This document shows, in pieces, positions 1-64,000 of a DNA stretch of 64,000 nt (its first letter is position 1; each line of letters begins with the position of its first letter). The notes under the pieces are model-generated. The model worked only from the letters and a program-made list of their open reading frames with translations, was not told the origin of the DNA and made no database searches. The translations under genes were made by a program, and so were the position numbers. Source of the DNA: Candidatus Omnitrophota bacterium (GTDB lineage Bacteria > Omnitrophota > Gorgyraeia > Gygaellales > Profunditerraquicolaceae); NCBI GenBank assembly GCA_028712375.1, contig JAQTQG010000001.1, positions 110,126 through 174,125 on the forward strand, read 5' to 3'.

Positions 1-171
1 GAAGAGTATGAAAGCTGGCTTAAAGCATGTGCAATCCTGAGTAAGGACTACACCGTTATATCTGAAAAAAAATGGGGAGCGGATCCGGATTATAAATTAA
101 AGAAAAGATTCTTTAAAAAGAATTTTTTGCCTTATCGTATTATTGCGCAACTTTATGAACGCAAACTTTAA
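1..171 (+). CDS. 3' end of an upstream gene (C-terminal 56 aa, product unknown); stop TAA at 169-171
   Basis: Frame +1 is open from the window edge to TAA at 169-171. The next gene has an RBS (GGAGG) right after it. No recognisable family for the fragment. Confidence 0.3.
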   Translation, partial: EEYESWLKACAILSKDYTVISEKKWGADPDYKLKKRFFKKNFLPYRIIAQLYERKL

Positions 172-210
172 ATGGGTTCAGTAGTTTAAATTTAATATTC
201 GGAGGTTTTA

Positions 211-1314
211 ATGGGGATTAGTTTTTTCAATACCGATATTTCGCCGGAGGCAGTCAAAAGGGCTTCCCGGACGCTTAAGTCCACCTGGGTTAGCGAAGGT
301 AAGTTGGTTAAGCAGTTTGAAGCAGAATTAGCTGGGCGGTTAGGGCTAAAGAATCCGGTCGCTTTAAACAGCTGTACATCAGCATTGCATCTTGCTTTGG
401 CGGTTTCCGGAGTTGGCCCGGGCGATGAAGTGATTATTCCTGCCCAGACTTTTATTGCTACAGGTTTAGCAGTGTTAATGCAATCGGCAAAACCCGTATT
501 TGCTGACATACAGATTGATACCGGCAATATCGACCCGGAATCAGTCCGTAAAAAAATTACTGGCAAGACTAAAGCGATTATGCCTGTTCATTGGGGAGGT
601 TATCCTTGCGACCTGGATGAAATTAACGCGCTGGCTAAGCAATTTAAGTTGTCTGTTATTGAAGATGCTGCTCATGCATTAGGGGCGGTATATAAAAATA
701 AACCTATCGGGGCAGTATCCAGGTTTACCGCATTTTCTTTCCAGGCGATAAAGCATTTGACTACTGCCGATGGCGGAGCGTTGTGCTGTATGTCGGCTGT
801 TGATCTTAAGAAAGCAATGGCCCGGCGCTGGTTTGGAATAGATAGAAAAAACAGTAAACTTTCAATATTAGGAGAACGCCAGTATAATGTGCAGGAAGTA
901 GGCTATAAATATCATATGAATGATTTAAGTGCTGCTATTGGTTTGGGTAATTTGGTTGATTTTAAGGCGAACCTAAAACGGCGGCAAAAAATAGCTGAAT
1001 TTTATAGAAAAAAACTGGGTAATATTCCAGGACTTAAACTACTTAATTGCGCTAATGATCGTAAGAGCGCCTGTTGGTTATTTACACTTTTAGTAGAGGA
1101 TCGCTTAAATTTTATTAAAAAGTTGAGGGAGCATGGCATACCGGCATCGGTAGTGCACCAGAGAATAGATAAAAATGATGTTTTCGGGGGGATTTCTCCA
1201 GATCTAGTAAATCAAGCAGTCTTTAATGAGCACCAGATTTCTATTCCTTTGCATAATAAGCTAACTGATGGCCAGGTAAATAAAATAGTAAAGGTGATTA
1301 ATCAAGGATGGTAA
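211..1314 (+). CDS. DegT/DnrJ/EryC1/StrS family PLP-dependent sugar aminotransferase
   Basis: 367 aa. Motifs typical of sugar-nucleotide 4- or 3-aminotransferases (SCTSALHLAL, DEVIIPAQTF, SFQAIKHLTTADGGAL with the PLP lysine retained). GGAGG RBS 6 nt upstream. Confidence 0.85.
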   Translation: MGISFFNTDISPEAVKRASRTLKSTWVSEGKLVKQFEAELAGRLGLKNPVALNSCTSALHLALAVSGVGPGDEVIIPAQTFIATGLAVLMQSAKPVFADIQIDTGNIDPESVRKKITGKTKAIMPVHWGGYPCDLDEINALAKQFKLSVIEDAAHALGAVYKNKPIGAVSRFTAFSFQAIKHLTTADGGALCCMSAVDLKKAMARRWFGIDRKNSKLSILGERQYNVQEVGYKYHMNDLSAAIGLGNLVDFKANLKRRQKIAEFYRKKLGNIPGLKLLNCANDRKSACWLFTLLVEDRLNFIKKLREHGIPASVVHQRIDKNDVFGGISPDLVNQAVFNEHQISIPLHNKLTDGQVNKIVKVINQGW

Positions 1315-2222
1315 TTGATAATAAAATGATTCTTGAGCAATTCAAGCTGCGGCCGGCTAATGCGTTAGATGCTGCACAGTTTGTGGAAATTATGAATAGC
1401 CAGTATGCGCGTAAAAAAAACCAGGAATATTTTTATTGGCAGTATATTAATCCGCCTGAACCTACGGTTTTAATGTGTGCTTTCCAGGGTGATCAAATGT
1501 GCGGTATGTTTGGGTTAAAGAAAAGAAAATTGAATAATGGGGTGGTTATTGGCCAGGCGATCGACATGTTAATTGCCCCGGCCTGGAGGAAGAAAGGCCT
1601 TTTTCCCGAGCTTGCCAGGCAGGCGGTCCAATATTTTGGTAAGGAATTTGATGTTTTATCTGTTTTAGCTAATGCTGCAGGTAATCATGCTGTAGTAAGG
1701 TCGCTTGGCTGGCGTAATGCCGGCATAATAAAAACCTTTTTCTTAAAGAATCCGCAGAGCGTTACCTGCCGGCCGGATGGGACTGATGCGGGGGATTGTG
1801 CTGGTAAAGTTAGATTTCAAAAAGACCAAGATTACCGGAATTGGCGTTTTGACAAAAATCCCTGTTATTCTTATAAGGCGGTTTCTGTTGAAAATGCCAC
1901 TGCCTGGGTTAAAGTCTTTATCGATCCGCTGACAAACTTAAGGTATGGGGATATAGTGGATTTTGATATACCTTGCCTGGAGGCAATGAACTTTCGTAAT
2001 CTTTTTTATGCTGCCTGTGAATATTTGAAACTGCAGAAAGTTGAAGCGATTACGGTATGGGCATTGCCGGGTGGTTTATTAAGGAATATCGCAGAGTCTT
2101 TTGGCTTCCAAGAAACATCTCAAGAGCGCTATTTTTGTTTAAAAATTATTAGTCCGAAATGCGCATATCTTGATAAATTTATTAACTGGGATCTGTCAGA
2201 GGCGGATTCAGAGATATATTGA
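1308..2222 (+). CDS. GNAT-like N-acetyltransferase with a C-terminal extension (likely amino-sugar N-acyltransferase)
   Basis: 304 aa. GNAT motif A-like segment (IAPAWRKKGLFPELARQA). Overlaps the stop of the upstream aminotransferase by 7 nt. Aminotransferase plus acyltransferase pairing is typical for N-acyl amino sugars. Confidence 0.4.
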   Translation: MVIDNKMILEQFKLRPANALDAAQFVEIMNSQYARKKNQEYFYWQYINPPEPTVLMCAFQGDQMCGMFGLKKRKLNNGVVIGQAIDMLIAPAWRKKGLFPELARQAVQYFGKEFDVLSVLANAAGNHAVVRSLGWRNAGIIKTFFLKNPQSVTCRPDGTDAGDCAGKVRFQKDQDYRNWRFDKNPCYSYKAVSVENATAWVKVFIDPLTNLRYGDIVDFDIPCLEAMNFRNLFYAACEYLKLQKVEAITVWALPGGLLRNIAESFGFQETSQERYFCLKIISPKCAYLDKFINWDLSEADSEIY

Positions 2223-2244
2223 TGCTCATCCCTAAAGAGGGGGT

Positions 2245-3183
2245 ATGGTTATGAAGATTTTAGTTTTAGGCGGCCACGGTTTTGTGGGTAAAAATGTAGT
2301 AGATGTTTTAAAAAACTCTCAGCATGAGGTAATCCCTTTATCCTTGAGAGACGGTTTAGATTTAACTAATCTAGATTCTGCAAAAGAACATTTAGCTAAA
2401 ATAGGGCCGGAGATTATCATTAATTGCGCGGCTAAAGTTGGCAGCCTTAATTTAGTAACTCAGCAGGCTGCCGAGATTGTTGATTATAATATGAGGATTA
2501 TTCTGAATATTTATAAAGCGGCTCAGGAATGCATCCCGGCAGCTCATATTGTTAACCCGATTGCCAATTGTGTTTTTCCTGGGCATCTGGATAATTATGC
2601 TGAAGACAGAGTCTGGGATGGAGAGGTTCACCGTTCTGTTCTTTCATACGGGAGTACCCGCCGGATGATTTTAGTGTTAAGCGACTGTTATTTTATGCAG
2701 TATGGTTTGCGTTCGATAAATTTCTTTGTTCCGAATATGTATGGGCCGTTTGATTCGACTGACCCTAATAAGGCGCATGCGCTTAATGCCTTAATCAGTA
2801 AGATTGTAAAAGCAAAAGCTAAAGGCAGCGATGAATTTGAAGTTTGGGGGCGGGGTATTGCGATTAGAGAATGGCTTTTTGCCAAAGATTTTGCCAGGGT
2901 GTTGCTCGATACTCTCGAAAGGCTCAAAGGAAATGAGTTTACGGAACCGATCAATGTAGCGCAGAATTTTGGTTTAAGTGTGCGGGAACTGGTTGATCTG
3001 ATTATTTCTGAAATGAAATTTGATTGTAAGATTAAATGGAACAGTAAAATGCCGGATGGGGCGCCGGTAAAAGTTATGAATGATGAACGTTTTAAAAAAA
3101 TATATCCAAAGTTTGAGTTTACCGATTTAAAAAGCGGAATTGCCCAGACAATAAAATATTATGAATCAGTCTACCCATATTAA
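2245..3183 (+). CDS. NAD-dependent epimerase/dehydratase family protein, GDP-L-fucose synthase-like paralog
   Basis: 312 aa. N-terminal Rossmann motif (VLGGHGFVGKNV). Overall colinear with the Fcl family (CAAKVGS, YGP.D, VWG.G..RE). The usual YxxxK appears as YGSTR. The alternative start at 2251 (MKILVLGG) is better spaced from the AGAGGGGG RBS. Confidence 0.55.
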   Translation: MVMKILVLGGHGFVGKNVVDVLKNSQHEVIPLSLRDGLDLTNLDSAKEHLAKIGPEIIINCAAKVGSLNLVTQQAAEIVDYNMRIILNIYKAAQECIPAAHIVNPIANCVFPGHLDNYAEDRVWDGEVHRSVLSYGSTRRMILVLSDCYFMQYGLRSINFFVPNMYGPFDSTDPNKAHALNALISKIVKAKAKGSDEFEVWGRGIAIREWLFAKDFARVLLDTLERLKGNEFTEPINVAQNFGLSVRELVDLIISEMKFDCKIKWNSKMPDGAPVKVMNDERFKKIYPKFEFTDLKSGIAQTIKYYESVYPY

Positions 3184-3961
3184 TAGTAATCCGGATAATT
3201 CAAGGCCATATTCTTTTTCTTTGATCATGCCTGTTTATTATGAGGGCCCGCGGGTTATCCCGGTAATTATGACGCTCATTTATACAGTTAAGTACCCTTT
3301 TGAGCTCATTTTGGTTTATGATAAGGCGGATGATCCGACAATTGCAGTAGCAAAACAGATTGCCAAAAGGTATACCGGGATTAAGTTAGTCTGCAATAAT
3401 AATCCACCCGGAGTGGTTAGCGCGATCAAGACCGGAATAGAGCATAGCGATAGCGATAATATTGCTGTTTGGTGCGCTTATCATGTGGATCCCTACGGGA
3501 TGTTGAATAAAATGTATGAACTTATTTTAAGCGGTTGCGATGTGGTTTCGGCTAATAGGTTTATGAAAGTTAAAAGATATAACCGGGGAGGATTAATTAA
3601 GAAAATATTATCGCGGGGAGGGAACTTTATTTTATGGAAATTGGTCGGTAGCCCATTTGGCGACACGACGACTTCCATAAAGATGTACCGGAAAAGTTTT
3701 CTTTTAAAATATCCTATTGAAACGGAAAGGGCCGGAGGCTGGGCGCTGAGCTTGGAATTGGCGATTAAGGCTTCCATGTATGGCTATAAGCTGGGAGAAT
3801 TAGTACTTACACCTTTAAATATTAATCTTATTCAGGGATTATCAAATTTCAAAGTTTTTAAATTTCTCCCACATTATTTTAAGTGGGTTCTCTTCGGGTT
3901 GCGCAACCGCAGGAAGATTTCGGAAAATAAGTTGTTTAAGAGGATGGAAATTTTAGATTAA
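3161..3961 (+). CDS. Glycosyltransferase family 2 (soluble, DPM1/GtrB-like catalytic domain)
   Basis: 266 aa. GT2 N-terminal signature (FSLIMPVYYEG) and DxD-like region (SDSDNIAV). Confidence 0.55.
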   Translation: MNQSTHINSNPDNSRPYSFSLIMPVYYEGPRVIPVIMTLIYTVKYPFELILVYDKADDPTIAVAKQIAKRYTGIKLVCNNNPPGVVSAIKTGIEHSDSDNIAVWCAYHVDPYGMLNKMYELILSGCDVVSANRFMKVKRYNRGGLIKKILSRGGNFILWKLVGSPFGDTTTSIKMYRKSFLLKYPIETERAGGWALSLELAIKASMYGYKLGELVLTPLNINLIQGLSNFKVFKFLPHYFKWVLFGLRNRRKISENKLFKRMEILD

Positions 3962-3992
3962 TCAGGGTTTAATCTTTAAAAGGATCTTTGTT

Positions 3993-5597
3993 TTGAGAAA
4001 TAAAAATTTTTATTTAGTCATAGGCTTAATTTTTGTTTTAGGGGTTATTTTGCGGGTTGTATTTTCTCCTCCGATAAATTTCGAAACAGATTCGTTTTCC
4101 GTGCTTTTATCGGCAAAAAATATTGCAGAAGCCGGCAGGTACCTGATTCCGCCGGTCAGGTTAACGGATGGCAGCGGATATCAACCTTTTCCCGGTTGGG
4201 CGGTGGGGTGTCCGTTAACTCTGGCGGTATTTTTTAAATTATTGGGATATTCTGAGGCACTCGCCAGGCTTCTGACAATTTTGGCGGCTTCAGCTGTAAT
4301 TCCGATTATTGGATTATTGGGAAACAGGCTTTATGGGGAAAAATCAGGTATTATCGCCGCAATCTTTGTAGCATTGAATCCATTTTTAATATGCATTAAC
4401 AGCAGAATTCTTACCATAAACTTCAGTTTTTGTTTCTTTACTATTAGTATTGCGCTGCTTTTGTTATCCGCTTTAAGTTCAGATAAAACTGAGTTTATAA
4501 GCGCGCAGGTGATTTTTAGTTCAGTAAAGAGGTGGGTATTACTGTTGGTTTCATTTCTATTTTTAGGTTTTACGTTGGGAACAAGGGATGATTATGCGAT
4601 GTTTGTATTTGTTTTTATTATTATTTTGGCGGCTATAGTGAAAGCCAGCTATAAGCAGGCAGCAGAAAACAGGAGAATCAGCCTTCTAAAATTATTTTTA
4701 TTGGCAGCGGCATTAACTTTTATCGGATATTTACCTAATATTTATTTTAACTTTGTTAATTATGGCCGGTTTATTACTTCATCTCACTACGAATACGGCG
4801 GAAGGTTAAGCCTGGAATATTTCTTGCACGGCCCGCACACCGGACTCGGGCTGCCAGGCTGGATTGTTATGTTGTTGGCTGTTTTTATTTATGTTTTTCC
4901 TATTATGGGCATATTTTTACTTAATTTTAAAAGTAAAGCCAATCTATTGTTGGTTGCCATGATTTTTTTAATTATCCTGCCTGTTATTTTGATCGCAGGT
5001 GCGTATTTCACGGCTTCCAGCGGCGGGGCTCCCCGGTATATCCTTCCGGTTATTCCATTTGTGCTGCTTTCTGCCGGAGCGGTTTTTGCTACAGGCGGTG
5101 GCCCGGTTCGGTATTTTCTAAAAAGTATTTTTTTAACCTGCTTAATCTTCTGGAATGTTATTTTGTTTTATCCTCCAGTTGTGCTTTTTAAGGCTTACCC
5201 AAAAATTGCATATTTAACCCAATATTCGCCATGGTATAACCTGAATAACTTTTTAAACTATCCGCATCCAGTTAAAACTATGCTAGCCTGGGTAAAGAGC
5301 AATACTGCCGCTGATGCGGTGATCTTAAGTGATTATGACAGTTATCATTATTTTTTCTACGCTCAGCGCGATATTGCCAGCCGGGATAATCTTATGGAGG
5401 TAAAAAAGATTTTAACCTCCAGGCCGGTATTTTTTATTGAAGACCATCAGACCTTAAAAGATCCGGTGTCATTTTCCGCCTGGGCGCAAGAGCTGAGTAA
5501 ATATTCAATATCCATGGAGCAGAGATACAGTTTGCCGTTATTCAGTCCGCTTAAGGGGCAGGTGCAGTTAAAAATTTATGAATTAATAAATAAGTAG
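3993..5597 (+). CDS. GT-C fold polytopic membrane glycosyltransferase (ArnT/PMT-like, GT39/GT83-like)
   Basis: 534 aa, more than 10 predicted TM helices. Acidic residues in the first extracytoplasmic loop (FETDSF). Large C-terminal soluble domain. Sits immediately upstream of an ArnC-like GT2. TTG start with AAGGAT RBS. Confidence 0.5.
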   Translation: MRNKNFYLVIGLIFVLGVILRVVFSPPINFETDSFSVLLSAKNIAEAGRYLIPPVRLTDGSGYQPFPGWAVGCPLTLAVFFKLLGYSEALARLLTILAASAVIPIIGLLGNRLYGEKSGIIAAIFVALNPFLICINSRILTINFSFCFFTISIALLLLSALSSDKTEFISAQVIFSSVKRWVLLLVSFLFLGFTLGTRDDYAMFVFVFIIILAAIVKASYKQAAENRRISLLKLFLLAAALTFIGYLPNIYFNFVNYGRFITSSHYEYGGRLSLEYFLHGPHTGLGLPGWIVMLLAVFIYVFPIMGIFLLNFKSKANLLLVAMIFLIILPVILIAGAYFTASSGGAPRYILPVIPFVLLSAGAVFATGGGPVRYFLKSIFLTCLIFWNVILFYPPVVLFKAYPKIAYLTQYSPWYNLNNFLNYPHPVKTMLAWVKSNTAADAVILSDYDSYHYFFYAQRDIASRDNLMEVKKILTSRPVFFIEDHQTLKDPVSFSAWAQELSKYSISMEQRYSLPLFSPLKGQVQLKIYELINK

Positions 5598-5641
5598 AAT
5601 TTTGTTTAAGCGCTGTTTGTCAGGAAGGAGCCTATGGTATT

Positions 5642-6601
5642 ATGAGAAAAATTAAAAAACTATCTGTAGTTATTCCCTGTCATAATGAGCAGGAAGTTTT
5701 AGCGGCCACCTGCAGCAGATTAAGCAGTGTACTTGACCAATTGTGTGCGTCAGGCAAAATATCGGATTATGAATTGATTTTTGTGGACAATGGGTCTACC
5801 GATAATACTCTTGATGCGCTGAAAAAGATCCTGGAGGGGAATAAAAAACTCAAAATCGTTTCTTTGAGGCGTAATTTTGGTTATCAGGGGTCAATTTCCG
5901 CAGGCCTAAATTATGCTGATGGCGATGCCGCAGTGACTATTGATGCGGATTTGCAGGATCCTCCCGAGAAGATTGGAGAGATGGTGGATTTTTTTGAGCA
6001 AGGCTATGATTTGGTGCTGGGGATCCGGCAGGACCGTTTAAGCGATTCTTTTTTAAAGAGATTCTTCTCAGAGGGCTATTATAAGTTTCTGAAGTTAATC
6101 GGAGCCGAAGTGGTTTATAATCACGGAGATTTTCGCCTAATGTCTAAATCATTAGTCCAGGAGTTTAATATGCTGCAGGAGCGAAACCGGTTTATCCGGG
6201 CAATGGTTCTGCAGTTGGAGTCGCGTTACGCCAAAGTTTTTTATAGCCGCCTTCCCCGTACAGCGGGAAAATCAAAATTTAATATCAATTCTTTATTTTC
6301 CTTAGGTTTAGACGGGGTATTGTCGTTTAGTTATGTTCCTTTACGGCTGGCTTCTTTAGTGGGGATAATCTTATGTTTCTTTTCAATGCTGGGAGCGGGC
6401 TGGGTATTTTATATTAAAATTAAAACTAGCGTAATGCCCGGATGGGCGTCTACGCTTTTGCCTATTTTGGGTTTAGGAGGTTTTCAGCTGCTTATGCTGG
6501 GCTTAATCGGGGAATATATCGGCCGGCTTTATCTGGAAGTCAAAGCCAGGCCGCTGTTTATTATAAGAGAAATTTATACGAGCGGGAATAATGATAAATA
6601 A
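5642..6601 (+). CDS. GT2 polyprenyl-phosphate sugar synthase (ArnC/GtrB/DPM synthase-like), with C-terminal TM helices
   Basis: 319 aa. Motifs LSVVIPCHNE, FVDNGSTDNT, DADLQDPPE and C-terminal hydrophobic helices are hallmarks of the ArnC/GtrB family. GGAAGGAG RBS upstream. Confidence 0.75.
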   Translation: MRKIKKLSVVIPCHNEQEVLAATCSRLSSVLDQLCASGKISDYELIFVDNGSTDNTLDALKKILEGNKKLKIVSLRRNFGYQGSISAGLNYADGDAAVTIDADLQDPPEKIGEMVDFFEQGYDLVLGIRQDRLSDSFLKRFFSEGYYKFLKLIGAEVVYNHGDFRLMSKSLVQEFNMLQERNRFIRAMVLQLESRYAKVFYSRLPRTAGKSKFNINSLFSLGLDGVLSFSYVPLRLASLVGIILCFFSMLGAGWVFYIKIKTSVMPGWASTLLPILGLGGFQLLMLGLIGEYIGRLYLEVKARPLFIIREIYTSGNNDK

Positions 6602-7580
6602 AATTAAAAACGGGATAAAAGGTAAGAGGATTTTGGTAACCGGAGTTAATGGTTTTATCGGTTCTTATTTGAGCCGCCGGCTTTTACAGGAAGGCGCAAT
6701 CCTTCATGGATTGGCGATGAAAGGCACCAGCCTTGCCAGGATAAAAGAGTTATCCAGAAATATTACCGTGCATTATGGAGATTTAAGTGATTATAAAACG
6801 GTGTGTTCTTGTGTTAAGAAGGTTAAGCCGCAGATAATATATCATTTAGCTGCTTTGAGGGTTGTTGCGCGCGATTTAAAATTAGTTGACTCCATGATTA
6901 AGACAAATATTTTTGGAACGCTTAATATGCTTAAAGCAGTGGCTGATGAAAAAATTAAACTGGAAAGGTTTGTGAATACCGGTACCTGCGAAGAATATGG
7001 TGATGGGCCGGCTCCTTTTAAAGAAAGCCAGCGGGAAGTCCCTGTTTCGCCTTATTCTGCCAGCAAGGTGAGTGTGACTTATTTCTGCCAGATGTTTTAT
7101 AAAACCAATAATTTACCAATCGTAACCTTAAGGCCTTTTCTTACCTACGGCGCCGGCCAGGATCTAGATTTATTTATTCCTTCCTTGATTCATAGTTGTC
7201 TAAAGGGAAAAGATTTTTTTATGACCTCTGGCGACCAGACCAGGGAGTTTAATTATATTGATGATACGGTTGAGGGTTTTCTTCTGGCAGGGTCTGCACC
7301 AAAGGCTGTGGGGGAAATTATTAATATCGGCAATGGCCGGGAATATAAAATCAGAGATGTGGCGGTAAAGATTGTCCGTATGATGGGGAATCCGATTAAG
7401 CTGCATTTTAACGCGATGCCTAAACGTCCCGGGGAAGCAGCGCATTTTTTTTGTGATAACAAAAAAGCAAAACAGATCTTGGGATGGCGACCAAGGGTAG
7501 GTTTGGATCAGGGTTTAGAAAAAACTATCGCTTGGTTTAGGGCTCATCCGGATTTTTATTCAGGATGTTTACCAAAATAG
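6591..7580 (+). CDS. SDR-family GDP-sugar 4,6-dehydratase/reductase (Gmd/Rmd-like)
   Basis: 329 aa. ILVTGVNGFIGSYL, LHG and VHYGDLSD closely parallel Gmd (ITGxTGQDGSYL, HG, HYGDLSD). YSASK catalytic dyad present. Confidence 0.5.
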   Translation: MINKIKNGIKGKRILVTGVNGFIGSYLSRRLLQEGAILHGLAMKGTSLARIKELSRNITVHYGDLSDYKTVCSCVKKVKPQIIYHLAALRVVARDLKLVDSMIKTNIFGTLNMLKAVADEKIKLERFVNTGTCEEYGDGPAPFKESQREVPVSPYSASKVSVTYFCQMFYKTNNLPIVTLRPFLTYGAGQDLDLFIPSLIHSCLKGKDFFMTSGDQTREFNYIDDTVEGFLLAGSAPKAVGEIINIGNGREYKIRDVAVKIVRMMGNPIKLHFNAMPKRPGEAAHFFCDNKKAKQILGWRPRVGLDQGLEKTIAWFRAHPDFYSGCLPK

Positions 7581-7587
7581 GATAAAA

Positions 7588-8397
7588 ATGAATAATAGGG
7601 AAAGGTTTAAGTTCGGGAAGAACTGGAAACATTTTTTATCAGTACTTAATAACGGCAGAATTAATGAAGCGCAGCTTTCATTGCAGGAAATGCTGCAGGT
7701 TGAGAATTTACAGGATAAAACTTTTTTAGATATCGGTTCAGGCAGCGGGTTATTTTCTCTATGCGCCGCCCGGCTGGGGGCGCTAAAAGTCCATTCATTT
7801 GATTTTGACCAGCAAAGCGTCGCTTGTACCGCGGAATTAAAAAGAAGGTATTTTGATAATTCTCAAAACTGGATAGTGGAAAGCGGGTCTGTTCTAGATG
7901 CCGGCTATTTATCAAAACTCGGCCAATGGGATGTTGTTTATTCCTGGGGAGTTTTACATCATACCGGGGCAATGTGGCAAGCGTTAGAAAATACCGCTAT
8001 GCTGGTTAGAAAAGGCGGAAAGTTATATATCGCGATATATAATAAACAGAAATTTATGACTCCGGTTTGGACGAAGATTAAAAAGGCATACGTAAAGAGC
8101 AATGTGTTGTTTAGGTTCTTGATACTGGTTTTTTTTATTTTTTATTTTATTCTACGGGGACTGCTTATGGATTTAGCAACCCTGCGTAACCCCCTGAAAC
8201 GTTATACGCAATACGCCAGGCAGCGCGGAATGCATATGTTTTACGATTGGATTGACTGGATAGGAGGGTATCCTTTTGAGGCTGTCAAGCCGGAAGAAAT
8301 TTTTGATTTTTTCCGTAAAAGAGGTTTTATTTTAGATAAACTTAAGACGCAGTTTGGCAGTTCCGGATGCAATGAATTCGTTTTTCATAAGGGATAA
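7588..8397 (+). CDS. Class I SAM-dependent methyltransferase with a C-terminal hydrophobic segment
   Basis: 269 aa. SAM-binding motif I (FLDIGSGSGLFS). TM-like stretch (FLILVFFIFYFIL). Confidence 0.6.
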   Translation: MNNRERFKFGKNWKHFLSVLNNGRINEAQLSLQEMLQVENLQDKTFLDIGSGSGLFSLCAARLGALKVHSFDFDQQSVACTAELKRRYFDNSQNWIVESGSVLDAGYLSKLGQWDVVYSWGVLHHTGAMWQALENTAMLVRKGGKLYIAIYNKQKFMTPVWTKIKKAYVKSNVLFRFLILVFFIFYFILRGLLMDLATLRNPLKRYTQYARQRGMHMFYDWIDWIGGYPFEAVKPEEIFDFFRKRGFILDKLKTQFGSSGCNEFVFHKG

Positions 8398-8403
8398 ATC
8401 TAA

Positions 8404-10323
8404 ATGTGCAGAATAGCAGGCTTTTGGGATTTTAACTATAAAGGTAATTACGATTTTGAAAATACTATTGTAAGTATGCGGGATGTTTTAGCTTATGGCG
8501 GCCCGGACGATTGTGGTGTGTATGCTGATAAAGAACAGGGTATTGCTTTGGGCCACCGCCGGCTTTCTATTATAGACCTATCCGAACGCGGCCATCAGCC
8601 CATGCCTAATTGTGATAAAAGTTTATGGATAGCTTATAACGGAGAAGTTTATAATTTTCCGGAGATAAGAAAAGAGCTGGAGGCTAAAAGTTATCATTTT
8701 ATCAGTAACTCTGATACGGAAGTAATCCTCAAGGCTTACGAAGAATGGGGGATGGGGTCGGTCCATAAATTCAGAGGGATGTTTGCTTTTGCTTTATGGG
8801 ATAGAAAAAAAGAAAAGCTGATAATTTGTAGGGATAGGGCGGGAGTAAAACCTCTTTATTATTATCATAAAGACGGTTTGTTTATGTTTGCCAGCGAGCT
8901 AAAATCTTTTCACAAGCACTGCAAGTTTCTAAAACAGCTTGAAGAAAAATCGCTGGGTTTATACCTACAGTTTGGCTATATCGGCGCTCCCCATACAATT
9001 TTTAAGCATGCTTATAAGCTAAAGCCAGGGTATTATCTTGAAATAAATAAGCGGGGAGATGTAAAAGAAACAAAGTATTGGGATATACAGGAGTATTACC
9101 AAAAAGGGCTTATACTGCAAAAACAGGGATTTTTTGAGCATAAGAATCAGGATGATATTGCTCTTGAGCTTGAAAATATTCTGTTAGAAAGTTTTAAGCT
9201 GCGTTTGGTTTCAGATGTGCCTTTAGGGATATTTTTAAGCGGCGGGCTGGATTCTTCGCTGGTAACCGCTTTAATCCAAAAGGATGCAGCCATGCCGGTA
9301 AAAACATTTACTATCGGGTTTAAGGAAGAAAAATATAATGAAGCTGGCTGGGCAAGGGAGGTAGCCAAGCATCTTGGCACCGAACATACCGAGGTTTATT
9401 GTACATATAATGATGCTTTAAATAAAATTACAAAGTTGCCTGAAATATATGATGAACCGCTGGCAGACAGCTCTACGATACCTTCTATCCTTTTATCAAA
9501 CCTGGCAAAACAGCATGTTAAAGTTTGTTTGTCAGGAGACGGCGGGGATGAATTCTTTTGCGGTTATTCTAAGTATTGGATTATTAAAGAGAAAATGCTG
9601 CCTCTTGCCAGGTTCCCCTTTATGCCAGAGACAATTAATTTAATCTCACCGGATTTAATCTTTAATCTTTACCGGGTTTTTGAGGGTGTTGTGCCTAAGT
9701 GCCCGAACCTGAAGGATAGGTATAAAAAAATCCGCTCTATTTTGAATACTCAGGATCCGGTAAGCCAAAGCCTGCTGTATAGCAGTGTTTTTACTGAATC
9801 CGATCTGAAATTAATGGGTTTTGACCATCATGCTAAATTTTTTGAAGTTGCTAAAGAGTTTGATCCGGTTACTGCCATGATGCTTTATGATTCAAAAACC
9901 TATTTACCTGATGATATTCTGACAAAAGTTGACCGGGCGAGCATGTCGATAGCATTAGAGGCCAGGGAGCCTATGCTTGACCATCATATATTGGAATATA
10001 CGGCAAAACTACCGCTTCAATATAAATATCACAACAAGACAAGTAAATATATCCTCAGGAAAATCCTTTATAAATATGTGCCGGAAAAATTAGTCCGCCG
10101 GCCTAAAAAAGGTTTCGGCATGCCGGTTTATGAATGGTTTAAGACCGACCTGATAAATTATTATAAAAAATATTTAAATAAAGACAGGGTAGAGAACGAT
10201 GGTTTCTTGAATGCTTCGGTGGTCGATAATATGCTTAAACAATGCCTTAGCCGGCAGGGGGCAAGTCATAGTAAATTATGGCTGCTCTTAAATTTTCAGA
10301 TGTGGAAAGAAAAATGGATGTAA
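8404..10323 (+). CDS. asnB: Asparagine synthetase B family (glutamine-hydrolysing amidotransferase), WbpS-like
   Basis: 639 aa. Starts MCRIAG (Cys2 nucleophile of class II amidotransferases). PP-loop SGGLDSS. Embedded in a glycan cluster, so a sugar-acid amidation role is plausible. Confidence 0.85.
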   Translation: MCRIAGFWDFNYKGNYDFENTIVSMRDVLAYGGPDDCGVYADKEQGIALGHRRLSIIDLSERGHQPMPNCDKSLWIAYNGEVYNFPEIRKELEAKSYHFISNSDTEVILKAYEEWGMGSVHKFRGMFAFALWDRKKEKLIICRDRAGVKPLYYYHKDGLFMFASELKSFHKHCKFLKQLEEKSLGLYLQFGYIGAPHTIFKHAYKLKPGYYLEINKRGDVKETKYWDIQEYYQKGLILQKQGFFEHKNQDDIALELENILLESFKLRLVSDVPLGIFLSGGLDSSLVTALIQKDAAMPVKTFTIGFKEEKYNEAGWAREVAKHLGTEHTEVYCTYNDALNKITKLPEIYDEPLADSSTIPSILLSNLAKQHVKVCLSGDGGDEFFCGYSKYWIIKEKMLPLARFPFMPETINLISPDLIFNLYRVFEGVVPKCPNLKDRYKKIRSILNTQDPVSQSLLYSSVFTESDLKLMGFDHHAKFFEVAKEFDPVTAMMLYDSKTYLPDDILTKVDRASMSIALEAREPMLDHHILEYTAKLPLQYKYHNKTSKYILRKILYKYVPEKLVRRPKKGFGMPVYEWFKTDLINYYKKYLNKDRVENDGFLNASVVDNMLKQCLSRQGASHSKLWLLLNFQMWKEKWM

Positions 10324-10343
10324 AGTGTGCAAAGATCAAGATT

Positions 10344-11489
10344 ATGCATTTATGTTCTTACATCGGTTATGATGGCCCCAGCCGGGGGATTATGGGGCAA
10401 GCGAAATATACCGACAGGGAAAGATTTCATACTACGATTTGTGAAATTAAGCCGTCTCAAAATAAAGAACTGATCGAGAATATAATAAACATGGGATGTT
10501 CCCATCTAAGCTTGAATATTAAGAAGGCTTATAATATTGGCGCTATTTTTAAACTGGCGAAGGTATTAAGGGTCAATAAAATAGATATTTTGAATACTCA
10601 TAATACTCTTCCTTGCTGGTATGGCAATATTGCTGCCAGGATCGCGAAGATCCCGGTAGTTTTTACTTTAAGAAACCTGCAGAGCGAAAATTACAAGTTT
10701 TTGTTTAAAAGAAGTTTTTATTATAAGCCGATAAATTTTATTGATTGTTGGTCAATGAAATGTTCGGACCGAGTGGTTGCGGTTTCTCAAAGGCTGAAAA
10801 AATATTATGTGGAAAGAATGCGTATACCGCAAGAGAAAATATCAGTAATTAAAAATGCCATAGATTTCAGTTCGGTTGGCCTTGATCTTTGTAAAGAAAA
10901 GGCAAAGAATAACCTGTGTATTGGTTCTTCGGAAGTGGTAATCGGGATTATCGGAGATCTGGTGAAAAGGAAGAACCATGCTTGCTTGATTGAAGCGGCA
11001 AATATTGTTGTGAAAACATGCGCACAGGTGCGTTTTCTGGTAGTCGGAGAAGGCCCCTTAAAAGTAGCTCTCTTAAAAAATATTGCAACATTTGGCCTGG
11101 ATGATAAATTTATTTTTACCGGGCATACTAAAAACGTTAAATCATTTTTGTCGGCAATAGATATATTTGTGATGCCCTCTTTTGCTGAAGGGATTTCGCG
11201 GGCGCTGATGGAGTCTATGGCGATGGGGATTGTTTCTGTAGGTAGCGCCATCGATGGTAACCTGGAGGCGATTGAAGACGGTAAGACGGGGTTTATTTTT
11301 GAGTCGGATAATCATGCGGCTCTTGCTGAAAAATTGGTATTTTTGATTAAAAATCAGAAAGCCAGGCAGGCGATGGGGCAGGAGGCTAAACAAAAAGCAG
11401 AGAGAGAATTTGATATGGAAAAAGCCGCAGATGCGTACGAAGATTTATACTTAGAAGTTATTACTTTGCATAAACAAAAGGCCAAATGA
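10344..11489 (+). CDS. Glycosyltransferase family 4 (GT-B fold)
   Basis: The track ORF starts at 10278 inside asnB. The first in-frame ATG after the asnB stop is at 10344 (MHLCSY). C-terminal GT4 signature (FVMPSFAEGISRALMESMAMGIVSV..DGKTGF). Confidence 0.7.
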   Translation: MHLCSYIGYDGPSRGIMGQAKYTDRERFHTTICEIKPSQNKELIENIINMGCSHLSLNIKKAYNIGAIFKLAKVLRVNKIDILNTHNTLPCWYGNIAARIAKIPVVFTLRNLQSENYKFLFKRSFYYKPINFIDCWSMKCSDRVVAVSQRLKKYYVERMRIPQEKISVIKNAIDFSSVGLDLCKEKAKNNLCIGSSEVVIGIIGDLVKRKNHACLIEAANIVVKTCAQVRFLVVGEGPLKVALLKNIATFGLDDKFIFTGHTKNVKSFLSAIDIFVMPSFAEGISRALMESMAMGIVSVGSAIDGNLEAIEDGKTGFIFESDNHAALAEKLVFLIKNQKARQAMGQEAKQKAEREFDMEKAADAYEDLYLEVITLHKQKAK

Positions 11490-12463
11490 ATATGAAGATA
11501 CTGGTTACGGGCGGATCCGGATTTATCGGTACCAATTATACCGAATTTCTATTTAAAAATAAAGTTGAGTTTATTAACCTTGATGCTCAGCCGCCGCGCA
11601 ATCCGATGCTTAACGAATTTTGGCGCAAGTGCGATATCCTGGATTATCCGCGCCTGGAAAAGCTGATAAAAGATTTTGCGCCTACGCATGTTGTCCATCT
11701 GGCGGCAAAGACCGGGCTCAGTGAAACTAAATTAAGCCAATTTTCCGCTAATATCGAGGGGGTGCAGGGGCTGCTAAAAATACTTAAGGAAACTCCTTCG
11801 GTTAAACGGGCAATTTTTACTTCTTCACTGCTTGTTTGTCAGATGGGTTATGTTCCGAAATCTGATATTGAATATAAGCCAACTACATTATATGGACAGA
11901 GCAAGGTGGAAGGGGAAAAAATTATCCGGCGGGCTCAGGATATTGCGTTTGATTGGATAATTATACGCCCGATATCTGTTTGGGGCCCATGGCAGGAAGA
12001 ACCCTATATTAATTTTTTCAAGTCGGTTGCCAACAACTGGTATTTTCATATTGGATGCGGGCACTATAAAAGATCTATGGGGTATGTCGAGAATATGGCT
12101 TATCAAATTCATCAGCTATTATCGGCTCCGGCAGAGAAGGTAAACCGCAGGACTTTTTATCTGGGGGATAATTTACCGGTGGATCTTTATGTTTTGGCTA
12201 GCGAAATCCAGGAAATTACGAAAGCAAAAAAAATCCACCGTTTACCGCTTTGGATAGTTGAAACAGCAGCAAAGACCGGGGATATTTTAAAACGATGCGG
12301 TTGGCATAATTTTCCGTTAACCAGTTTTAGATTGAATAATATACGTACAGAATATGTTTTTGACCTTAGCCCGATTACGGGAATTACCGGGCCCTTACCT
12401 TATGATTTTAAAACGGCTGTCCAAAGGACCGTGCAATGGATGAAAAAAACGGGTGAAATTTAG
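11486..12463 (+). CDS. NAD-dependent epimerase/dehydratase family protein
   Basis: 325 aa. ILVTGGSGFIGTN Rossmann motif and YGQSK catalytic motif. ATGA start/stop overlap with the upstream GT4. Confidence 0.6.
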   Translation: MNMKILVTGGSGFIGTNYTEFLFKNKVEFINLDAQPPRNPMLNEFWRKCDILDYPRLEKLIKDFAPTHVVHLAAKTGLSETKLSQFSANIEGVQGLLKILKETPSVKRAIFTSSLLVCQMGYVPKSDIEYKPTTLYGQSKVEGEKIIRRAQDIAFDWIIIRPISVWGPWQEEPYINFFKSVANNWYFHIGCGHYKRSMGYVENMAYQIHQLLSAPAEKVNRRTFYLGDNLPVDLYVLASEIQEITKAKKIHRLPLWIVETAAKTGDILKRCGWHNFPLTSFRLNNIRTEYVFDLSPITGITGPLPYDFKTAVQRTVQWMKKTGEI

Positions 12464-12466
12464 AAT

Positions 12467-13180
12467 ATGGAGAAGTTGATAAAATATTGGGATAAAAAAT
12501 ATTATTCTGCTTATCCTGATAACTGGGATAATGTTTTATTCCGTAAATTAGTTTTAAACCATCTTTCTGCGGATAAGAAAATGCTCGATCTGGGCGCCGG
12601 GGCGGGGATATTGCCGCAAATGGATTTCAGTAAAGAGGCAAAGTTTGTTTGCGGCGTGGATTTGGATAAGCGCGTATTAAACAATCCTTTTTTGAATGAG
12701 GCAAAGGTGGCATCCGCAGAATGCCTGCCTTACCCTGATCAATCATTTGATTTGGTAGCTTGTAATAATGTTTTAGAGCACTTGCCTAATCCTGCGGCTG
12801 CATTTAAAGAAGTCCGGCGGGTGCTTAAAGACGGTGGAGTTTTTTTGATTAAAACTCCGAATAAATTCCATTATGTCCCCATATTTGCCAGGCTGACTCC
12901 GCATCGGTTTCACAAGTTTTATAATAAAATGCGGGGCAGGGATGAGGCGGATACTTTTCCTGTGCTGTATAGAGCCAATAGCCGTAATAAAATTAATTAT
13001 TACGCAAAAGAAGCAGGTTTTATTGTGGAAAGGCTGGAATCTATTGAGGGGCGGCCGGAGTATTTAAGGATAAATTGTTTTACTTATGCATTAGGTATTA
13101 TTTATGAGAGAATATTAAACAGCTGTAATTTGCTGAACGGTTTTAAAGTATTATTAACCGCTACTTTGAGGAAAAAATGA
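12467..13180 (+). CDS. Class I SAM-dependent methyltransferase (Methyltransf_11-like)
   Basis: 237 aa. LDLGAGAGIL motif I. DLVACNNVLEHL motif. Confidence 0.65.
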   Translation: MEKLIKYWDKKYYSAYPDNWDNVLFRKLVLNHLSADKKMLDLGAGAGILPQMDFSKEAKFVCGVDLDKRVLNNPFLNEAKVASAECLPYPDQSFDLVACNNVLEHLPNPAAAFKEVRRVLKDGGVFLIKTPNKFHYVPIFARLTPHRFHKFYNKMRGRDEADTFPVLYRANSRNKINYYAKEAGFIVERLESIEGRPEYLRINCFTYALGIIYERILNSCNLLNGFKVLLTATLRKK

Positions 13181-15333
13181 AACAGGTTATTCAAAATTAC
13201 AAGACAGGGAAACTTAAAATTAGCGATGTCGCTGTCCCGCTTTGCGGCCGCGGGAAAGTTTTAGTAAAAAACCATGCTTCGTTGATTAGTAGCGGCACAG
13301 AGCGCTCAATTTTAGAACTGGGGCGGAAAAGCTTGATAGGTAAAGCCAAGGCTAGGCCTGAACATTTTAAAAGGTTCATTGAAAAAGCTAAGAATGAAGG
13401 TTTTTTAAAGGTTTGGAAAGAAGCGATGGTCAGGTTGGATGAGGCTAAGCCATTAGGATACAGTTCTTCAGGGGAGGTTATCCAAACAGGAGAAGGGGTT
13501 AGTAATTTTAAGGTTGGCGATAAGGTTGCTTGTATCGGGGCTAACCATGCCACTCATTCTGAAATAATCGCTTTACCGGAGTGTTTATGCGCCAAGATTC
13601 CCGGGCAGGTTAGTTTTGAGGAAGCTTCTTTCGGGATGCTGGGGATAATTGCTTTGCAGGGAGTCAGGCTTGCTGAAATTAAGATCGGTGAAAAAGTAGC
13701 GGTTTTGGGTTTGGGCCTGCTTGGCCAGATTACGGTGCAGCTGCTTAAATATTTTGGCTGTAATGTGATTGGTATAGATTTAGATGAAGATAAGCTTAAG
13801 CTGGCCAGGTCACTTGATTGTGACCAGGCTGTTTTAATCAAGGATGCCGGGAGGGCGGTAGAGAATTTCTCGCAAGGAAAAGGTGTGGATAAAATTATTA
13901 TAACTGCTGCCTCTAAAACTAACCTGCCGATAATGCTGGCTTCGGAGATTGCCTCTTTTAGGGCTAAGATTATATTAGTGGGCGTGGTGGATATTCATAT
14001 CCCTAGGCAGATATTCTGGGAAAAGGAATTAGAATTTCAAGTATCTAAAGCCGGAGGATATAATCCGCTGGAAAAAGAATTTGATTATCCGGAATCTTAT
14101 AAGTCAGTATCTCAGCTGGAAAATCTTAAGCTATTTTTGGAATTAATTAATAAAGGGCAGGTGCAGGTTGCCCCGCTTATTACGCATAAGTTCTCAATCG
14201 CTAATGCCCTGCAGGCTTATCAAATGATTACTGCCAAGAAGCCCCAAGCAAAGTATATTGGAGTTATTCTGCAATATGATGAACAGGAAGTGCCGCAGAA
14301 AAGAATAATTGAGGTATCTTGCCCGGTATTAAAGAAAAATAATATGCACTCCATCGGCGTAATTGGTGCAGGTTTATTCGGAAGGTCGGTTATTTTGCCG
14401 GCATTAAAATCTGTTAAACACATTAAGTTTTTAGGGGTGGCTACTGCTAACAGTAATACCGGCAGGCAGATTGCCGACAGTTTTAAATTTGAATATTGTA
14501 CTACAGATTACGCGCAAATCTTAAACGATAAAGCAATAAAATCGGTTTTTATCTTAACCCGGCATAACCTGCACGCTAAAATTATAAAAGAAGCGTTAGA
14601 AGCCGGCAAGTGCGTGTTCGCGGAGAAACCGCTTGCCACTACTTTGAGTGATTTAAAAATGCTTTCTTCGGTGACTACCGCAAAAGAAGCCCGCCTGATG
14701 GTTGGTTTTAACCGGAGGTTTTCTCCGTTAGCTGTTGAAATAAAGAAAAGGATCTTAAACAATCACGGGCCATTGTTAATAAATATGCAGATTAATGCCG
14801 GGGATGTGCCGAAGGGGCATTGGGTTTTTGATGAACAAGAAGGTGGCGGGCGCATAATTTCAGAAATTTGTCATTTTGTGGACTTGGCCCAGTTTTTTAC
14901 CGGAGCAAATCCTGAAAGCGTGTTTACCCAAAATATCGAAATTAACAATACAAAGATCTGCCCTTATGATAATACCGTTTCGGTTATAAAGTTTAGTGAC
15001 GGATCAGTATGTAATATTTTATATACTTCAATTGGCAATCGTGCGTATGCGCGTGAAAAAATATCAATATTTGAAAATAACGCGGTATACGAAATTTCTG
15101 ATTTTCGAAGCGCGTTGGTACGTGCCCCGGGAGCAAGCCATTCTTGGAAATTAAGCAGCCAGGGGCTTGGCTATAAGGAAGAAATGAAGTTTTTCTTTAA
15201 AAACATGGTGAATAGCCGTATTTTAAATGGGCTTACCGCAGGGTATCTTTTGACTACTTTGACAACTTTTAAAATGATCGAATCTTTAAAAACCGGCCAA
15301 GTATGTAAGTTCAGCGTAAAGGATTTGCAATAA
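13177..15333 (+). CDS. Bi-domain oxidoreductase: N-terminal zinc-type alcohol dehydrogenase (MDR) fused to C-terminal Gfo/Idh/MocA oxidoreductase
   Basis: 718 aa. N-terminal half carries an MDR/GroES-like fold and Rossmann motif (GLGLLGQ). C-terminal half carries a Gfo/Idh/MocA N-terminal Rossmann (IGVIGAGLFGRS) and EKP motif (CVFAEKPLA). Confidence 0.7.
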   Translation: MKQVIQNYKTGKLKISDVAVPLCGRGKVLVKNHASLISSGTERSILELGRKSLIGKAKARPEHFKRFIEKAKNEGFLKVWKEAMVRLDEAKPLGYSSSGEVIQTGEGVSNFKVGDKVACIGANHATHSEIIALPECLCAKIPGQVSFEEASFGMLGIIALQGVRLAEIKIGEKVAVLGLGLLGQITVQLLKYFGCNVIGIDLDEDKLKLARSLDCDQAVLIKDAGRAVENFSQGKGVDKIIITAASKTNLPIMLASEIASFRAKIILVGVVDIHIPRQIFWEKELEFQVSKAGGYNPLEKEFDYPESYKSVSQLENLKLFLELINKGQVQVAPLITHKFSIANALQAYQMITAKKPQAKYIGVILQYDEQEVPQKRIIEVSCPVLKKNNMHSIGVIGAGLFGRSVILPALKSVKHIKFLGVATANSNTGRQIADSFKFEYCTTDYAQILNDKAIKSVFILTRHNLHAKIIKEALEAGKCVFAEKPLATTLSDLKMLSSVTTAKEARLMVGFNRRFSPLAVEIKKRILNNHGPLLINMQINAGDVPKGHWVFDEQEGGGRIISEICHFVDLAQFFTGANPESVFTQNIEINNTKICPYDNTVSVIKFSDGSVCNILYTSIGNRAYAREKISIFENNAVYEISDFRSALVRAPGASHSWKLSSQGLGYKEEMKFFFKNMVNSRILNGLTAGYLLTTLTTFKMIESLKTGQVCKFSVKDLQ

Positions 15334-16542
15334 ATGAACATTCTTTTAGTTACAGATTCTTACCCGCCTGAAATTCGTTCTGCTGCCCATTTAATGCAAG
15401 AATTAGCGGAAGAGTTATTCCGGGAAAAGCACGTAGTTACAGTTGTCACTTGCTATCCCCGCCATAATTTAGCCGGCGGCTCTACTCAGGCAAAGTTTGA
15501 TGAGGTTTTAGTAGAGAATGGCGTTAATGTTGTCCGGGTTGATGCCTTGCCTGTGCATAATATCGCCTTTATTCTTCGGGGCATAGCGCAGCTGCTTATG
15601 CCGGGCCGGTTTATCAAATCGATCAGAAAATTAAAGAGCAAAAAGATTGACATTGTAATCGTCTATAGCCCGCCTTTGACTTTGGCTAAGGTTGGGAAGT
15701 TTGTAAAAGAAAAGTACGGCGCTAAGTTTATACTTAATATTCAGGATATCTTTCCCCAGAATGCTATAGATCTGGGAATAATAAAAAACAGGCTGTTAAT
15801 CAGTATGTTTGAAGGGATTGAGTTCCGGGCTTACCGTAGCGCTGATAAAATTGCTGTTCACTCCAGAGGCAATAAACTTTTCCTGATTAATAAAAAATTT
15901 CAGCCAGAAGAAAAGGTTGAGGTGCTGCATAATTGGATTGACCCTTTGCCTTATATTTCTGCCAGGAGAACCGGATCTTTTCGGGAAAAATACGGGTTAC
16001 AGGGCAAGTTTATATTTCTTTTCGCCGGTGTAATTGGCCCATCGCAGGGGTTAGAGTTTTTAATTCAAACAGCAGCTTTGCTGAAAGAAAATCAGGATAT
16101 CCGCTTTCTCATAGTGGGGGATGGAATGCAAAAAAATAAGCTGATGAAATCGGTTGTTGAGCAGAAGCTTAACAATGTTATTTTTCAGCCATTTGTGGTA
16201 CAATCAGAGTACCCTTTACTGGTTAAAGATGCTGATGCTGGTTTGGTATGCCTAAGCAGTATGAATAAGACTCCTGTTGTACCTGGTAAAGTACTGGGGT
16301 TTATGGCCGCGGGATTGCCGGTATTGGCTTTATTGAACAAAGAAAGTGATGGGCATATTTTGATTAAAGACGCTCAATGCGGATATGCGGCAGTATCTAA
16401 TGACCCGCAAGAAGCTGCCCGGATAATATTGTCGATGCATACTGAAAAAAACTTAATCCAATTGGGGGCAAACGGATTCAATTATTTGCTGAAAAATTTT
16501 ACTAAAGAAATTTGCATCAAGCAGTTAGAAGGGATGTTTTAA
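15334..16542 (+). CDS. Glycosyltransferase family 4 (WcaI-like)
   Basis: 402 aa. Starts MNILLVTDSYPPE. C-terminal GT-B nucleotide-binding region. Confidence 0.75.
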   Translation: MNILLVTDSYPPEIRSAAHLMQELAEELFREKHVVTVVTCYPRHNLAGGSTQAKFDEVLVENGVNVVRVDALPVHNIAFILRGIAQLLMPGRFIKSIRKLKSKKIDIVIVYSPPLTLAKVGKFVKEKYGAKFILNIQDIFPQNAIDLGIIKNRLLISMFEGIEFRAYRSADKIAVHSRGNKLFLINKKFQPEEKVEVLHNWIDPLPYISARRTGSFREKYGLQGKFIFLFAGVIGPSQGLEFLIQTAALLKENQDIRFLIVGDGMQKNKLMKSVVEQKLNNVIFQPFVVQSEYPLLVKDADAGLVCLSSMNKTPVVPGKVLGFMAAGLPVLALLNKESDGHILIKDAQCGYAAVSNDPQEAARIILSMHTEKNLIQLGANGFNYLLKNFTKEICIKQLEGMF

Positions 16543-16562
16543 TTTATAAGGGAGATGCTCTT

Positions 16563-17597
16563 ATGCAGAATGAATATCTTGATTTTTATAAGGATAAAAT
16601 AATTTTAGTTACCGGAGGAGCGGGGGCTATTGGAAGCAACCTGTGCAGCGCTTTAGCAGATAATGGCGCAAAACTGGTTTTGATTCTTGATGATCTTTCT
16701 GCCGGGTATTCCTGGAATATACCTAAGAAAAAAAATATTATGTTTGTGCAAGGTAGTGTTACCGATGATATTGCTTTAAAAAGAGTTTTTTTCGAACAGC
16801 CGCAAATTGTTTTTCATCTGGCGGCATTCTTTGCCAATCAGAATTCCGTCGATTATCCGGAAAAAGATCTAAATGTTAACGGAGTGGGGACTCTTAAATT
16901 GCTTGAATATGCAACTTTAGCCAGAATTACCAAATTTGTTTATGCTTCTTCCGGTTGTTCAATCTATGGCAGTGCTGCTCCGCTTCCCTTAAAAGAAGAA
17001 TTCATGTCTATGAATTTAACTACTCCTTACCAGGTAACTAAAATGCTGGGCGAACTTTACTGTAATTTCTTTTATAATCATTATAAGCTCCCGGTGGTCA
17101 AAACCCGGTTTTTTAATTCCTACGGACCCGGGGAGGTCCCCGGGCAATACCGGAATGTAATACCGAATTTTATTTATTGGGCGATGCAGGGGCAGGCGTT
17201 GCCGATAACCGGTACGGGGGAAGAAACCCGGGATTTTACTTATGTTGGTGATTTAGTGGATGGTTTATTGGGCGCCGGATGCCGGGAAAATATCGCCGGG
17301 CAGGAATTTAACCTTGCTTCCGGTAAAGAGACCAAAATAATCGATCTTGCCAATATGGTCAATACAGCAGTCGGTAATAAAGCAGGGATTAAATTCGGCA
17401 TTAAAAGAAAGTGGGATACTAAATCCCGCCTTTTGGCTTCGATAGATAAAGCGCATAATTTGATAGGTTATCAGCCAAAGGTTGAGTTTAAAGAGGGTTT
17501 GTTGAATGCGGTGCAATGGTTTAAGGACAATTGGCAGGTAATTCAAAAAAGCGCATCTTTTGGCCCCGGCATATCTTCTGCGGTAAGGGATAAATGA
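16563..17597 (+). CDS. NAD-dependent epimerase/dehydratase (UDP-sugar epimerase/decarboxylase-like SDR)
   Basis: The track ORF begins at 16512 inside the upstream gene. ATG 16563 follows an AAGGGAG RBS and the upstream stop. [13 protein letters not shown] and YQVTK motifs. Confidence 0.65.
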   Translation: MQNEYLDFYKDKIILVTGGAGAIGSNLCSALADNGAKLVLILDDLSAGYSWNIPKKKNIMFVQGSVTDDIALKRVFFEQPQIVFHLAAFFANQNSVDYPEKDLNVNGVGTLKLLEYATLARITKFVYASSGCSIYGSAAPLPLKEEFMSMNLTTPYQVTKMLGELYCNFFYNHYKLPVVKTRFFNSYGPGEVPGQYRNVIPNFIYWAMQGQALPITGTGEETRDFTYVGDLVDGLLGAGCRENIAGQEFNLASGKETKIIDLANMVNTAVGNKAGIKFGIKRKWDTKSRLLASIDKAHNLIGYQPKVEFKEGLLNAVQWFKDNWQVIQKSASFGPGISSAVRDK

Positions 17598-18763
17598 AAA
17601 AGATATTAGTTGTATTTGGCACTCGGCCCGAAGCGATAAAATTATCCCCGGTAATCCAGCAGCTTAAAAGAAAGCCGGCGGATTTTCAGGTTAAGATTTG
17701 TGTAACTGCCCAGCATAGAGAAATGTTGGATCAGGTGTTGAAGATTTTTAAAATTGTCCCGGATTATGATTTAAACATTATGAAGCCCGGGCAGGATCTT
17801 TTTGAGGTTACTGGCAGTTGCCTGGCGGGGATAAAAAAAGTATTGAAAAAGGAAAAACCGCATTTGGTGATTGTGCAGGGGGATACAGCCACTGCTTTTA
17901 TTGTTGCGCTGGCAGCGTTTTATTTTAAGGTTCCCATAGCGCATGTTGAGGCAGGTTTGCGGACGCATAACAAATATAGCCCTTTTCCTGAAGAGGTAAA
18001 CAGGCGCTTAATCAGTGTGTTGGCGGACTATCATTTCGCCCCTACGGAAAGCTCCCGGTGTAATCTTTTACGCGAGGGTGTATCTGTAAGCAAGATTTGG
18101 GTAACCGGTAATACCGTAGTTGACGCCTTACTCTCTATTAAAGACAAGCATCGGGGGAGGGTAAATAAAACTGCCTGGATAAAGTATTTTAAAAAGCATT
18201 ACAATTTAAATTTGCAGGAAGATAGGAAGATTATTCTGGTAACCGGGCACCGGCGGGAAAGCTTCGGTGAAGGTTTTAGGAATATTTGTTTTGCTTTGAA
18301 AGAAATTGCGGGAAGAAGAAAAGATGCCGTTATTATTTATCCTGTGCATCTTAATCCCCATGTTCAGTTACCGGTAAAGAATATTTTAGGTAGCATCAAG
18401 AATATCCGCCTTATCAGGCCGTTAGAATATGAACCGTTTGTTTTTCTTATGCAGAGCGCGTATTTAATTCTTACTGATTCAGGCGGTATACAGGAAGAGG
18501 CTCCTTCTCTTGGGAAGCCGGTATTGGTGATGCGGCAGGTTACCGAAAGGCCCGAAGGCGTAAAAGCCGGGATGGTTAAGTTGGTAGGAACAGATAAAAA
18601 CTTAATTGTTAAGGAAACGCTGCGGTACCTGGAGAATAAAGTTCTGTATAAAAGGGCAGTTAATTCCGCTAATCCTTACGGGAACGGAAAAGCTTCCGCA
18701 AAAATAAGGGAGATTTTATCCCGAACCCCGGCCCCGGGAGTCGGGTTGCAGGCAGCTGTATAA
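17594..18763 (+). CDS. wecB: UDP-N-acetylglucosamine 2-epimerase (non-hydrolysing)
   Basis: 389 aa. Starts MKKILVVFGTRPEAIKLSPV. HVEAGLRT and DSGGIQEEAPSLGKPVLV motifs are diagnostic. Confidence 0.9.
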   Translation: MKKILVVFGTRPEAIKLSPVIQQLKRKPADFQVKICVTAQHREMLDQVLKIFKIVPDYDLNIMKPGQDLFEVTGSCLAGIKKVLKKEKPHLVIVQGDTATAFIVALAAFYFKVPIAHVEAGLRTHNKYSPFPEEVNRRLISVLADYHFAPTESSRCNLLREGVSVSKIWVTGNTVVDALLSIKDKHRGRVNKTAWIKYFKKHYNLNLQEDRKIILVTGHRRESFGEGFRNICFALKEIAGRRKDAVIIYPVHLNPHVQLPVKNILGSIKNIRLIRPLEYEPFVFLMQSAYLILTDSGGIQEEAPSLGKPVLVMRQVTERPEGVKAGMVKLVGTDKNLIVKETLRYLENKVLYKRAVNSANPYGNGKASAKIREILSRTPAPGVGLQAAV

Positions 18764-18768
18764 AGAGG

Positions 18769-19734
18769 GTGTTAAGTATGGATTACTTTTTTATTATCGC
18801 GGTAGCATTTATCATTGTATTTTTAATTACTCCGAATATCCGTTATGCGGCTTTAAAATTTTATGTGATTGATAAGGTTGGGCACCGTAAAATCCATAAA
18901 AAGCTGGTAACCAAGCTTGGTGGATTGGCAATTTATTTAGGTTTTTTAGGCGGCATATTTACTCTGGTGGTTTTTGATTTATTATTTTTTAAAATCAATT
19001 TTTATCCACTAACCAGCCTATTAATTGCTTCTTCGTTGATGTTGATTCTGGGTATCTATGATGATTTCCAGGGCAGCGGTGCTTGGATAAAGTTTAGTAT
19101 TCAAGTAATCGTTTCACTTTTAGTTATAAAATCGGGCTTTATATTAGAGAGTGTTTTTATCCCCGGCTTCATCGATCTGAAGCTTGGGATATTTAGTATT
19201 CCGGTGACTTTATTCTGGCTGGTCGGAATTACTAATGCCGCCAATCTTATCGATGGCTTGGATGGTTTGGCTGCCGGTATAATTGGCATTGCTTTATCTT
19301 TCATTGCTATTTTTGGTTTAATTTTAAATGACAACTTTATTATTTGTATTGCTTTGGCTTTATCTGCGGCGAGCCTTAGCTTTTTAAAATATAATTTTTT
19401 TCCGGCAAAAATATTCATGGGGGATACGGGGAGCTTGTTCTTAGGTTTGGTTATTGCTTGCCTGGCAATATACAGGCCATCCACACATTCAGGAAATCCA
19501 TATTTTATTCCTACTGTGATAGTCTTTTTTCTGCCCATATTAGACACGGCTCTTGCTATGGCAAGAAGGTTACTTAGAAAGCAAAATATATTTTCAGGCG
19601 ATTCTTCGCATATACATCATTATTTCCTGAAGCGTGGTTTTAGTCAGGCACAGACAGTGATGAGGTTTTATTTGATGACTTTTGTGCTGGGAGTGATGGC
19701 TTTATTTGTGTTATTTATGTCGATTCCTAGATGA
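18769..19734 (+). CDS. wecA: MraY/WecA family polyprenyl-phosphate N-acetylhexosamine-1-phosphate transferase (initiating transferase)
   Basis: 321 aa polytopic membrane protein. NAANLIDGLDGLAAG and MGDTGS motifs. Confidence 0.85.
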   Translation: MLSMDYFFIIAVAFIIVFLITPNIRYAALKFYVIDKVGHRKIHKKLVTKLGGLAIYLGFLGGIFTLVVFDLLFFKINFYPLTSLLIASSLMLILGIYDDFQGSGAWIKFSIQVIVSLLVIKSGFILESVFIPGFIDLKLGIFSIPVTLFWLVGITNAANLIDGLDGLAAGIIGIALSFIAIFGLILNDNFIICIALALSAASLSFLKYNFFPAKIFMGDTGSLFLGLVIACLAIYRPSTHSGNPYFIPTVIVFFLPILDTALAMARRLLRKQNIFSGDSSHIHHYFLKRGFSQAQTVMRFYLMTFVLGVMALFVLFMSIPR

Positions 19735-19762
19735 CCGGTTTAAAAGGTATGGAAAGCTGAAT

Positions 19763-21025
19763 ATGGATAAGAATAAAATTATAAAATATTGCGATAATGC
19801 AATAATGGTTTTTTTGTGTTTGTCAATTTTTTGCCTTCCTTTTTCAAAGGCGGCCCTGGAAAGCTTTCTTTGGTCAGCGATAGTAATCTTTGTTGCTAAG
19901 AGGATCCTGGGTTATCGGGGCAGTTGTTTTCGGGGGATGTTCCCCCAGACCCCGCTAAATAAGGTTCTGGGTATATTTTGTGCGGTTAATGTATTGTCAG
20001 TAATCTTTAGCGTCAATTTAGGATTATCACTGCGGGGTTTATTAGGCAAAGAATTTAAGTTCTTGGCTATATTTTTTATATTAACCGAGATTATTAATAG
20101 TAAAGAGCGCTTGCGTAACATTCTTATTGCAATCGTTGCTTCAGCAGCGTTGATTATCGCGGATGCGTGGGTACAATATTTTAGAGGGTTTGATTTTTTA
20201 AGAAGTTATCAGTATTCCCGCCTTACTGCTTCTTTTTCTGCGGCAAACGGATTGGCTGCCTGGTTAGTTATGGTTATTCCTTTGGTGACTGGTGTTTTTC
20301 TTTGGGTAAAAGTTATATACAGAAAGCTAAGGATTTCATTATTGGTAATGATTTTTCTTTTGTTTATTTGTTTGCTATTAACTTATTCCCGCGGTGCATG
20401 GCTAGGAATAATGTTGGCAGGAATTTTTATGAGTTTTTATATTTTAAAGAACTCTGATGCAAAAGCAAAAATCCGTTACTTAAGTTTTATTATTTGTTTA
20501 ATAATAGTATTTTTATTGACTTCAAAATTACTGAACATTAGTATGCGTAAGGTGGATAAAGTTAATTTTGATTCTGGGCAGACAGTTGGGGAACGCATAA
20601 AATCAATTGTTAATATAAATAGAGGGGCCAGCCTGGTTAGGCTTAATCTTTGGAAAGAAGCTTTAATGATTATCCGGGATTATCCTTTGACCGGCTGTGG
20701 AGTGAATACTTACTCAATTGTGGCCCGTAGTTACAAAGTTTCTGAAAGCGGCGGCATATATCCGCATAATTCATTTCTTCAGAAAGCTGCAGAAACAGGT
20801 TTATTAGGTTTATTTGTTTTTCTCTGGCTTATCGTTCAATTTTTTTGGGTAAGTTTCCAGAGCTTGAAACAAAATAAAAACATGCTGGTACTCGGGTTGT
20901 TATCAGGAATTTTAGCGTTTTTGGTGCAGGCTTTTTTCGATAACCACTTATATTCTTTACAGCTTGTGGTTTTGTTCTGGTTTATTTTAGGTTTAACGAT
21001 TGCGGTAATTAATCTGGAAACTTAA
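19763..21025 (+). CDS. O-antigen ligase/polymerase family membrane protein (Wzy/WaaL-like)
   Basis: About 420 aa from the ATG at 19763 (the track ORF at 19706 overlaps wecA). Many TM helices and a large loop with YSRGAWLG-type segment typical of the Wzy_C domain. Confidence 0.55.
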   Translation: MDKNKIIKYCDNAIMVFLCLSIFCLPFSKAALESFLWSAIVIFVAKRILGYRGSCFRGMFPQTPLNKVLGIFCAVNVLSVIFSVNLGLSLRGLLGKEFKFLAIFFILTEIINSKERLRNILIAIVASAALIIADAWVQYFRGFDFLRSYQYSRLTASFSAANGLAAWLVMVIPLVTGVFLWVKVIYRKLRISLLVMIFLLFICLLLTYSRGAWLGIMLAGIFMSFYILKNSDAKAKIRYLSFIICLIIVFLLTSKLLNISMRKVDKVNFDSGQTVGERIKSIVNINRGASLVRLNLWKEALMIIRDYPLTGCGVNTYSIVARSYKVSESGGIYPHNSFLQKAAETGLLGLFVFLWLIVQFFWVSFQSLKQNKNMLVLGLLSGILAFLVQAFFDNHLYSLQLVVLFWFILGLTIAVINLET

Positions 21026-21051
21026 TTTTAGTAAAATCCGGGGAGGATAAA

Positions 21052-21828
21052 ATGAAGGTAGTGATTCTGGCAGGCGGCAGAGGCACAAGGATTAGTGAAG
21101 AAACAGAAGTTTTGCCCAAGCCCATGGTGGAGATCGGCGGCAAGCCGATGATCTGGCATATTATGAAGCTGTATTCTCATTATGGTTTTAATGATTTTAT
21201 CATCTGCCTGGGATACCGTGGGTACATGATTAAAGAGTATTTCTCCCATTATTTTATGCATATGAGCGATTTAACCATTGATTTATCTAAAAATAAAACC
21301 AGGATTCATACTACGGTTTCTGAGCCCTGGAAGATTACTTTGGTGGATACGGGTTTAGAAACAATGACTGGCAGCAGGCTTAAAAGGGTGAAGAAATATA
21401 TTGGTAAGCAGCCTTTTCTATTGACTTATGGCGATGGACTGGCGGATATTAATATGAAAAAACTAGTTGAATTCCATAAGAAAAATAAAAGGCTGGCTAC
21501 TTTAACTGCGATACAGAATCTCGGCCGGTTTGGGGTTTTAGATATTGTTTCTGGCAGTAAAGTTTCTTCTTTTCTGGAGAAACCCAAAGGTGAAGGAGGT
21601 TGGATCAACGGCGGTTTTTTTGTCCTTGAGCCGGAGATATTTAATTATATAGATAATGATGATACCGTGGTTTGGGAGAATGAACCTTTGGAAAATCTGG
21701 CAAAGCAAGGCAAGCTAAGCGCTTATAAGCATGCTGGTTTTTGGGGTTGTATGGATACCTTAAGAGATAAGATGAATTTTGAAAAAATCTGGCAATCCGG
21801 AAATGCTCCTTGGAAGGCTTGGAAGTGA
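21052..21828 (+). CDS. rfbF: Glucose-1-phosphate cytidylyltransferase
   Basis: 258 aa. MKVVILAGGRGTRISEET..PKPMVEIGGKPMIWHIM matches the RfbF/DdhA N-terminus almost residue for residue. GGGGAGG RBS upstream. Confidence 0.85.
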   Translation: MKVVILAGGRGTRISEETEVLPKPMVEIGGKPMIWHIMKLYSHYGFNDFIICLGYRGYMIKEYFSHYFMHMSDLTIDLSKNKTRIHTTVSEPWKITLVDTGLETMTGSRLKRVKKYIGKQPFLLTYGDGLADINMKKLVEFHKKNKRLATLTAIQNLGRFGVLDIVSGSKVSSFLEKPKGEGGWINGGFFVLEPEIFNYIDNDDTVVWENEPLENLAKQGKLSAYKHAGFWGCMDTLRDKMNFEKIWQSGNAPWKAWK

Positions 21829-21833
21829 CCGCT

Positions 21834-22817
21834 ATGAATAATAAATTCTGGAAAAATAAAGTCGTTCTGGTTACGGGTTTTGAAGGTTTCTTAGGTTCCA
21901 ATCTAACTAAGTCGATTATTTCTTCCGGGGCAAAAGTTATCGGTTTGGATATTAAAACTTTTCGTAAACAAACTATTTTTTGCGCTCAAGATTATGAAAA
22001 AATAATTGTTTATAAGGGTAGCGTTGATAACCGCAGTTTAATCAGGGATATTTTCCGTAAGCATCCAATTGACATAATTTTTCATTTAGCTGCGGAAGCG
22101 ATTGTCAGCCGGAGCTACCAAAATCCACTTAAAGCTTTTGAATCTAACATTACCGGAACCTGGGAAATTTTGGAGGCTGTCCGCAAATACGGGAAAGTGC
22201 AGGCGGTTGTCGTGGCTTCCAGTGATAAGGCTTACGGCAGCCATAAAAAACTTCCTTATCGTGAAGACGCTCCTTTGATCGCTAACCATCCTTATGATGT
22301 TTCTAAAAGCTGCGCGGATTTGATCGCTAATACTTATTTGCATACTTATGATTTACCGGTGGCTATCACCCGCTGCGGTAATATCTACGGGCCGGGTGAT
22401 TTTAATTTTAGCCGGCTTATACCTGATGCAATGAGAAACTTAGCTTTAAATAAACAACTAAAGATACGCAGTGATGGAAAATTTGTGCGCGATTATGTTT
22501 ATGTTGAGGATATCGTTGCCGGTTATCTGCAAATAGCTGAGTTGTTAGCCAGGCGCAAGATTCCCGGTGATGCCTTTAATTTAAGCGATGAGCAGCCATT
22601 GACCGTGATTGGATTATTAAAAGAGATAAACCTGGCTTTGCCTGGAGCTAAGAAGTTAAAATATAAAATTATGAATACCGCCCGCTATGAAATTAAAAAA
22701 CAGTATCTTTCTTCAACGAAAGCCCGCCGCATTCTAGGTTGGAAGCCCAACTATACTTTAAAGGAAGGGCTGCGTAAAACGGGTCAGTGGTACGTGCAAT
22801 ATTTTAAACAGATATGA
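21834..22817 (+). CDS. rfbG: CDP-glucose 4,6-dehydratase
   Basis: N-terminus from ATG 21834 (MNNKFWKNKVVLVTGFEGFLGS) parallels DdhB (FWQGKRVFVTGHTGFKGSWL). YDVSK catalytic motif. Directly downstream of rfbF. Confidence 0.65.
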   Translation: MNNKFWKNKVVLVTGFEGFLGSNLTKSIISSGAKVIGLDIKTFRKQTIFCAQDYEKIIVYKGSVDNRSLIRDIFRKHPIDIIFHLAAEAIVSRSYQNPLKAFESNITGTWEILEAVRKYGKVQAVVVASSDKAYGSHKKLPYREDAPLIANHPYDVSKSCADLIANTYLHTYDLPVAITRCGNIYGPGDFNFSRLIPDAMRNLALNKQLKIRSDGKFVRDYVYVEDIVAGYLQIAELLARRKIPGDAFNLSDEQPLTVIGLLKEINLALPGAKKLKYKIMNTARYEIKKQYLSSTKARRILGWKPNYTLKEGLRKTGQWYVQYFKQI

Positions 22818-23554
22818 AACTATATTTTTTAGGAACAAGCGGTTGGTATGATACGGCTTTAGGCAATACGCTTTCGGTTTTACTGGATACAAAACAGGCT
22901 TATATTGTTTTTGACGCTGGAGGGGGTTTTTATAAGCTGGATAGATATGTAAAAGAGGAAAAACCGGTGATTGTCTTGCTTAGCCATTTCCATTTGGACC
23001 ATATTAGCGGTTTACATGCTTTAGCGAAATTTAATTTTACTCAAGGCATAAAAATATTGGGCCCTCAAGGCATAAAGAAGCTATTTAACCTTTTAATTAA
23101 TGCCCCTTATTCTATGCCGGTTAATAAACTGAAGACTAAATTAGTGGTGGGGGAATTTTTGAATAGCTTAAAATTGCCGGTAGATATTAAATATAAGGAA
23201 CTTCGCCATGTTGATGCCTGTTATGGGTATCGGGTCTCGACGGATAATAAAACCGTAGTTTTTTGCACAGATACCGGTCCTTGCAGAAATTTAAATGCTT
23301 TGGCGCAAGGAGCGGATGTTTTAATTGCGGAATCATCTTTACCTGCCGGCAGGATAGATAACCGTTGGCCGCATCTTAACCCTGAGCAGGCGGCTGTAGC
23401 TGCTAAGCAGGCAGGGGTTAAGAAATTGATTTTGACGCATTTTGATTCCGGTGTTTATACTAAATTAAAGGATAGGGCACAAGCTGGTAGAAGCGCTAGA
23501 AAAGTATTTAAAAATACTTTGGTTAGCTATGATGGCTTGGAGCTGGCTATATAA
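22814..23554 (+). CDS. MBL-fold metallo-hydrolase (RNase Z/PhnP-like phosphodiesterase fold)
   Basis: 246 aa. HFHLDHISGL metal-binding motif. C-terminal LTHFD. Confidence 0.6.
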   Translation: MKLYFLGTSGWYDTALGNTLSVLLDTKQAYIVFDAGGGFYKLDRYVKEEKPVIVLLSHFHLDHISGLHALAKFNFTQGIKILGPQGIKKLFNLLINAPYSMPVNKLKTKLVVGEFLNSLKLPVDIKYKELRHVDACYGYRVSTDNKTVVFCTDTGPCRNLNALAQGADVLIAESSLPAGRIDNRWPHLNPEQAAVAAKQAGVKKLILTHFDSGVYTKLKDRAQAGRSARKVFKNTLVSYDGLELAI

Positions 23555-23555
23555 G

Positions 23556-24533
23556 ATGAATCTTACCGCGATTTTAAAAAATAAACGGTGTTTTAAGTTG
23601 GTTTGCGGTGCCGGCAATGAGGACGCTGTGGAAGTAGAGAAATTGGTGGCGGTTTATGCTAAAGCCGGCGCTAATTATTTTGATCTTTCAGCCAGAGAAG
23701 ATATTGTCCGCGCTGCTAAGCGGGGTTTGGAGAGGGTAATTCCGAAAGGTAAGCCAACTAACTATTTTTTTAATGTCAGCGTTGGAATCGCCGGTGATCC
23801 GCATGTGCGCAAGGCTTTAATTACCGGGCAAAAATGTAAAGCCTGCGGCCTTTGTCAAAAAGTCTGCCAGCAAAAAGCGATTTTACCCGAAGGAAATAAA
23901 TATGCCGTGATTAAAACACGCTGTATTGGTTGTGGAGCGTGTGCTGAAGTTTGCCCGGTAGCAGCAATTTCGTTTACCACAGAGAATAAAGATTTAAATT
24001 TAGTGTTGCCTCCGTTAGTTAAGCTGGGGCTGGATTCCTTGGAGTTGCACGCTGTAACGGATGATGAAGAAACTGCTTATGCTCAGTGGCTGGCGATGAA
24101 TAAGATCTTTCCCGGTATTTTAAGCCTTTGCCTTGACCGTTCTCATTTGGGAGATAAGCAATTGATCGCACGTATTAAGCGTTTTATCGGCAGCAGGAAT
24201 GATTTTACTACAATAATTCAAGCTGATGGCGCGCCGATGAGCGGAGGGGATGATCGCTGCAATACTACTTTGCAGGCTTTAGCTACTGCGGATATTGTAA
24301 ATAAAGCCAAACTGCCGGTTTGGTTGCTTATTTCCGGAGGTACAAATAGTAAGACTGCTAAGCTGTCCAGATTATTTGAAATTAATGCCCAAGGTGTGGC
24401 GATTGGTTCGTTTGCCCGTAAGATTATCAGGAAATATATTGACCGGAGTGATTTTCTGGAAAATAAAAAAGTATTTAATCAGGCCTGCAAGATCGCTAAA
24501 CAGCTGGTTGATAAATCTTTAAAGTATCTATGA
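23556..24533 (+). CDS. Uncharacterised protein with two 4Fe-4S ferredoxin-type cluster motifs inserted in a TIM-barrel-like scaffold
   Basis: Two CxxCxxCxxxCP motifs (CKACGLCQKVC and CIGCGACAEVCP). No recognisable flavin or NAD motif. Family not identified. Confidence 0.45.
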   Translation: MNLTAILKNKRCFKLVCGAGNEDAVEVEKLVAVYAKAGANYFDLSAREDIVRAAKRGLERVIPKGKPTNYFFNVSVGIAGDPHVRKALITGQKCKACGLCQKVCQQKAILPEGNKYAVIKTRCIGCGACAEVCPVAAISFTTENKDLNLVLPPLVKLGLDSLELHAVTDDEETAYAQWLAMNKIFPGILSLCLDRSHLGDKQLIARIKRFIGSRNDFTTIIQADGAPMSGGDDRCNTTLQALATADIVNKAKLPVWLLISGGTNSKTAKLSRLFEINAQGVAIGSFARKIIRKYIDRSDFLENKKVFNQACKIAKQLVDKSLKYL

Positions 24534-25285
24534 TCAGCTTGTCTTCACCTTCCTGGAAGATTGAATCAATTGAGGCTGTCCTTTTTGATAAGGACGGCAC
24601 ATTAATCGACAGCCATATATATTGGGGCAGGATCATTCAAAAAAGAAGCCGGGCGCTGATTAAGATGTTGAACCTTAAAGATGAAGTGCATCCTGTTCTT
24701 TGCCAGAAAATGGGGTTTTCCCTGGAAAGGAAGATTTTGTTGCCTGAGGGTCCGATCGCCCTGGTCAGCCGCGAAAAAGTAATTGCAATACTTCTGGATT
24801 TTTTAATCAAGCAGGGCGTAGCGGTTACTTTTGGCCAGATAGACAGCTTATTTATAGAAGTCCACTCTGATTTTTTAAATGAGATTAATAGCTATATAAA
24901 AATATTGCCGGGTGTCGAAGAGTTTCTGAAAAAAATCAAGGATAAAAAAATTAAGACAGCGGTAGTGACTACTGATAGCATTAAGAATACCCGGGAGATA
25001 GTGAAATTCCTGAATATCGACAAATATTTCGATGTGCTTTTAGGTAAAGAAGCAACGCCCTTACCTAAAATAAGTGGTGAGCCCGCGTTGATTGCGCTAA
25101 GGCAGTTAGACCTAGAGCCTGATTTGGCTATCGCCATTGGTGATTCTGCGATGGATATTACGATGGCTAAGCAAGCGCATTTAAAGGCGGCAGTTGGGGT
25201 GGCTTTAGGGCAGGTGCCTTTCGAAGCATTAAAAAAAGAAACTGCCTTTGTTGTTAAGGGGTATGATGAATTAAGCATAAATTAA
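24530..25285 (+). CDS. HAD-superfamily hydrolase (subfamily IA phosphatase-like)
   Basis: 251 aa. Motif I VLFDKDGTL and C-terminal IGDSAMDI motif. Confidence 0.65.
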   Translation: MISLSSPSWKIESIEAVLFDKDGTLIDSHIYWGRIIQKRSRALIKMLNLKDEVHPVLCQKMGFSLERKILLPEGPIALVSREKVIAILLDFLIKQGVAVTFGQIDSLFIEVHSDFLNEINSYIKILPGVEEFLKKIKDKKIKTAVVTTDSIKNTREIVKFLNIDKYFDVLLGKEATPLPKISGEPALIALRQLDLEPDLAIAIGDSAMDITMAKQAHLKAAVGVALGQVPFEALKKETAFVVKGYDELSIN

Positions 25286-25292
25286 TTTACAA

Positions 25293-27014
25293 ATGAAAAT
25301 TAAAATCATTGATTGCACAATCCGGGATGGCGGGCATTTAAACAAGTGGCAGTTTCAGGACCGCTTAGTAAGATCCGCTTATTTTGCGGCGCAAAAAGGC
25401 CGGGTGGATTATTTTGAGATTGGTTATAAAAATGATCCGGCTAAAAGCGGTTTGGGCGCTTATGGGTATTGTGATGAACAGCAGATAAGCGGGCTTTTTA
25501 AATGTTCTGCAGAATGTAAGCTGCTTTTTATGCTGGATGCAGGTAAATATACCGGATATGAAATTCCCGATTGCAAGGAAGGTAAAACCCCTTTTTCAGG
25601 AGTAAGAATTGCCGCTTACCCTTATGAGGCCGGTATTGCAATTGATTTGGTTGAGAAGATGCATAAAAAAGGCTATGAAGTTTTTCTTAACCTGATGGCC
25701 AGCAGTGAATGGACGGATAAAGATTTGGCAGTGTTAAAGAGTTGGAAGCATAAAGATGCGCTTAAGGCGGTTTATTTTGCGGATAGTTTCGGCGCATATG
25801 GCCCGGCTGAAATATCTGCGCTTATTAAAAAATTAAAAAAAATCGGGTTTAAGCATATCGGATTTCATGCTCATAATAATTTACAGATGGCATTTGCTAA
25901 TACGATGCATGCGATTAAAGAAGGGGCTACTTACGTGGATGCTTCTATTTATGGTATGGGCAGAGGCGCGGGAAATTTACCGGTTGAAATTCTTTTGAGC
26001 TATCTGAGTAAGCATAAAAATAATGAGTATAATGTTGTTCCTTATTTGGATGTGATCCAGAGGTTTTTTGTCCGGCTTTTCGAGCAATACCGCTGGGGGT
26101 ATTCGCTAAATTCCCTTTTAGGCGGGATAAGCAACGTGCATCCTTATTATATCGATGAACTTTTTCATTCACATAATTATACGATTGAGGAAATTTGGAA
26201 TATTTTAGAAGTGATTAAAGAAAAATGCCCGATTTCTTTCTCGGGGGAGAAGCTAAAGCGCGCGCTGGGGGAAAGGTTTTATATCCCGAATGTTACGCAA
26301 ACCCGCCGCACTATTGCGGAAATCGAGAAAGACCTGAAAATTATCCCGGCCAAAGATAGTTTTTTATTGCGTAGGCTTGCGTTTAAAAATAAACATAAGG
26401 GCAGAAGTTTTTTAATTATTGCCAATGGTCCTTCAATTGTCAAGTATAAGGATAAAATTAATGAGTTGATCAGTAAAAAGAATTTAATTACTATTGGCTG
26501 TAATTTTCTAAATGAAATTTATGTTCCAGATTACCATTTGTTTGTAAATAAAAGAAGGTTTCTTAAGTATGTTTCTTCTGTATTAAAAAAGAGCATATTG
26601 CTGGTGCCTACTTTTTTCGGGAAACGCCTGGTTACGGAAAATTATAGCGGAGATTATGAATTTATTCAGATTGCTGCGGAACATAATCTTAAGGCCTTGC
26701 CGGTAAAAGGAATCCGCCAGCAGGCTGCATATCTTAACGTGGCTACCGCTGCCATCCTGGCTGCTTTTCAGATGGGGGCGCGTGAAATTATGGCGGTGGG
26801 AATGGATGGATATCAAAGCCAGGAGGCCGGAAAAGTGGTTTATTTTTATAATGAAAAAGATGTCCCCGATGACAAAATTACTGCCTCTGTGCGTTATGAG
26901 AACATGGCAATTGAATTAAAAAGAGTGGCGGATTTTTTACATGAGCAGGGCATATCGTTTTCCATTATTACTCCTACATCTCATAAGAGATATTATCAGG
27001 ATATTTTAGTTTAA
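25293..27014 (+). CDS. Fusion protein: N-terminal DmpG-like class II (DRE-TIM) pyruvate aldolase plus C-terminal DUF115/Maf-like (MptE-like) domain
   Basis: 573 aa. N-terminal IIDCTIRDGGH and FHAHNNLQMAFANT..GMGRGAGN match the 4-hydroxy-2-oxovalerate aldolase (DmpG/MhpE) metal-binding signatures. C-terminal FLIIANGPS..ITIGCNF resembles the DUF115 domain of motility-associated-factor putative glycosyltransferases. Confidence 0.5.
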   Translation: MKIKIIDCTIRDGGHLNKWQFQDRLVRSAYFAAQKGRVDYFEIGYKNDPAKSGLGAYGYCDEQQISGLFKCSAECKLLFMLDAGKYTGYEIPDCKEGKTPFSGVRIAAYPYEAGIAIDLVEKMHKKGYEVFLNLMASSEWTDKDLAVLKSWKHKDALKAVYFADSFGAYGPAEISALIKKLKKIGFKHIGFHAHNNLQMAFANTMHAIKEGATYVDASIYGMGRGAGNLPVEILLSYLSKHKNNEYNVVPYLDVIQRFFVRLFEQYRWGYSLNSLLGGISNVHPYYIDELFHSHNYTIEEIWNILEVIKEKCPISFSGEKLKRALGERFYIPNVTQTRRTIAEIEKDLKIIPAKDSFLLRRLAFKNKHKGRSFLIIANGPSIVKYKDKINELISKKNLITIGCNFLNEIYVPDYHLFVNKRRFLKYVSSVLKKSILLVPTFFGKRLVTENYSGDYEFIQIAAEHNLKALPVKGIRQQAAYLNVATAAILAAFQMGAREIMAVGMDGYQSQEAGKVVYFYNEKDVPDDKITASVRYENMAIELKRVADFLHEQGISFSIITPTSHKRYYQDILV

Positions 27015-27032
27015 AATAAGGAGATTAAATAG

Positions 27033-27797
27033 ATGAAAAACATCAAACAAACTTTAAAAGAGCGCCTGCAGGCTGGAAAAAATGTTTTGGGGACCTGGTG
27101 TCTTTTGCCTTCTGAGGCGGTAGTGAATGTTATTGCTAAAGCCGGGCTTGATTTTGTGTTGATTGATTTAGAGCATGGGGCAATCAGCCCGGAATGTGCT
27201 TTACGGATGGTGATGGCAGCGCAGGCTGATGGGTCGGAAGCGGTAATCCGGGTTTCTTGCAATGATGAATCGGAAGTGGCTAAAGCGCTAGATATCGGAA
27301 GTAATGGAGTGATCGTACCGCATATTGAAACACCCCGGGAATGCAGAGATGCTTTGTCGTTTATTAAGTATCCTCCTTCAGGGGTACGGGGGTTTTCTCC
27401 TTATGTCAGGTCGGGCGGTTATGCCCAGACTAAAGGGTATGTTTCCAAAGAAAACCAGCGTATTCTTTCAGGTATCATTATCGAAGGCTTAGAAGGTATT
27501 GTCAATATTGATTCAATTATTGCCGATACCCGCCTGGATTTAGTTTATATCGGGGCTTATGATATCTCGGTAGCATTGGGTGTGCCCGGAGAAATTAGTA
27601 ATCCGAAGGTAGTAAAAATTATTAAGGAATGTGTAAAAAAGATTCGGGCCCATAAAAAAGCTGCCGGGGCTCTGTTTCATTCAGAGCAGGAGTTAAGGTT
27701 ATTTAAGTCTATCGGCATACAGTTTTTATGTTATCGGGTTGATTCAGATATTCTTTACAGTGCATTCAATACCATCGTAAATAATTTTGGGAGATAA
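27033..27797 (+). CDS. HpcH/HpaI family class II pyruvate-dependent aldolase
   Basis: 254 aa. Colinear with 2-keto-3-deoxy-acid aldolases (VLIDLEHG, GVIVPHIET, GVRGFSP). AAGGAG RBS. Confidence 0.75.
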   Translation: MKNIKQTLKERLQAGKNVLGTWCLLPSEAVVNVIAKAGLDFVLIDLEHGAISPECALRMVMAAQADGSEAVIRVSCNDESEVAKALDIGSNGVIVPHIETPRECRDALSFIKYPPSGVRGFSPYVRSGGYAQTKGYVSKENQRILSGIIIEGLEGIVNIDSIIADTRLDLVYIGAYDISVALGVPGEISNPKVVKIIKECVKKIRAHKKAAGALFHSEQELRLFKSIGIQFLCYRVDSDILYSAFNTIVNNFGR

Positions 27798-27805
27798 GTT
27801 ATAAG

Positions 27806-29611
27806 ATGATTAGACTTTCGGAGTATGTGATTAAATTTCTGGCTAAAGAAAAGATTAAGCATGTTTTTATGGTTTCCGGAGGCGGCGGGATGTTTTTAAT
27901 CGATTCTTTAGGCCGTAGCAAGGATATTCAGTATGTTTGTAATCACCATGAGCAGGCTTGCGCGATGAGCGCAGAAGGTTATCAGCGGGTTACCGGTAAT
28001 CTGGGCGCGGCTTTAGTTACTACCGGCCCGGCAGGGACTAATGTGATTACGGGGTTAATGTGTTCATGGAACGATTCTATTCCGGTAATTATTATTTCCG
28101 GGCAGGTAGCTTCAAGATTTTTAATTGGAAATACAGGTTTGCGCCAAAGGGGTACGCACGAGGCTAATATTACTAAGATTGTTGAATCCATAACAAAATA
28201 TGCGGTTACGGTAACTGATGCCGGCATGATTCGCTATCATTTGGAAAAAGCGCTATATTTGGCGCGCCATGGCCGGCCAGGACCGGTATGGCTGGATATA
28301 CCTCTGGATATTCAGGCGGCAATGATTAATGAAGATACGCTAGCGCATTTTTCTGCGGAAAAAGAAAATTTTATTGGTGCCTCTGAAACTGATGAAACAA
28401 AAATTAAAGAAATCTGCGGGCTTTTGTCAGCATCTAAACGCCCGGTGATTATTGCGGGAAACGGAATCCGGATTGCCGGCATGCAGGAAGAGTTTATCCG
28501 CTTTATTGAAACTTATCGTATTCCCGTAGTGACTACTAAGCTGGGTTTTGACCTTATTTATGATGAGCATGAACTTTTGGCCGGCAGGATAGGAACCTAT
28601 GGCCAGCGGGCCGGAAATTTTGCGGTGCAAAACGCGGATTTTGTTTTAGTACTCGGTTCGCGCCTGGCGTTTACCACTATTGGCTATCAAACAGAATGGT
28701 TTGCCCGCGGGGCAAAAAAGGTAGTTGTGGATATTGATCAGCAACAGCTGAAATATCCGAATATAAAAATTGATATATCTGTCCGGGCCAATCTTAAAGA
28801 TTTTTTTCCTATCTTGAACAAAGCGCTTAAAGCTAAAGCTCTATCTGTCGGCGATTGGATTAGCTGCTGCCAAAATTGGCGTAAGAAATACCCGGCGGTA
28901 TTACCGCAATGGCGCAAAGAAAAAAAATATGTTAATCCTTATTATTTTTTTGAAGCGCTTTCTGAAAAGCTGGGCCATGACGATATAGTAATTACGGATC
29001 AAGGGGCTACTTTTTACTGCTCAACTCCGGCATTTAAATTAAAAAAAGGCCAACGCCTGTTTACTAACGGGGGTTTTTCCCCGATGGGGTTTGGGCTTCC
29101 CGCGGCAATCGGGGCATGTTTTGCTAATAATAAAAAACGGGTTATTTGTGTGCATGGTGATGGTGGGCTGGAATTAAATATTCAGGAGTTGCAGACAATT
29201 GTGCATTATAAATTACCGGTCAAGCTTTTTGTATTTAATAATCAGGGGTATTTGAGTATAAAACATACGCAAAACGCCTACTTTAATGGTTTTTTTGTGG
29301 GTTCTGACCCATCAAGCGGAGTAAGTTGCCCGGATACGGTTAAAATTGCCCGGGCTTACGGCATAGCTTCTTTAAGTATTAAAAATCATAAACAAATGCA
29401 TGTTCAGATTAGAAAAGCATTAAAGGCTAAAGGAGCGATGATTATCGATGTAACATTGCATCCGATGCAGCCATTTGCTCCCCGGGTTATTTCGGAGCGT
29501 AAATCAAGCGGGGTAATGGTATCTAAGCCCCTAGAAGATATGTACCCTTTTTTAAACCGGAAAGAGTTTTTATCCAATATGATTGTTGCTCCTGTTGAGG
29601 ATAAAAATTAA
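27806..29611 (+). CDS. Thiamine diphosphate-dependent enzyme of the acetolactate synthase large-subunit family (YerE-like candidate branched-chain sugar synthase)
   Basis: 601 aa. TPP N-terminal Pyr domain (HEQACAMSAEGY), central domain, and C-terminal PP domain with the GDGG motif (VHGDGGLELNIQEL). Confidence 0.75.
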   Translation: MIRLSEYVIKFLAKEKIKHVFMVSGGGGMFLIDSLGRSKDIQYVCNHHEQACAMSAEGYQRVTGNLGAALVTTGPAGTNVITGLMCSWNDSIPVIIISGQVASRFLIGNTGLRQRGTHEANITKIVESITKYAVTVTDAGMIRYHLEKALYLARHGRPGPVWLDIPLDIQAAMINEDTLAHFSAEKENFIGASETDETKIKEICGLLSASKRPVIIAGNGIRIAGMQEEFIRFIETYRIPVVTTKLGFDLIYDEHELLAGRIGTYGQRAGNFAVQNADFVLVLGSRLAFTTIGYQTEWFARGAKKVVVDIDQQQLKYPNIKIDISVRANLKDFFPILNKALKAKALSVGDWISCCQNWRKKYPAVLPQWRKEKKYVNPYYFFEALSEKLGHDDIVITDQGATFYCSTPAFKLKKGQRLFTNGGFSPMGFGLPAAIGACFANNKKRVICVHGDGGLELNIQELQTIVHYKLPVKLFVFNNQGYLSIKHTQNAYFNGFFVGSDPSSGVSCPDTVKIARAYGIASLSIKNHKQMHVQIRKALKAKGAMIIDVTLHPMQPFAPRVISERKSSGVMVSKPLEDMYPFLNRKEFLSNMIVAPVEDKN

Positions 29612-29653
29612 ATATTTCGCATTCTTTTTTGGTAATTAAAATTAAGAGGAATC

Positions 29654-30703
29654 ATGCATTTAATTGTTAAGGAAGACTTAGAATTCATAACCGCAACTGG
29701 TATCCATTGGGATAAGCTGGAAGGCAGGAATATCCTGGTTACCGGAGCCAATGGCTTTTTGCCCGCATATATGATTGAAACAATTTTGTTTTTAAATGAA
29801 CATCGATTTAAAAAGAAAGCTAAAATTTTTGCTTTGGCACGCAATAAGGAGAGGGTCCAAAAGAGGTTTTCCGGTTACCGCGGAAATAAAAATATTGTTT
29901 TTATTATTCAAGATGTTTGCGCTCCGCTTAAAATTCATAAAAAAATGGATTTTATTATTCATGCTGCCAGCCAGGCTAGCCCAAAGTTTTATGGTTCGGA
30001 TCCGGCAGGGACTATTTCGGCTAATACGCTTGGCACAGCAAATCTTTTAGCTTTAGCCGCTAAACATAAAAGCCAGGGGTTTCTGTTCTTTAGCAGTGGC
30101 GAAGTATACGGGGAGGTAGCTGTTGACCAGGTTCCTATTAGAGAAGATACTTATGGCTTAGTGGATCCAATGCTTTTGCGTTCTTGTTATGCAGAAGGTA
30201 AGCGTGCCGGTGAAAATATGTGTGTTTCTTGGAGCCATCAATATGGAATACCGGTAAAAATCATCCGCCCTTTTCATACCTATGGGCCGGGAATGCGGCT
30301 GGATGATGGAAGGGTGTTTGCGGATTTTGTCTGCGATGTTGTGGCAGGCAGGGATATTATAATGAAAAGCGACGGCAGCGCAGTGAGGGCCTTTTGTTAT
30401 CTGGCTGACGCAGTTGCCGGGTTTTTTACGGTACTTTTGGAAGGCAGTTCTGCGCAAGCTTATAATGTTGGAAATGATGAGGGGATTAGCATAGCCGGCC
30501 TGGCTAAGATATTGGTTGATTTGCGCCCGGAAAAACATTTAAAGGTTATTCAGAGGGAAAGTGATTGCATCGGCGGGTATATAAAAAGCCGGATACCGGT
30601 GAGCGTGCCGGATACCACTAAGATCAGGCGGTTAGGTTGGAAACCGTTTTATTCCATAAAAGAAGGGTTTGGGCGTACGGTAAGGAGCTTTGAAAGTGAG
30701 TAA
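29654..30703 (+). CDS. NAD(P)-dependent epimerase/dehydratase family reductase (YerF-like candidate)
   Basis: 349 aa. VTGANGFL Rossmann motif. YAEGK catalytic motif. Confidence 0.6.
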   Translation: MHLIVKEDLEFITATGIHWDKLEGRNILVTGANGFLPAYMIETILFLNEHRFKKKAKIFALARNKERVQKRFSGYRGNKNIVFIIQDVCAPLKIHKKMDFIIHAASQASPKFYGSDPAGTISANTLGTANLLALAAKHKSQGFLFFSSGEVYGEVAVDQVPIREDTYGLVDPMLLRSCYAEGKRAGENMCVSWSHQYGIPVKIIRPFHTYGPGMRLDDGRVFADFVCDVVAGRDIIMKSDGSAVRAFCYLADAVAGFFTVLLEGSSAQAYNVGNDEGISIAGLAKILVDLRPEKHLKVIQRESDCIGGYIKSRIPVSVPDTTKIRRLGWKPFYSIKEGFGRTVRSFESE

Positions 30704-31619
30704 GTTAGTAGAAATTGAAAAACAATATAAAACCGGCTGCGTTGGCAAAGAAACCTACATAAACTTAATGCATAAACGCCACCTTATGCTTGAGGATTAT
30801 CCGAAGTTGATTAAGAATAAAAATGTTGCTGCCATTGAAATTAGCCAAGGTAAGATTATCTTAAAGACAAAAGATGGTGTTAGCTTATTCTGTGATTTTT
30901 TAGATAAACGGCATATATCTATGGAGATTTTAAATTTTGGTAATTATGAATCTGCCGAACTACAAATGATTAAGCGTTTTTTAAAAAAAGACAGCGTGAT
31001 ATTGGATATTGGCGCAAATATCGGATGGTATTCGATTAATCTTTCCAGAAGTGTTCCGCGGGGCAGGATAATTGCTTTTGAACCAATTCCTAAAACCTAC
31101 AATTGCTTAATTAAGAATGTTGCTTTGAACCAGTTGCCTAATATCAAGGCATATAATATCGGATTATTCAATAAATCAGGCCGCTTTAATTTTTATTATA
31201 ACCGTTCCTACACCGGAGCGACATCTTTGAAGGACATTATTCATAAGCACGATACGGTCTTAATTAAATGCCGGGTGGAAAAATTAGATGATTTTTTGAA
31301 AAAAATAAAGATTGGGCAGGTAGATTTTATTAAATGTGATGCGGAGGGTGCTGAAAAATTTGTTATTGAAGGCGGGTTAAACTTAATTAAAAAGTATAAA
31401 CCGGTTATTTTTGTGGAATTATTAAGAAAGTGGGCGGCTAAATTTGACTATCATCCGAATAGCGTAATTAGCCTTCTTAAACAGATAGGGTACGAATGCT
31501 ACGTAATTAATAAGGCAAAACTTAAGAAAATTAGAGAAATCACGGAAACTACGCAGCAAACTAATTTTTATTTTTTACCTGTTTCTAAGTATTCTAAATT
31601 ATTAAGCAGGTTAACCTGA
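30696..31619 (+). CDS. FkbM-family methyltransferase
   Basis: LDIGANIGWYS motif of the FkbM family. The track start is TTG at 30690. GTG at 30696 is better spaced from the TAAGGAG RBS. Confidence 0.6.
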   Translation: MSKLVEIEKQYKTGCVGKETYINLMHKRHLMLEDYPKLIKNKNVAAIEISQGKIILKTKDGVSLFCDFLDKRHISMEILNFGNYESAELQMIKRFLKKDSVILDIGANIGWYSINLSRSVPRGRIIAFEPIPKTYNCLIKNVALNQLPNIKAYNIGLFNKSGRFNFYYNRSYTGATSLKDIIHKHDTVLIKCRVEKLDDFLKKIKIGQVDFIKCDAEGAEKFVIEGGLNLIKKYKPVIFVELLRKWAAKFDYHPNSVISLLKQIGYECYVINKAKLKKIREITETTQQTNFYFLPVSKYSKLLSRLT

Positions 31620-32932
31620 TGGCTATGGCGAAAACACTAAGAAAAAAAATCCAGGCAGATGTAAAACGTTTATGCAGATTATCTTTTGCAAAAGCAAAGT
31701 TTGTTCCCGGCCAGACACCGGTTAGTTATGCCGGCAGGGTTTATGATGAAAAAGAAATGTTTAATTTAGTTGATGCTTCCCTGGATTTTTGGTTAACTGC
31801 CGGCAGATACGCTGCAGAGTTTGAAAAAAGGCTCGCAGAGTTCATTAAAGTAAAATATTGCCTTTTAACTAATTCCGGTTCTTCGGCGAATTTGCTGGCG
31901 ATTTCCGCCTTAACTTCACCCTTGTTAAAAGAACGGCAACTGAAAAAAGGCGATGAAGTTATTACAACTGCTTGCGGTTTTCCCACTACGCTCAATCCTA
32001 TTCTACAAAATAATCTTGTGCCTGTATTTATCGATGTGGAGCTGGGGACATATAACATACGGGCGGAGTTGGTTGAGCGGGCGATTACTAAAAAGACCAA
32101 AGCCATATTTGTCCCGCACACTTTAGGCAATCCGGCAAACATTGCATTGATTCTAAAAATAGCTAAAAAATATAATCTTTGGTTTATAGAAGATAATTGC
32201 GATGCTTTGGGGTCAATTTATAAAGGCAGGCTTACCGGTTCATTCGGCGATATCGCTACTTGCAGTTTTTATCCTGCGCACCACATTACGATGGGTGAAG
32301 GAGGGGCAGTCTTAACCAGTAACCCGCTCTTAAAAAGAATAATTATGTCTTTTCGCGACTGGGGAAGGGATTGTTATTGCGGCCCCGGCCTGGATAATAC
32401 CTGTCGGAAAAGATTTTCTCAAAAATTCGGTAATCTTCCGCAGGGTTATGATCATAAATATGTTTATTCGCATATTGGTTATAATTTAAAAGTAACGGAT
32501 ATGCAGGCGGCAGTAGGAGTGGCACAGTTGGATAAGTTAGGAGGTTTTATTAAGTCCAGGAGGGAGAATTTTTCATTTCTCAAAAAATCCCTTAAAGGTT
32601 ATCAAAAGTATTTGGTTTTACCGGAGCCTTCAGAAGAATCAATGCCCAGCTGGTTTGGTTTTCCTATTTTAGTTAAGGAAAACGCCCCTTTTACCAGGAA
32701 TGGTCTGGTAACTTATCTGGAGCAGCGTAAAATTGCTACGCGTATGCTTTTTGGAGGGAATTTAACCAAGCAGCCGGCATATGAAGATACCAGATACAGG
32801 ATTTTCGGATCGTTGCAGCATACTGATATGGTGATGAACAATCTTTTCTGGATTGGAGTCTACCCCGGGCTTAAGCTTGAACAGTTAACCTATATGAAAA
32901 ATACAATTATTGGCTTCCTAGAAAAAATATGA
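31619..32932 (+). CDS. rfbH: CDP-6-deoxy-D-xylo-4-hexulose-3-dehydrase (E1; RfbH/DdhC family)
   Basis: 437 aa, DegT fold. The PLP lysine position reads YPAHHITMGEGG (His instead of Lys), as in E1. It also has DCYCGPGLDNTC, a CxCx7C iron-sulfur motif characteristic of E1. Confidence 0.8.
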   Translation: MAMAKTLRKKIQADVKRLCRLSFAKAKFVPGQTPVSYAGRVYDEKEMFNLVDASLDFWLTAGRYAAEFEKRLAEFIKVKYCLLTNSGSSANLLAISALTSPLLKERQLKKGDEVITTACGFPTTLNPILQNNLVPVFIDVELGTYNIRAELVERAITKKTKAIFVPHTLGNPANIALILKIAKKYNLWFIEDNCDALGSIYKGRLTGSFGDIATCSFYPAHHITMGEGGAVLTSNPLLKRIIMSFRDWGRDCYCGPGLDNTCRKRFSQKFGNLPQGYDHKYVYSHIGYNLKVTDMQAAVGVAQLDKLGGFIKSRRENFSFLKKSLKGYQKYLVLPEPSEESMPSWFGFPILVKENAPFTRNGLVTYLEQRKIATRMLFGGNLTKQPAYEDTRYRIFGSLQHTDMVMNNLFWIGVYPGLKLEQLTYMKNTIIGFLEKI

Positions 32933-33627
32933 AACTTACAATTCTGATATTTTGTTTTAATGAAAAATCCACTATTTCCAGCGTTATTGAAGATGCTAAG
33001 CAAATTACCCTGGATAAAGAAATAATTGTTATCGATAATTTCTCTACTGACGGCACCAGGGAAATATTAAAAACTTATAGTGAAGATAAAGCATTAAAAA
33101 TAATATTGCATGATAAAAACATGGGAGCCGGCTATTCTGTGCGCGAAGGGATTGCTCTTGCCCAAGGTGATTATTTGTATGCGCCGGGAGCGGACCTGGA
33201 ATATAAGATGGATGATGTATATAAGATGGTGGAGAAGCTGGAAAAAGAAAAGCTGGATGTAGTTTTTGGGTCAAGGTTATCCGGCCGAAAAGAAGTTTCC
33301 ACTATTGAGCTGATCAAGGAAAGGCCTTACTGGCTGGGAACAATTATCGCTACGTTTTTAATAAACCTCTTTTATGGCAGGAAGTTCACGGATATAATCG
33401 CCACTAAATTGATCAAGGCTGACATTTTAAAAAACCTGGGCTGCCAAGCGAGTGATCCGTCTTTTGAATTTGAGTTGGTCAGCCGGTTATGTAAAAAGAA
33501 ATATAAAATCGGCGAACTGCCTGTTTGGTATAAGGCGCGTTCTCATAGAGAAGGCAAAACTATTAAAGCCATTCATATGCTTCCGGCGTTGTGGGCGATA
33601 TTCAGGATTAAGTTTCTGGTTAGATAA
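32929..33627 (+). CDS. Glycosyltransferase family 2
   Basis: 232 aa. LTILIFCFNE..IIVIDNFSTDGT N-terminal GT2 signature. Confidence 0.65.
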   Translation: MKLTILIFCFNEKSTISSVIEDAKQITLDKEIIVIDNFSTDGTREILKTYSEDKALKIILHDKNMGAGYSVREGIALAQGDYLYAPGADLEYKMDDVYKMVEKLEKEKLDVVFGSRLSGRKEVSTIELIKERPYWLGTIIATFLINLFYGRKFTDIIATKLIKADILKNLGCQASDPSFEFELVSRLCKKKYKIGELPVWYKARSHREGKTIKAIHMLPALWAIFRIKFLVR

Positions 33628-33651
33628 TCAAAATAATACGGGAAAGCACTG

Positions 33652-34635
33652 ATGATTTTGACTAAAAAAAGAAAAGCGAAACTGTTTAAATTGTTCAGGG
33701 CAAGGCAGCTTCCTTATCTGCCTTATAGCCTGGGGATTGATCCGGGGAATATCTGTAATCTTAAATGCCCGCTATGCCCTACAGGTTTGGGGGATTCGGG
33801 CGCTCAGAAGAGTTTTTTAGAGTTTAGCCTATTTAAGCTAGTATTTGATCAGCTTAAAGAAAGTCTATCCGAAATAAATATGTTTAATTGGGGTGAGCCG
33901 CTTTTGAATAAAGATTTAACGAAAATGATCCGATATGCCAAAGAGGTAAAACCGCTGATTTATGTTATCACCAGCACTAATTTAAATATAAATAATGATA
34001 ATTTATTAGAAGAAGTAATGAATTCCGGCATTGATAAGATTATTGTCTCTTGCGACGGGACAACCAAAGAATCTTACGGAAAGTACCGTGTCGGAGGAGA
34101 TTTTGGGCTGGTAATGAGGAATCTGCGTTTTTTGGCTGAGAAAAACAGCAAATTAGCGAGGAAAGTTTTGATTGTCTGGAATTTTATTGTGTTTAAGCAT
34201 AATGAGCATGAGGTAGAAATTGTTAAAAAGATGTCCAAAGACATAGGAGTGGACTGCAATATCGGATTAATGAGAACTTCTTTGAAAGATGAAATACTTA
34301 AGCCTCATCACGAGGGCATAGCTAAAGACATGGACCTGATACCGGATAATCCTATTTATAGCGCGTATGATAAATGCAGCCTTACAGTTAAAAAAGTATT
34401 AAAGACTTGCAAAAAGCCGTGGCAGTCAATTGCGGTTAACTCTAATGGTTTAGTTTTTCCTTGTTGCGCGGTTTATGAAGAAAAATATAGTTTTGGTGAT
34501 GTAAAGAAGGATTCTATTAAAGATATCTGGAACAACCGTAAGTTTGTTTTAGCCCGGCAGGAGATTTTGAACAAAAAACGCCCTGCATGCACAATTTGCG
34601 GGACATGCCGGAATAACGGGTTTATGCATATGTAA
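33652..34635 (+). CDS. Radical SAM protein with a C-terminal Cys-rich (SPASM/twitch-like) domain
   Basis: 327 aa. CNLKCPLC radical SAM motif near the N-terminus. C-terminal PCCAVYEE...CTICGTC cysteine cluster. Confidence 0.7.
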   Translation: MILTKKRKAKLFKLFRARQLPYLPYSLGIDPGNICNLKCPLCPTGLGDSGAQKSFLEFSLFKLVFDQLKESLSEINMFNWGEPLLNKDLTKMIRYAKEVKPLIYVITSTNLNINNDNLLEEVMNSGIDKIIVSCDGTTKESYGKYRVGGDFGLVMRNLRFLAEKNSKLARKVLIVWNFIVFKHNEHEVEIVKKMSKDIGVDCNIGLMRTSLKDEILKPHHEGIAKDMDLIPDNPIYSAYDKCSLTVKKVLKTCKKPWQSIAVNSNGLVFPCCAVYEEKYSFGDVKKDSIKDIWNNRKFVLARQEILNKKRPACTICGTCRNNGFMHM

Positions 34636-34691
34636 TTTATGCATGAAAATCTTCATGTATAAAGTTTATATCTGGACCAAAGGAGCTTATT

Positions 34692-35396
34692 ATGGAAGAT
34701 AGCTATTTTATTAATCAACCGATTTTTCTGAAATATAAAAGACGTTTTGATTGGCGCGCATTAAAACACAAGCCATTTATTAAAAAAGCCTTGCTTAATG
34801 AGCGGATTATCGAAATTCCCTTTGCGATTAATGCTTTGTCCGGAATACCTAAAACCAGTAAAGTTTTAGACCTTGGCTGCATGGAAAGTGTTTTACCGTT
34901 ATTTCTTGCCGGTCTTGGTTTCCAGGTTACCGGTTTTGATTTCCGGCAGTATCCATACCGGGTTCCTAATTTTAACTTTGTTCAGGGCAGCATTCTGGAG
35001 CTGCCTTTTGAGGGAGAATTTTTTGACGCTGTAACTTGCGTATCAACAATTGAGCATATCGGGATCGGTTTCTACAGCGACCCTAAAGATAATCTTTCTT
35101 CGGATGTTAAGGGGATATTAGAGGCCAAAAGGGTTTTAAAGCTTGGGGGGCTGTTAATCCTGACTGTTCCTTTTGGCCGGGCATTTATTAATGCTCAGCA
35201 GCGGATTTATGATAAACAGGGGTTGGATAAATTACTTGCTGGTTTTTTAGTGAATACGATTAAGTTTTTTAAAAATAATCAGATGAGCAGCGGGAACAAT
35301 TATTGGGAAGAGATTTCTTTAGGGCAGGCGGAGTCTTTGAGTTATGCCAACGGCACGGAATGTGTTTGTTGTTTAAGCGCTTTAAGGAGCAGTTAA
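34692..35396 (+). CDS. Class I SAM-dependent methyltransferase
   Basis: 234 aa. VLDLGCMES..GFQVTGFD motif I/II. GGLLILTVP. Confidence 0.55.
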   Translation: MEDSYFINQPIFLKYKRRFDWRALKHKPFIKKALLNERIIEIPFAINALSGIPKTSKVLDLGCMESVLPLFLAGLGFQVTGFDFRQYPYRVPNFNFVQGSILELPFEGEFFDAVTCVSTIEHIGIGFYSDPKDNLSSDVKGILEAKRVLKLGGLLILTVPFGRAFINAQQRIYDKQGLDKLLAGFLVNTIKFFKNNQMSSGNNYWEEISLGQAESLSYANGTECVCCLSALRSS

Positions 35397-35400
35397 TCCG

Positions 35401-36189
35401 ATGAAAAAGATAAAAATATTTTTTTCTTTACTTATTTTGTCTTTGGGGATGTTTTATTTTTTCTGGCTTTCTCCAAAATATACGGTGCCTATTTTGATGT
35501 ACCATAACATAGGCTATGAAGAGGGGAGTTTTTATGTTGCTCCCGAAAATTTCGCCAAACAGATGGAATATATTAAGAATAAGGGTTATGAGGTAATAAC
35601 TTTAGATGAGTTGGTGCAAGGCATAAAGAACAATAAGAGCTTTAAGAGAAACAAGGTTGTGATTACGTTTGATGATGGTTACAGGGATAACTTTCAGTAT
35701 GCTTATCCGGTTTTAAAAAAGTTTGGTTTTCCGGCTACCATATTTATTATTTCGGATTTTGTAGGTAAATCTTTTGGTAACGGCAAGGAATTTTTAAATT
35801 GGGATCAGATTATTTTGATGTCTAAAGATGATATTTCTTTTGGCGCGCATACTAAAACTCATTTTAACCTAGGCAGCCGAGTGGATGAGCCGGTAGCGCA
35901 AGAAGAGATTATGGGTTCGAAAAACGCAATTGAGGAAAAAATAAAATTACCGGTAGAGTATTTTTGCTATCCTTCCGGAGGATTTAATGAGAAAACAAAA
36001 GAAATGATCAAACAGGCGGGTTTTAAGGGGGCTTGTTCAACTAACCGCGGATTTGCTAAATTTAACCGCGATGAATATGAGCTTAAAAGAATTAAAGTGA
36101 CAAATTCCGATATGACAAAACCGTTTAGTTTTTATGCCAAACTTTCGGGGTTTTATACTATTTTTAAACGCAACAGGGATCCATATTAG
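35401..36189 (+). CDS. Polysaccharide deacetylase (NodB homology domain), N-terminal signal/TM anchor
   Basis: 262 aa. VVITFDDGYRDN (NodB motif 1), HTKTH, and a hydrophobic N-terminus. Confidence 0.75.
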   Translation: MKKIKIFFSLLILSLGMFYFFWLSPKYTVPILMYHNIGYEEGSFYVAPENFAKQMEYIKNKGYEVITLDELVQGIKNNKSFKRNKVVITFDDGYRDNFQYAYPVLKKFGFPATIFIISDFVGKSFGNGKEFLNWDQIILMSKDDISFGAHTKTHFNLGSRVDEPVAQEEIMGSKNAIEEKIKLPVEYFCYPSGGFNEKTKEMIKQAGFKGACSTNRGFAKFNRDEYELKRIKVTNSDMTKPFSFYAKLSGFYTIFKRNRDPY

Positions 36190-36216
36190 TTTTGTTGCTT
36201 AAAAAGGAGCATCTTA

Positions 36217-37452
36217 ATGCAGAAATTAAGTAAGATGTTAGAAAACATAAATTATTGGGCGATAATTTTACTGCCCTTTTCGGTGGCAATTGCTCCGGGT
36301 GTTTCTAATACCGTTATCGGGATAATGATTGGTTCGTTCCTGCTTGAAAAATTACTAAAAAAAGAAAAACTTTGCGCACTTTCTTTGCCGCTTATTATTT
36401 TCGGGGCGTTTATGTTGATTGGTGCGTTTTCTTTCATAAATTCAATTGATCGCGGAGATAGTTTAAAGGGTATGTTTAAGCTGTTAAAATACTTGATGAT
36501 TTTTCTGGTTTGCAGCCAGAATATAAAAAACCGTGAACATTTTAGGAGGATAGCCATCTCCAGCGCCTGCGCTATTTCTCTTATTGGCATTGATGCGCTT
36601 TGGCAGATATTTTCGGGGAGGGATTTTATCCGTGGTAATGTGCTTAATGGTAATATCGGGTTAGCTCGCGCTACAGCATCTTTTCCCGGTTGTAATGCTA
36701 TGGGAATTTACCTTACCGCTTTAACTCCTCTGGTTGCCGGAGTAGCTTTGTTTTTTCAGCAGATAAAAATCAGGGTATTTTTTACTGGGGCTGCTTTAAT
36801 TGGATGCTTAGGTGTTTATTTATCTTTGTCGCGGGGAGCCGCCCTGGGGCTTTTTATAAGTATACTATTTTTAAGTTTGATCAGGAAAAATAAAATTATA
36901 ATTACCGGGCTTATTTTATTGCTTACGGTTTATCCTTTTGTCATGCCTAAAAATATTAAAGAATGGGCTAAGAGCGTTAATTATAACCCTCTGGTTATGC
37001 TTACTGATAACGTGAGATTGAGCATTTATCGCAATACTATATATATGATCAGCCAACATCCGGTTATCGGTGTAGGCATTAATACCTTTTCTAAAAATTA
37101 TGGTAAATATAAATTAGCTGCCGTGGAAGCGCGAACCGGGACCCAGGATACTATTTATGCGCATAATAGCTATTTGCAAATGGCTGGAGAGGTGGGTTTG
37201 TTGGGTATCGGGTTATTTTTCATTTTTCTATTTTTTGTACTCAGGGGCGCCTGGCGGGCTTTTAAGGTAAATGATGAACCTTTTTTAAAAGCAATGTCAA
37301 TATCGGTATTTGCTTCGATTATCGCTTATCTTATTAACAGCTTGACTGAAACCAGCCTTTATCATTCTCGGTTAGTGATGATTTTTTGGTTTCTCGTTGG
37401 TTTGGCATTAGCTTTAGGTAAAATTTCCGATAGAGTGGTTGAAAAAAAATAG
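36217..37452 (+). CDS. O-antigen ligase/polymerase family membrane protein (second Wzy/WaaL-like)
   Basis: 411 aa. About 10 TM helices. LSLSRGAALG-type Wzy_C loop. Confidence 0.55.
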   Translation: MQKLSKMLENINYWAIILLPFSVAIAPGVSNTVIGIMIGSFLLEKLLKKEKLCALSLPLIIFGAFMLIGAFSFINSIDRGDSLKGMFKLLKYLMIFLVCSQNIKNREHFRRIAISSACAISLIGIDALWQIFSGRDFIRGNVLNGNIGLARATASFPGCNAMGIYLTALTPLVAGVALFFQQIKIRVFFTGAALIGCLGVYLSLSRGAALGLFISILFLSLIRKNKIIITGLILLLTVYPFVMPKNIKEWAKSVNYNPLVMLTDNVRLSIYRNTIYMISQHPVIGVGINTFSKNYGKYKLAAVEARTGTQDTIYAHNSYLQMAGEVGLLGIGLFFIFLFFVLRGAWRAFKVNDEPFLKAMSISVFASIIAYLINSLTETSLYHSRLVMIFWFLVGLALALGKISDRVVEKK

Positions 37453-37464
37453 GAGTTAAAGAAA

Positions 37465-38067
37465 ATGATTTCTGTAATTTTGCCGGTTTTTAACCAGGAG
37501 AGTAGTATTGAAGCAGCAGTGAATAGCGTTAACAGCCTGCCTGTTGAAAAAGAAATTATTGTGGTTAATGATGGTTCGCAGGATAATACCGCGGTAGTTT
37601 TAAGGGGATTGGTTTTGAATAATTTAAAAGTAATTCACCATGTCAGCAGCCGAGGTAAAGCGGCGGCAGCGCGAACGGGGATGGAAAATGCCAGCGGCGA
37701 GTTTGTAATTATACAAAGTGCTGATTTAAGCAGCGGTAATGATTATCTTCAGCTTTTAGAGGCGATAACTAATTCCGGGGCGGATATGGTATTGGGCGCG
37801 CGTTTTAGCAAAATGTCTCAAGGGGTGCGCGTCCCGAGGGTGAAGAGTTATTTCCTAACCTATTTTTTAAATGTTTTATTTGGCGTCAAGCTGCATGATT
37901 GGTTTACCCATTTCCAGCTTTTACGCCGGGAAAAATTCTTGGATTTATTTTCCGGATTAAAAAGCACGGATACGTTTTTTGAAATTCTCACCAAGGCTGT
38001 GCATAAAAAAATGCGTATAATTGAAGTGCCTATTTTATATGATCAAAAAAATACTTGTCATTCGTAA
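37465..38067 (+). CDS. Glycosyltransferase family 2 (short, about 200 aa)
   Basis: ISVILPVFNQE..IIVVNDGSQDNT N-terminal GT2 signature. Confidence 0.55.
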   Translation: MISVILPVFNQESSIEAAVNSVNSLPVEKEIIVVNDGSQDNTAVVLRGLVLNNLKVIHHVSSRGKAAAARTGMENASGEFVIIQSADLSSGNDYLQLLEAITNSGADMVLGARFSKMSQGVRVPRVKSYFLTYFLNVLFGVKLHDWFTHFQLLRREKFLDLFSGLKSTDTFFEILTKAVHKKMRIIEVPILYDQKNTCHS

Positions 38068-38932
38068 TGACCGGTTTGGTGAATTTTTATTGAATATCCC
38101 GGCAATCCGCGCGTTGAAGGAAGCATATCCGCTAGCTGAGCTTACTTTGGGGGTAAATTCTGCAGTTTGTGAGTTGGGTAATGCTGTGGAGTGTGCGGAT
38201 CAGGTAGCGGATTGGGAAAAGATTAGAAAAAGATTAAGGCAATACAGGTTTGATCTTTGTATTGTTCTGAACCCCACTAAAGAAGCGCATCAGAGTATTT
38301 TTTTGGCGGGTATTCCTGTGCGGGTCGGCTATGATAGAAAATTTGGTTTTTTGCTTACCCATAAATTAAAAGATACCAAACACTTCGGCAACCGGCATGA
38401 AGTTGATTGCAATCTGGAATTGGTAGGGTTACTGGGAATAAAAACTTCTGATAAATCTGTACGCCTTAGAGTAGACGGCAGTTTATATAAATATTTTATT
38501 AGTCAAAAGGTGGTTATTGTCCATCCTTTTACCAGTGATCCAGTTAAGCAGTGGCCGATGGAAAGGTTTGTTCATCTGGCGCAGCGTATTAAAACAGAAT
38601 TAGGCGTAAAAGTGGTGATTGCCGGCCGTTCAGAAAAAGTTCTTCAGTTAGGCGAAAATATCATTAACATGGTTAATCAAACTTCTTTGCCGGAATTAGC
38701 GGCATTATTGAAGCGGGGTTGTTTGCTGGTTTCAGGAGATAGCGGGCCAATGCATTTGGCTGCTGCTGTGGGGATTCCGGTTATAGCATTATTCAGGAAC
38801 GATTTGGTTGGTAAAACTGCGCAGCGCTGGGGCCCCTGGGGCAGCGGGCATGTGGTAATTGAAAAACAAAGTTTAGAGGATATAACTGTGGATGAGGTTT
38901 TTGATAAGGTTAAGGAGGTATTGAGCAGATGA
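38039..38932 (+). CDS. Glycosyltransferase family 9 (LPS heptosyltransferase-like)
   Basis: Start moved to ATG 38039 (MIKKILVIRNDRFGEF, typical GT9 N-terminus). The track ORF begins at a TTG at 38021. SGDSGPMHLAAAVGIPV C-terminal GT9 motif. Confidence 0.7.
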   Translation: MIKKILVIRNDRFGEFLLNIPAIRALKEAYPLAELTLGVNSAVCELGNAVECADQVADWEKIRKRLRQYRFDLCIVLNPTKEAHQSIFLAGIPVRVGYDRKFGFLLTHKLKDTKHFGNRHEVDCNLELVGLLGIKTSDKSVRLRVDGSLYKYFISQKVVIVHPFTSDPVKQWPMERFVHLAQRIKTELGVKVVIAGRSEKVLQLGENIINMVNQTSLPELAALLKRGCLLVSGDSGPMHLAAAVGIPVIALFRNDLVGKTAQRWGPWGSGHVVIEKQSLEDITVDEVFDKVKEVLSR

Positions 38933-40311
38933 ATTATGCGGTAATCCTGGCCGGTGGAGTGGGGAGCAGGTTTTGGCCGTTTTCCCGCGAGCTTGAGCCT
39001 AAGCAGTTTATAAAAATTATCGGCCAGCATAGCCTGCTGCAGGCAACTATTCAGCGATTAAAGGGGCTGGTGGATCCATCTTGCACTTATATTATCACGA
39101 ACAAGATTTATTTTTATGAAGTTAAAGCCCAGGTTGCCAAATTCAAAATTCCGGACAAGAATATAATTTTAGAGCCGCAGGGTAAGAATACCGCTCCGGC
39201 AGTGGGGTTATGCGCAAAACTAATCAACAAATTTGATCAGGACGCGGTACTTTTGGTTTTACCTTCCGACCATTATATCAAGAAGGTAGGAAATTTTAAA
39301 AAGACGCTTAAAAAAGCGATTGTTTGTGCTAAAAACAATCTTTTGGTTACTCTGGGGATTAAGCCTGTTGCAGCGTCTACCGGATATGGTTATATAAGAG
39401 TGGGTGCAAAAAAGAATGGTTATTGCCAGGTTAAGGCGTTTTTAGAAAAACCGGATTTAAATAAAGCCGGAAGGTATTTTAAAGATAAACGTTTTTACTG
39501 GAATAGCGGTATGTTTATCTGGAAAGCTTCTGTGTTCCTAGAGGAAGTAAAAAAATATTTACCAGGCCTGTATTCTAATTTGCAATTGATAAATTCCGTC
39601 GACGATATTGCCGGAGTTTGGCCCCGGATTGAAGCAATATCGGTTGATTATGGGATTATGGAACATTCTAAACGTATCGGGCTCATTCCCGCTGATTTTT
39701 ATTGGACGGATTTAGGAAGTTGGGAGGCTTTGTCTGAGATATTTCCAAAAGATAAAGGCGGCAATATTGTAAGCGGTAATGTCCTGAATTTAGACAGTCA
39801 GGGAGTTTGCGTGTTCTCCAGGGGAAACCGTTTGGTTTCGACTATTGGTATAAAAAATGCAATTATCGCAGATACTCCGGATGCTTTATTGGTTTGCGAT
39901 AGAGATCAGACTCAGGATGTGAAGAAGCTGGTAGGGTTGATGAAAACTTTAAACCGTAAAGAACGCCTGGTACATTTAACGGAAAGAAGGCCTTGGGGAT
40001 CGTTTACGGTCTTACAGCAAGGAATGGGTTTTAAAATCAAGCTTATTGAAATTACCCCGCATAAACGGTTAAGTTTACAGCGGCACAAGGATCGGGCTGA
40101 GCATTGGGTGGTAGTTTCCGGGATCGCTAAAGTGGTAAGCGGAAGAAAAACTTCTTTAGTGCATAGCAATCAGAGTATTTACATACCTAGGGGCAAGAAG
40201 CACCGTTTGGAAAATTCCACTAATCAGCCTTTGAGGATTGTGGAAGTGCAGACCGGAAATTATCTGGGCGAAGATGATATCGAAAGATTCGATGATGATT
40301 TTAAAAGATGA
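38929..40311 (+). CDS. manC: Mannose-1-phosphate guanylyltransferase / mannose-6-phosphate isomerase (bifunctional, cupin C-terminus)
   Basis: 460 aa. MNYAVILAGGVGSRFWP nucleotidyltransferase N-terminus and C-terminal cupin (RPWGSF..HWVVVSG). Confidence 0.85.
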   Translation: MNYAVILAGGVGSRFWPFSRELEPKQFIKIIGQHSLLQATIQRLKGLVDPSCTYIITNKIYFYEVKAQVAKFKIPDKNIILEPQGKNTAPAVGLCAKLINKFDQDAVLLVLPSDHYIKKVGNFKKTLKKAIVCAKNNLLVTLGIKPVAASTGYGYIRVGAKKNGYCQVKAFLEKPDLNKAGRYFKDKRFYWNSGMFIWKASVFLEEVKKYLPGLYSNLQLINSVDDIAGVWPRIEAISVDYGIMEHSKRIGLIPADFYWTDLGSWEALSEIFPKDKGGNIVSGNVLNLDSQGVCVFSRGNRLVSTIGIKNAIIADTPDALLVCDRDQTQDVKKLVGLMKTLNRKERLVHLTERRPWGSFTVLQQGMGFKIKLIEITPHKRLSLQRHKDRAEHWVVVSGIAKVVSGRKTSLVHSNQSIYIPRGKKHRLENSTNQPLRIVEVQTGNYLGEDDIERFDDDFKR

Positions 40312-41378
40312 AAAAATTCTTAATTATTAATCCTTTCGGTATCGGTGATGTTTTGTTTACTACCCCGGTGATTAAAGCGTTAAGGCACCAGCATCCGGAT
40401 AGTTTTATTGGTTATTGGTCGAACTTGCGGGTTAAGCCTATTTTGGAAAGTAACCTTCAGATTAACAAGGTTTTTGCCCTTTCCCGGGGAGACCTTAAAA
40501 AGATCTATCGGGAATCATTTTTTAAGGGCATCTGGATGGCGTTTAAATTATTTTGGGAAATAAAAAAAGAAGGATTTGATATTTGTCTTGATTTCTCTTT
40601 AGATCACCGCTATAGTTTATTGGCAAAAATAGCCGGAATTAAAAAACGGATAGGGTTTAATTACAAGGGCAGAGGCAGGTTTCTTACCGGTAAAATTGAT
40701 ATTGAAGGTTATGCGGATAAGCACGCGGTAGATTATTATCTGGGATTACTTAAATTCCTGAATATCCCGGCAGCGGATAAAACGTTATGTTTACCTGTTT
40801 CGGCGGAAGGTGAATTAAAAGCAAGAAAGATTTTCGCTTCGGTTGGAATTGAAAAAACAGATTCTGTAATCGGAATTTTTCCTGGCGCCGGAGGTAGTTG
40901 GGGCAAAGATGCCGCAGCAAAACATTGGCCGGCGCTAAAGTTTGCCCAGACAGCCAGTAAGCTGATGGAACATTTCGCAGCCAAAGTCGTGATTTTGGGT
41001 GATGAATCTGAGCGTAAGATTGCAGAAGTAATTGTGCATGCTATGGTTAAGAAACCGATAGATCTGACCGGAAAAATAGGGTTAGATAGCTTACCGGCAG
41101 TAATTAAAAATTGTAATTTATTGCTTACTAATGATGGCGGTCCGATGCATATGGCAGTGGCTTTAGGAGTAAAATCTGTTTCGATTTTTGGCCCGGTCAG
41201 CGAAATAATTTATGGCCCCTATCCGGCTGATAATGAGCATCTCGTTTTAAAAAGCAGCCTGGAGTGCAGGCCTTGCTATCATAATTTTCGCCTGGCGGCC
41301 TGCGATAAAGATAGGGAATGTTTGAAACGCGTGAGTGTGGATGAGGTGTTCAATGCAGCCGTTAAGTTGTTAAATTGA
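40308..41378 (+). CDS. Glycosyltransferase family 9 (LPS heptosyltransferase-like)
   Basis: 356 aa. MKKFLIINPFGIGDVLFTTP and NDGGPMHMAVALGV motifs. Confidence 0.7.
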   Translation: MKKFLIINPFGIGDVLFTTPVIKALRHQHPDSFIGYWSNLRVKPILESNLQINKVFALSRGDLKKIYRESFFKGIWMAFKLFWEIKKEGFDICLDFSLDHRYSLLAKIAGIKKRIGFNYKGRGRFLTGKIDIEGYADKHAVDYYLGLLKFLNIPAADKTLCLPVSAEGELKARKIFASVGIEKTDSVIGIFPGAGGSWGKDAAAKHWPALKFAQTASKLMEHFAAKVVILGDESERKIAEVIVHAMVKKPIDLTGKIGLDSLPAVIKNCNLLLTNDGGPMHMAVALGVKSVSIFGPVSEIIYGPYPADNEHLVLKSSLECRPCYHNFRLAACDKDRECLKRVSVDEVFNAAVKLLN

Positions 41379-41383
41379 GGAGA

Positions 41384-41407
41384 TTAATATAGTTTAAACT
41401 ATATTAA
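41384..41407. repeat. Perfect 24-bp palindrome TTAATATAGTTTAAACTATATTAA in the intergenic gap before the aminotransferase gene
   Basis: The reverse complement is identical to the forward sequence. It lies between a stop (41378) and a start (41419). Candidate operator or hairpin. Confidence 0.85.
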
Positions 41408-41418
41408 TAACTGGAAAG

Positions 41419-42540
41419 ATGAAAATATCAGCGTTAGATTTAAAGAAACAGATTGCCCCGATTCGACAGGAATTGGATGCCGCAGTAAAAGAGGTGATCG
41501 ATAATGCTAGTTTTATTTTGGGAGCGGGAGTGGAAAAATTTGAACAGCATATTGTTGAATATTCGGGCGCAAAATATGCGATTGGGGTTTCTAACGGTAC
41601 GGATGCTATAAGTTTGGGCTTGTTGGCGTTAGGGATTAAGCCGGGTGACGGGGTGGTTTGCCCGGCGTTTACTTATTATGCTACTGCCGGAGCTGCGGCA
41701 AATATCGGAGCGCGTCCGGTTTTTGCGGATATTGATGAAGATACTTATAATATTTCCCTTACAAGTATAGAAAAGGTATTGGCTAAAAAGAGCAAACTTA
41801 AGATTAAGGCGATTATCCCGGTACATCTTTATGGGGCTTGTGCGGATATGGATGAGATATTAAGATTGGCGCGTAAATATAAAATTAAAGTTCTTGAAGA
41901 TACCGCTCAGGCATTTGGGGCTGAGTATAAAGGGGCAAAAGCCGGCACATTGGGTGATTGCGGGGCAGTAAGTTTCTATCCTGGTAAAAATTTAGGCGCT
42001 TTTGGCGATGCGGGATTGATTTTGACGAATAATAAAACGCTGGCTGAAAAATTGAAAATTTTACGCAATCAGGGGAATAAGGATAAATACTACCATTCGG
42101 TTTTGGGCCGCAATAACCGCATGGATACTATTCAGGCGGTGGTATTGGATATCAAGTTAAAGTATTTGGATTTTTGGAATAGATCCAGGCAGGAAGTGGC
42201 CCGGTATTATAATAATAATTTATCCGGCTGGAATATTAAGCTGCCGGTTGTTCCGGATGGCTCTACGCATATCTACCATCAATATGTGCTCAGGTCTTCG
42301 CTTTCCAATAAGTTGTTTATGAATTACCTGCAAAAAAAAGGAATAGATTCCCGGGTGTTTTATCCGGTTCCTTTACATTTGCAGAAATGTTTTAAATATT
42401 TAGGGTATAAAGCCGGAGATTTTGTGCAAGCCGAACAGGCGGCAAAGCAGACATTTACTTTACCTGTTTATCCGGAGTTGACCGTAGAGCAAAGGGATTA
42501 TATTATTAAAACTGTAAAGGAGTTTATGCATGGCCAATAA
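41419..42540 (+). CDS. DegT/DnrJ/EryC1/StrS family PLP-dependent sugar aminotransferase
   Basis: 373 aa. GVSNGTDA, SFYPGKNLGAFGDAG (PLP Lys present). Confidence 0.85.
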   Translation: MKISALDLKKQIAPIRQELDAAVKEVIDNASFILGAGVEKFEQHIVEYSGAKYAIGVSNGTDAISLGLLALGIKPGDGVVCPAFTYYATAGAAANIGARPVFADIDEDTYNISLTSIEKVLAKKSKLKIKAIIPVHLYGACADMDEILRLARKYKIKVLEDTAQAFGAEYKGAKAGTLGDCGAVSFYPGKNLGAFGDAGLILTNNKTLAEKLKILRNQGNKDKYYHSVLGRNNRMDTIQAVVLDIKLKYLDFWNRSRQEVARYYNNNLSGWNIKLPVVPDGSTHIYHQYVLRSSLSNKLFMNYLQKKGIDSRVFYPVPLHLQKCFKYLGYKAGDFVQAEQAAKQTFTLPVYPELTVEQRDYIIKTVKEFMHGQ

Positions 42541-43294
42541 GCTATCGGTAATGATTTTGACCAAGAATGAAGAGTCTTGTATTGCAGATTGCCTGGAATC
42601 GGTAAAGTGGGCGGATGAAATTATTGTAGTGGATGATGAAAGTTCGGATAAGACGGTTGAGATTGTAAAGAAATATAATGTTAAACTTTTCTTCCGTAAG
42701 ATGGATATCGAAGGTAAGCACCGCAATTGGGGGTATGCCCAGGCAAGGAATCAGTGGGTGCTAAGCTTGGATGCGGATGAAGTAGTTACTCCAGAGTTAA
42801 AAATAGAGATTGAGCAGGCGATTGAATCCACGGAATTCGCGGCTTACGATATTCCCTTGCGTAATTTTATCAGTAATTATTGGGTAAAATACGGCGGTTG
42901 GTATCCGGCGGCTAAGGTGCGGCTTTTTCAAAAAGATAAATTCAAATATGAAGAGGCGCAAGTGCATCCGCGGGCATTTATCGATGGGCCTTGCGGGCAT
43001 TTAAAAGCGGACATTATTCACCGGGGTTACCCGGATTTAGAGCATTTTCTGAACAGCGTTAACCGCCAGTCAACATTGGAAGCTGAAAAGTGGATTAAAA
43101 CCGGCCGCAAAATGACTTTGTTGTGGGCTGCCTGGAGAGCGGTAGATCGTTTCTTTAGAAGGTATCTTAGGAAGAAGGCGTATAAGGACGGGATGTATGG
43201 CTTTATTATTTCATTCTTCGATACGCTATATCAAATATTAAGCTATGCTAAGTTCCGGGAGATGCAGAATAGGAATAAGCAGAATGCATCTTAA
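42530..43294 (+). CDS. Glycosyltransferase family 2 (LPS core-type, WaaE/KdtX-like)
   Basis: 254 aa. [27 protein letters not shown] motif. Confidence 0.65.
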
Positions 43295-43332
43295 AACAGT
43301 CATCTGTCTGTAGCGGGAGAATCTGCCGGTCT

Positions 43333-44268
43333 ATGATTGATTTAAAAAATAAGCATATTTTAGTTACTGGCGGGGCAGGTTTTCTGGGAAAGCATCTTGT
43401 TGCCCGGTTGCGAGAATGTGGTTGCCGTAATATTTTTGTGCCGCGTTCGGATAATTATAATTTAGTGGAGTCAGAAGCAGTAAAACGTCTTTATTCTGAT
43501 GCCCAGCCTGAGATTGTAATACATTTGGCTGCTCAAGGAGGTGGCATTGGTGCTAATCTTGATAATCCCGCTAAGTTTTTTTATGATAATTTGATGATGG
43601 GGGCGTTAATGATGGAAACCGGGCGTGCCCGGGGTATCGAAAAGTTTGTAGCACTAGGGACTGTTTGCGCTTATCCTAAATTTACCGCGGTTCCTTTTGA
43701 GGAGAAAAATTTCTGGGACGGCTACCCGGAAGAGATAAATGCTCCTTATGCTTTGGCGAAGAAAATACTCCTTGTGCAGTCGCAGGCATATCGAAAGCAG
43801 TATGGATTTAACTCTATCTTTTTACTGCCGGGCAACCTTTATGGCCCGGGTGATAATTTTGATTTGGATTCAGCGCATGTTATTCCCGCGCTGATAAGGA
43901 AATGTTTAGAAGCGCAAGAGAAAGATCGTAAAGAAGTTTTAATTTGGGGTACCGGAAAAGCTACCCGGGAATTTCTTTATGTTGAAGATGCGGCCGAGGC
44001 AATTATTCTGGCGGCGGAACAATATGATAAGTCCGAGCCGGTAAACATTGGCTCAGGCTTTGAAATATCGATTAAAGATTTGGTTAAGCTTATTGCTAGG
44101 TTTACCGGATTTAAGGGTAAAATAGCCTGGGATAAGACTAAGCCTGACGGACAGTTAAGAAGAAGGTTAAATACTGTAAAAGCTTATCGTGAGTTTGGTT
44201 TTAAAGCCAGAATGGGCCTTGAAGAAGGGCTGAAAAGGACTATTGATTGGTATAAAACAAATTTTTAA
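43333..44268 (+). CDS. fcl: GDP-L-fucose synthase (GDP-4-keto-6-deoxy-D-mannose-3,5-epimerase-4-reductase)
   Basis: 311 aa. Colinear with Fcl over the whole length ([70 protein letters not shown]). Confidence 0.85.
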
Positions 44269-44297
44269 TAAATAACCCGGGGGGAAGATTTATAATT

Positions 44298-44837
44298 ATG
44301 AAAGTCGTATTTTTAGATAGGGATGGCGTGATAAATAAATATCCAGGAGACAAGCTTTACGTTACTTCTTTAGCCAAATTTAGATTTTTATCCAAAGCTA
44401 AGAAAGCAATTGCTTTGTTGAGCAAAGCAGGATGCAGGGTATTCGTGGCTTCTAATCAGGCCGGGGTAGGTAAAGGTACCTATAGCCAGAAAACTCTTGA
44501 TCTAATTACTGCTAACATGCTTAAAAGTATTGCAGCGGAAGGCGGTTTGATTCAGCAGGTTTATTATTGTACGCACCGCAAAGAAGCAAGCTGCTCCTGC
44601 CGTAAACCAAAGCCGGGGCTATTGAAAAAAGCCGCGGATAAGTTCGGGTTTAATTTAAAAACCGCTTATTTTATCGGCGATACAATTCGTGACGTGGCTA
44701 CCGCGCGGGCAGCTGGATGTAAATCAATCTTGGTGCTAACCGGTAAAGAGAAGCTGGTTAATCAGAAAAACTGGGAAATTAAGCCGGATTTTGTATTTAA
44801 AGATCTCCTGGCAGCCGCAAAATTTTTAACTAAATAA
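44298..44837 (+). CDS. gmhB: D-glycero-D-manno-heptose 1,7-bisphosphate 7-phosphatase (HAD IIIA)
   Basis: 179 aa. VFLDRDGVIN motif I. Zinc-binding CxH..CxCRKPKPG motif typical of GmhB. Confidence 0.8.
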   Translation: MKVVFLDRDGVINKYPGDKLYVTSLAKFRFLSKAKKAIALLSKAGCRVFVASNQAGVGKGTYSQKTLDLITANMLKSIAAEGGLIQQVYYCTHRKEASCSCRKPKPGLLKKAADKFGFNLKTAYFIGDTIRDVATARAAGCKSILVLTGKEKLVNQKNWEIKPDFVFKDLLAAAKFLTK

Positions 44838-44841
44838 AATT

Positions 44842-45933
44842 ATGAAAGTATTGATTATTCATGCTTCAGCCGGAGCCGGTCACCGCAGGGCGGCGGAAGC
44901 AATCTATAGTTATTTAAAAGAGAATTCTCCGGAACTGGATCTGGTGCTTCTGGATGCTTTGGATAAGACTAATGCTTTATTCAAATTTGATTATACTAAA
45001 GGGTATTCGTTTTTAGTGCACTATGCCACCAAACTGTGGCATTGGGCTTTTTTGGCGACCGATTGCAAGTTTTTGCGCCCGGTCAGCCGGGCTTTGGCGC
45101 GCATAATTAATTCTATTAATTCGCAAAAGTTAATTCAGTATTTTATTCATGAAAATCCCGACGTTATTGTTTCCACGCATTTTCTCCCTTCGGAGCTGGC
45201 GGCCGATTTAAAGAATCAACATAGGATTAGTTCAAAATTAATTACGGTTATTACGGATTACGGAGTACATCCTTTTTGGATTTCCGGGGGAACCGATTTG
45301 TATGTAGTTGCGTCGGATTTTACTAAAGAGCGGCTGGTAATGGAGGGGGTGGATGCCGGCAGAGTCAGTGTTTTGGGACTGCCTTTTGACCCGAAATTTT
45401 TAAGGCATTTTGACCGCAGGATTCTTTGTCATAAGCTTGGAATAGACCACAAGCAATTCACTGTTTTATTAATGACCGGTTCTTTTGGCTTGGGTCCGCT
45501 TGAGGAAATTACCGAAGCTTTACATAAAGATTGCCAGGTTTTAGTGGTTTGCGCCGGGAATGAAAAACTTTACGAGAAATTGCTTAAACGTAACCTGGAG
45601 AATGTTAAAGTTTTTGGCTTTATTTCAAATACTGAAGAGCTGATGGCTGCCGCACAGGTAATTATTACTAAACCAGGCGGTGCTACGATTACTGAGGTGT
45701 TGATTATGGAGCTGCCGGTTGTGTTTATTAGCGCTATTCCGGGGCAGGAAACAGCTAACGTAGAAGCGTTGTCCGGATATGGTATCGGAATAACTCCTAA
45801 AAATATTGAAGAAATTAAAAGATACATCTTGTTTTTAAAAAACAACCCGCAAAAAATATTGGAATTGCGACAAAAGATCAGGGAAGTTCAAAAGCCGTTT
45901 GCGTGTAAGGAGTTGGCTAGTGTTATACGCTAA
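44842..45933 (+). CDS. MGDG-synthase/diacylglycerol glycosyltransferase-like GT28 family glycosyltransferase
   Basis: 363 aa. N-terminal MKVLIIHASAGAGHRRAAEAI matches the MGDG_synth/UgtP-like domain. C-terminal GT28 domain (ITKPGGATITE). Confidence 0.6.
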   Translation: MKVLIIHASAGAGHRRAAEAIYSYLKENSPELDLVLLDALDKTNALFKFDYTKGYSFLVHYATKLWHWAFLATDCKFLRPVSRALARIINSINSQKLIQYFIHENPDVIVSTHFLPSELAADLKNQHRISSKLITVITDYGVHPFWISGGTDLYVVASDFTKERLVMEGVDAGRVSVLGLPFDPKFLRHFDRRILCHKLGIDHKQFTVLLMTGSFGLGPLEEITEALHKDCQVLVVCAGNEKLYEKLLKRNLENVKVFGFISNTEELMAAAQVIITKPGGATITEVLIMELPVVFISAIPGQETANVEALSGYGIGITPKNIEEIKRYILFLKNNPQKILELRQKIREVQKPFACKELASVIR

Positions 45934-47731
45934 TGTTGTGTTGGGCTTACCGGTTGAAGGGCCGTTTGATTATCTTGTGCCGGTGGATTTAGAAAGTAAG
46001 GTTAAGGTTGGTTCAAGGGTTTGGGTGAATTTCCGCAATAAAAAAGAAGTTGCCTACATCGTAGAATTAAACAATAAAACTAAAATTAAAAAAATAAAAG
46101 AAATCGCTTCAGTGATCGATATTTTTCCGGTTCTAGATGAACCCATGTTTTTATTAACCAGGAAGCTGGCGCAATATTATTGCTGTTCTTGGGGTGAGGC
46201 AATTGAAGCGGCGCTGCCGGATGAGCTAAGAAAAGGCAGGCGTTTGGAGGCGCGCCTGCCGGAGGCAAGCCAGTTTTTTGATAAAGCAGTAAATGAACAA
46301 GAGCAGCGTTTACTTTTTGTGCAGGGTTTTAGCCGGATGCCGGTTTATTTAAGGGAAATCAAAAAATCCCTGGCGTCTAAGAAATCAGTAATTGTCCTGT
46401 GCAGTAATATCTTAATTGCGGAGAAATTCAAAGCGGTTATTCAGGTTGGTCTGGAAGCGGAAGTTTTTATTGCTCACCGTAAGCAGGCGGCCGAATTAGA
46501 GGTTTGGAAAAAAATCAAACAAGCAGGCTTTTGTGTAGTGGTGGGGACGCGTTCAAACATTTTCTCGCCGGTTAATAATTTAGGATTGATAATTGTCGAT
46601 CAGGAGGAAGACCAGGTATACAAGCAGGAACAGGCTCCGCATTATCATGCCCGGGAAGTCGCGCTGATGCGCGCGCAAATTCAGGGCGCAAAGGTTATTT
46701 TGGGCAGTCATTGTTTATCTCTTGAAGGATTTTATTTAATGCAAAAAGACAAGCTGGACCTGGAAGTTATTTCTGCGCAACAGGCCTATCCTCAAGTAAA
46801 AGTTATTGACGTGCGCCGCCTGGCTTACGCGGACAGAAAGAACAAGTCCATATTTTCTAAATTTCTGGTAGACGCGATACAGGCTGTTTTGGTTGAAAAA
46901 GGTAAAGTTTTATTAGTGATTAACCGCAAAGGTTTTGCTACAACCGTTGCCTGCCATAATTGTGGTGTGGCTTTAAAATGTCCGCGTTGCGATATTAATC
47001 TGGTGCTGCATTTTGATCAAGATGAATTAAGGTGCCATCATTGTAATTTTAAAATGCCGCTGCCTAAGATTTGCCCGAACTGTAACGCCGGGTATATTAA
47101 ATATTTCGGCCTGGGTACGGAAAAGGTGGAAAGTGAATTGTCCAGGATTTTTCCGCAAGCGCGTATCGGCCAGGATATTATAGTGGCAACCGGTTCAATA
47201 GCCAGCCAGCAGGGGCTAAGTTTTGATTTGATCGGAGTGATGGTAATCGACGATTCTCTTAACCGGGTAGATTACCGGGCAGCAGAAAAGACCTTTTCCA
47301 TGCTTTCCGGAATCATTAATTTGACTTTTAAAAAGGTGATTATTCAAAGCTCTAATGCCAGCCATCCCTGTTTTCAGGCTTTGATAAAAAACGATCCGCA
47401 GCTTTTTTTAAAAGAAGAGTTGAAGGCGCGCAAGCAGCTGAATTTTTCTCCTTTTGGCCATATGATTTTACTTAAGATCCGGGGGAGAGATTTGGAAAGA
47501 ACTAAAAAATCCTCCCAAGATTTATTCCAGAGATTAAACGGAATTAAAACCAGCAGCTTGAAGTTGCTTGCTCTTAATCCTGCCCAACCGGCAAAATTGC
47601 GGGGGAATTTTTACTATCAAATATTGATGCGCACTCTTCACGTAGAAAAAGCCGTTCATTTTTTAAAATTACACTTAAAAGAAGGGCATTATTCGGGTAT
47701 AATAGTTACCGTAGATGTGGATCCGGTTTAG
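45899..47731 (+). CDS. priA: Primosomal protein N' homolog (PriA) with degenerate helicase ATPase motifs
   Basis: 610 aa. Colinear with PriA, including the Cys4 zinc-binding region (CHNCGVALKCPRCD...CHHCNF...CPNCN). Walker A reads QGFSRMPV instead of GVTGSGKT. Walker B reads DQEE instead of DEEH. Motif VI is not recognisable. The start may be GTG 45920 (VLYANVVLGLPV). Confidence 0.75.
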   Translation: MRVRSWLVLYANVVLGLPVEGPFDYLVPVDLESKVKVGSRVWVNFRNKKEVAYIVELNNKTKIKKIKEIASVIDIFPVLDEPMFLLTRKLAQYYCCSWGEAIEAALPDELRKGRRLEARLPEASQFFDKAVNEQEQRLLFVQGFSRMPVYLREIKKSLASKKSVIVLCSNILIAEKFKAVIQVGLEAEVFIAHRKQAAELEVWKKIKQAGFCVVVGTRSNIFSPVNNLGLIIVDQEEDQVYKQEQAPHYHAREVALMRAQIQGAKVILGSHCLSLEGFYLMQKDKLDLEVISAQQAYPQVKVIDVRRLAYADRKNKSIFSKFLVDAIQAVLVEKGKVLLVINRKGFATTVACHNCGVALKCPRCDINLVLHFDQDELRCHHCNFKMPLPKICPNCNAGYIKYFGLGTEKVESELSRIFPQARIGQDIIVATGSIASQQGLSFDLIGVMVIDDSLNRVDYRAAEKTFSMLSGIINLTFKKVIIQSSNASHPCFQALIKNDPQLFLKEELKARKQLNFSPFGHMILLKIRGRDLERTKKSSQDLFQRLNGIKTSSLKLLALNPAQPAKLRGNFYYQILMRTLHVEKAVHFLKLHLKEGHYSGIIVTVDVDPV

Positions 47732-47749
47732 AGTTTATGGGGAATTGAC

Positions 47750-48694
47750 ATGAGAATAATATTTTTCGGCAGCGCACATTTTGGAACTTTAGCGCTTAAA
47801 GCGCTGATTAAAAGCCGGCATGAATTAGTCTGCGTAGTGACTCAACCGGATAAACAAAAAGGCAGGCATTTGCAGTTAGCAGCTACGGATGTTAAGAATA
47901 CGGCGTTGGCCTCCGGGCTTAAAATTTTTCAGCCGGAGAATATTAATAGTAAAGAAAGTGAAGAATTATTGCATAGCCTGGATGCGGATATTTTTGTCAT
48001 TGCGGCTTATGGCCAAATATTATCCCAGAAGATTCTGGATATTCCCAAGATTATGCCGGTTAATATTCATGCTTCGTTGCTGCCGCGTTACCGGGGTGCT
48101 GCTCCGATCAACTGGTCAATAATTAACGGTGATAAGAAAACCGGAGTTACGATAATGTATGTAACCCGAAAAATGGATTCCGGCCCGATAATTATGCAGA
48201 AAGAAGTAAGGATTGAGGATAAAGATACTGCTGTCAGCCTTGAGGAGAAGTTAAGTATTTGCGGGGCAGGCCTTTTAATGGAGGCATTGGCTATTATTGA
48301 TAGCCGTAATTATCGTCTAGTGGAGCAGGATGAAGAAAAAGTTATTTATGCTCCGAAGATGAAAAAAGATGTTGGTTTAATTGACTGGAATACTTCCGCG
48401 GTGAATATCCATAATCAGATAAAAGGAGTTGTTCCCTGGCCGGGAGCATTTACCAGTTATCGCAAGAAATTGCTTAAGATATTTCAGGCACAAGTTTTAC
48501 CGATATTCCCTGGGTATAAGCCTAGCCCCGGACAGGTAATCAGGGCTGATAAGCATGGTATTGTTGTGGCTTGCGCCAAAGGTTTTTTAGAGATTAAAGA
48601 ATTGCAGCTGGAAGCGGGAAAGCGTATGCCGGCTCAAAATTTCATTATTGGCCACAGGCTGGTTGCAGGGGAAATCTTAGGGGAAAACAAATAA
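47750..48694 (+). CDS. fmt: Methionyl-tRNA formyltransferase
   Basis: 314 aa. MRIIFFGS..FG, IAAYGQIL, NIHASLLPRYRGAAPI (formyltransferase SLLP motif), C-terminal Fmt domain. Confidence 0.9.
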   Translation: MRIIFFGSAHFGTLALKALIKSRHELVCVVTQPDKQKGRHLQLAATDVKNTALASGLKIFQPENINSKESEELLHSLDADIFVIAAYGQILSQKILDIPKIMPVNIHASLLPRYRGAAPINWSIINGDKKTGVTIMYVTRKMDSGPIIMQKEVRIEDKDTAVSLEEKLSICGAGLLMEALAIIDSRNYRLVEQDEEKVIYAPKMKKDVGLIDWNTSAVNIHNQIKGVVPWPGAFTSYRKKLLKIFQAQVLPIFPGYKPSPGQVIRADKHGIVVACAKGFLEIKELQLEAGKRMPAQNFIIGHRLVAGEILGENK

Positions 48695-48724
48695 TTTACG
48701 TCATTGCGGGATATTAGAAACTTA

Positions 48725-48752
48725 TTGCAACTTTTAGGGGTTCTGTTATAAT
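48725..48752 (+). promoter_or_regulatory. Candidate sigma70-type promoter TTGCAA-16-TATAAT with the -10 only 8 nt from the downstream ATG (possible leaderless transcript)
   Basis: TTGCAA at 48725-48730 and TATAAT at 48747-48752. The ATG of the downstream GalT-like gene is at 48761. No SD sequence fits between them. Confidence 0.3.
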
Positions 48753-48760
48753 ACTTTTCT

Positions 48761-49786
48761 ATGCCAGAATTAAGGAAAGATCCAATTATAGGTAGGTGGG
48801 TAATTATTGCCACTGAACGCGCGCGCCGCCCTGATCAGTTTGTTGGCCAGTTTAAGGAGCAGGAGGATGAGTCGGCCTGCCCATTTTGTGAAGGTAAGGA
48901 GGCAAATACGCCGCCTGAAATTTATGCTATCCGGCCGCGTAATTCCGCACATAATGGCCCGGGTTGGGATCTGCGCGTTATTCCCAGTATTTCTCCTTTT
49001 TTGAGGGTTGAAGGTGATCTTGACCGCCGCGGAAATGGTGTTTATGATGTAATGAACGGCGTGGGAGCGCATGAGATTGTTATTGAGACTAATCAGCATG
49101 TCGCTAATATGGCGGATTTAAGCGAGGAACAGATTGCCCGGGTGCTTAACTGCTATTCTGATAGAATCCTGGACTTAGAAAAAGATACCCGCCTGAAGTA
49201 TGTTTTAGTATTTAAAAATTACGGTAAGGGTTCCGGAGGCACGGGGATCAGGCATGCGCGTTCGCAATTAATTGCTACTCCGGTTAATCCTAAACGGGTA
49301 AAGGAAGAGCTAGCCGGAGCCCGGCTTTATTACGAGTATCATGAACGGTGCGTATTTTGCGATTTAATTAAACAGGAAATAGCACAAAAAGAACGTATCA
49401 TTCTGGATTATGACGGTTTTGTCGCGGTTAGCCCTTTTGCCGCCAGGTTTCCTTTTGAGACCTGGATTTTGCCTAAGAAGCACTGTAGTGATTTTACTTG
49501 TATGGATGCGCAGACCCGAAAAAATTTATCCCGGGTGCTTAAAGCGGTACTTTTAAAACTGAAAATCGGATTGAATGACCCGGATTATAATTATGTTATT
49601 CATACTGCGCCTTTTCGCCGGCAGAAAGTCGGTTATTGGAAAACTATTGACCAGGATTACCATTGGCATATCGAGATTATGCCGCGTTTAACTAAAGTGG
49701 CAGGTTTTGAATGGGGAACGGGTTTTTATATCTGCCCGCTTCCACCTGAAGATACAGCTAAGTTTTTAAGAGAGGTGGAGATTTAA
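48761..49786 (+). CDS. GalT-like HIT-superfamily nucleotidyltransferase paralog 1 (galactose-1-phosphate uridylyltransferase family), nucleophile His replaced
   Basis: 341 aa. CPFC zinc motif conserved. At the HPH active-site position it reads RHARSQ, whereas paralog 2 has HPHTQ. About 45% identical to the downstream paralog by eye. Confidence 0.65.
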   Translation: MPELRKDPIIGRWVIIATERARRPDQFVGQFKEQEDESACPFCEGKEANTPPEIYAIRPRNSAHNGPGWDLRVIPSISPFLRVEGDLDRRGNGVYDVMNGVGAHEIVIETNQHVANMADLSEEQIARVLNCYSDRILDLEKDTRLKYVLVFKNYGKGSGGTGIRHARSQLIATPVNPKRVKEELAGARLYYEYHERCVFCDLIKQEIAQKERIILDYDGFVAVSPFAARFPFETWILPKKHCSDFTCMDAQTRKNLSRVLKAVLLKLKIGLNDPDYNYVIHTAPFRRQKVGYWKTIDQDYHWHIEIMPRLTKVAGFEWGTGFYICPLPPEDTAKFLREVEI

Positions 49787-50787
49787 TGGGTGAATTAAGA
49801 AGAGACCCGGTGGTCGGCCGCTGGGTAATTGTAGATACAGATCGTCCAAAGAAGCCGGAAGATTTTAAATATGAACAACATATTCCCAATGGCGGTTTGT
49901 GCCCTTTTTGTTATGGTAATGAATTTATGACTCCGCCGGAAATAAGTTGTTTCCGTGACCCGGGTACAGGAGCCAATGCTCCGGGTTGGCAGGTGCGTGT
50001 GGTGGCTAATAAATTTCCTGCTTTGCAGATTGAAGGCGAGCTTGACCGCCGGGGATTAGGTATTTATGATATGTCTAACGGAATCGGCGCGCATGAAGTT
50101 TTAATTGAAAGCCCCTACCATAATAAAGATATTTCGGATCTCCTGCCTCAGGAAATTGAAAGTTACCTGAAGATGTGTTGTGTGCGTACGGCGGATTTAA
50201 GAAAAGACAGCCGTTTTAAATATATTATGGTTTTTCGTAATTATGGCTCAGCCGCAGGGGCATCTTTGGAGCATCCGCATACTCAGTTAGTTGCTTTGCC
50301 GATGGTGCCTAAAAATGCGTTGGAGGAAATTCGCGGAGCGCAGGATTATTATAATTACCGTGAACGTTGTATTTTTTGCGATATTATACGCCAGGAAATC
50401 CAGGATAAATCACGGATAATTTTAGAGAATAAATATTTTATTTCTTTTTGTCCTTTTGTTTCCCGGTTTCCCTTTGAGATTATGATTATGCCCAGGCAGC
50501 ATAGCAGTTATTTTTATCATATTTCCCCGGAGGAAACTGCGGCGCTGGCGCAAATCTTGAAGGATACTTTAACGAAACTAAAAAAAGTATTTGTAAATTT
50601 ATCATATAATTATATAATTCATTCTGCGCCTATTAATGGCGATGTGGGTGTAGAGTATTACCATTGGCATCTTGAAATTATGCCTAAGTTAACGCAAGTT
50701 GCAGGTTTTGAGTGGGGGACCGGTTTCTACCTAGATCCAACCTCTCCAGAGTTAGCCGCGCAATATTTAAAAGCCGTAAAAGACTAA
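49786..50787 (+). CDS. GalT-like HIT-superfamily nucleotidyltransferase paralog 2 (canonical HPH motif)
   Basis: 333 aa. CPFC, LEHPHTQLVALP, FEWGTGF motifs of the GalT family. Confidence 0.7.
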   Translation: MGELRRDPVVGRWVIVDTDRPKKPEDFKYEQHIPNGGLCPFCYGNEFMTPPEISCFRDPGTGANAPGWQVRVVANKFPALQIEGELDRRGLGIYDMSNGIGAHEVLIESPYHNKDISDLLPQEIESYLKMCCVRTADLRKDSRFKYIMVFRNYGSAAGASLEHPHTQLVALPMVPKNALEEIRGAQDYYNYRERCIFCDIIRQEIQDKSRIILENKYFISFCPFVSRFPFEIMIMPRQHSSYFYHISPEETAALAQILKDTLTKLKKVFVNLSYNYIIHSAPINGDVGVEYYHWHLEIMPKLTQVAGFEWGTGFYLDPTSPELAAQYLKAVKD

Positions 50788-50870
50788 TAATATTAATCTA
50801 AAATAGGTAGAGTATAGCAGCCCAGGGTTTAGTAAAATTATTATTAATTAAAATTAAGAGGAGGAGTAAG

Positions 50871-51923
50871 ATGGCGGTAAAAGTCGGAATCAATGGTTTT
50901 GGAAGGATTGGCCGTTTAGTGGCTCGGGCAATTTTGGAGAAAAATAGTAAAGATATTGAACTGGTAGCAATCAATGATTTAACGGATGCTAAAAGTAATG
51001 CCTATCTTTTTAAATATGATTCTGTGCATGGGCGTTTTAATGGTGAGGTTAAAGCTACCGCTGATGATGTGATTTCAGTTAATGGCAAAGAAATTAAAGT
51101 TTTAAGCAAGAGAGACCCTTCGGAACTTCCCTGGAAAGATTTGGGGGTTGAGATCGTCGTGGAGTCAACGGGATTATTTACCGTTAAAAAAGACGGAGTA
51201 AATAAGAAGGGCAAGGAAGTTAAGGGTGCAGAGAACCATATTACTAAAGGCGGTGCCAAGAAAGTTATTATTTCTGCTCCGGCTGAGGGTGAGGATATAA
51301 CTATTGTTTTAGGAGTAAATGAATCAAAATATGACCCTAAAAACCACCACGTGATTTCCAATGCTTCTTGTACCACTAACTGTCTTGCACCAGTGGCTAA
51401 AATAATGCAGGATAATTGGGGGATAGTTAAGGGTTTAATGACTACGATCCATTCCTATACTAACGACCAAAAAGTGCAGGATATGGCGCATTCTGATTTA
51501 CGCCGTTCACGCGCTGCCGCGGTTTCCATGATTCCTACATCTACCGGTGCCGCTAAGGCTATATCGTTGGTCATTCCGGAATTAAAAGGGAAGCTCGACG
51601 GTTTTGCTATCCGTGTTCCCACTCCGAACGTATCGGTCGTAGACTTAACCGTGACTTTGGCTAAAAAAGCAACGGCTGAAGAATTGAATGCTGCTTTTAA
51701 GGCCGCCGCGGAAGGAAAGATGAAAGGCATACTTGGATATACCGAGGATCCGGTGGTTTCGATAGATTTTAACCACTGTCAATTAAGTTCGATTCTTGAT
51801 GCCAAGCTCACCAAGGTTATTCAGGATGATTTCGTCAAAGTTCTTTCCTGGTATGATAATGAATGGGGTTATTCCAATCGCGTAGTAGATCTGTGCGAGT
51901 ATATTGTTAAAAAGGGGTTATAA
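50871..51923 (+). CDS. gap: Glyceraldehyde-3-phosphate dehydrogenase (type I)
   Basis: 350 aa. [20 protein letters not shown] active site. An insertion of about 12 residues ([16 protein letters not shown]) relative to typical GapA. AAGAGGAGGAG RBS. Confidence 0.9.
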
Positions 51924-51932
51924 AAGCATATT

Positions 51933-52011
51933 GTCATGGCGAGGAGCGAAGCGGCTAAGCAATTAAAAAAAGAGCAAGATTGCTTAGGGCACTAGGTGCC
52001 ATCGCCATGAC
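51933..52011 (+). other. Nested stem-loop in the gap-pgk intergenic region (outer 10-bp stem GTCATGGCGA/TCGCCATGAC enclosing an inner 9-bp stem CTAAGCAAT/ATTGCTTAG)
   Basis: Inverted repeats read directly from the sequence. Not followed by a U-tract. The pgk RBS and start follow at 52022-52033. Confidence 0.5.
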
Positions 52012-52030
52012 AAAGAATATTGGAGAGCAG

Positions 52031-53209
52031 ATGTCAAAATTGACCTTAAAAGATATTGATTTAAAAAATAAAACAGTTTTGGTGCGGGCGGATTTTAATG
52101 TGCCGCAGGATGCCGATCTTAAGATTACCGACGATACGCGTATTCGTGCCACGCTGCCCACTTTAAAATATATTTTAGAACAAGGGGCCAAGAAATTAGT
52201 GATCATAAGCCACTTGGGGCGCCCGGACGGAAAAGTTGCAGCCAAATACAGCCTTAAGCCGGTAAGCCTGCGTTTAAAAGAGCTTATGGGCGAGGATGTA
52301 TTGTTCCTTAGCGAGTGTGTCGGCGATGATATTAAGCCGGCAATCGATAAATCCCGGGAAAAGGTCATTTTGCTTGAGAATTTACGTTACCATGCCGAAG
52401 AGGAAGCAAATGACGCAGGTTTCGCGAAAAAGTTAGCCAGTGTAGCGGATATCTTTGTCAATGATGCTTTTGGCACAGCCCACCGGGCACATGCTTCGAC
52501 CGAAGGGGTAACACATTTTCTAAAATCCGCCGCAGGTTTTCTTCTAGAGAAAGAAATTAAATATATCGGCGGCGCAGTGAGTAACCCGGCTAAGCCTTTT
52601 GTGATAATTTTAGGGGGAGCGAAAGTTTCAGATAAAATAGGGATGATCGAAAACTTGCTTCCTAAGTGCGATGCGGTAATTATCGGCGGCGGGATGGCGT
52701 ATACTTTTTTAAAAGCGCAAGGCGAACCGATTGGTAATTCTAAACTGGAGAAAGAAAAATTAGAATTAGCCAAATCTATTCTTGAACAAGCAAAAACATT
52801 AAAAAAAGATGTTTTATTGCCGGTTGATCATCTGGTGGTTGATGCTGTGGATGTTAAAGCTCAAGTGCAGACAGTTGACCGGATACCTGATGGTAAGATC
52901 GCCGTGGATATTGGGCCCAAGACCATTAAGTTGTTTGAAGAAAAGTTAAAATCCGCCCAGACCATTGTTTGGAACGGCCCTTTAGGGATTTTTGAGATGG
53001 AGCCTTTCAGCCGCGGTACGCAGGCGGTAGCTAACTTTATCGGGGCCTTGAAAGCTATATCCATAATCGGCGGAGGGGATACGGCTGCGGCGATTGCGAA
53101 GTTTAATTTAGAAGATAAAATGTCACATATTTCAACGGGAGGAGGGGCAAGCCTGGAGTTTTTAGAAGGGAAAAATTTACCCGGGATTGCTGCGCTTACG
53201 GACAAATGA
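52031..53209 (+). CDS. pgk: Phosphoglycerate kinase
   Basis: Start set at ATG 52031 (MSKLTLKDIDLKNKTVLVRADFNVP matches the canonical PGK N-terminus) with a GGAGAG RBS. The track ORF at 51980 would run through the upstream hairpin. Confidence 0.9.
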   Translation: MSKLTLKDIDLKNKTVLVRADFNVPQDADLKITDDTRIRATLPTLKYILEQGAKKLVIISHLGRPDGKVAAKYSLKPVSLRLKELMGEDVLFLSECVGDDIKPAIDKSREKVILLENLRYHAEEEANDAGFAKKLASVADIFVNDAFGTAHRAHASTEGVTHFLKSAAGFLLEKEIKYIGGAVSNPAKPFVIILGGAKVSDKIGMIENLLPKCDAVIIGGGMAYTFLKAQGEPIGNSKLEKEKLELAKSILEQAKTLKKDVLLPVDHLVVDAVDVKAQVQTVDRIPDGKIAVDIGPKTIKLFEEKLKSAQTIVWNGPLGIFEMEPFSRGTQAVANFIGALKAISIIGGGDTAAAIAKFNLEDKMSHISTGGGASLEFLEGKNLPGIAALTDK

Positions 53210-53979
53210 GAAAACCGATTATTGCGGGAAACTGGAAAATGTATAAAACGATCAATGAAGCTATTGATCTGGCTAATGGGTTAAAACGCGAATTTTTTAA
53301 GTTAGATTTTGCCAAAGTAGATGCAGTATTATGCCCGGCATTTACCGCTTTAAGTGAAGTGGCCGAAGTATTGAATGAAACGGATATCGGTTTAGGTGCC
53401 CAGGATGTTTATTGGCAGGATGAGGGGGCTTTTACCGGTGAGGTTTCTCCGGCGATGTTGAAGGATGCGGGTTGCCAGTATGTGATTATCGGGCACTCCG
53501 AGCGCAGGCAGTTTTTCGGCGAAACCAATGAAGCGGTAAATAAAAAAATCAAAGCCAGTTTAAAACACGGATTGGCTCCGATTATTTGTGTTGGCGAAAA
53601 TTTGCAGGAAAGAGAATCTAACCAGACTTTTAAAGTTATTCAGGACCATGTTCAGGGTAGTCTGTCTGGTATCAGCGCGGATGATTTGGCAAAAACTGTG
53701 ATTGCTTATGAGCCGGTTTGGGCGATTGGGACGGGTAAAACCGCTACTCCGGAACAGGCGCAGGAAGTGCATAAATACATACGGGACTTATTAGCTAATT
53801 TGTATAATCAGGAGGTTGCTGATAGTATCAGGATTCAGTATGGCGGAAGCGTGAAGCCTGAAAATATTACAGAGTTAATTGGAAAACCTGATGTTGATGG
53901 TGCCCTGGTGGGTGGAGCGAGTTTAAAGGTGGATAGTTTTAGCGTAATCGTTATGCGAGCCAGCGAGGTTGTAAAATGA
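53206..53979 (+). CDS. tpiA: Triosephosphate isomerase
   Basis: 257 aa. IAGNWKM, IIGHSERR, AYEPVWAIGTG motifs. ATGA overlap with pgk. Confidence 0.9.
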   Translation: MRKPIIAGNWKMYKTINEAIDLANGLKREFFKLDFAKVDAVLCPAFTALSEVAEVLNETDIGLGAQDVYWQDEGAFTGEVSPAMLKDAGCQYVIIGHSERRQFFGETNEAVNKKIKASLKHGLAPIICVGENLQERESNQTFKVIQDHVQGSLSGISADDLAKTVIAYEPVWAIGTGKTATPEQAQEVHKYIRDLLANLYNQEVADSIRIQYGGSVKPENITELIGKPDVDGALVGGASLKVDSFSVIVMRASEVVK

Positions 53980-54347
53980 TGACATTTTTGATAGCGATAC
54001 ATGTAACGGCTTGTGTGGTTTTAATTGTTTTAGTCCTGATTCAGCGCGGAAGAGGTGCGGGGTTGGTAGAGAGTTTTGCCGGGGTTGAGTCGATGTTTGG
54101 CACTAAGACCAGCGTTTTTTTAACCCGTACGACCACTATTATGTCGGTAGTTTTTTTTATCACTTGTTTAGCTTTGGCAGTTTTATCGGTTAAGCAGAGT
54201 AAGTCTTTAATGCGTAATATTCAGCCTGAAGCAGTTAAAACTTCTGAGGCCGATAAGGCCCAACCAGTTAAAACTGAAGCAGGCAAGGATCAGGCCGCTG
54301 CTGTTACAGCAGAAAAAGTGAATCCTGATGCGGCAAAAGCCCAATAA
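53976..54347 (+). CDS. secG: Preprotein translocase subunit SecG with an extended low-complexity C-terminal tail
   Basis: 123 aa. Two TM helices with the conserved LVLIQRGRGAG motif. A-, K- and Q-rich tail of about 45 aa. Conserved position after tpiA. Confidence 0.7.
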   Translation: MMTFLIAIHVTACVVLIVLVLIQRGRGAGLVESFAGVESMFGTKTSVFLTRTTTIMSVVFFITCLALAVLSVKQSKSLMRNIQPEAVKTSEADKAQPVKTEAGKDQAAAVTAEKVNPDAAKAQ

Positions 54348-54360
54348 CAATCTTAATAAA

Positions 54361-54426
54361 AGAGACCGTTTCTATTTTTTTTCCGAGAATAGTCCTAGAA
54401 AAATAGAAACGGTCTTTTTTATTTTT
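54361..54426 (+). terminator. Rho-independent terminator after secG (16-bp perfect stem GACCGTTTCTATTTTT/AAAAATAGAAACGGTC followed by a T-run)
   Basis: Perfect inverted repeat 54364-54379 and 54399-54414, followed by TTTTTTATTTTT. Confidence 0.7.
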
Positions 54427-54450
54427 AACCGACTCCTTTAATCTTTTGGT

Positions 54451-55596
54451 ATGAAAAATAAAAATCTCTTTTGGGTATTTGCTTTGAGCAGCGCGGTTTA
54501 TTTTACGCAAGGTATAGAAGGGCTGCCTGCGCAAAGCCTGTTTTATTATTTTAAGGAGACGCTAAAATTTCCTGCTGAAAAAATTATGTTCATCAGCAGC
54601 CTGACTGCTTTTGCCTGGCTGGTTAAGCCTTTGATTGGCTATTTAGTGGATAGTTTGTTCAGTAAGCGGGCATGGATATTTATTTCATTAGCTTTAGATA
54701 TAGTTTTTGTTTTATTGTTAGGGTTGCTGCAAATGCCATTTTTTATTTTATTGGCTTTGTTGTTGGTTAGTTCCGGTAGTGCAGCGTTCCGTGATGTAGC
54801 TACTGATGGAATTATGTGCGTGGAAGGCAAGAAGTACCAGGTTACCGGTAAAATTCAGAGTATCCAGTGGGCATCTCTTTTAGCCGCCGGTATTTTCACT
54901 GGTTTAGGCGGGGCTTTTATTGCCCAGCATTGGGGTTATCAGGCAGGGTTTCTCTGTTTAATACCGGTTTATTTACTGGTAGGGTTACCGGTGTGCCTAT
55001 ACCGTGAGGAAATACTGGAAAGAAGGAAATCGACTTTATTCGCAGATTTAAGGGTGCTTTTTAGCAGCAAAGAGATTTTGATTATCGGTTTATTTATATT
55101 TTTATATAAATATGCTCCTTCTTTTGGCACTCCATTATTTTATATCCAACGCGATAGCTTTAAGTGGGATAAAATGTGGATTGGGATGTTATCTACATTG
55201 AGCATAGTGTTTGGTATTATTGGAGCATTGCTTTATTACAGGTTTAGCCAGAAAATAAATATTAAGAAATGGTTGTATTATTCAGTATTTCTCGGAGGCT
55301 TAACTACGTTAAGCTACCTGTATTATACTCCGGTAACCGCGGTAGTATATGATATAGTTTATAGCCTTTTAGGAATGTTTATATTCTTGATGATTATGGA
55401 TTTTATGGCGCGCCATTCGGTGAAGGGCTTGGAAGCCACTTCGTTTGCTTTTCTGTGCAGTTTAAATAATTTAGCCGGGGTGACTGGTAATTTATCCGGA
55501 GCTTTTTTGCTTCCGCTTATTGGATTAAAGTGGCTGATTGTTTTGTCGGCGTTTACCAGCTTCCTTTGTTTGTTGCTGATTAATAAGATAGAATAG
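54451..55596 (+). CDS. Polytopic membrane transporter (MFS-like; possibly folate-biopterin transporter family)
   Basis: 381 aa with about 11-12 hydrophobic helices. N-terminal segment FTQGIEGLPAQSLFYYFKETLKF resembles BT1/MFS transporters. No firm family call. Confidence 0.4.
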   Translation: MKNKNLFWVFALSSAVYFTQGIEGLPAQSLFYYFKETLKFPAEKIMFISSLTAFAWLVKPLIGYLVDSLFSKRAWIFISLALDIVFVLLLGLLQMPFFILLALLLVSSGSAAFRDVATDGIMCVEGKKYQVTGKIQSIQWASLLAAGIFTGLGGAFIAQHWGYQAGFLCLIPVYLLVGLPVCLYREEILERRKSTLFADLRVLFSSKEILIIGLFIFLYKYAPSFGTPLFYIQRDSFKWDKMWIGMLSTLSIVFGIIGALLYYRFSQKINIKKWLYYSVFLGGLTTLSYLYYTPVTAVVYDIVYSLLGMFIFLMIMDFMARHSVKGLEATSFAFLCSLNNLAGVTGNLSGAFLLPLIGLKWLIVLSAFTSFLCLLLINKIE

Positions 55597-55634
55597 ATTA
55601 AATAAAGGGATGGTTATCTTGAACTGGTTTTAGA

Positions 55635-55662
55635 ATAAGAGAACTGTTCTCTTTATTTTGGA
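55635..55662 (+). terminator. Possible rho-independent terminator (AAGAGAAC/GTTCTCTT hairpin followed by TATTTTG)
   Basis: Short inverted repeat with U-rich tail downstream of the transporter gene. The stem is short. Confidence 0.3.
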
Positions 55663-55709
55663 TAGTTCGTTGAGGATATTAGGAAAGTAGATTACCCTAA
55701 TTATTTCTA

Positions 55710-55738
55710 TTGCCATTTTATGGACTATTCTATATAAT
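55710..55738 (+). promoter_or_regulatory. Candidate sigma70 promoter TTGCCA-17-TATAAT, -10 element 8 nt before the marC ATG
   Basis: TTGCCA at 55710-55715, 17-nt spacer, TATAAT at 55733-55738. ATG at 55747. Confidence 0.3.
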
Positions 55739-55746
55739 AATTAATC

Positions 55747-56346
55747 ATGATGGAAGCGCTTAAGCCCTATATACTTAGCTTTGTTCCGCTGTTTGTGGCG
55801 GTGGATGCGATTGCTAATATTCCTATTTTTTTGTCTTTGGTTGAACATACTTCCAAACCGGCCAGAAGAAAGACTGTTCGGGAGGCAGTAATTACTGCCA
55901 CCGCAGTAGCGATCATTTTTATGTTTGTCGGTAAATGGGTTTTTGCTTTGCTGGGCGTGACAATTCCTGATTTTCAAATTGCCGGCGGCGTACTTTTATT
56001 TGTGATTGCCGTGCGCCTTCTGTTGCCCGGAGCACAGAAAAGCGTTCTAACTAGTTGTCCGGATAAAAGTATGGGAGTATTTCCACTAGGCACGCCATTG
56101 ATTACCGGGCCGGCAGTTTTGACCACTACGCTGATGATGATGAATAGCTATGGCACTTGGGCGACCCTGGTGGCAGTAATATTAAATATGTTTTTTGTTT
56201 GGGTTTCCTTGCTTAAGGCCGATTTGATTATGAAAGTTGTCGGGCCAAATGGTACGCGGGCATTCTCTAAAATAATGTATATATTGTTAGTAGCCATTGC
56301 GGTAATGATGGTTCGCCATGGCATAACCGGGGCATTTTTACAATGA
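55747..56346 (+). CDS. marC: MarC family (UPF0056) integral membrane protein
   Basis: 199 aa, 6 TM helices. The N-terminus (YILSFVPLFVAVDAIANIPIFLSL) matches the MarC family signature. Confidence 0.7.
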   Translation: MMEALKPYILSFVPLFVAVDAIANIPIFLSLVEHTSKPARRKTVREAVITATAVAIIFMFVGKWVFALLGVTIPDFQIAGGVLLFVIAVRLLLPGAQKSVLTSCPDKSMGVFPLGTPLITGPAVLTTTLMMMNSYGTWATLVAVILNMFFVWVSLLKADLIMKVVGPNGTRAFSKIMYILLVAIAVMMVRHGITGAFLQ

Positions 56347-57566
56347 TGCGTAAAGTTTTAACATTTATTATGGCTGGCGGGAAAGGTGAGCGCTTGTTGC
56401 CTTTAACCAAAGACCGCACCAAGCCGGCGGTGCCTTTTGGCGGGATTTACCGGATTATTGATTTTACTTTAAGCAATTGCATTAATTCCGGGATGCGTAA
56501 AATATATATACTCACTCAATATAAATCCGCTTCTTTGCAAAGGCATATTCGTTTAGGCTGGAACTTCCTTCCTTCGGAACTGGGGCAGTTTATTGAGTTG
56601 CTTCCTGCCCAGCAGAGGATCGGGGATTCCTGGTATATGGGTACGGCGGATGCCATTTATCAGAATTTATATACATTAGAAATGGACCGCCCGGATGAAG
56701 TTTTGATTTTAGCCGGTGACCATATCTATAAAATGAATTATTATTCTATGATTGATGTGCATCGTGAGCAAAACGCGGATTTGACTGTAGGAGTGGTGGA
56801 GATTGATAAGTTCAAATCTAAACACTTGGGAGTAGTAGAGACAGATGTTCAGGGGAGGGTTACCGGTTTTCAGGAAAAACCGGCTAATCCTAAGACAATT
56901 CCGGGAAAACCTGATAAGATTTTTGGCTCAATGGGTATTTATGTTTTTAATCAATCGGTATTGATGCAGGAATTATTGGAGGATGCTAAAAATAGTAAAT
57001 CCGCGCATGATTTTGGCAAAGACATTATCCCTCAGATGTTAAAAAAGGGGATGAAAATCGTGGCGTATAACTTCCGTGATAAAGATAATGGTGAGGAATA
57101 TTGGCGGGATATTGGGACTATTGATGCTTATTATGATGCAAATATGGAATTAATCCAGGTTAATCCCACTTTCAACCTTTATGATCAGGAATGGCTGATC
57201 CGGACTTTTCAAGAGCAGTATCCCCCGGTTAAAACCGTGCATTCCGGAGATAAAGAAGAGGGCCGGGTGGGGCTAGTGTTGGATTCTATTGTTTCCGAAG
57301 GATGCGTGGTTAGCGGAGGGCGGGTACAGCGTTCCATACTTTCGCCGAATGTGCGCATAAACAGTTTCTCCGAGGTCTATGATTCAATCTTAATGGAAAG
57401 TGTCCATGTCGGCAGGCATGCAAAAGTTAAACGGGCGATTATTGATAAAGATGTAAGCATCCCGCAGGGCATGGTTATCGGTTTTAATTTAGAGGAAGAT
57501 AGAAAAAGATTTTTTGTCAGCGAATCGGGTATTGTGGTAGTAGCCAAGGGCACAGAGATTAAATAG
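56343..57566 (+). CDS. glgC: Glucose-1-phosphate adenylyltransferase (ADP-glucose pyrophosphorylase)
   Basis: 407 aa. IMAGGKGERLLPLT..KPAVPFGGIYRIIDFTLSNCINSG. C-terminal left-handed beta-helix region. Confidence 0.9.
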   Translation: MMRKVLTFIMAGGKGERLLPLTKDRTKPAVPFGGIYRIIDFTLSNCINSGMRKIYILTQYKSASLQRHIRLGWNFLPSELGQFIELLPAQQRIGDSWYMGTADAIYQNLYTLEMDRPDEVLILAGDHIYKMNYYSMIDVHREQNADLTVGVVEIDKFKSKHLGVVETDVQGRVTGFQEKPANPKTIPGKPDKIFGSMGIYVFNQSVLMQELLEDAKNSKSAHDFGKDIIPQMLKKGMKIVAYNFRDKDNGEEYWRDIGTIDAYYDANMELIQVNPTFNLYDQEWLIRTFQEQYPPVKTVHSGDKEEGRVGLVLDSIVSEGCVVSGGRVQRSILSPNVRINSFSEVYDSILMESVHVGRHAKVKRAIIDKDVSIPQGMVIGFNLEEDRKRFFVSESGIVVVAKGTEIK

Positions 57567-57576
57567 TTTAGAATAT

Positions 57577-58026
57577 ATGATTAGAAAAGCCAAAATTAAG
57601 GATATAAAACAGATCCAGGAATTAATCGGCACTTTTGCCAAACTGGATGTAATGTTGCCGCGTTCACTCAATGAGCTTTATGAGAATATCCGCGATTTTT
57701 GGGTTTATGAGGATAAAGATAAGGTGTGTGGCTGCGCTGCTTTACATATTGCCTGGGATGATTTAGCTGAAATTAAATCTTTAGCTGTTGCTAAGAATAA
57801 GCAAGGTAAGGGGCTGGGCCAGGATTTGGTTGCCGCCTGCCTAGCGGAAGCCAAGGTGATGGGGGCAAAGAAAATTTTTGTGCTCACTTATAAGCCGGAT
57901 TTTTTTAAAAAGCTGGGTTTTAAAAAAGTTAAGCATGAAGCTCTCCCGCATAAGATCTGGGCGGAGTGTATCAACTGCTGTAAATTCCCCAACTGCCAAG
58001 AGATTGCATTGCTAAAAATATTGTAA
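57577..58026 (+). CDS. GNAT-family N-acetyltransferase with a C-terminal Cys-rich tail
   Basis: 149 aa. GNAT motif A (KNKQGKGLGQDLV). C-terminal CINCCKFPNC. Confidence 0.7.
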   Translation: MIRKAKIKDIKQIQELIGTFAKLDVMLPRSLNELYENIRDFWVYEDKDKVCGCAALHIAWDDLAEIKSLAVAKNKQGKGLGQDLVAACLAEAKVMGAKKIFVLTYKPDFFKKLGFKKVKHEALPHKIWAECINCCKFPNCQEIALLKIL

Positions 58027-58048
58027 AATAATCTTTTTATGTTATAAT
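58021..58048 (+). promoter_or_regulatory. Candidate sigma70 promoter TTGTAA-16-TATAAT upstream of the bcd-etfBA operon
   Basis: TTGTAA at 58021-58026, TATAAT at 58043-58048. About 85 nt leader to an AGGAGG RBS and ATG at 58135. Confidence 0.35.
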
Positions 58049-58134
58049 TCTTCAATTGCCGATTTTTGGAAAGTTTTAAGCAGTAAGCTTTAAGTTTAGC
58101 ACTTGCAGCTTATGACTTATTAATAGGAGGAAAA

Positions 58135-59286
58135 ATGGATTATCTGTTGACCGATGAACAAAAAATGATTAAAGATTTGGCGCATAAGATAGCTGAAGAA
58201 AAAATCCGGCCGGTAGCCGCTAAATATGATATTAGTGAAGAGTATCCCTGGGAAGTTTTAAAAGTGATGGGTGAATCAGATATGTTTGGTTTGTTTATTC
58301 CTGAAGAGTACGGCGGTTTTGCTAATAGCACCATGAATTTATGTTTGGCGACTGAAGAGTTTTCCCGCGCTTGCGGTGGCATTGCGGTTTGCTATGCGGC
58401 CAGCGCTCTAGGAACAATTCCGATTGTTTTATTTGGTACTGATGAGCAGAAGAAAAAATATTTACCGGATTTAGCCAGCGGAAAAAAAGTAGCGGCGTTT
58501 GCGGTTACCGAACCGGAAGCCGGCAGTGATGCTTCGGGGATTAAAACAGTGGCTAAAAAAGTAGGGGATCATTATGTTTTGAACGGCCTGAAACATTTTA
58601 TTACCAATGGCGGCGATGCTGAAACTTATGTTGTGATTGCGATGACCGATAAAACCAAGGGTGCCCGCGGCGCTACAGCTTTTATTGTTGAGAAAGGTAC
58701 ACCGGGATTTACTTTTGGCAAAAAGGAAGATAAATTCGGAATTCGAGCTTCCAGCACGCGTGAATTGATTTTTACTGATTGTAAGATTCCGGCGGCAAAT
58801 TTGTTAGCTAAAGAAGGCATGGGGTTTATTGTGACTATGCGGACTTTTGATATGTCCCGTCCGGGAGTTGCGGCGCAGGCTTTAGGTATTGCCCAGGGGG
58901 CGTTAGAGTTATCGGTTAAGTATGTGCATGAAAGAGTCCAGTTTGGTAAGCCAATTTCCACTTTTCAGGGTATTCAGTGGATGATTGCGGATATGGCCAC
59001 GGAAGTAGAAGCTGCGCGCGGTTTGGTTTATTCGACCGCTAGAATGGTAGACGCTGGGATCAAGGATGTGTCTAAGGAATCAGCGATGGCTAAGATGTAT
59101 GCTTCAGATGTAGCAATGAAGGTGACGGTGGATGCTTTGCAGTTATTCGGCGGTTATGGTTATATGAAAGATTATCCGATTGAGAAATATGTGCGTGATG
59201 CTAAAATTACCCAGATCTATGAGGGGACTAATCAGGTGCAGCGCGGTATTATTGCTTTAAAGATAATTAAGGAAATGGCCAAATAA
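58135..59286 (+). CDS. bcd: Acyl-CoA dehydrogenase (short-chain/butyryl-CoA dehydrogenase-like)
   Basis: 383 aa. Colinear with Bcd (LTDEQKMI, AFAVTEPEAGSD, C-terminal YEGTNQVQR). Confidence 0.85.
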   Translation: MDYLLTDEQKMIKDLAHKIAEEKIRPVAAKYDISEEYPWEVLKVMGESDMFGLFIPEEYGGFANSTMNLCLATEEFSRACGGIAVCYAASALGTIPIVLFGTDEQKKKYLPDLASGKKVAAFAVTEPEAGSDASGIKTVAKKVGDHYVLNGLKHFITNGGDAETYVVIAMTDKTKGARGATAFIVEKGTPGFTFGKKEDKFGIRASSTRELIFTDCKIPAANLLAKEGMGFIVTMRTFDMSRPGVAAQALGIAQGALELSVKYVHERVQFGKPISTFQGIQWMIADMATEVEAARGLVYSTARMVDAGIKDVSKESAMAKMYASDVAMKVTVDALQLFGGYGYMKDYPIEKYVRDAKITQIYEGTNQVQRGIIALKIIKEMAK

Positions 59287-59323
59287 GCGCGAACCTAGTT
59301 TTAATAGATAAAAGGAAAACCAA

Positions 59324-60106
59324 ATGAATATCATTGTTTGTATAAAACAGGTCCCTGAAACTACCGAAGTAAGGATTAATCCTGAAACCAATACTTTAAT
59401 GCGTGAGGGAGTGAAGTCAATTATCAATCCTTTTGATATGTACGCGATTGAAGAAGCGGTGCGTCTTAAGGAAAGATTCGGCGGCAAGATCAGTGTGGTA
59501 ACTATGGGGCCTCCTCAGGCAGATAGCGCTTTGCGGGAAGCAATTTCCATGGGCGCTGATGAAGGATTCCTGGTTTGCGACCGGGCTTTTGCCGGGAGCG
59601 ATACCTGGGCGACCAGCTATACTTTAGCCGGGGCGATTAAGAAGCTGGGGGTTTTTGATTTAATAATTTGCGGTAAACAGGCTTCTGACGGGGATACGGC
59701 ACAGGTTGGCCCGGGCATTTCCACGCATTTAAATATTCCACAAGTAACTTATGTAAAAAAAGTGGAAGAGGCTACTGATAAATCCATGCGCTTAGAAAGG
59801 ATGCTGGAGGAAGGTTATGAAATTATTGAAACCCCCTTACCTGCGCTTTTAACTGTAGTTAAAGAGATTAATGAGCCGAGAATTCCTTCATTAAAAGGTT
59901 TGATGCGCGCAAAAAGCGCTAAAATAACTACGCTTACACAGAAAGAATTAAATTTAGACCCGCAGCAGATTGGTTTGTGCGGTTCACCTACCCAAGTTGT
60001 GAAAATTTTTACTCCTACTCCCAGGGTTGGCGGCCAGATACTTAAAGGAGAAATCCCCGATATCGCCAAAGAGCTTGTGGATTTAGTTAAAGGGGAGGTT
60101 AATTAA
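59324..60106 (+). CDS. etfB: Electron transfer flavoprotein beta subunit
   Basis: 260 aa. MNIIVCIKQVPET start, VKSIINPFDMYAIEEAVRLKE. Typical EtfB. Confidence 0.85.
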   Translation: MNIIVCIKQVPETTEVRINPETNTLMREGVKSIINPFDMYAIEEAVRLKERFGGKISVVTMGPPQADSALREAISMGADEGFLVCDRAFAGSDTWATSYTLAGAIKKLGVFDLIICGKQASDGDTAQVGPGISTHLNIPQVTYVKKVEEATDKSMRLERMLEEGYEIIETPLPALLTVVKEINEPRIPSLKGLMRAKSAKITTLTQKELNLDPQQIGLCGSPTQVVKIFTPTPRVGGQILKGEIPDIAKELVDLVKGEVN

Positions 60107-60107
60107 G

Positions 60108-61310
60108 ATGCCCATTTCCATTATTATTGAAAAATGCACCGGTTGTTCTTTATGTGTTAAAGCTTGCCCTTTTGATGCTATCAGGATAATGGATAAAAAA
60201 GCGTCCATTGATTTGCATAAATGCACTCTTTGTGGTGCCTGTAAAGATGCCTGTAAATTTAAAGCTGTTCTATTAGAAAAAACTCCGGCTACATGCAATT
60301 TGCCGGATATAAAAGATTATAAAGGAATATGGGTGTTTATTGAGCAGAAAAACGGCCGGGTTCAATCTGTTTCATATGAATTATTAGGCAAAGCCAATGA
60401 ATTATCTAAAAAGCTGGGTTGCCAGGTAAGCGGGGTCTTAATTGGTAATAAATTGGAAGATCAACTGGATGAGTTGATCTTTTGCGGTGCGGATAATATT
60501 TATTTGGTAGAAGCGCCGGAGTTGGCGAATTTCCAGGATGAGCCTTACACCAATATTCTAGTAGAATTAATCAAAAAATATAAACCGGAAATTCTTTTAT
60601 GCGGGGCAACAAATATCGGCAGGTCTTTAATTTCCCGCGTGGCCATTAATATCAAGGCTGGTTTAACCGCGGATTGTACGGGGTTGGATATTGACCCGGA
60701 TAAAAAGATTTTATTGCAAACGCGCCCGGCTTTCGGCGGCAATATTATGGCGACAATTGTTTCTCCGAATTACCGCCCGCAGATGTCTACAGTAAGGCAT
60801 AAAGTGTTTGCGCCTATGCCCGCAGATAAAAAGCGCAAAGGTAAAATCATTAGAGAGAGTTTTGACCCGCAATTATATATTTCGCGGACTAAACTTTTAG
60901 ATATTGTGGAAGAAATTGAATCTACGATTAATTTATCTGAAGCTGATATTATTGTCTCCGGAGGGCGCGGAATGGGTGGGCCGGAGAATTTTAAGTTATT
61001 AGAAGAATTGGCGCATGTTTTAGGAGCAGCAGTAGGTTCTAGCCGTGCGGCAGTGGATGCCGGTTGGATGCCGTATTCTCATCAGGTGGGCCAGACCGGG
61101 CGTACGGTGGGGCCTAAGATTTATTTTGCCTGTGGTATCAGCGGCCAAATTCAGCATCTTGTAGGGATGCAGTCTTCAAAAATTATTATTGCTATCAACA
61201 AAGACCCCGAAGCCCCGATTTTTAAAGTCGCCACTTACGGGATTGTCGGAGATCTTTTCCAGGTCGTTCCTGCTTTAACACAAGCTTTCAAAACCGCCCT
61301 TCGGAAATAA
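60108..61310 (+). CDS. etfA: Electron transfer flavoprotein alpha subunit with an N-terminal 2x[4Fe-4S] ferredoxin domain
   Basis: 400 aa. N-terminal CTGCSLCVKACP and CTLCGACKDAC motifs, followed by the EtfA domains (SGGRGMG, FACGISGQIQH FAD-binding region). Confidence 0.85.
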   Translation: MPISIIIEKCTGCSLCVKACPFDAIRIMDKKASIDLHKCTLCGACKDACKFKAVLLEKTPATCNLPDIKDYKGIWVFIEQKNGRVQSVSYELLGKANELSKKLGCQVSGVLIGNKLEDQLDELIFCGADNIYLVEAPELANFQDEPYTNILVELIKKYKPEILLCGATNIGRSLISRVAINIKAGLTADCTGLDIDPDKKILLQTRPAFGGNIMATIVSPNYRPQMSTVRHKVFAPMPADKKRKGKIIRESFDPQLYISRTKLLDIVEEIESTINLSEADIIVSGGRGMGGPENFKLLEELAHVLGAAVGSSRAAVDAGWMPYSHQVGQTGRTVGPKIYFACGISGQIQHLVGMQSSKIIIAINKDPEAPIFKVATYGIVGDLFQVVPALTQAFKTALRK

Positions 61311-61401
61311 TAAACTATTCCTGTTTTTACATCTTTCTGCACTAATCTGCCCTGCATTGACTAAGTTTGTATCTATATGTTAAAGAATGTAAATATTTTC
61401 C

Positions 61402-61430
61402 TTGACAAAATTTACCTATTTGATTATAAT
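61402..61430 (+). promoter_or_regulatory. Perfect consensus sigma70 promoter TTGACA-17-TATAAT
   Basis: TTGACA at 61402-61407, 17-nt spacer, TATAAT at 61425-61430. About 46 nt upstream of the small HTH gene. Confidence 0.5.
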
Positions 61431-61476
61431 GCAATCATAATAATGTAGAAAGTAATTTAATAATTTGAGGGAATAA

Positions 61477-61656
61477 ATGGTTAATAGCAATTTAATGACG
61501 ATTGAAGATCTGGCGGATTATTTAAAAGTTACCCGTCGGACTATTTATGATTGGTTAAAACATAATAAGATTCCTGCGCTAAAATTAGTCGGCCAGTGGC
61601 GGTTTAAGAAAGATAAAATTGATGATTGGCTGGAAAGCCAATCGCAACTACATTAA
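61477..61656 (+). CDS. Small helix-turn-helix DNA-binding protein, excisionase/MerR-superfamily (AlpA/Xis-like) type (59 aa)
   Basis: ORF not in the supplied track because it is under 60 aa. MVNSNLMTIEDLADYLKVTRRTIYDWLKHNKIPALKLVGQWRFKKDKIDDWLE matches the excisionase-family HTH domain pattern. GAGGG RBS upstream. Confidence 0.55.
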   Translation: MVNSNLMTIEDLADYLKVTRRTIYDWLKHNKIPALKLVGQWRFKKDKIDDWLESQSQLH

Positions 61657-61715
61657 TTTCAGATCTACCGCGTTAAGTAAGCGGTTATGCCCTTAAGGGG
61701 TAAGGAGATAGTATT

Positions 61716-64000
61716 ATGTATTTTAAAAGACTAGAGTTGGTTGGTTTTAAATCATTCTGTGATAAGACTACGCTTAATTTCGAACCGGGTATTACTGCGG
61801 TAGTCGGGCCGAATGGTTGCGGTAAATCTAATATTTTTGATTCCATCCGCTGGGTTTTGGGTGAGCAATCCGCAAAATCATTACGCGGCTCTGAAATGCT
61901 GGATGTTATTTTTAATGGTACGGATCAAAAAGAACCATTAAGCATGGCGGAGGTAAGCCTGGCATTTGATAATTCCAGCCGTTTTTTTAATGTGGATAAT
62001 TCGGAAGTGTTGATTACCCGCAGGCTCTTTAGGTCCGGTGAAAGTGAGTATATGCTGAATAAAGCCACCGTGCGGCTTAAAGATATTTTAGATTTATTAT
62101 TAGGCACAGGTATCGGGGCGGAAAGCTATTCGATTATTGCCCAGGGAAAAATCGATTTGGTTTTGAGTTCCCGCCCGGAAGACCGCCGGGTAGTTTTTGA
62201 TGAAGCCAGCGGAATAAGTAAATATAAGGCCCAGAAGAGAGAAACCACGCGAAAGTTAGAAGAGACAGAGCAAAATCTTTTACGTGTAAATGATATCGTG
62301 ACCGAAGTTAAGCGCCAGATTGGTTCCCTGGAACGCCAGGCGAACAAAGCCCGCCGTTATAAGGAAGTTTTTGAAGAATTAAAACTAAAGGAAACGAATG
62401 CTGCCAGTTTAGATAAAAATAATCTGCGGGCAGAAAAAGAAGGAGTGCTCGGGCAGTTGGCGGATTTGAAAAAAGAAGAAGCATCTTTAATTGAATTAAT
62501 CGCGCAGCAGGAAGCGAAAATTGCCAATCGCCAGTCGGAATTAAAAAGCCTTGAGGAAGCAATGATGGATGCGCGCAGCCAGATACTTAATTTGGAGAAT
62601 AGCCTGGTGCGCAATAATGAGCACATCAGTTTTAATCAGCAGCGGATTAATGAATTGATCCAGAATAACCAGGTTTTAGAAGGACAGATTGAACAGGCTA
62701 AAGCTAAGCTTCTGCAGGATGAAGAAAAGCTACAGCAGGTACGCGATGAATACGCTAATCTTAAACAGAACATAGAGGCAAAACAGTCCAGCTTAACGCA
62801 GAAAGAAGAAGAGATTGATAAGCTTAGTTTAAGTATAAAGAATTCGCTGGAACTGATTACCGAATGCAAGAAGGTTATTTTAGAATTAGAAAATTCAATT
62901 TCAAATACTAATAATCAAATCGGGGATTTTAATTCTAAGCATCAGGTTTATCTAGCCCGTAAAAAAAGGCTGGAAATTGAAAAGGCCAAAGTGTTTGAGG
63001 ATAAGGTGATTACCGAGGAGGCTTTAAATAAAGTCACCCAGGAATTAGAGGATACGCGGGCACAGGTGCTTGAGTTTAAACAGAAAATTTCCGATGTAAA
63101 GAGCAGCCTTCAGCGTGAAGGCCAAAATTTAGAGGAGATTAACCAGGGGATTTTGAACCTGGGGAATGAAAAGCTTACCCTGGTTTCCCACAAAGAATTT
63201 TTAGAAAAACTAAAAACTAAATATGAAGATATTGGTGAGTCATCCAATGCGGTTATTTTTCTGGATAAGATGCCCAATGAGAGCCTGACGGGCTTAGTAG
63301 TAAAAATTCAGGATCAGCTGGCTTTAAGTCCGCAGGACCGGGCGCATTTGAGTACTGCTGCTTTTAAAATAAGCGGTGAGGCTAAGCCGATTGAATTAGA
63401 TACGCAGAAAATTGATGAAAAGATTGCCAGGCTGGAAGAGAATATCGGTGAATTGCGTAATCGGATGGTGCTGCGGCAGGCTTGTATTTCGGAGCTAACC
63501 AAAACTTCCGATGATCTAGAGCTGGAGTTACGTAATTACGAGATTGCTTTAGCGAATAAAGAATCCAGCCACGCCGCAATCCAGGAGCAATTTGATAAAA
63601 TAAAAGAAGAAGAAGATGTGATTGTGATGGAATTGACTGATGTGGCGCGGGAAATTTCCGTGATCGAGCAGAATTTAACCAGCGCTCAGAGTACGCTGGC
63701 GGATTTAAATAACCAGGAAAGGTTAAGGCAAGACAAGATTGTTCAGGAAGAGGATGCTATTTCTTTAAATAGCAAATTACGTGAAGAGGTGCTGGTGTTT
63801 ATCACCCAGACTAAAACCGAGATTGAAGCTTTGAATAGGCGTTTTAGTTCCGATGCGGAAACTTTAAAGATACTGGATCAGACTTATGCGCAGGATAAAT
63901 CCAGCCTGGAAAATATTCAACGCCAGATTACTGAGGCTAAAGAGCGCCAGGAAGGTTTAAATAATGAAATTACTGAGTGTCAGTATGCTAATCAGCAGTC
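61716..64000 (+). CDS. smc: Chromosome segregation protein SMC (5' portion; continues beyond the window)
   Basis: The open frame runs from ATG 61716 (RBS AAGGAG) to the window edge. N-terminal Walker A head (MYFKRLELVGFKSF...AVVGPNGCGKSNI) followed by long coiled-coil sequence. Absent from the ORF track only because no stop falls inside the window. Confidence 0.9.
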   Translation, partial: MYFKRLELVGFKSFCDKTTLNFEPGITAVVGPNGCGKSNIFDSIRWVLGEQSAKSLRGSEMLDVIFNGTDQKEPLSMAEVSLAFDNSSRFFNVDNSEVLITRRLFRSGESEYMLNKATVRLKDILDLLLGTGIGAESYSIIAQGKIDLVLSSRPEDRRVVFDEASGISKYKAQKRETTRKLEETEQNLLRVNDIVTEVKRQIGSLERQANKARRYKEVFEELKLKETNAASLDKNNLRAEKEGVLGQLADLKKEEASLIELIAQQEAKIANRQSELKSLEEAMMDARSQILNLENSLVRNNEHISFNQQRINELIQNNQVLEGQIEQAKAKLLQDEEKLQQVRDEYANLKQNIEAKQSSLTQKEEEIDKLSLSIKNSLELITECKKVILELENSISNTNNQIGDFNSKHQVYLARKKRLEIEKAKVFEDKVITEEALNKVTQELEDTRAQVLEFKQKISDVKSSLQREGQNLEEINQGILNLGNEKLTLVSHKEFLEKLKTKYEDIGESSNAVIFLDKMPNESLTGLVVKIQDQLALSPQDRAHLSTAAFKISGEAKPIELDTQKIDEKIARLEENIGELRNRMVLRQACISELTKTSDDLELELRNYEIALANKESSHAAIQEQFDKIKEEEDVIVMELTDVAREISVIEQNLTSAQSTLADLNNQERLRQDKIVQEEDAISLNSKLREEVLVFITQTKTEIEALNRRFSSDAETLKILDQTYAQDKSSLENIQRQITEAKERQEGLNNEITECQYANQQ

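Follow-up and report, generated by a model that had tools for sequence, protein, structure and literature searches.

Can a PriA protein that has lost its helicase motor still serve as the PriA of its genome? This question is raised by a gene in the 64-kb stretch of Candidatus Omnitrophota DNA analysed here (hereafter, the window), which lies directly upstream of fmt and was originally predicted to encode a PriA homolog without the residues for ATP hydrolysis. Our analysis indicates that its product (PriA*) is probably the genome's ordinary PriA, in which the motor has been dismantled and the DNA-recognition and zinc-binding parts have been strictly kept. We consider it probable that priA* is the vertically inherited positional priA ortholog of a large Omnitrophota clade, that the SF2 motor was lost from it by inactivation and partial deletion, with the remainder under strong selection, and that the protein acts as an ATPase-free platform for fork recognition and helicase loading.

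Gene and protein family

The open reading frame at 45899..47731 on the forward strand (610 aa, beginning with TTG 45899) exists as first described, but its start needs revision. Translation probably begins at GTG 45920, which gives 603 aa and a priA* coding sequence of 45920..47731 (+). This start is favoured because a Shine-Dalgarno-like AAGGAG (45907..45912, +), read from the sequence, lies 7 nt before it and every ortholog begins at that point; a 603-aa NCBI protein (P0001) is 100% identical to the window protein from GTG 45920. The conserved upstream neighbour, recognised by Pfam and synteny, encodes an MGDG-synthase-like glycosyltransferase (44842..45933, +), the end of which overlaps the priA* start, and the conserved downstream neighbour is fmt (methionyl-tRNA formyltransferase by Pfam; 47750..48694, +). 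Searching the window for Rfam families and tRNA genes gave no matches.

The assignment to PriA draws on the open reading frame, Pfam, NCBIfam, PDB, and the predicted fold. Pfam matched PriA_3primeBD at residues 12-107 (PF17764, E=7e-26; 45932..46219, +), Zn_ribbon_PriA at residues 361-387 (PF18319, E=1.2e-10), and PriA_C at residues 518-609 (PF18074, E=6.6e-11; 47450..47725, +), and it found no match to DEAD, ResIII, or Helicase_C in the window protein even at E<=1. The score against TIGR00595 (NCBIfam priA) was 363.3 bits at a curated cut-off of 230.35, and the narrower PRK05580 sub-models all scored under their own cut-offs. Klebsiella PriA (4nl4) aligned with the window protein at E=5e-67. 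The predicted structure (AF2, pTM 0.81) has the fold of PriA with both of its RecA-like lobes, with a pLDDT of about 86-94 in lobe 1 and below 50 at residues 121-134 in the linker. The best Foldseek matches were PriA structures, namely 8fak_H (E=1.6e-39), 6dcr_A (2.2e-38), and 4nl4 (2.9e-37), among which 6dcr is an E. coli PriA winged-helix-deletion protein. The protein had been described as colinear with PriA, but it does not match E. coli PriA in this way throughout: it has no winged-helix domain (about 100 aa, between the 3' DNA-binding domain (3'BD) and lobe 1), and deletions have removed the Q-motif helix, about 24 aa from lobe 2, and 5 aa from motif VI. When the protein is aligned with E. 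coli PriA and with P0337, a canonical PriA of Omnitrophota, a short low-confidence linker (46220..46309, +) takes the position of the winged-helix domain and Q-motif helix. We rejected the loss of the winged helix as a part of the degeneration, because canonical Omnitrophota PriAs are likewise without this domain and its absence is thus not specific to the degenerate form.

Loss of the helicase motor

In the alignment to 4nl4, the Walker A sequence GSGKT corresponds to GFSRM, with R for K and M for T, the Walker B sequence DEEHD to DQEED, and the motif VI sequence GRAGR to GIINL. The predicted Walker A remnant QGFSRMPV (46322..46345, +; TGSGKTEV in canonical PriA) and Walker B remnant DQEE (46598..46609, +; DEEH) were thereby confirmed, and so was the loss of the motif VI arginine finger, where LSGIINLTFK (47303..47332, +) stands against QVAGRAGRAGK with both arginines gone and 5 aa deleted. 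The equivalents of R584 and R587 in this motif were found in 0% of the degenerate representatives. Motif Ia (SNILIAEK) and motif V (ATGSIASQQ) of the window protein are also lost, and the motif IV region is deleted together with the parts named above. Motifs Q, I, Ia, II, V, and VI no longer agree with those of an active SF2 helicase, and among the helicase motifs only motif III is kept (GTRSN, 46544..46558, +; R 91% and S 87% in the degenerate clade). The original prediction that all motifs are degenerate went too far, since motif III (GTRS), the aromatic-rich DNA-binding loop (YKQEQxPHYHAR), and NRxGF are retained. In the window protein this loop is YKQEQAPHYHAR (46619..46654, +), and its positions are near-invariant or invariant among close orthologs.

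The same substitutions recur in the orthologs, with GK[ST] at motif I in 0/75 and Arg at the position of K230 in 71/75. Relocation of the P-loop to another part of the protein was rejected. A GxGKT elsewhere, named beforehand as the outcome that would speak against motor loss, was not found in the window protein, nor was any [AG]x4GK[ST] pattern; elsewhere than at motif I, this pattern occurred in 3/75 orthologs, sporadically and at positions that are not conserved. Researchers have found that K230R alone removes the ATPase and helicase activities of E. coli PriA (PMC4504706; review PMC5778457). The motor of the window PriA is accordingly predicted to be inactive in both ATP hydrolysis and unwinding, and the protein very likely has no ATPase activity.

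Conserved regions and selection

The retention of the Cys-rich zinc region and the C-terminal domain, also part of the original prediction, was borne out by PF18319, PF18074, and the presence of 8/8 cysteines. The Cys-rich region (46952..47083, +), an insertion in lobe 2, contains 4 x CxxC and two predicted zinc sites, and the conservation of all eight zinc cysteines is 100% in each of the three sets (degenerate, intermediate, and canonical). The end-binding pocket residues of the 3'BD are kept: among 68 degenerate representatives at 50% clustering, to which the following figures also refer, the equivalent of E. coli D17 is D in 96% and that of Y18 is Y in 100%. The Y, K, and Q positions of the aromatic-rich loop are conserved at 85-88% and its P and Y at 100%, NRxGF at 85-100%, and the K/R pair of the C-terminal domain at 88% and 99%; the terminal VDVDP of that domain is conserved as well. 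The aromatic-rich loop of PriA contacts fork DNA (PMC5778457). Taken together, the conserved 3'BD pocket, aromatic-rich loop, Cys-rich region, and C-terminal domain give indirect support to retained ssDNA and fork binding and to interaction with the cognate DnaB, and we infer that binding to forks has been retained.

The many lost catalytic motifs and the internal deletions would also be expected of a decaying pseudogene or an assembly artefact. However, the reading frame is intact in 75/75 extracted orthologs from independent assemblies, and the dN/dS of these 75 species-level orthologs is 0.09-0.17 for the gene as a whole and 0.04-0.24 for the dead lobes. In addition, the non-catalytic functional residues stay conserved down to about 30% identity, and the predicted fold is confident. 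The conserved residues, the dN/dS of about 0.1-0.17, and the intact frames in effect refute this explanation, to which we give almost no probability. Across species pairs, the identity of PriA* is approximately equal to that of Fmt; the PriA/Fmt identity ratio of about 0.95 for the degenerate form, compared with about 1.1 for canonical PriA, indicates that the constraint is slightly relaxed.

Distribution, synteny, and orthology

The degenerate form was found in at least 370 species-representative genomes, and every named one belongs to Candidatus Omnitrophota; the best 80 of these genomes are 80 different assemblies. In a tree of 142 full-length sequences, taken from the 150 nearest 50% clusters, at least 86/142 have neither GK[ST] at Walker A nor the arginines of motif VI. 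The claim of a lineage-wide trait is supported by these numbers, but the trait is not phylum-wide, because many Omnitrophota carry a canonical PriA in the same slot and intermediates exist. The common gene block is GT2-HAD-GT-[UDG]-priA-[def]-fmt-galT-galT-gap. It is found with a canonical priA (loci L082, L084, L171, and L172), an intermediate priA (L085, L086, and L170), a transitional one (L169), and a degenerate one (the window, L002-L081, and L087/88), where the partly degenerate forms were linked to Omnitrophota by Omnitrophota-like synteny. The forms in this single slot can be read as a graded series: canonical forms, forms with motif VI lost and Walker A kept, forms of 654 aa with all motifs lost, and compacted forms of about 610 aa. 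As fmt lies directly downstream of the degenerate priA in 62/63 loci with room for it, and the dN/dS indicates purifying selection, the predicted retention of this gene upstream of fmt was substantiated. An overlapping UDG gene usually precedes the canonical priA, and the loss of UDG coincides with full degeneration. In the fmt tree, the near degenerate clade stands apart from the canonical genomes.

Because canonical and intermediate priA genes occupy the same gene block, the window gene should be an in-situ ortholog and not a spare paralog. The alternative would be a subfunctionalised paralog, in which a canonical, helicase-active priA is located elsewhere in the same genomes and the degenerate copy carries out only a scaffold sub-function. 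Canonical PriAs of about 666 aa labelled Candidatus Omnitrophota are indeed abundant, and their Walker A is canonical in 116/117, with the ASGKT and SSGKT variants counted in. However, the canonical, intermediate, and degenerate genes share one syntenic slot in different genomes, which indicates orthologs rather than paralogs, and no second priA or PriA-like sequence was found in the 64-kb window, nor in ortholog flanks from 80 genomes, which total 1.1 Mb and reach at most 10 kb to either side. A weaker argument is that, among the matches listed, no contig of more than 100 kb had an equal size in the lists of both types. We therefore regard a paralog as improbable. When metagenome contigs were scanned with canonical Omnitrophota PriAs, the matches listed were generic bacterial PriAs with no more than 51% identity. 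No dnaB, dciA/dnaC, or ssb gene was found within the window.

Proposed mechanism

In the preferred reading of priA* as the positional ortholog, the protein would recognise abandoned forks or D-loops with the 3'-end pocket of its 3'BD and with its aromatic-rich loop, together with the two RecA-like lobes, which are now inert, and the C-terminal domain. An assembly platform that returns the replicative helicase to DNA may then be formed by the Cys-rich region, which binds zinc, and the surfaces next to it, and reloading would proceed without ATP hydrolysis or unwinding of the lagging-strand arm. This would be the same mode as that of E. coli PriA K230R (priA300) and the D. radiodurans PriA pseudohelicase. 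In E. coli, the priA300 (K230R) and K230A/D variants have lost the ATPase, helicase, and translocase activities, and primosome assembly and restart persist in vivo and in vitro (PMC5778457). By analogy with these proteins, a role of the window PriA in helicase reloading is suggested. The original prediction had concluded that this lineage uses a different replication-restart mechanism, which was too strong, as E. coli priA300 (K230R) and D. radiodurans already provide examples of PriA-dependent restart without the helicase activity (PMC5778457). What the analogy points to is the loss of the helicase-dependent branch of restart and not a new mechanism.

It could also be that PriA* is a neofunctionalised derivative which still recognises DNA structure and no longer reloads the helicase, serving for example as a cap or protection of fork 3' ends, a block to polymerase access, or a regulator. 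In agreement with this, the remodelling exceeds point inactivation (it extends to deletion of the Q-motif helix and of the motif IV region, and to a shortened motif VI), the pocket of the 3'BD has its Asp in 96% of the degenerate clade, compared with 22% of canonical Omnitrophota PriA (47% H), and full degeneration coincides with the loss of the adjacent UDG gene. Nevertheless, the Cys-rich region is 100% conserved and the gene still sits at the ancestral priA position. Moreover, restart in E. coli can be carried out with a helicase-dead PriA, and the PriA of D. radiodurans binds DnaB, so no new function is needed to account for its retention. We consider a new function unlikely, and continue to favour an ATPase-free loading platform.

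Comparison with known PriA proteins

The parallel with Deinococcus drawn in the original prediction proved apt, as the Walker A Lys of Deinococcus-Thermus PriA is likewise replaced by Arg (Lopper, Boone & Morrow 2015, PMC4504706) and this protein is proposed to recognise forks and recruit the helicase without ATPase or helicase activity (PMC4504706). Both proteins are PriA orthologs with degenerate motifs I and II, and in both cases the change is lineage-wide and not a defect of a single strain. The pattern that marks the Deinococcus-Thermus pseudohelicase, a non-consensus Walker A with Lys replaced by Arg plus an altered Walker B throughout the lineage, was also found here (Arg in 71/75). The comparison covers motifs I and II of Deinococcus PriA, from the published description; in Omnitrophota PriA*, the Q motif and motifs Ia, IV, V, and VI are also degenerate and deletions are present. 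PriA* is furthermore short (603 aa) and lacks the winged-helix domain. Since canonical and intermediate orthologs occur in the same Omnitrophota gene block, the origin of the degenerate form should be independent of that in Deinococcus. Our literature search found nothing relevant that links PriA with Omnitrophota or describes other degenerate PriAs.

The E. coli K230R and K230A/D proteins are engineered point mutants of an intact helicase, whereas PriA* is naturally without most of the motor signature. The E. coli variants also depend on PriB and DnaT, and no genes for these two proteins were found in the window; to our knowledge, neither is expected outside proteobacteria. A further comparison is with canonical Omnitrophota PriA, such as P0337 (closed genome CP070780.1), which has the same neighbourhood and is about 42% identical to PriA*. 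Its domains come in the same order (3'BD, two RecA-like lobes, Cys-rich region, and C-terminal domain), and it too has no winged helix. In contrast to the window protein, it is about 60 aa longer, has intact xSGKT, PEIxLTPQ, DEEH, GTQMxAKG, and GRAGRG, and matches Pfam DEAD, ResIII, and Helicase_C.

Implications

We tentatively propose, with somewhat less than even confidence, that a large and ancient clade of ultra-small Omnitrophota comprising hundreds of species restarts replication without any PriA motor. The graded series in one slot would then record the stepwise conversion of an SF2 helicase into a pure scaffold for fork recognition and assembly, and the loss of UDG would hint at a coordinated change in the processing of damaged forks.

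Pseudohelicase PriA has so far been known only from Deinococcus-Thermus, and by the motif and synteny evidence the Omnitrophota protein would add a second case, independent in origin and more extreme. A naming rule (a TIGR00595 score above the cut-off) gives the degenerate proteins the name 'replication restart helicase PriA', an annotation that should be read with caution. The degenerate clade offers a natural map of the PriA residues that are relevant to motor-independent function, and the canonical, intermediate, and degenerate orthologs within one phylum can be used for comparative biochemistry. A second and much larger lineage of this kind would strengthen the view that the indispensable job of PriA is fork recognition and primosome assembly, and not unwinding.

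Results

Family assignment and loss of helicase motifs

The segment 45899..47731 on the plus strand is a real open reading frame of 610 aa, whose translation likely starts at GTG 45920, because P0001 (an identical 603-aa NCBI protein annotated as primosomal protein N' of Candidatus Omnitrophica bacterium) and all orthologs begin there and an AAGGAG at 45907-45912 precedes it. Pfam recognized PriA_3primeBD (residues 12-107), the PriA zinc ribbon (361-387) and PriA_C (518-609), and found no match to DEAD, ResIII or Helicase_C in the protein even at E<=1. The NCBIfam priA model TIGR00595 scored 363 bits (cut-off 230), and phmmer against the PDB matched Klebsiella and E. coli PriA at E=5e-67. An AlphaFold2 model built on an alignment of 63 orthologs (pTM 0.81) gave the PriA structures 8fak, 6dcr (the E. 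coli winged-helix-deletion protein) and 4nl4 as top Foldseek matches, with E about 1e-39 to 1e-37. All of these agree with the original prediction of a PriA homolog, and by HMM, domains, fold and synteny the protein belongs to the PriA family.

Motif states were read from alignments to solved PriAs and E. coli PriA. Motif I (Walker A) is GFSRM where canonical PriAs have GSGKT, motif Ia is SNILIAEK for PEIGLTPQ, motif II (Walker B) DQEE for DEEH, motif V ATGSIASQQGLSF for GTQMLAKGHHFP, and motif VI GIINL for GRAGR. Compared with the canonical Omnitrophota PriA P0337, a helix of ~17 aa with the Q-motif-like TxEQ is deleted, ~24 aa are gone from the motif IV region of lobe 2, and motif VI is internally 5 aa shorter. 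Still present are motif III (GTRS), the aromatic-rich loop (YKQEQAPHYHAR) and NRxGF; the earlier statement that all ATPase/helicase motifs are degenerate therefore holds for I, Ia, II, V and VI and is slightly overstated as a whole. A relocated P-loop, the counter-case named with that statement, was rejected because no [AG]x4GK[ST] was found elsewhere in the protein; the pattern occurs in 3/75 orthologs, sporadically and without conservation, two of the three within the zinc ribbon. The SMC-like gene at 61716-64000, which is cut off at the window's 3' edge after >760 aa, has a normal Walker A (GPNGCGKS), so there is no general P-loop oddity in this genome. Loss of the E. coli winged-helix domain was likewise rejected as part of the degeneration, since canonical Omnitrophota PriAs also lack it. 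By its motifs, the protein does not qualify as an active SF2 helicase, and at the level of sequence it matches a PriA pseudohelicase.

One genomic slot with several PriA types

Of 117 PriAs (about 666 aa) retrieved by a profile search that used partly degenerate forms as seeds, 116 are fully canonical (xSGKT, PEIxLTPQ, DEEH, GTQMxAKG and GRAGRG, plus matches to Pfam DEAD, Helicase_C and ResIII). Many carry the name Candidatus Omnitrophota; thus, both canonical and degenerate types exist within this phylum. The canonical P0337 (locus L082, closed 1.43-Mb genome CP070780.1), P0387 (L084) and P0417 (L172) lie in the order HAD, MGDG-type GT, UDG, priA, fmt, and the canonical P0163 (L171) in GT ... 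priA, (TPR), fmt, galT, galT, gap. The partly degenerate P0257 (L085), P0203 (L086) and P0208 (L170) follow UDG, with fmt next in L085 only. The transitional P0170 (L169; 654 aa, all motifs gone) is found in GT2, HAD, GT, UDG, priA, def, fmt, galT, galT, gap. The deep degenerate P0147 (L087/L088; 38% identity to the query) shares with the window and L002-L081 the order aminotransferase, GT2, HAD, GT, degenerate priA, fmt, galT, galT, gap, and fmt directly follows the degenerate gene in 62/63 loci with room for it. Because this one conserved slot houses canonical, intermediate or degenerate priA by lineage, the window gene is an in-situ descendant of canonical priA. A subfunctionalised paralog beside an unseen canonical copy is accordingly very unlikely, as neither the 64-kb window nor the 1.1 Mb of ortholog flanks contained a second PriA-like sequence.

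In an fmt neighbor-joining tree, the near degenerate loci form one clade apart from canonical-type genomes, a result that covers these loci and not the deep P0147 clade. The window protein and P0147 share the Q-motif-helix deletion and the 5-aa motif VI deletion, and these common deletions favour a single origin of their degeneration.

A uracil-DNA glycosylase superfamily (UDG-family) gene lies directly upstream of priA, often overlapping it, in 7/8 canonical, intermediate or transitional loci with upstream sequence (L082 9313-10017, L084 9269-9940, L172 4784-5449, L169 3330-4001, L085 7280-8020, L086 7330-7998 and L170 14-856). None was found in the whole window or any degenerate-type flanks examined, and the end of the GT gene (44842-45933) overlaps the priA start at 45920; full PriA degeneration coincides with UDG loss from the slot. 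The order priA-def-fmt is classic in many bacteria, and def (peptide deformylase) separates the two genes only in the transitional locus (L169 5952-6464); neither the window nor any other Omnitrophota locus examined has it at this place. The tandem GalT/HIT-like genes after fmt (48761-49786 and 49786-50787) are paralogs of galactose-1-phosphate uridylyltransferase type (DUF4921/DUF4931), and the pair keeps this position in degenerate and transitional Omnitrophota loci and in some canonical ones.

Conservation and spread of the degenerate state

The closest 120 homologs (63-100% identity, all about 600 aa, the named ones all Omnitrophota) share the degenerate state: QGxxRxPVYL, IDQExD and a motif VI without Arg. 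A scan of GTDB species-representative genomes found a relative in 370 genomes, the best 80 being different assemblies, all Omnitrophota. The records at L007, L029, L031-L033, L035, L052, L055, L058, L060, L062, L067 and L069 bear the title "uncultured Planctomycetales bacterium", probably a default or mistaken taxonomic label; their degenerate priA is of the Omnitrophota type, and the gene block is the same. Across 75 orthologs (the window and those extracted from the best-80 loci), no reading frame is broken, the eight zinc cysteines are kept, GK[ST] never occurs at motif I (0/75), and Arg occupies the Walker lysine position in 71/75. In closely related pairs (NG86), dN/dS is 0.09-0.17 for the whole gene and 0.04-0.24 for the two former ATPase lobes. 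Identity across species pairs is about equal for degenerate PriA and neighbouring Fmt (e.g., 0.51 vs 0.52, 0.68 vs 0.72), and for canonical Omnitrophota PriA it is somewhat higher than for Fmt (e.g., 0.62 vs 0.54, 0.73 vs 0.58). Constraint on degenerate PriA is thus strong, though modestly relaxed, and the gene is conserved rather than decaying. A pseudogene or artefact, refuted by conserved non-catalytic residues, these dN/dS values and the intact frames, has practically no chance of being correct.

An exhaustive HMMER search gave 20,388 matches among 1.84 billion 50%-identity cluster representatives, and 142 full-length sequences out of the nearest 150 representatives were placed in a tree. 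Walker A GK[ST] and the arginines of motif VI are both missing from 86/142 (mostly 600-640 aa, some 645-807 aa; identity to the query down to about 30%), the remainder being 49 canonical and 7 mixed, in which Walker A kept with motif VI lost (n=6) outnumbers the reverse (n=1). All short degenerate representatives with a name are Candidatus Omnitrophota, and in the rough PriA neighbor-joining tree, where long-branch effects are possible, the degenerate clade is nested within a grade of intermediates. Walker A and/or motif VI arginines are also missing from P0216 (807 aa), P0237 (674 aa), P0176/P0281 (823-830 aa) and P0205 (698 aa), isolated cases nested among longer, otherwise canonical metagenomic-bacterial PriAs, and motor loss may have occurred sporadically in further lineages.

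Residue statistics compared 68 degenerate, 22 intermediate and 116 canonical Omnitrophota sequences. The 68 degenerate sequences keep the cysteines of the Cys-rich region (100%), D17 (96%) and Y18 (100%) of the 3'-end pocket, Y/K/Q (85-88%) and P and Y (100%) of the aromatic-rich loop, R (91%) and S (87%) of motif III, NRxGF (85-100%) and the C-terminal-domain K/R pair (88% and 99%). They have a gap at the Q motif (90%) and have lost G229, the T and Q of motif Ia, the H of motif II, most of motif V and both motif VI arginines (0%); position K230 is R in 53% and K in 10%, and position T231 is W in 54%. Given this division between kept and lost residues, the loss is specific to ATP binding and hydrolysis. 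The D17 equivalent lies at 45968-45970 (Asp 24 of the 610-aa frame, Asp 17 from GTG 45920); this pocket residue is 96% D in the helicase-dead clade vs 22% D and 47% H in canonical Omnitrophota PriAs. Glu at the E. coli E322 position is found in 97% of degenerate representatives, and together with the Arg at the Walker lysine position it is a hint of some structural function within the empty nucleotide site, for example a salt bridge.

Gene content of the window

All predicted genes, including every ORF of at least 150 aa, are on the plus strand, and each 2-kb bin of 1-64000 has a positive GC skew (0.12-0.26), making an uninterrupted 64-kb co-directional stretch. A polysaccharide or LPS-type biosynthesis cluster spans 0-46 kb; this very long sugar-modification/glycosyltransferase cluster (211-45933) reaches right up to degenerate priA, with DegT aminotransferases, many epimerases/dehydratases, GT2/GT4 enzymes, methyltransferases, a Wzy-like O-antigen ligase and an asparagine-synthase-like gene, and Pfam gave no match for ORFs 1308-2222 and 3993-5597. 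Beyond fmt and the GalT/HIT-like pair lie gap, pgk, tpiA, secG, transporters, a glgC-like gene, an acyl-CoA dehydrogenase with ETF genes, and the truncated smc. Among the ORFs scanned, which lie outside ~23-38 kb and 40.3-41.4 kb, there is no dnaB, dciA/dnaC or ssb, and ORFs at about 23-38 kb and 40.3-41.4 kb have no PriA similarity.

Discussion

In E. coli, PriA K230R is devoid of ATPase, helicase and translocase activity, comes close to wild type in vivo and still builds primosomes in vitro, and helicase activity is required only in some pathways, such as PriA-PriC and phage Mu (PMC5778457). PriA uses the 3' DNA-binding pocket to bind the 3' end of the nascent leading strand and its aromatic-rich loop to contact the fork junction; the Cys-rich region is implicated in partner (PriB) interaction, and the C-terminal domain binds DNA and contributes to the SSB-tail site (PMC5778457). 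The elements kept in the window protein are exactly those tied to motor-independent PriA functions. The best-supported reading, which we consider probable, is that the protein would serve as an ATP-independent platform for fork recognition and helicase loading. That it has instead been neofunctionalised as a DNA-structure binder is unlikely.

Deinococcus radiodurans PriA also carries this K-to-R change; it shows neither ATPase nor helicase activity but binds ssDNA, forks and DnaB (PMC4504706). Set beside this protein and E. coli K230R, the window protein appears to have lost much more of the motor. Deinococcus-Thermus has been named as the sole exception to PriA motif conservation (PMC4504706, PMC5778457), and the searchable literature yielded nothing on PriA in Omnitrophota. 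The degenerate Omnitrophota PriA thus appears, from sequence comparison, to be a new, independent, larger and more extreme instance of a pseudohelicase PriA, and what it adds is a graded set of PriA orthologs, canonical, intermediate and degenerate, inside one phylum.
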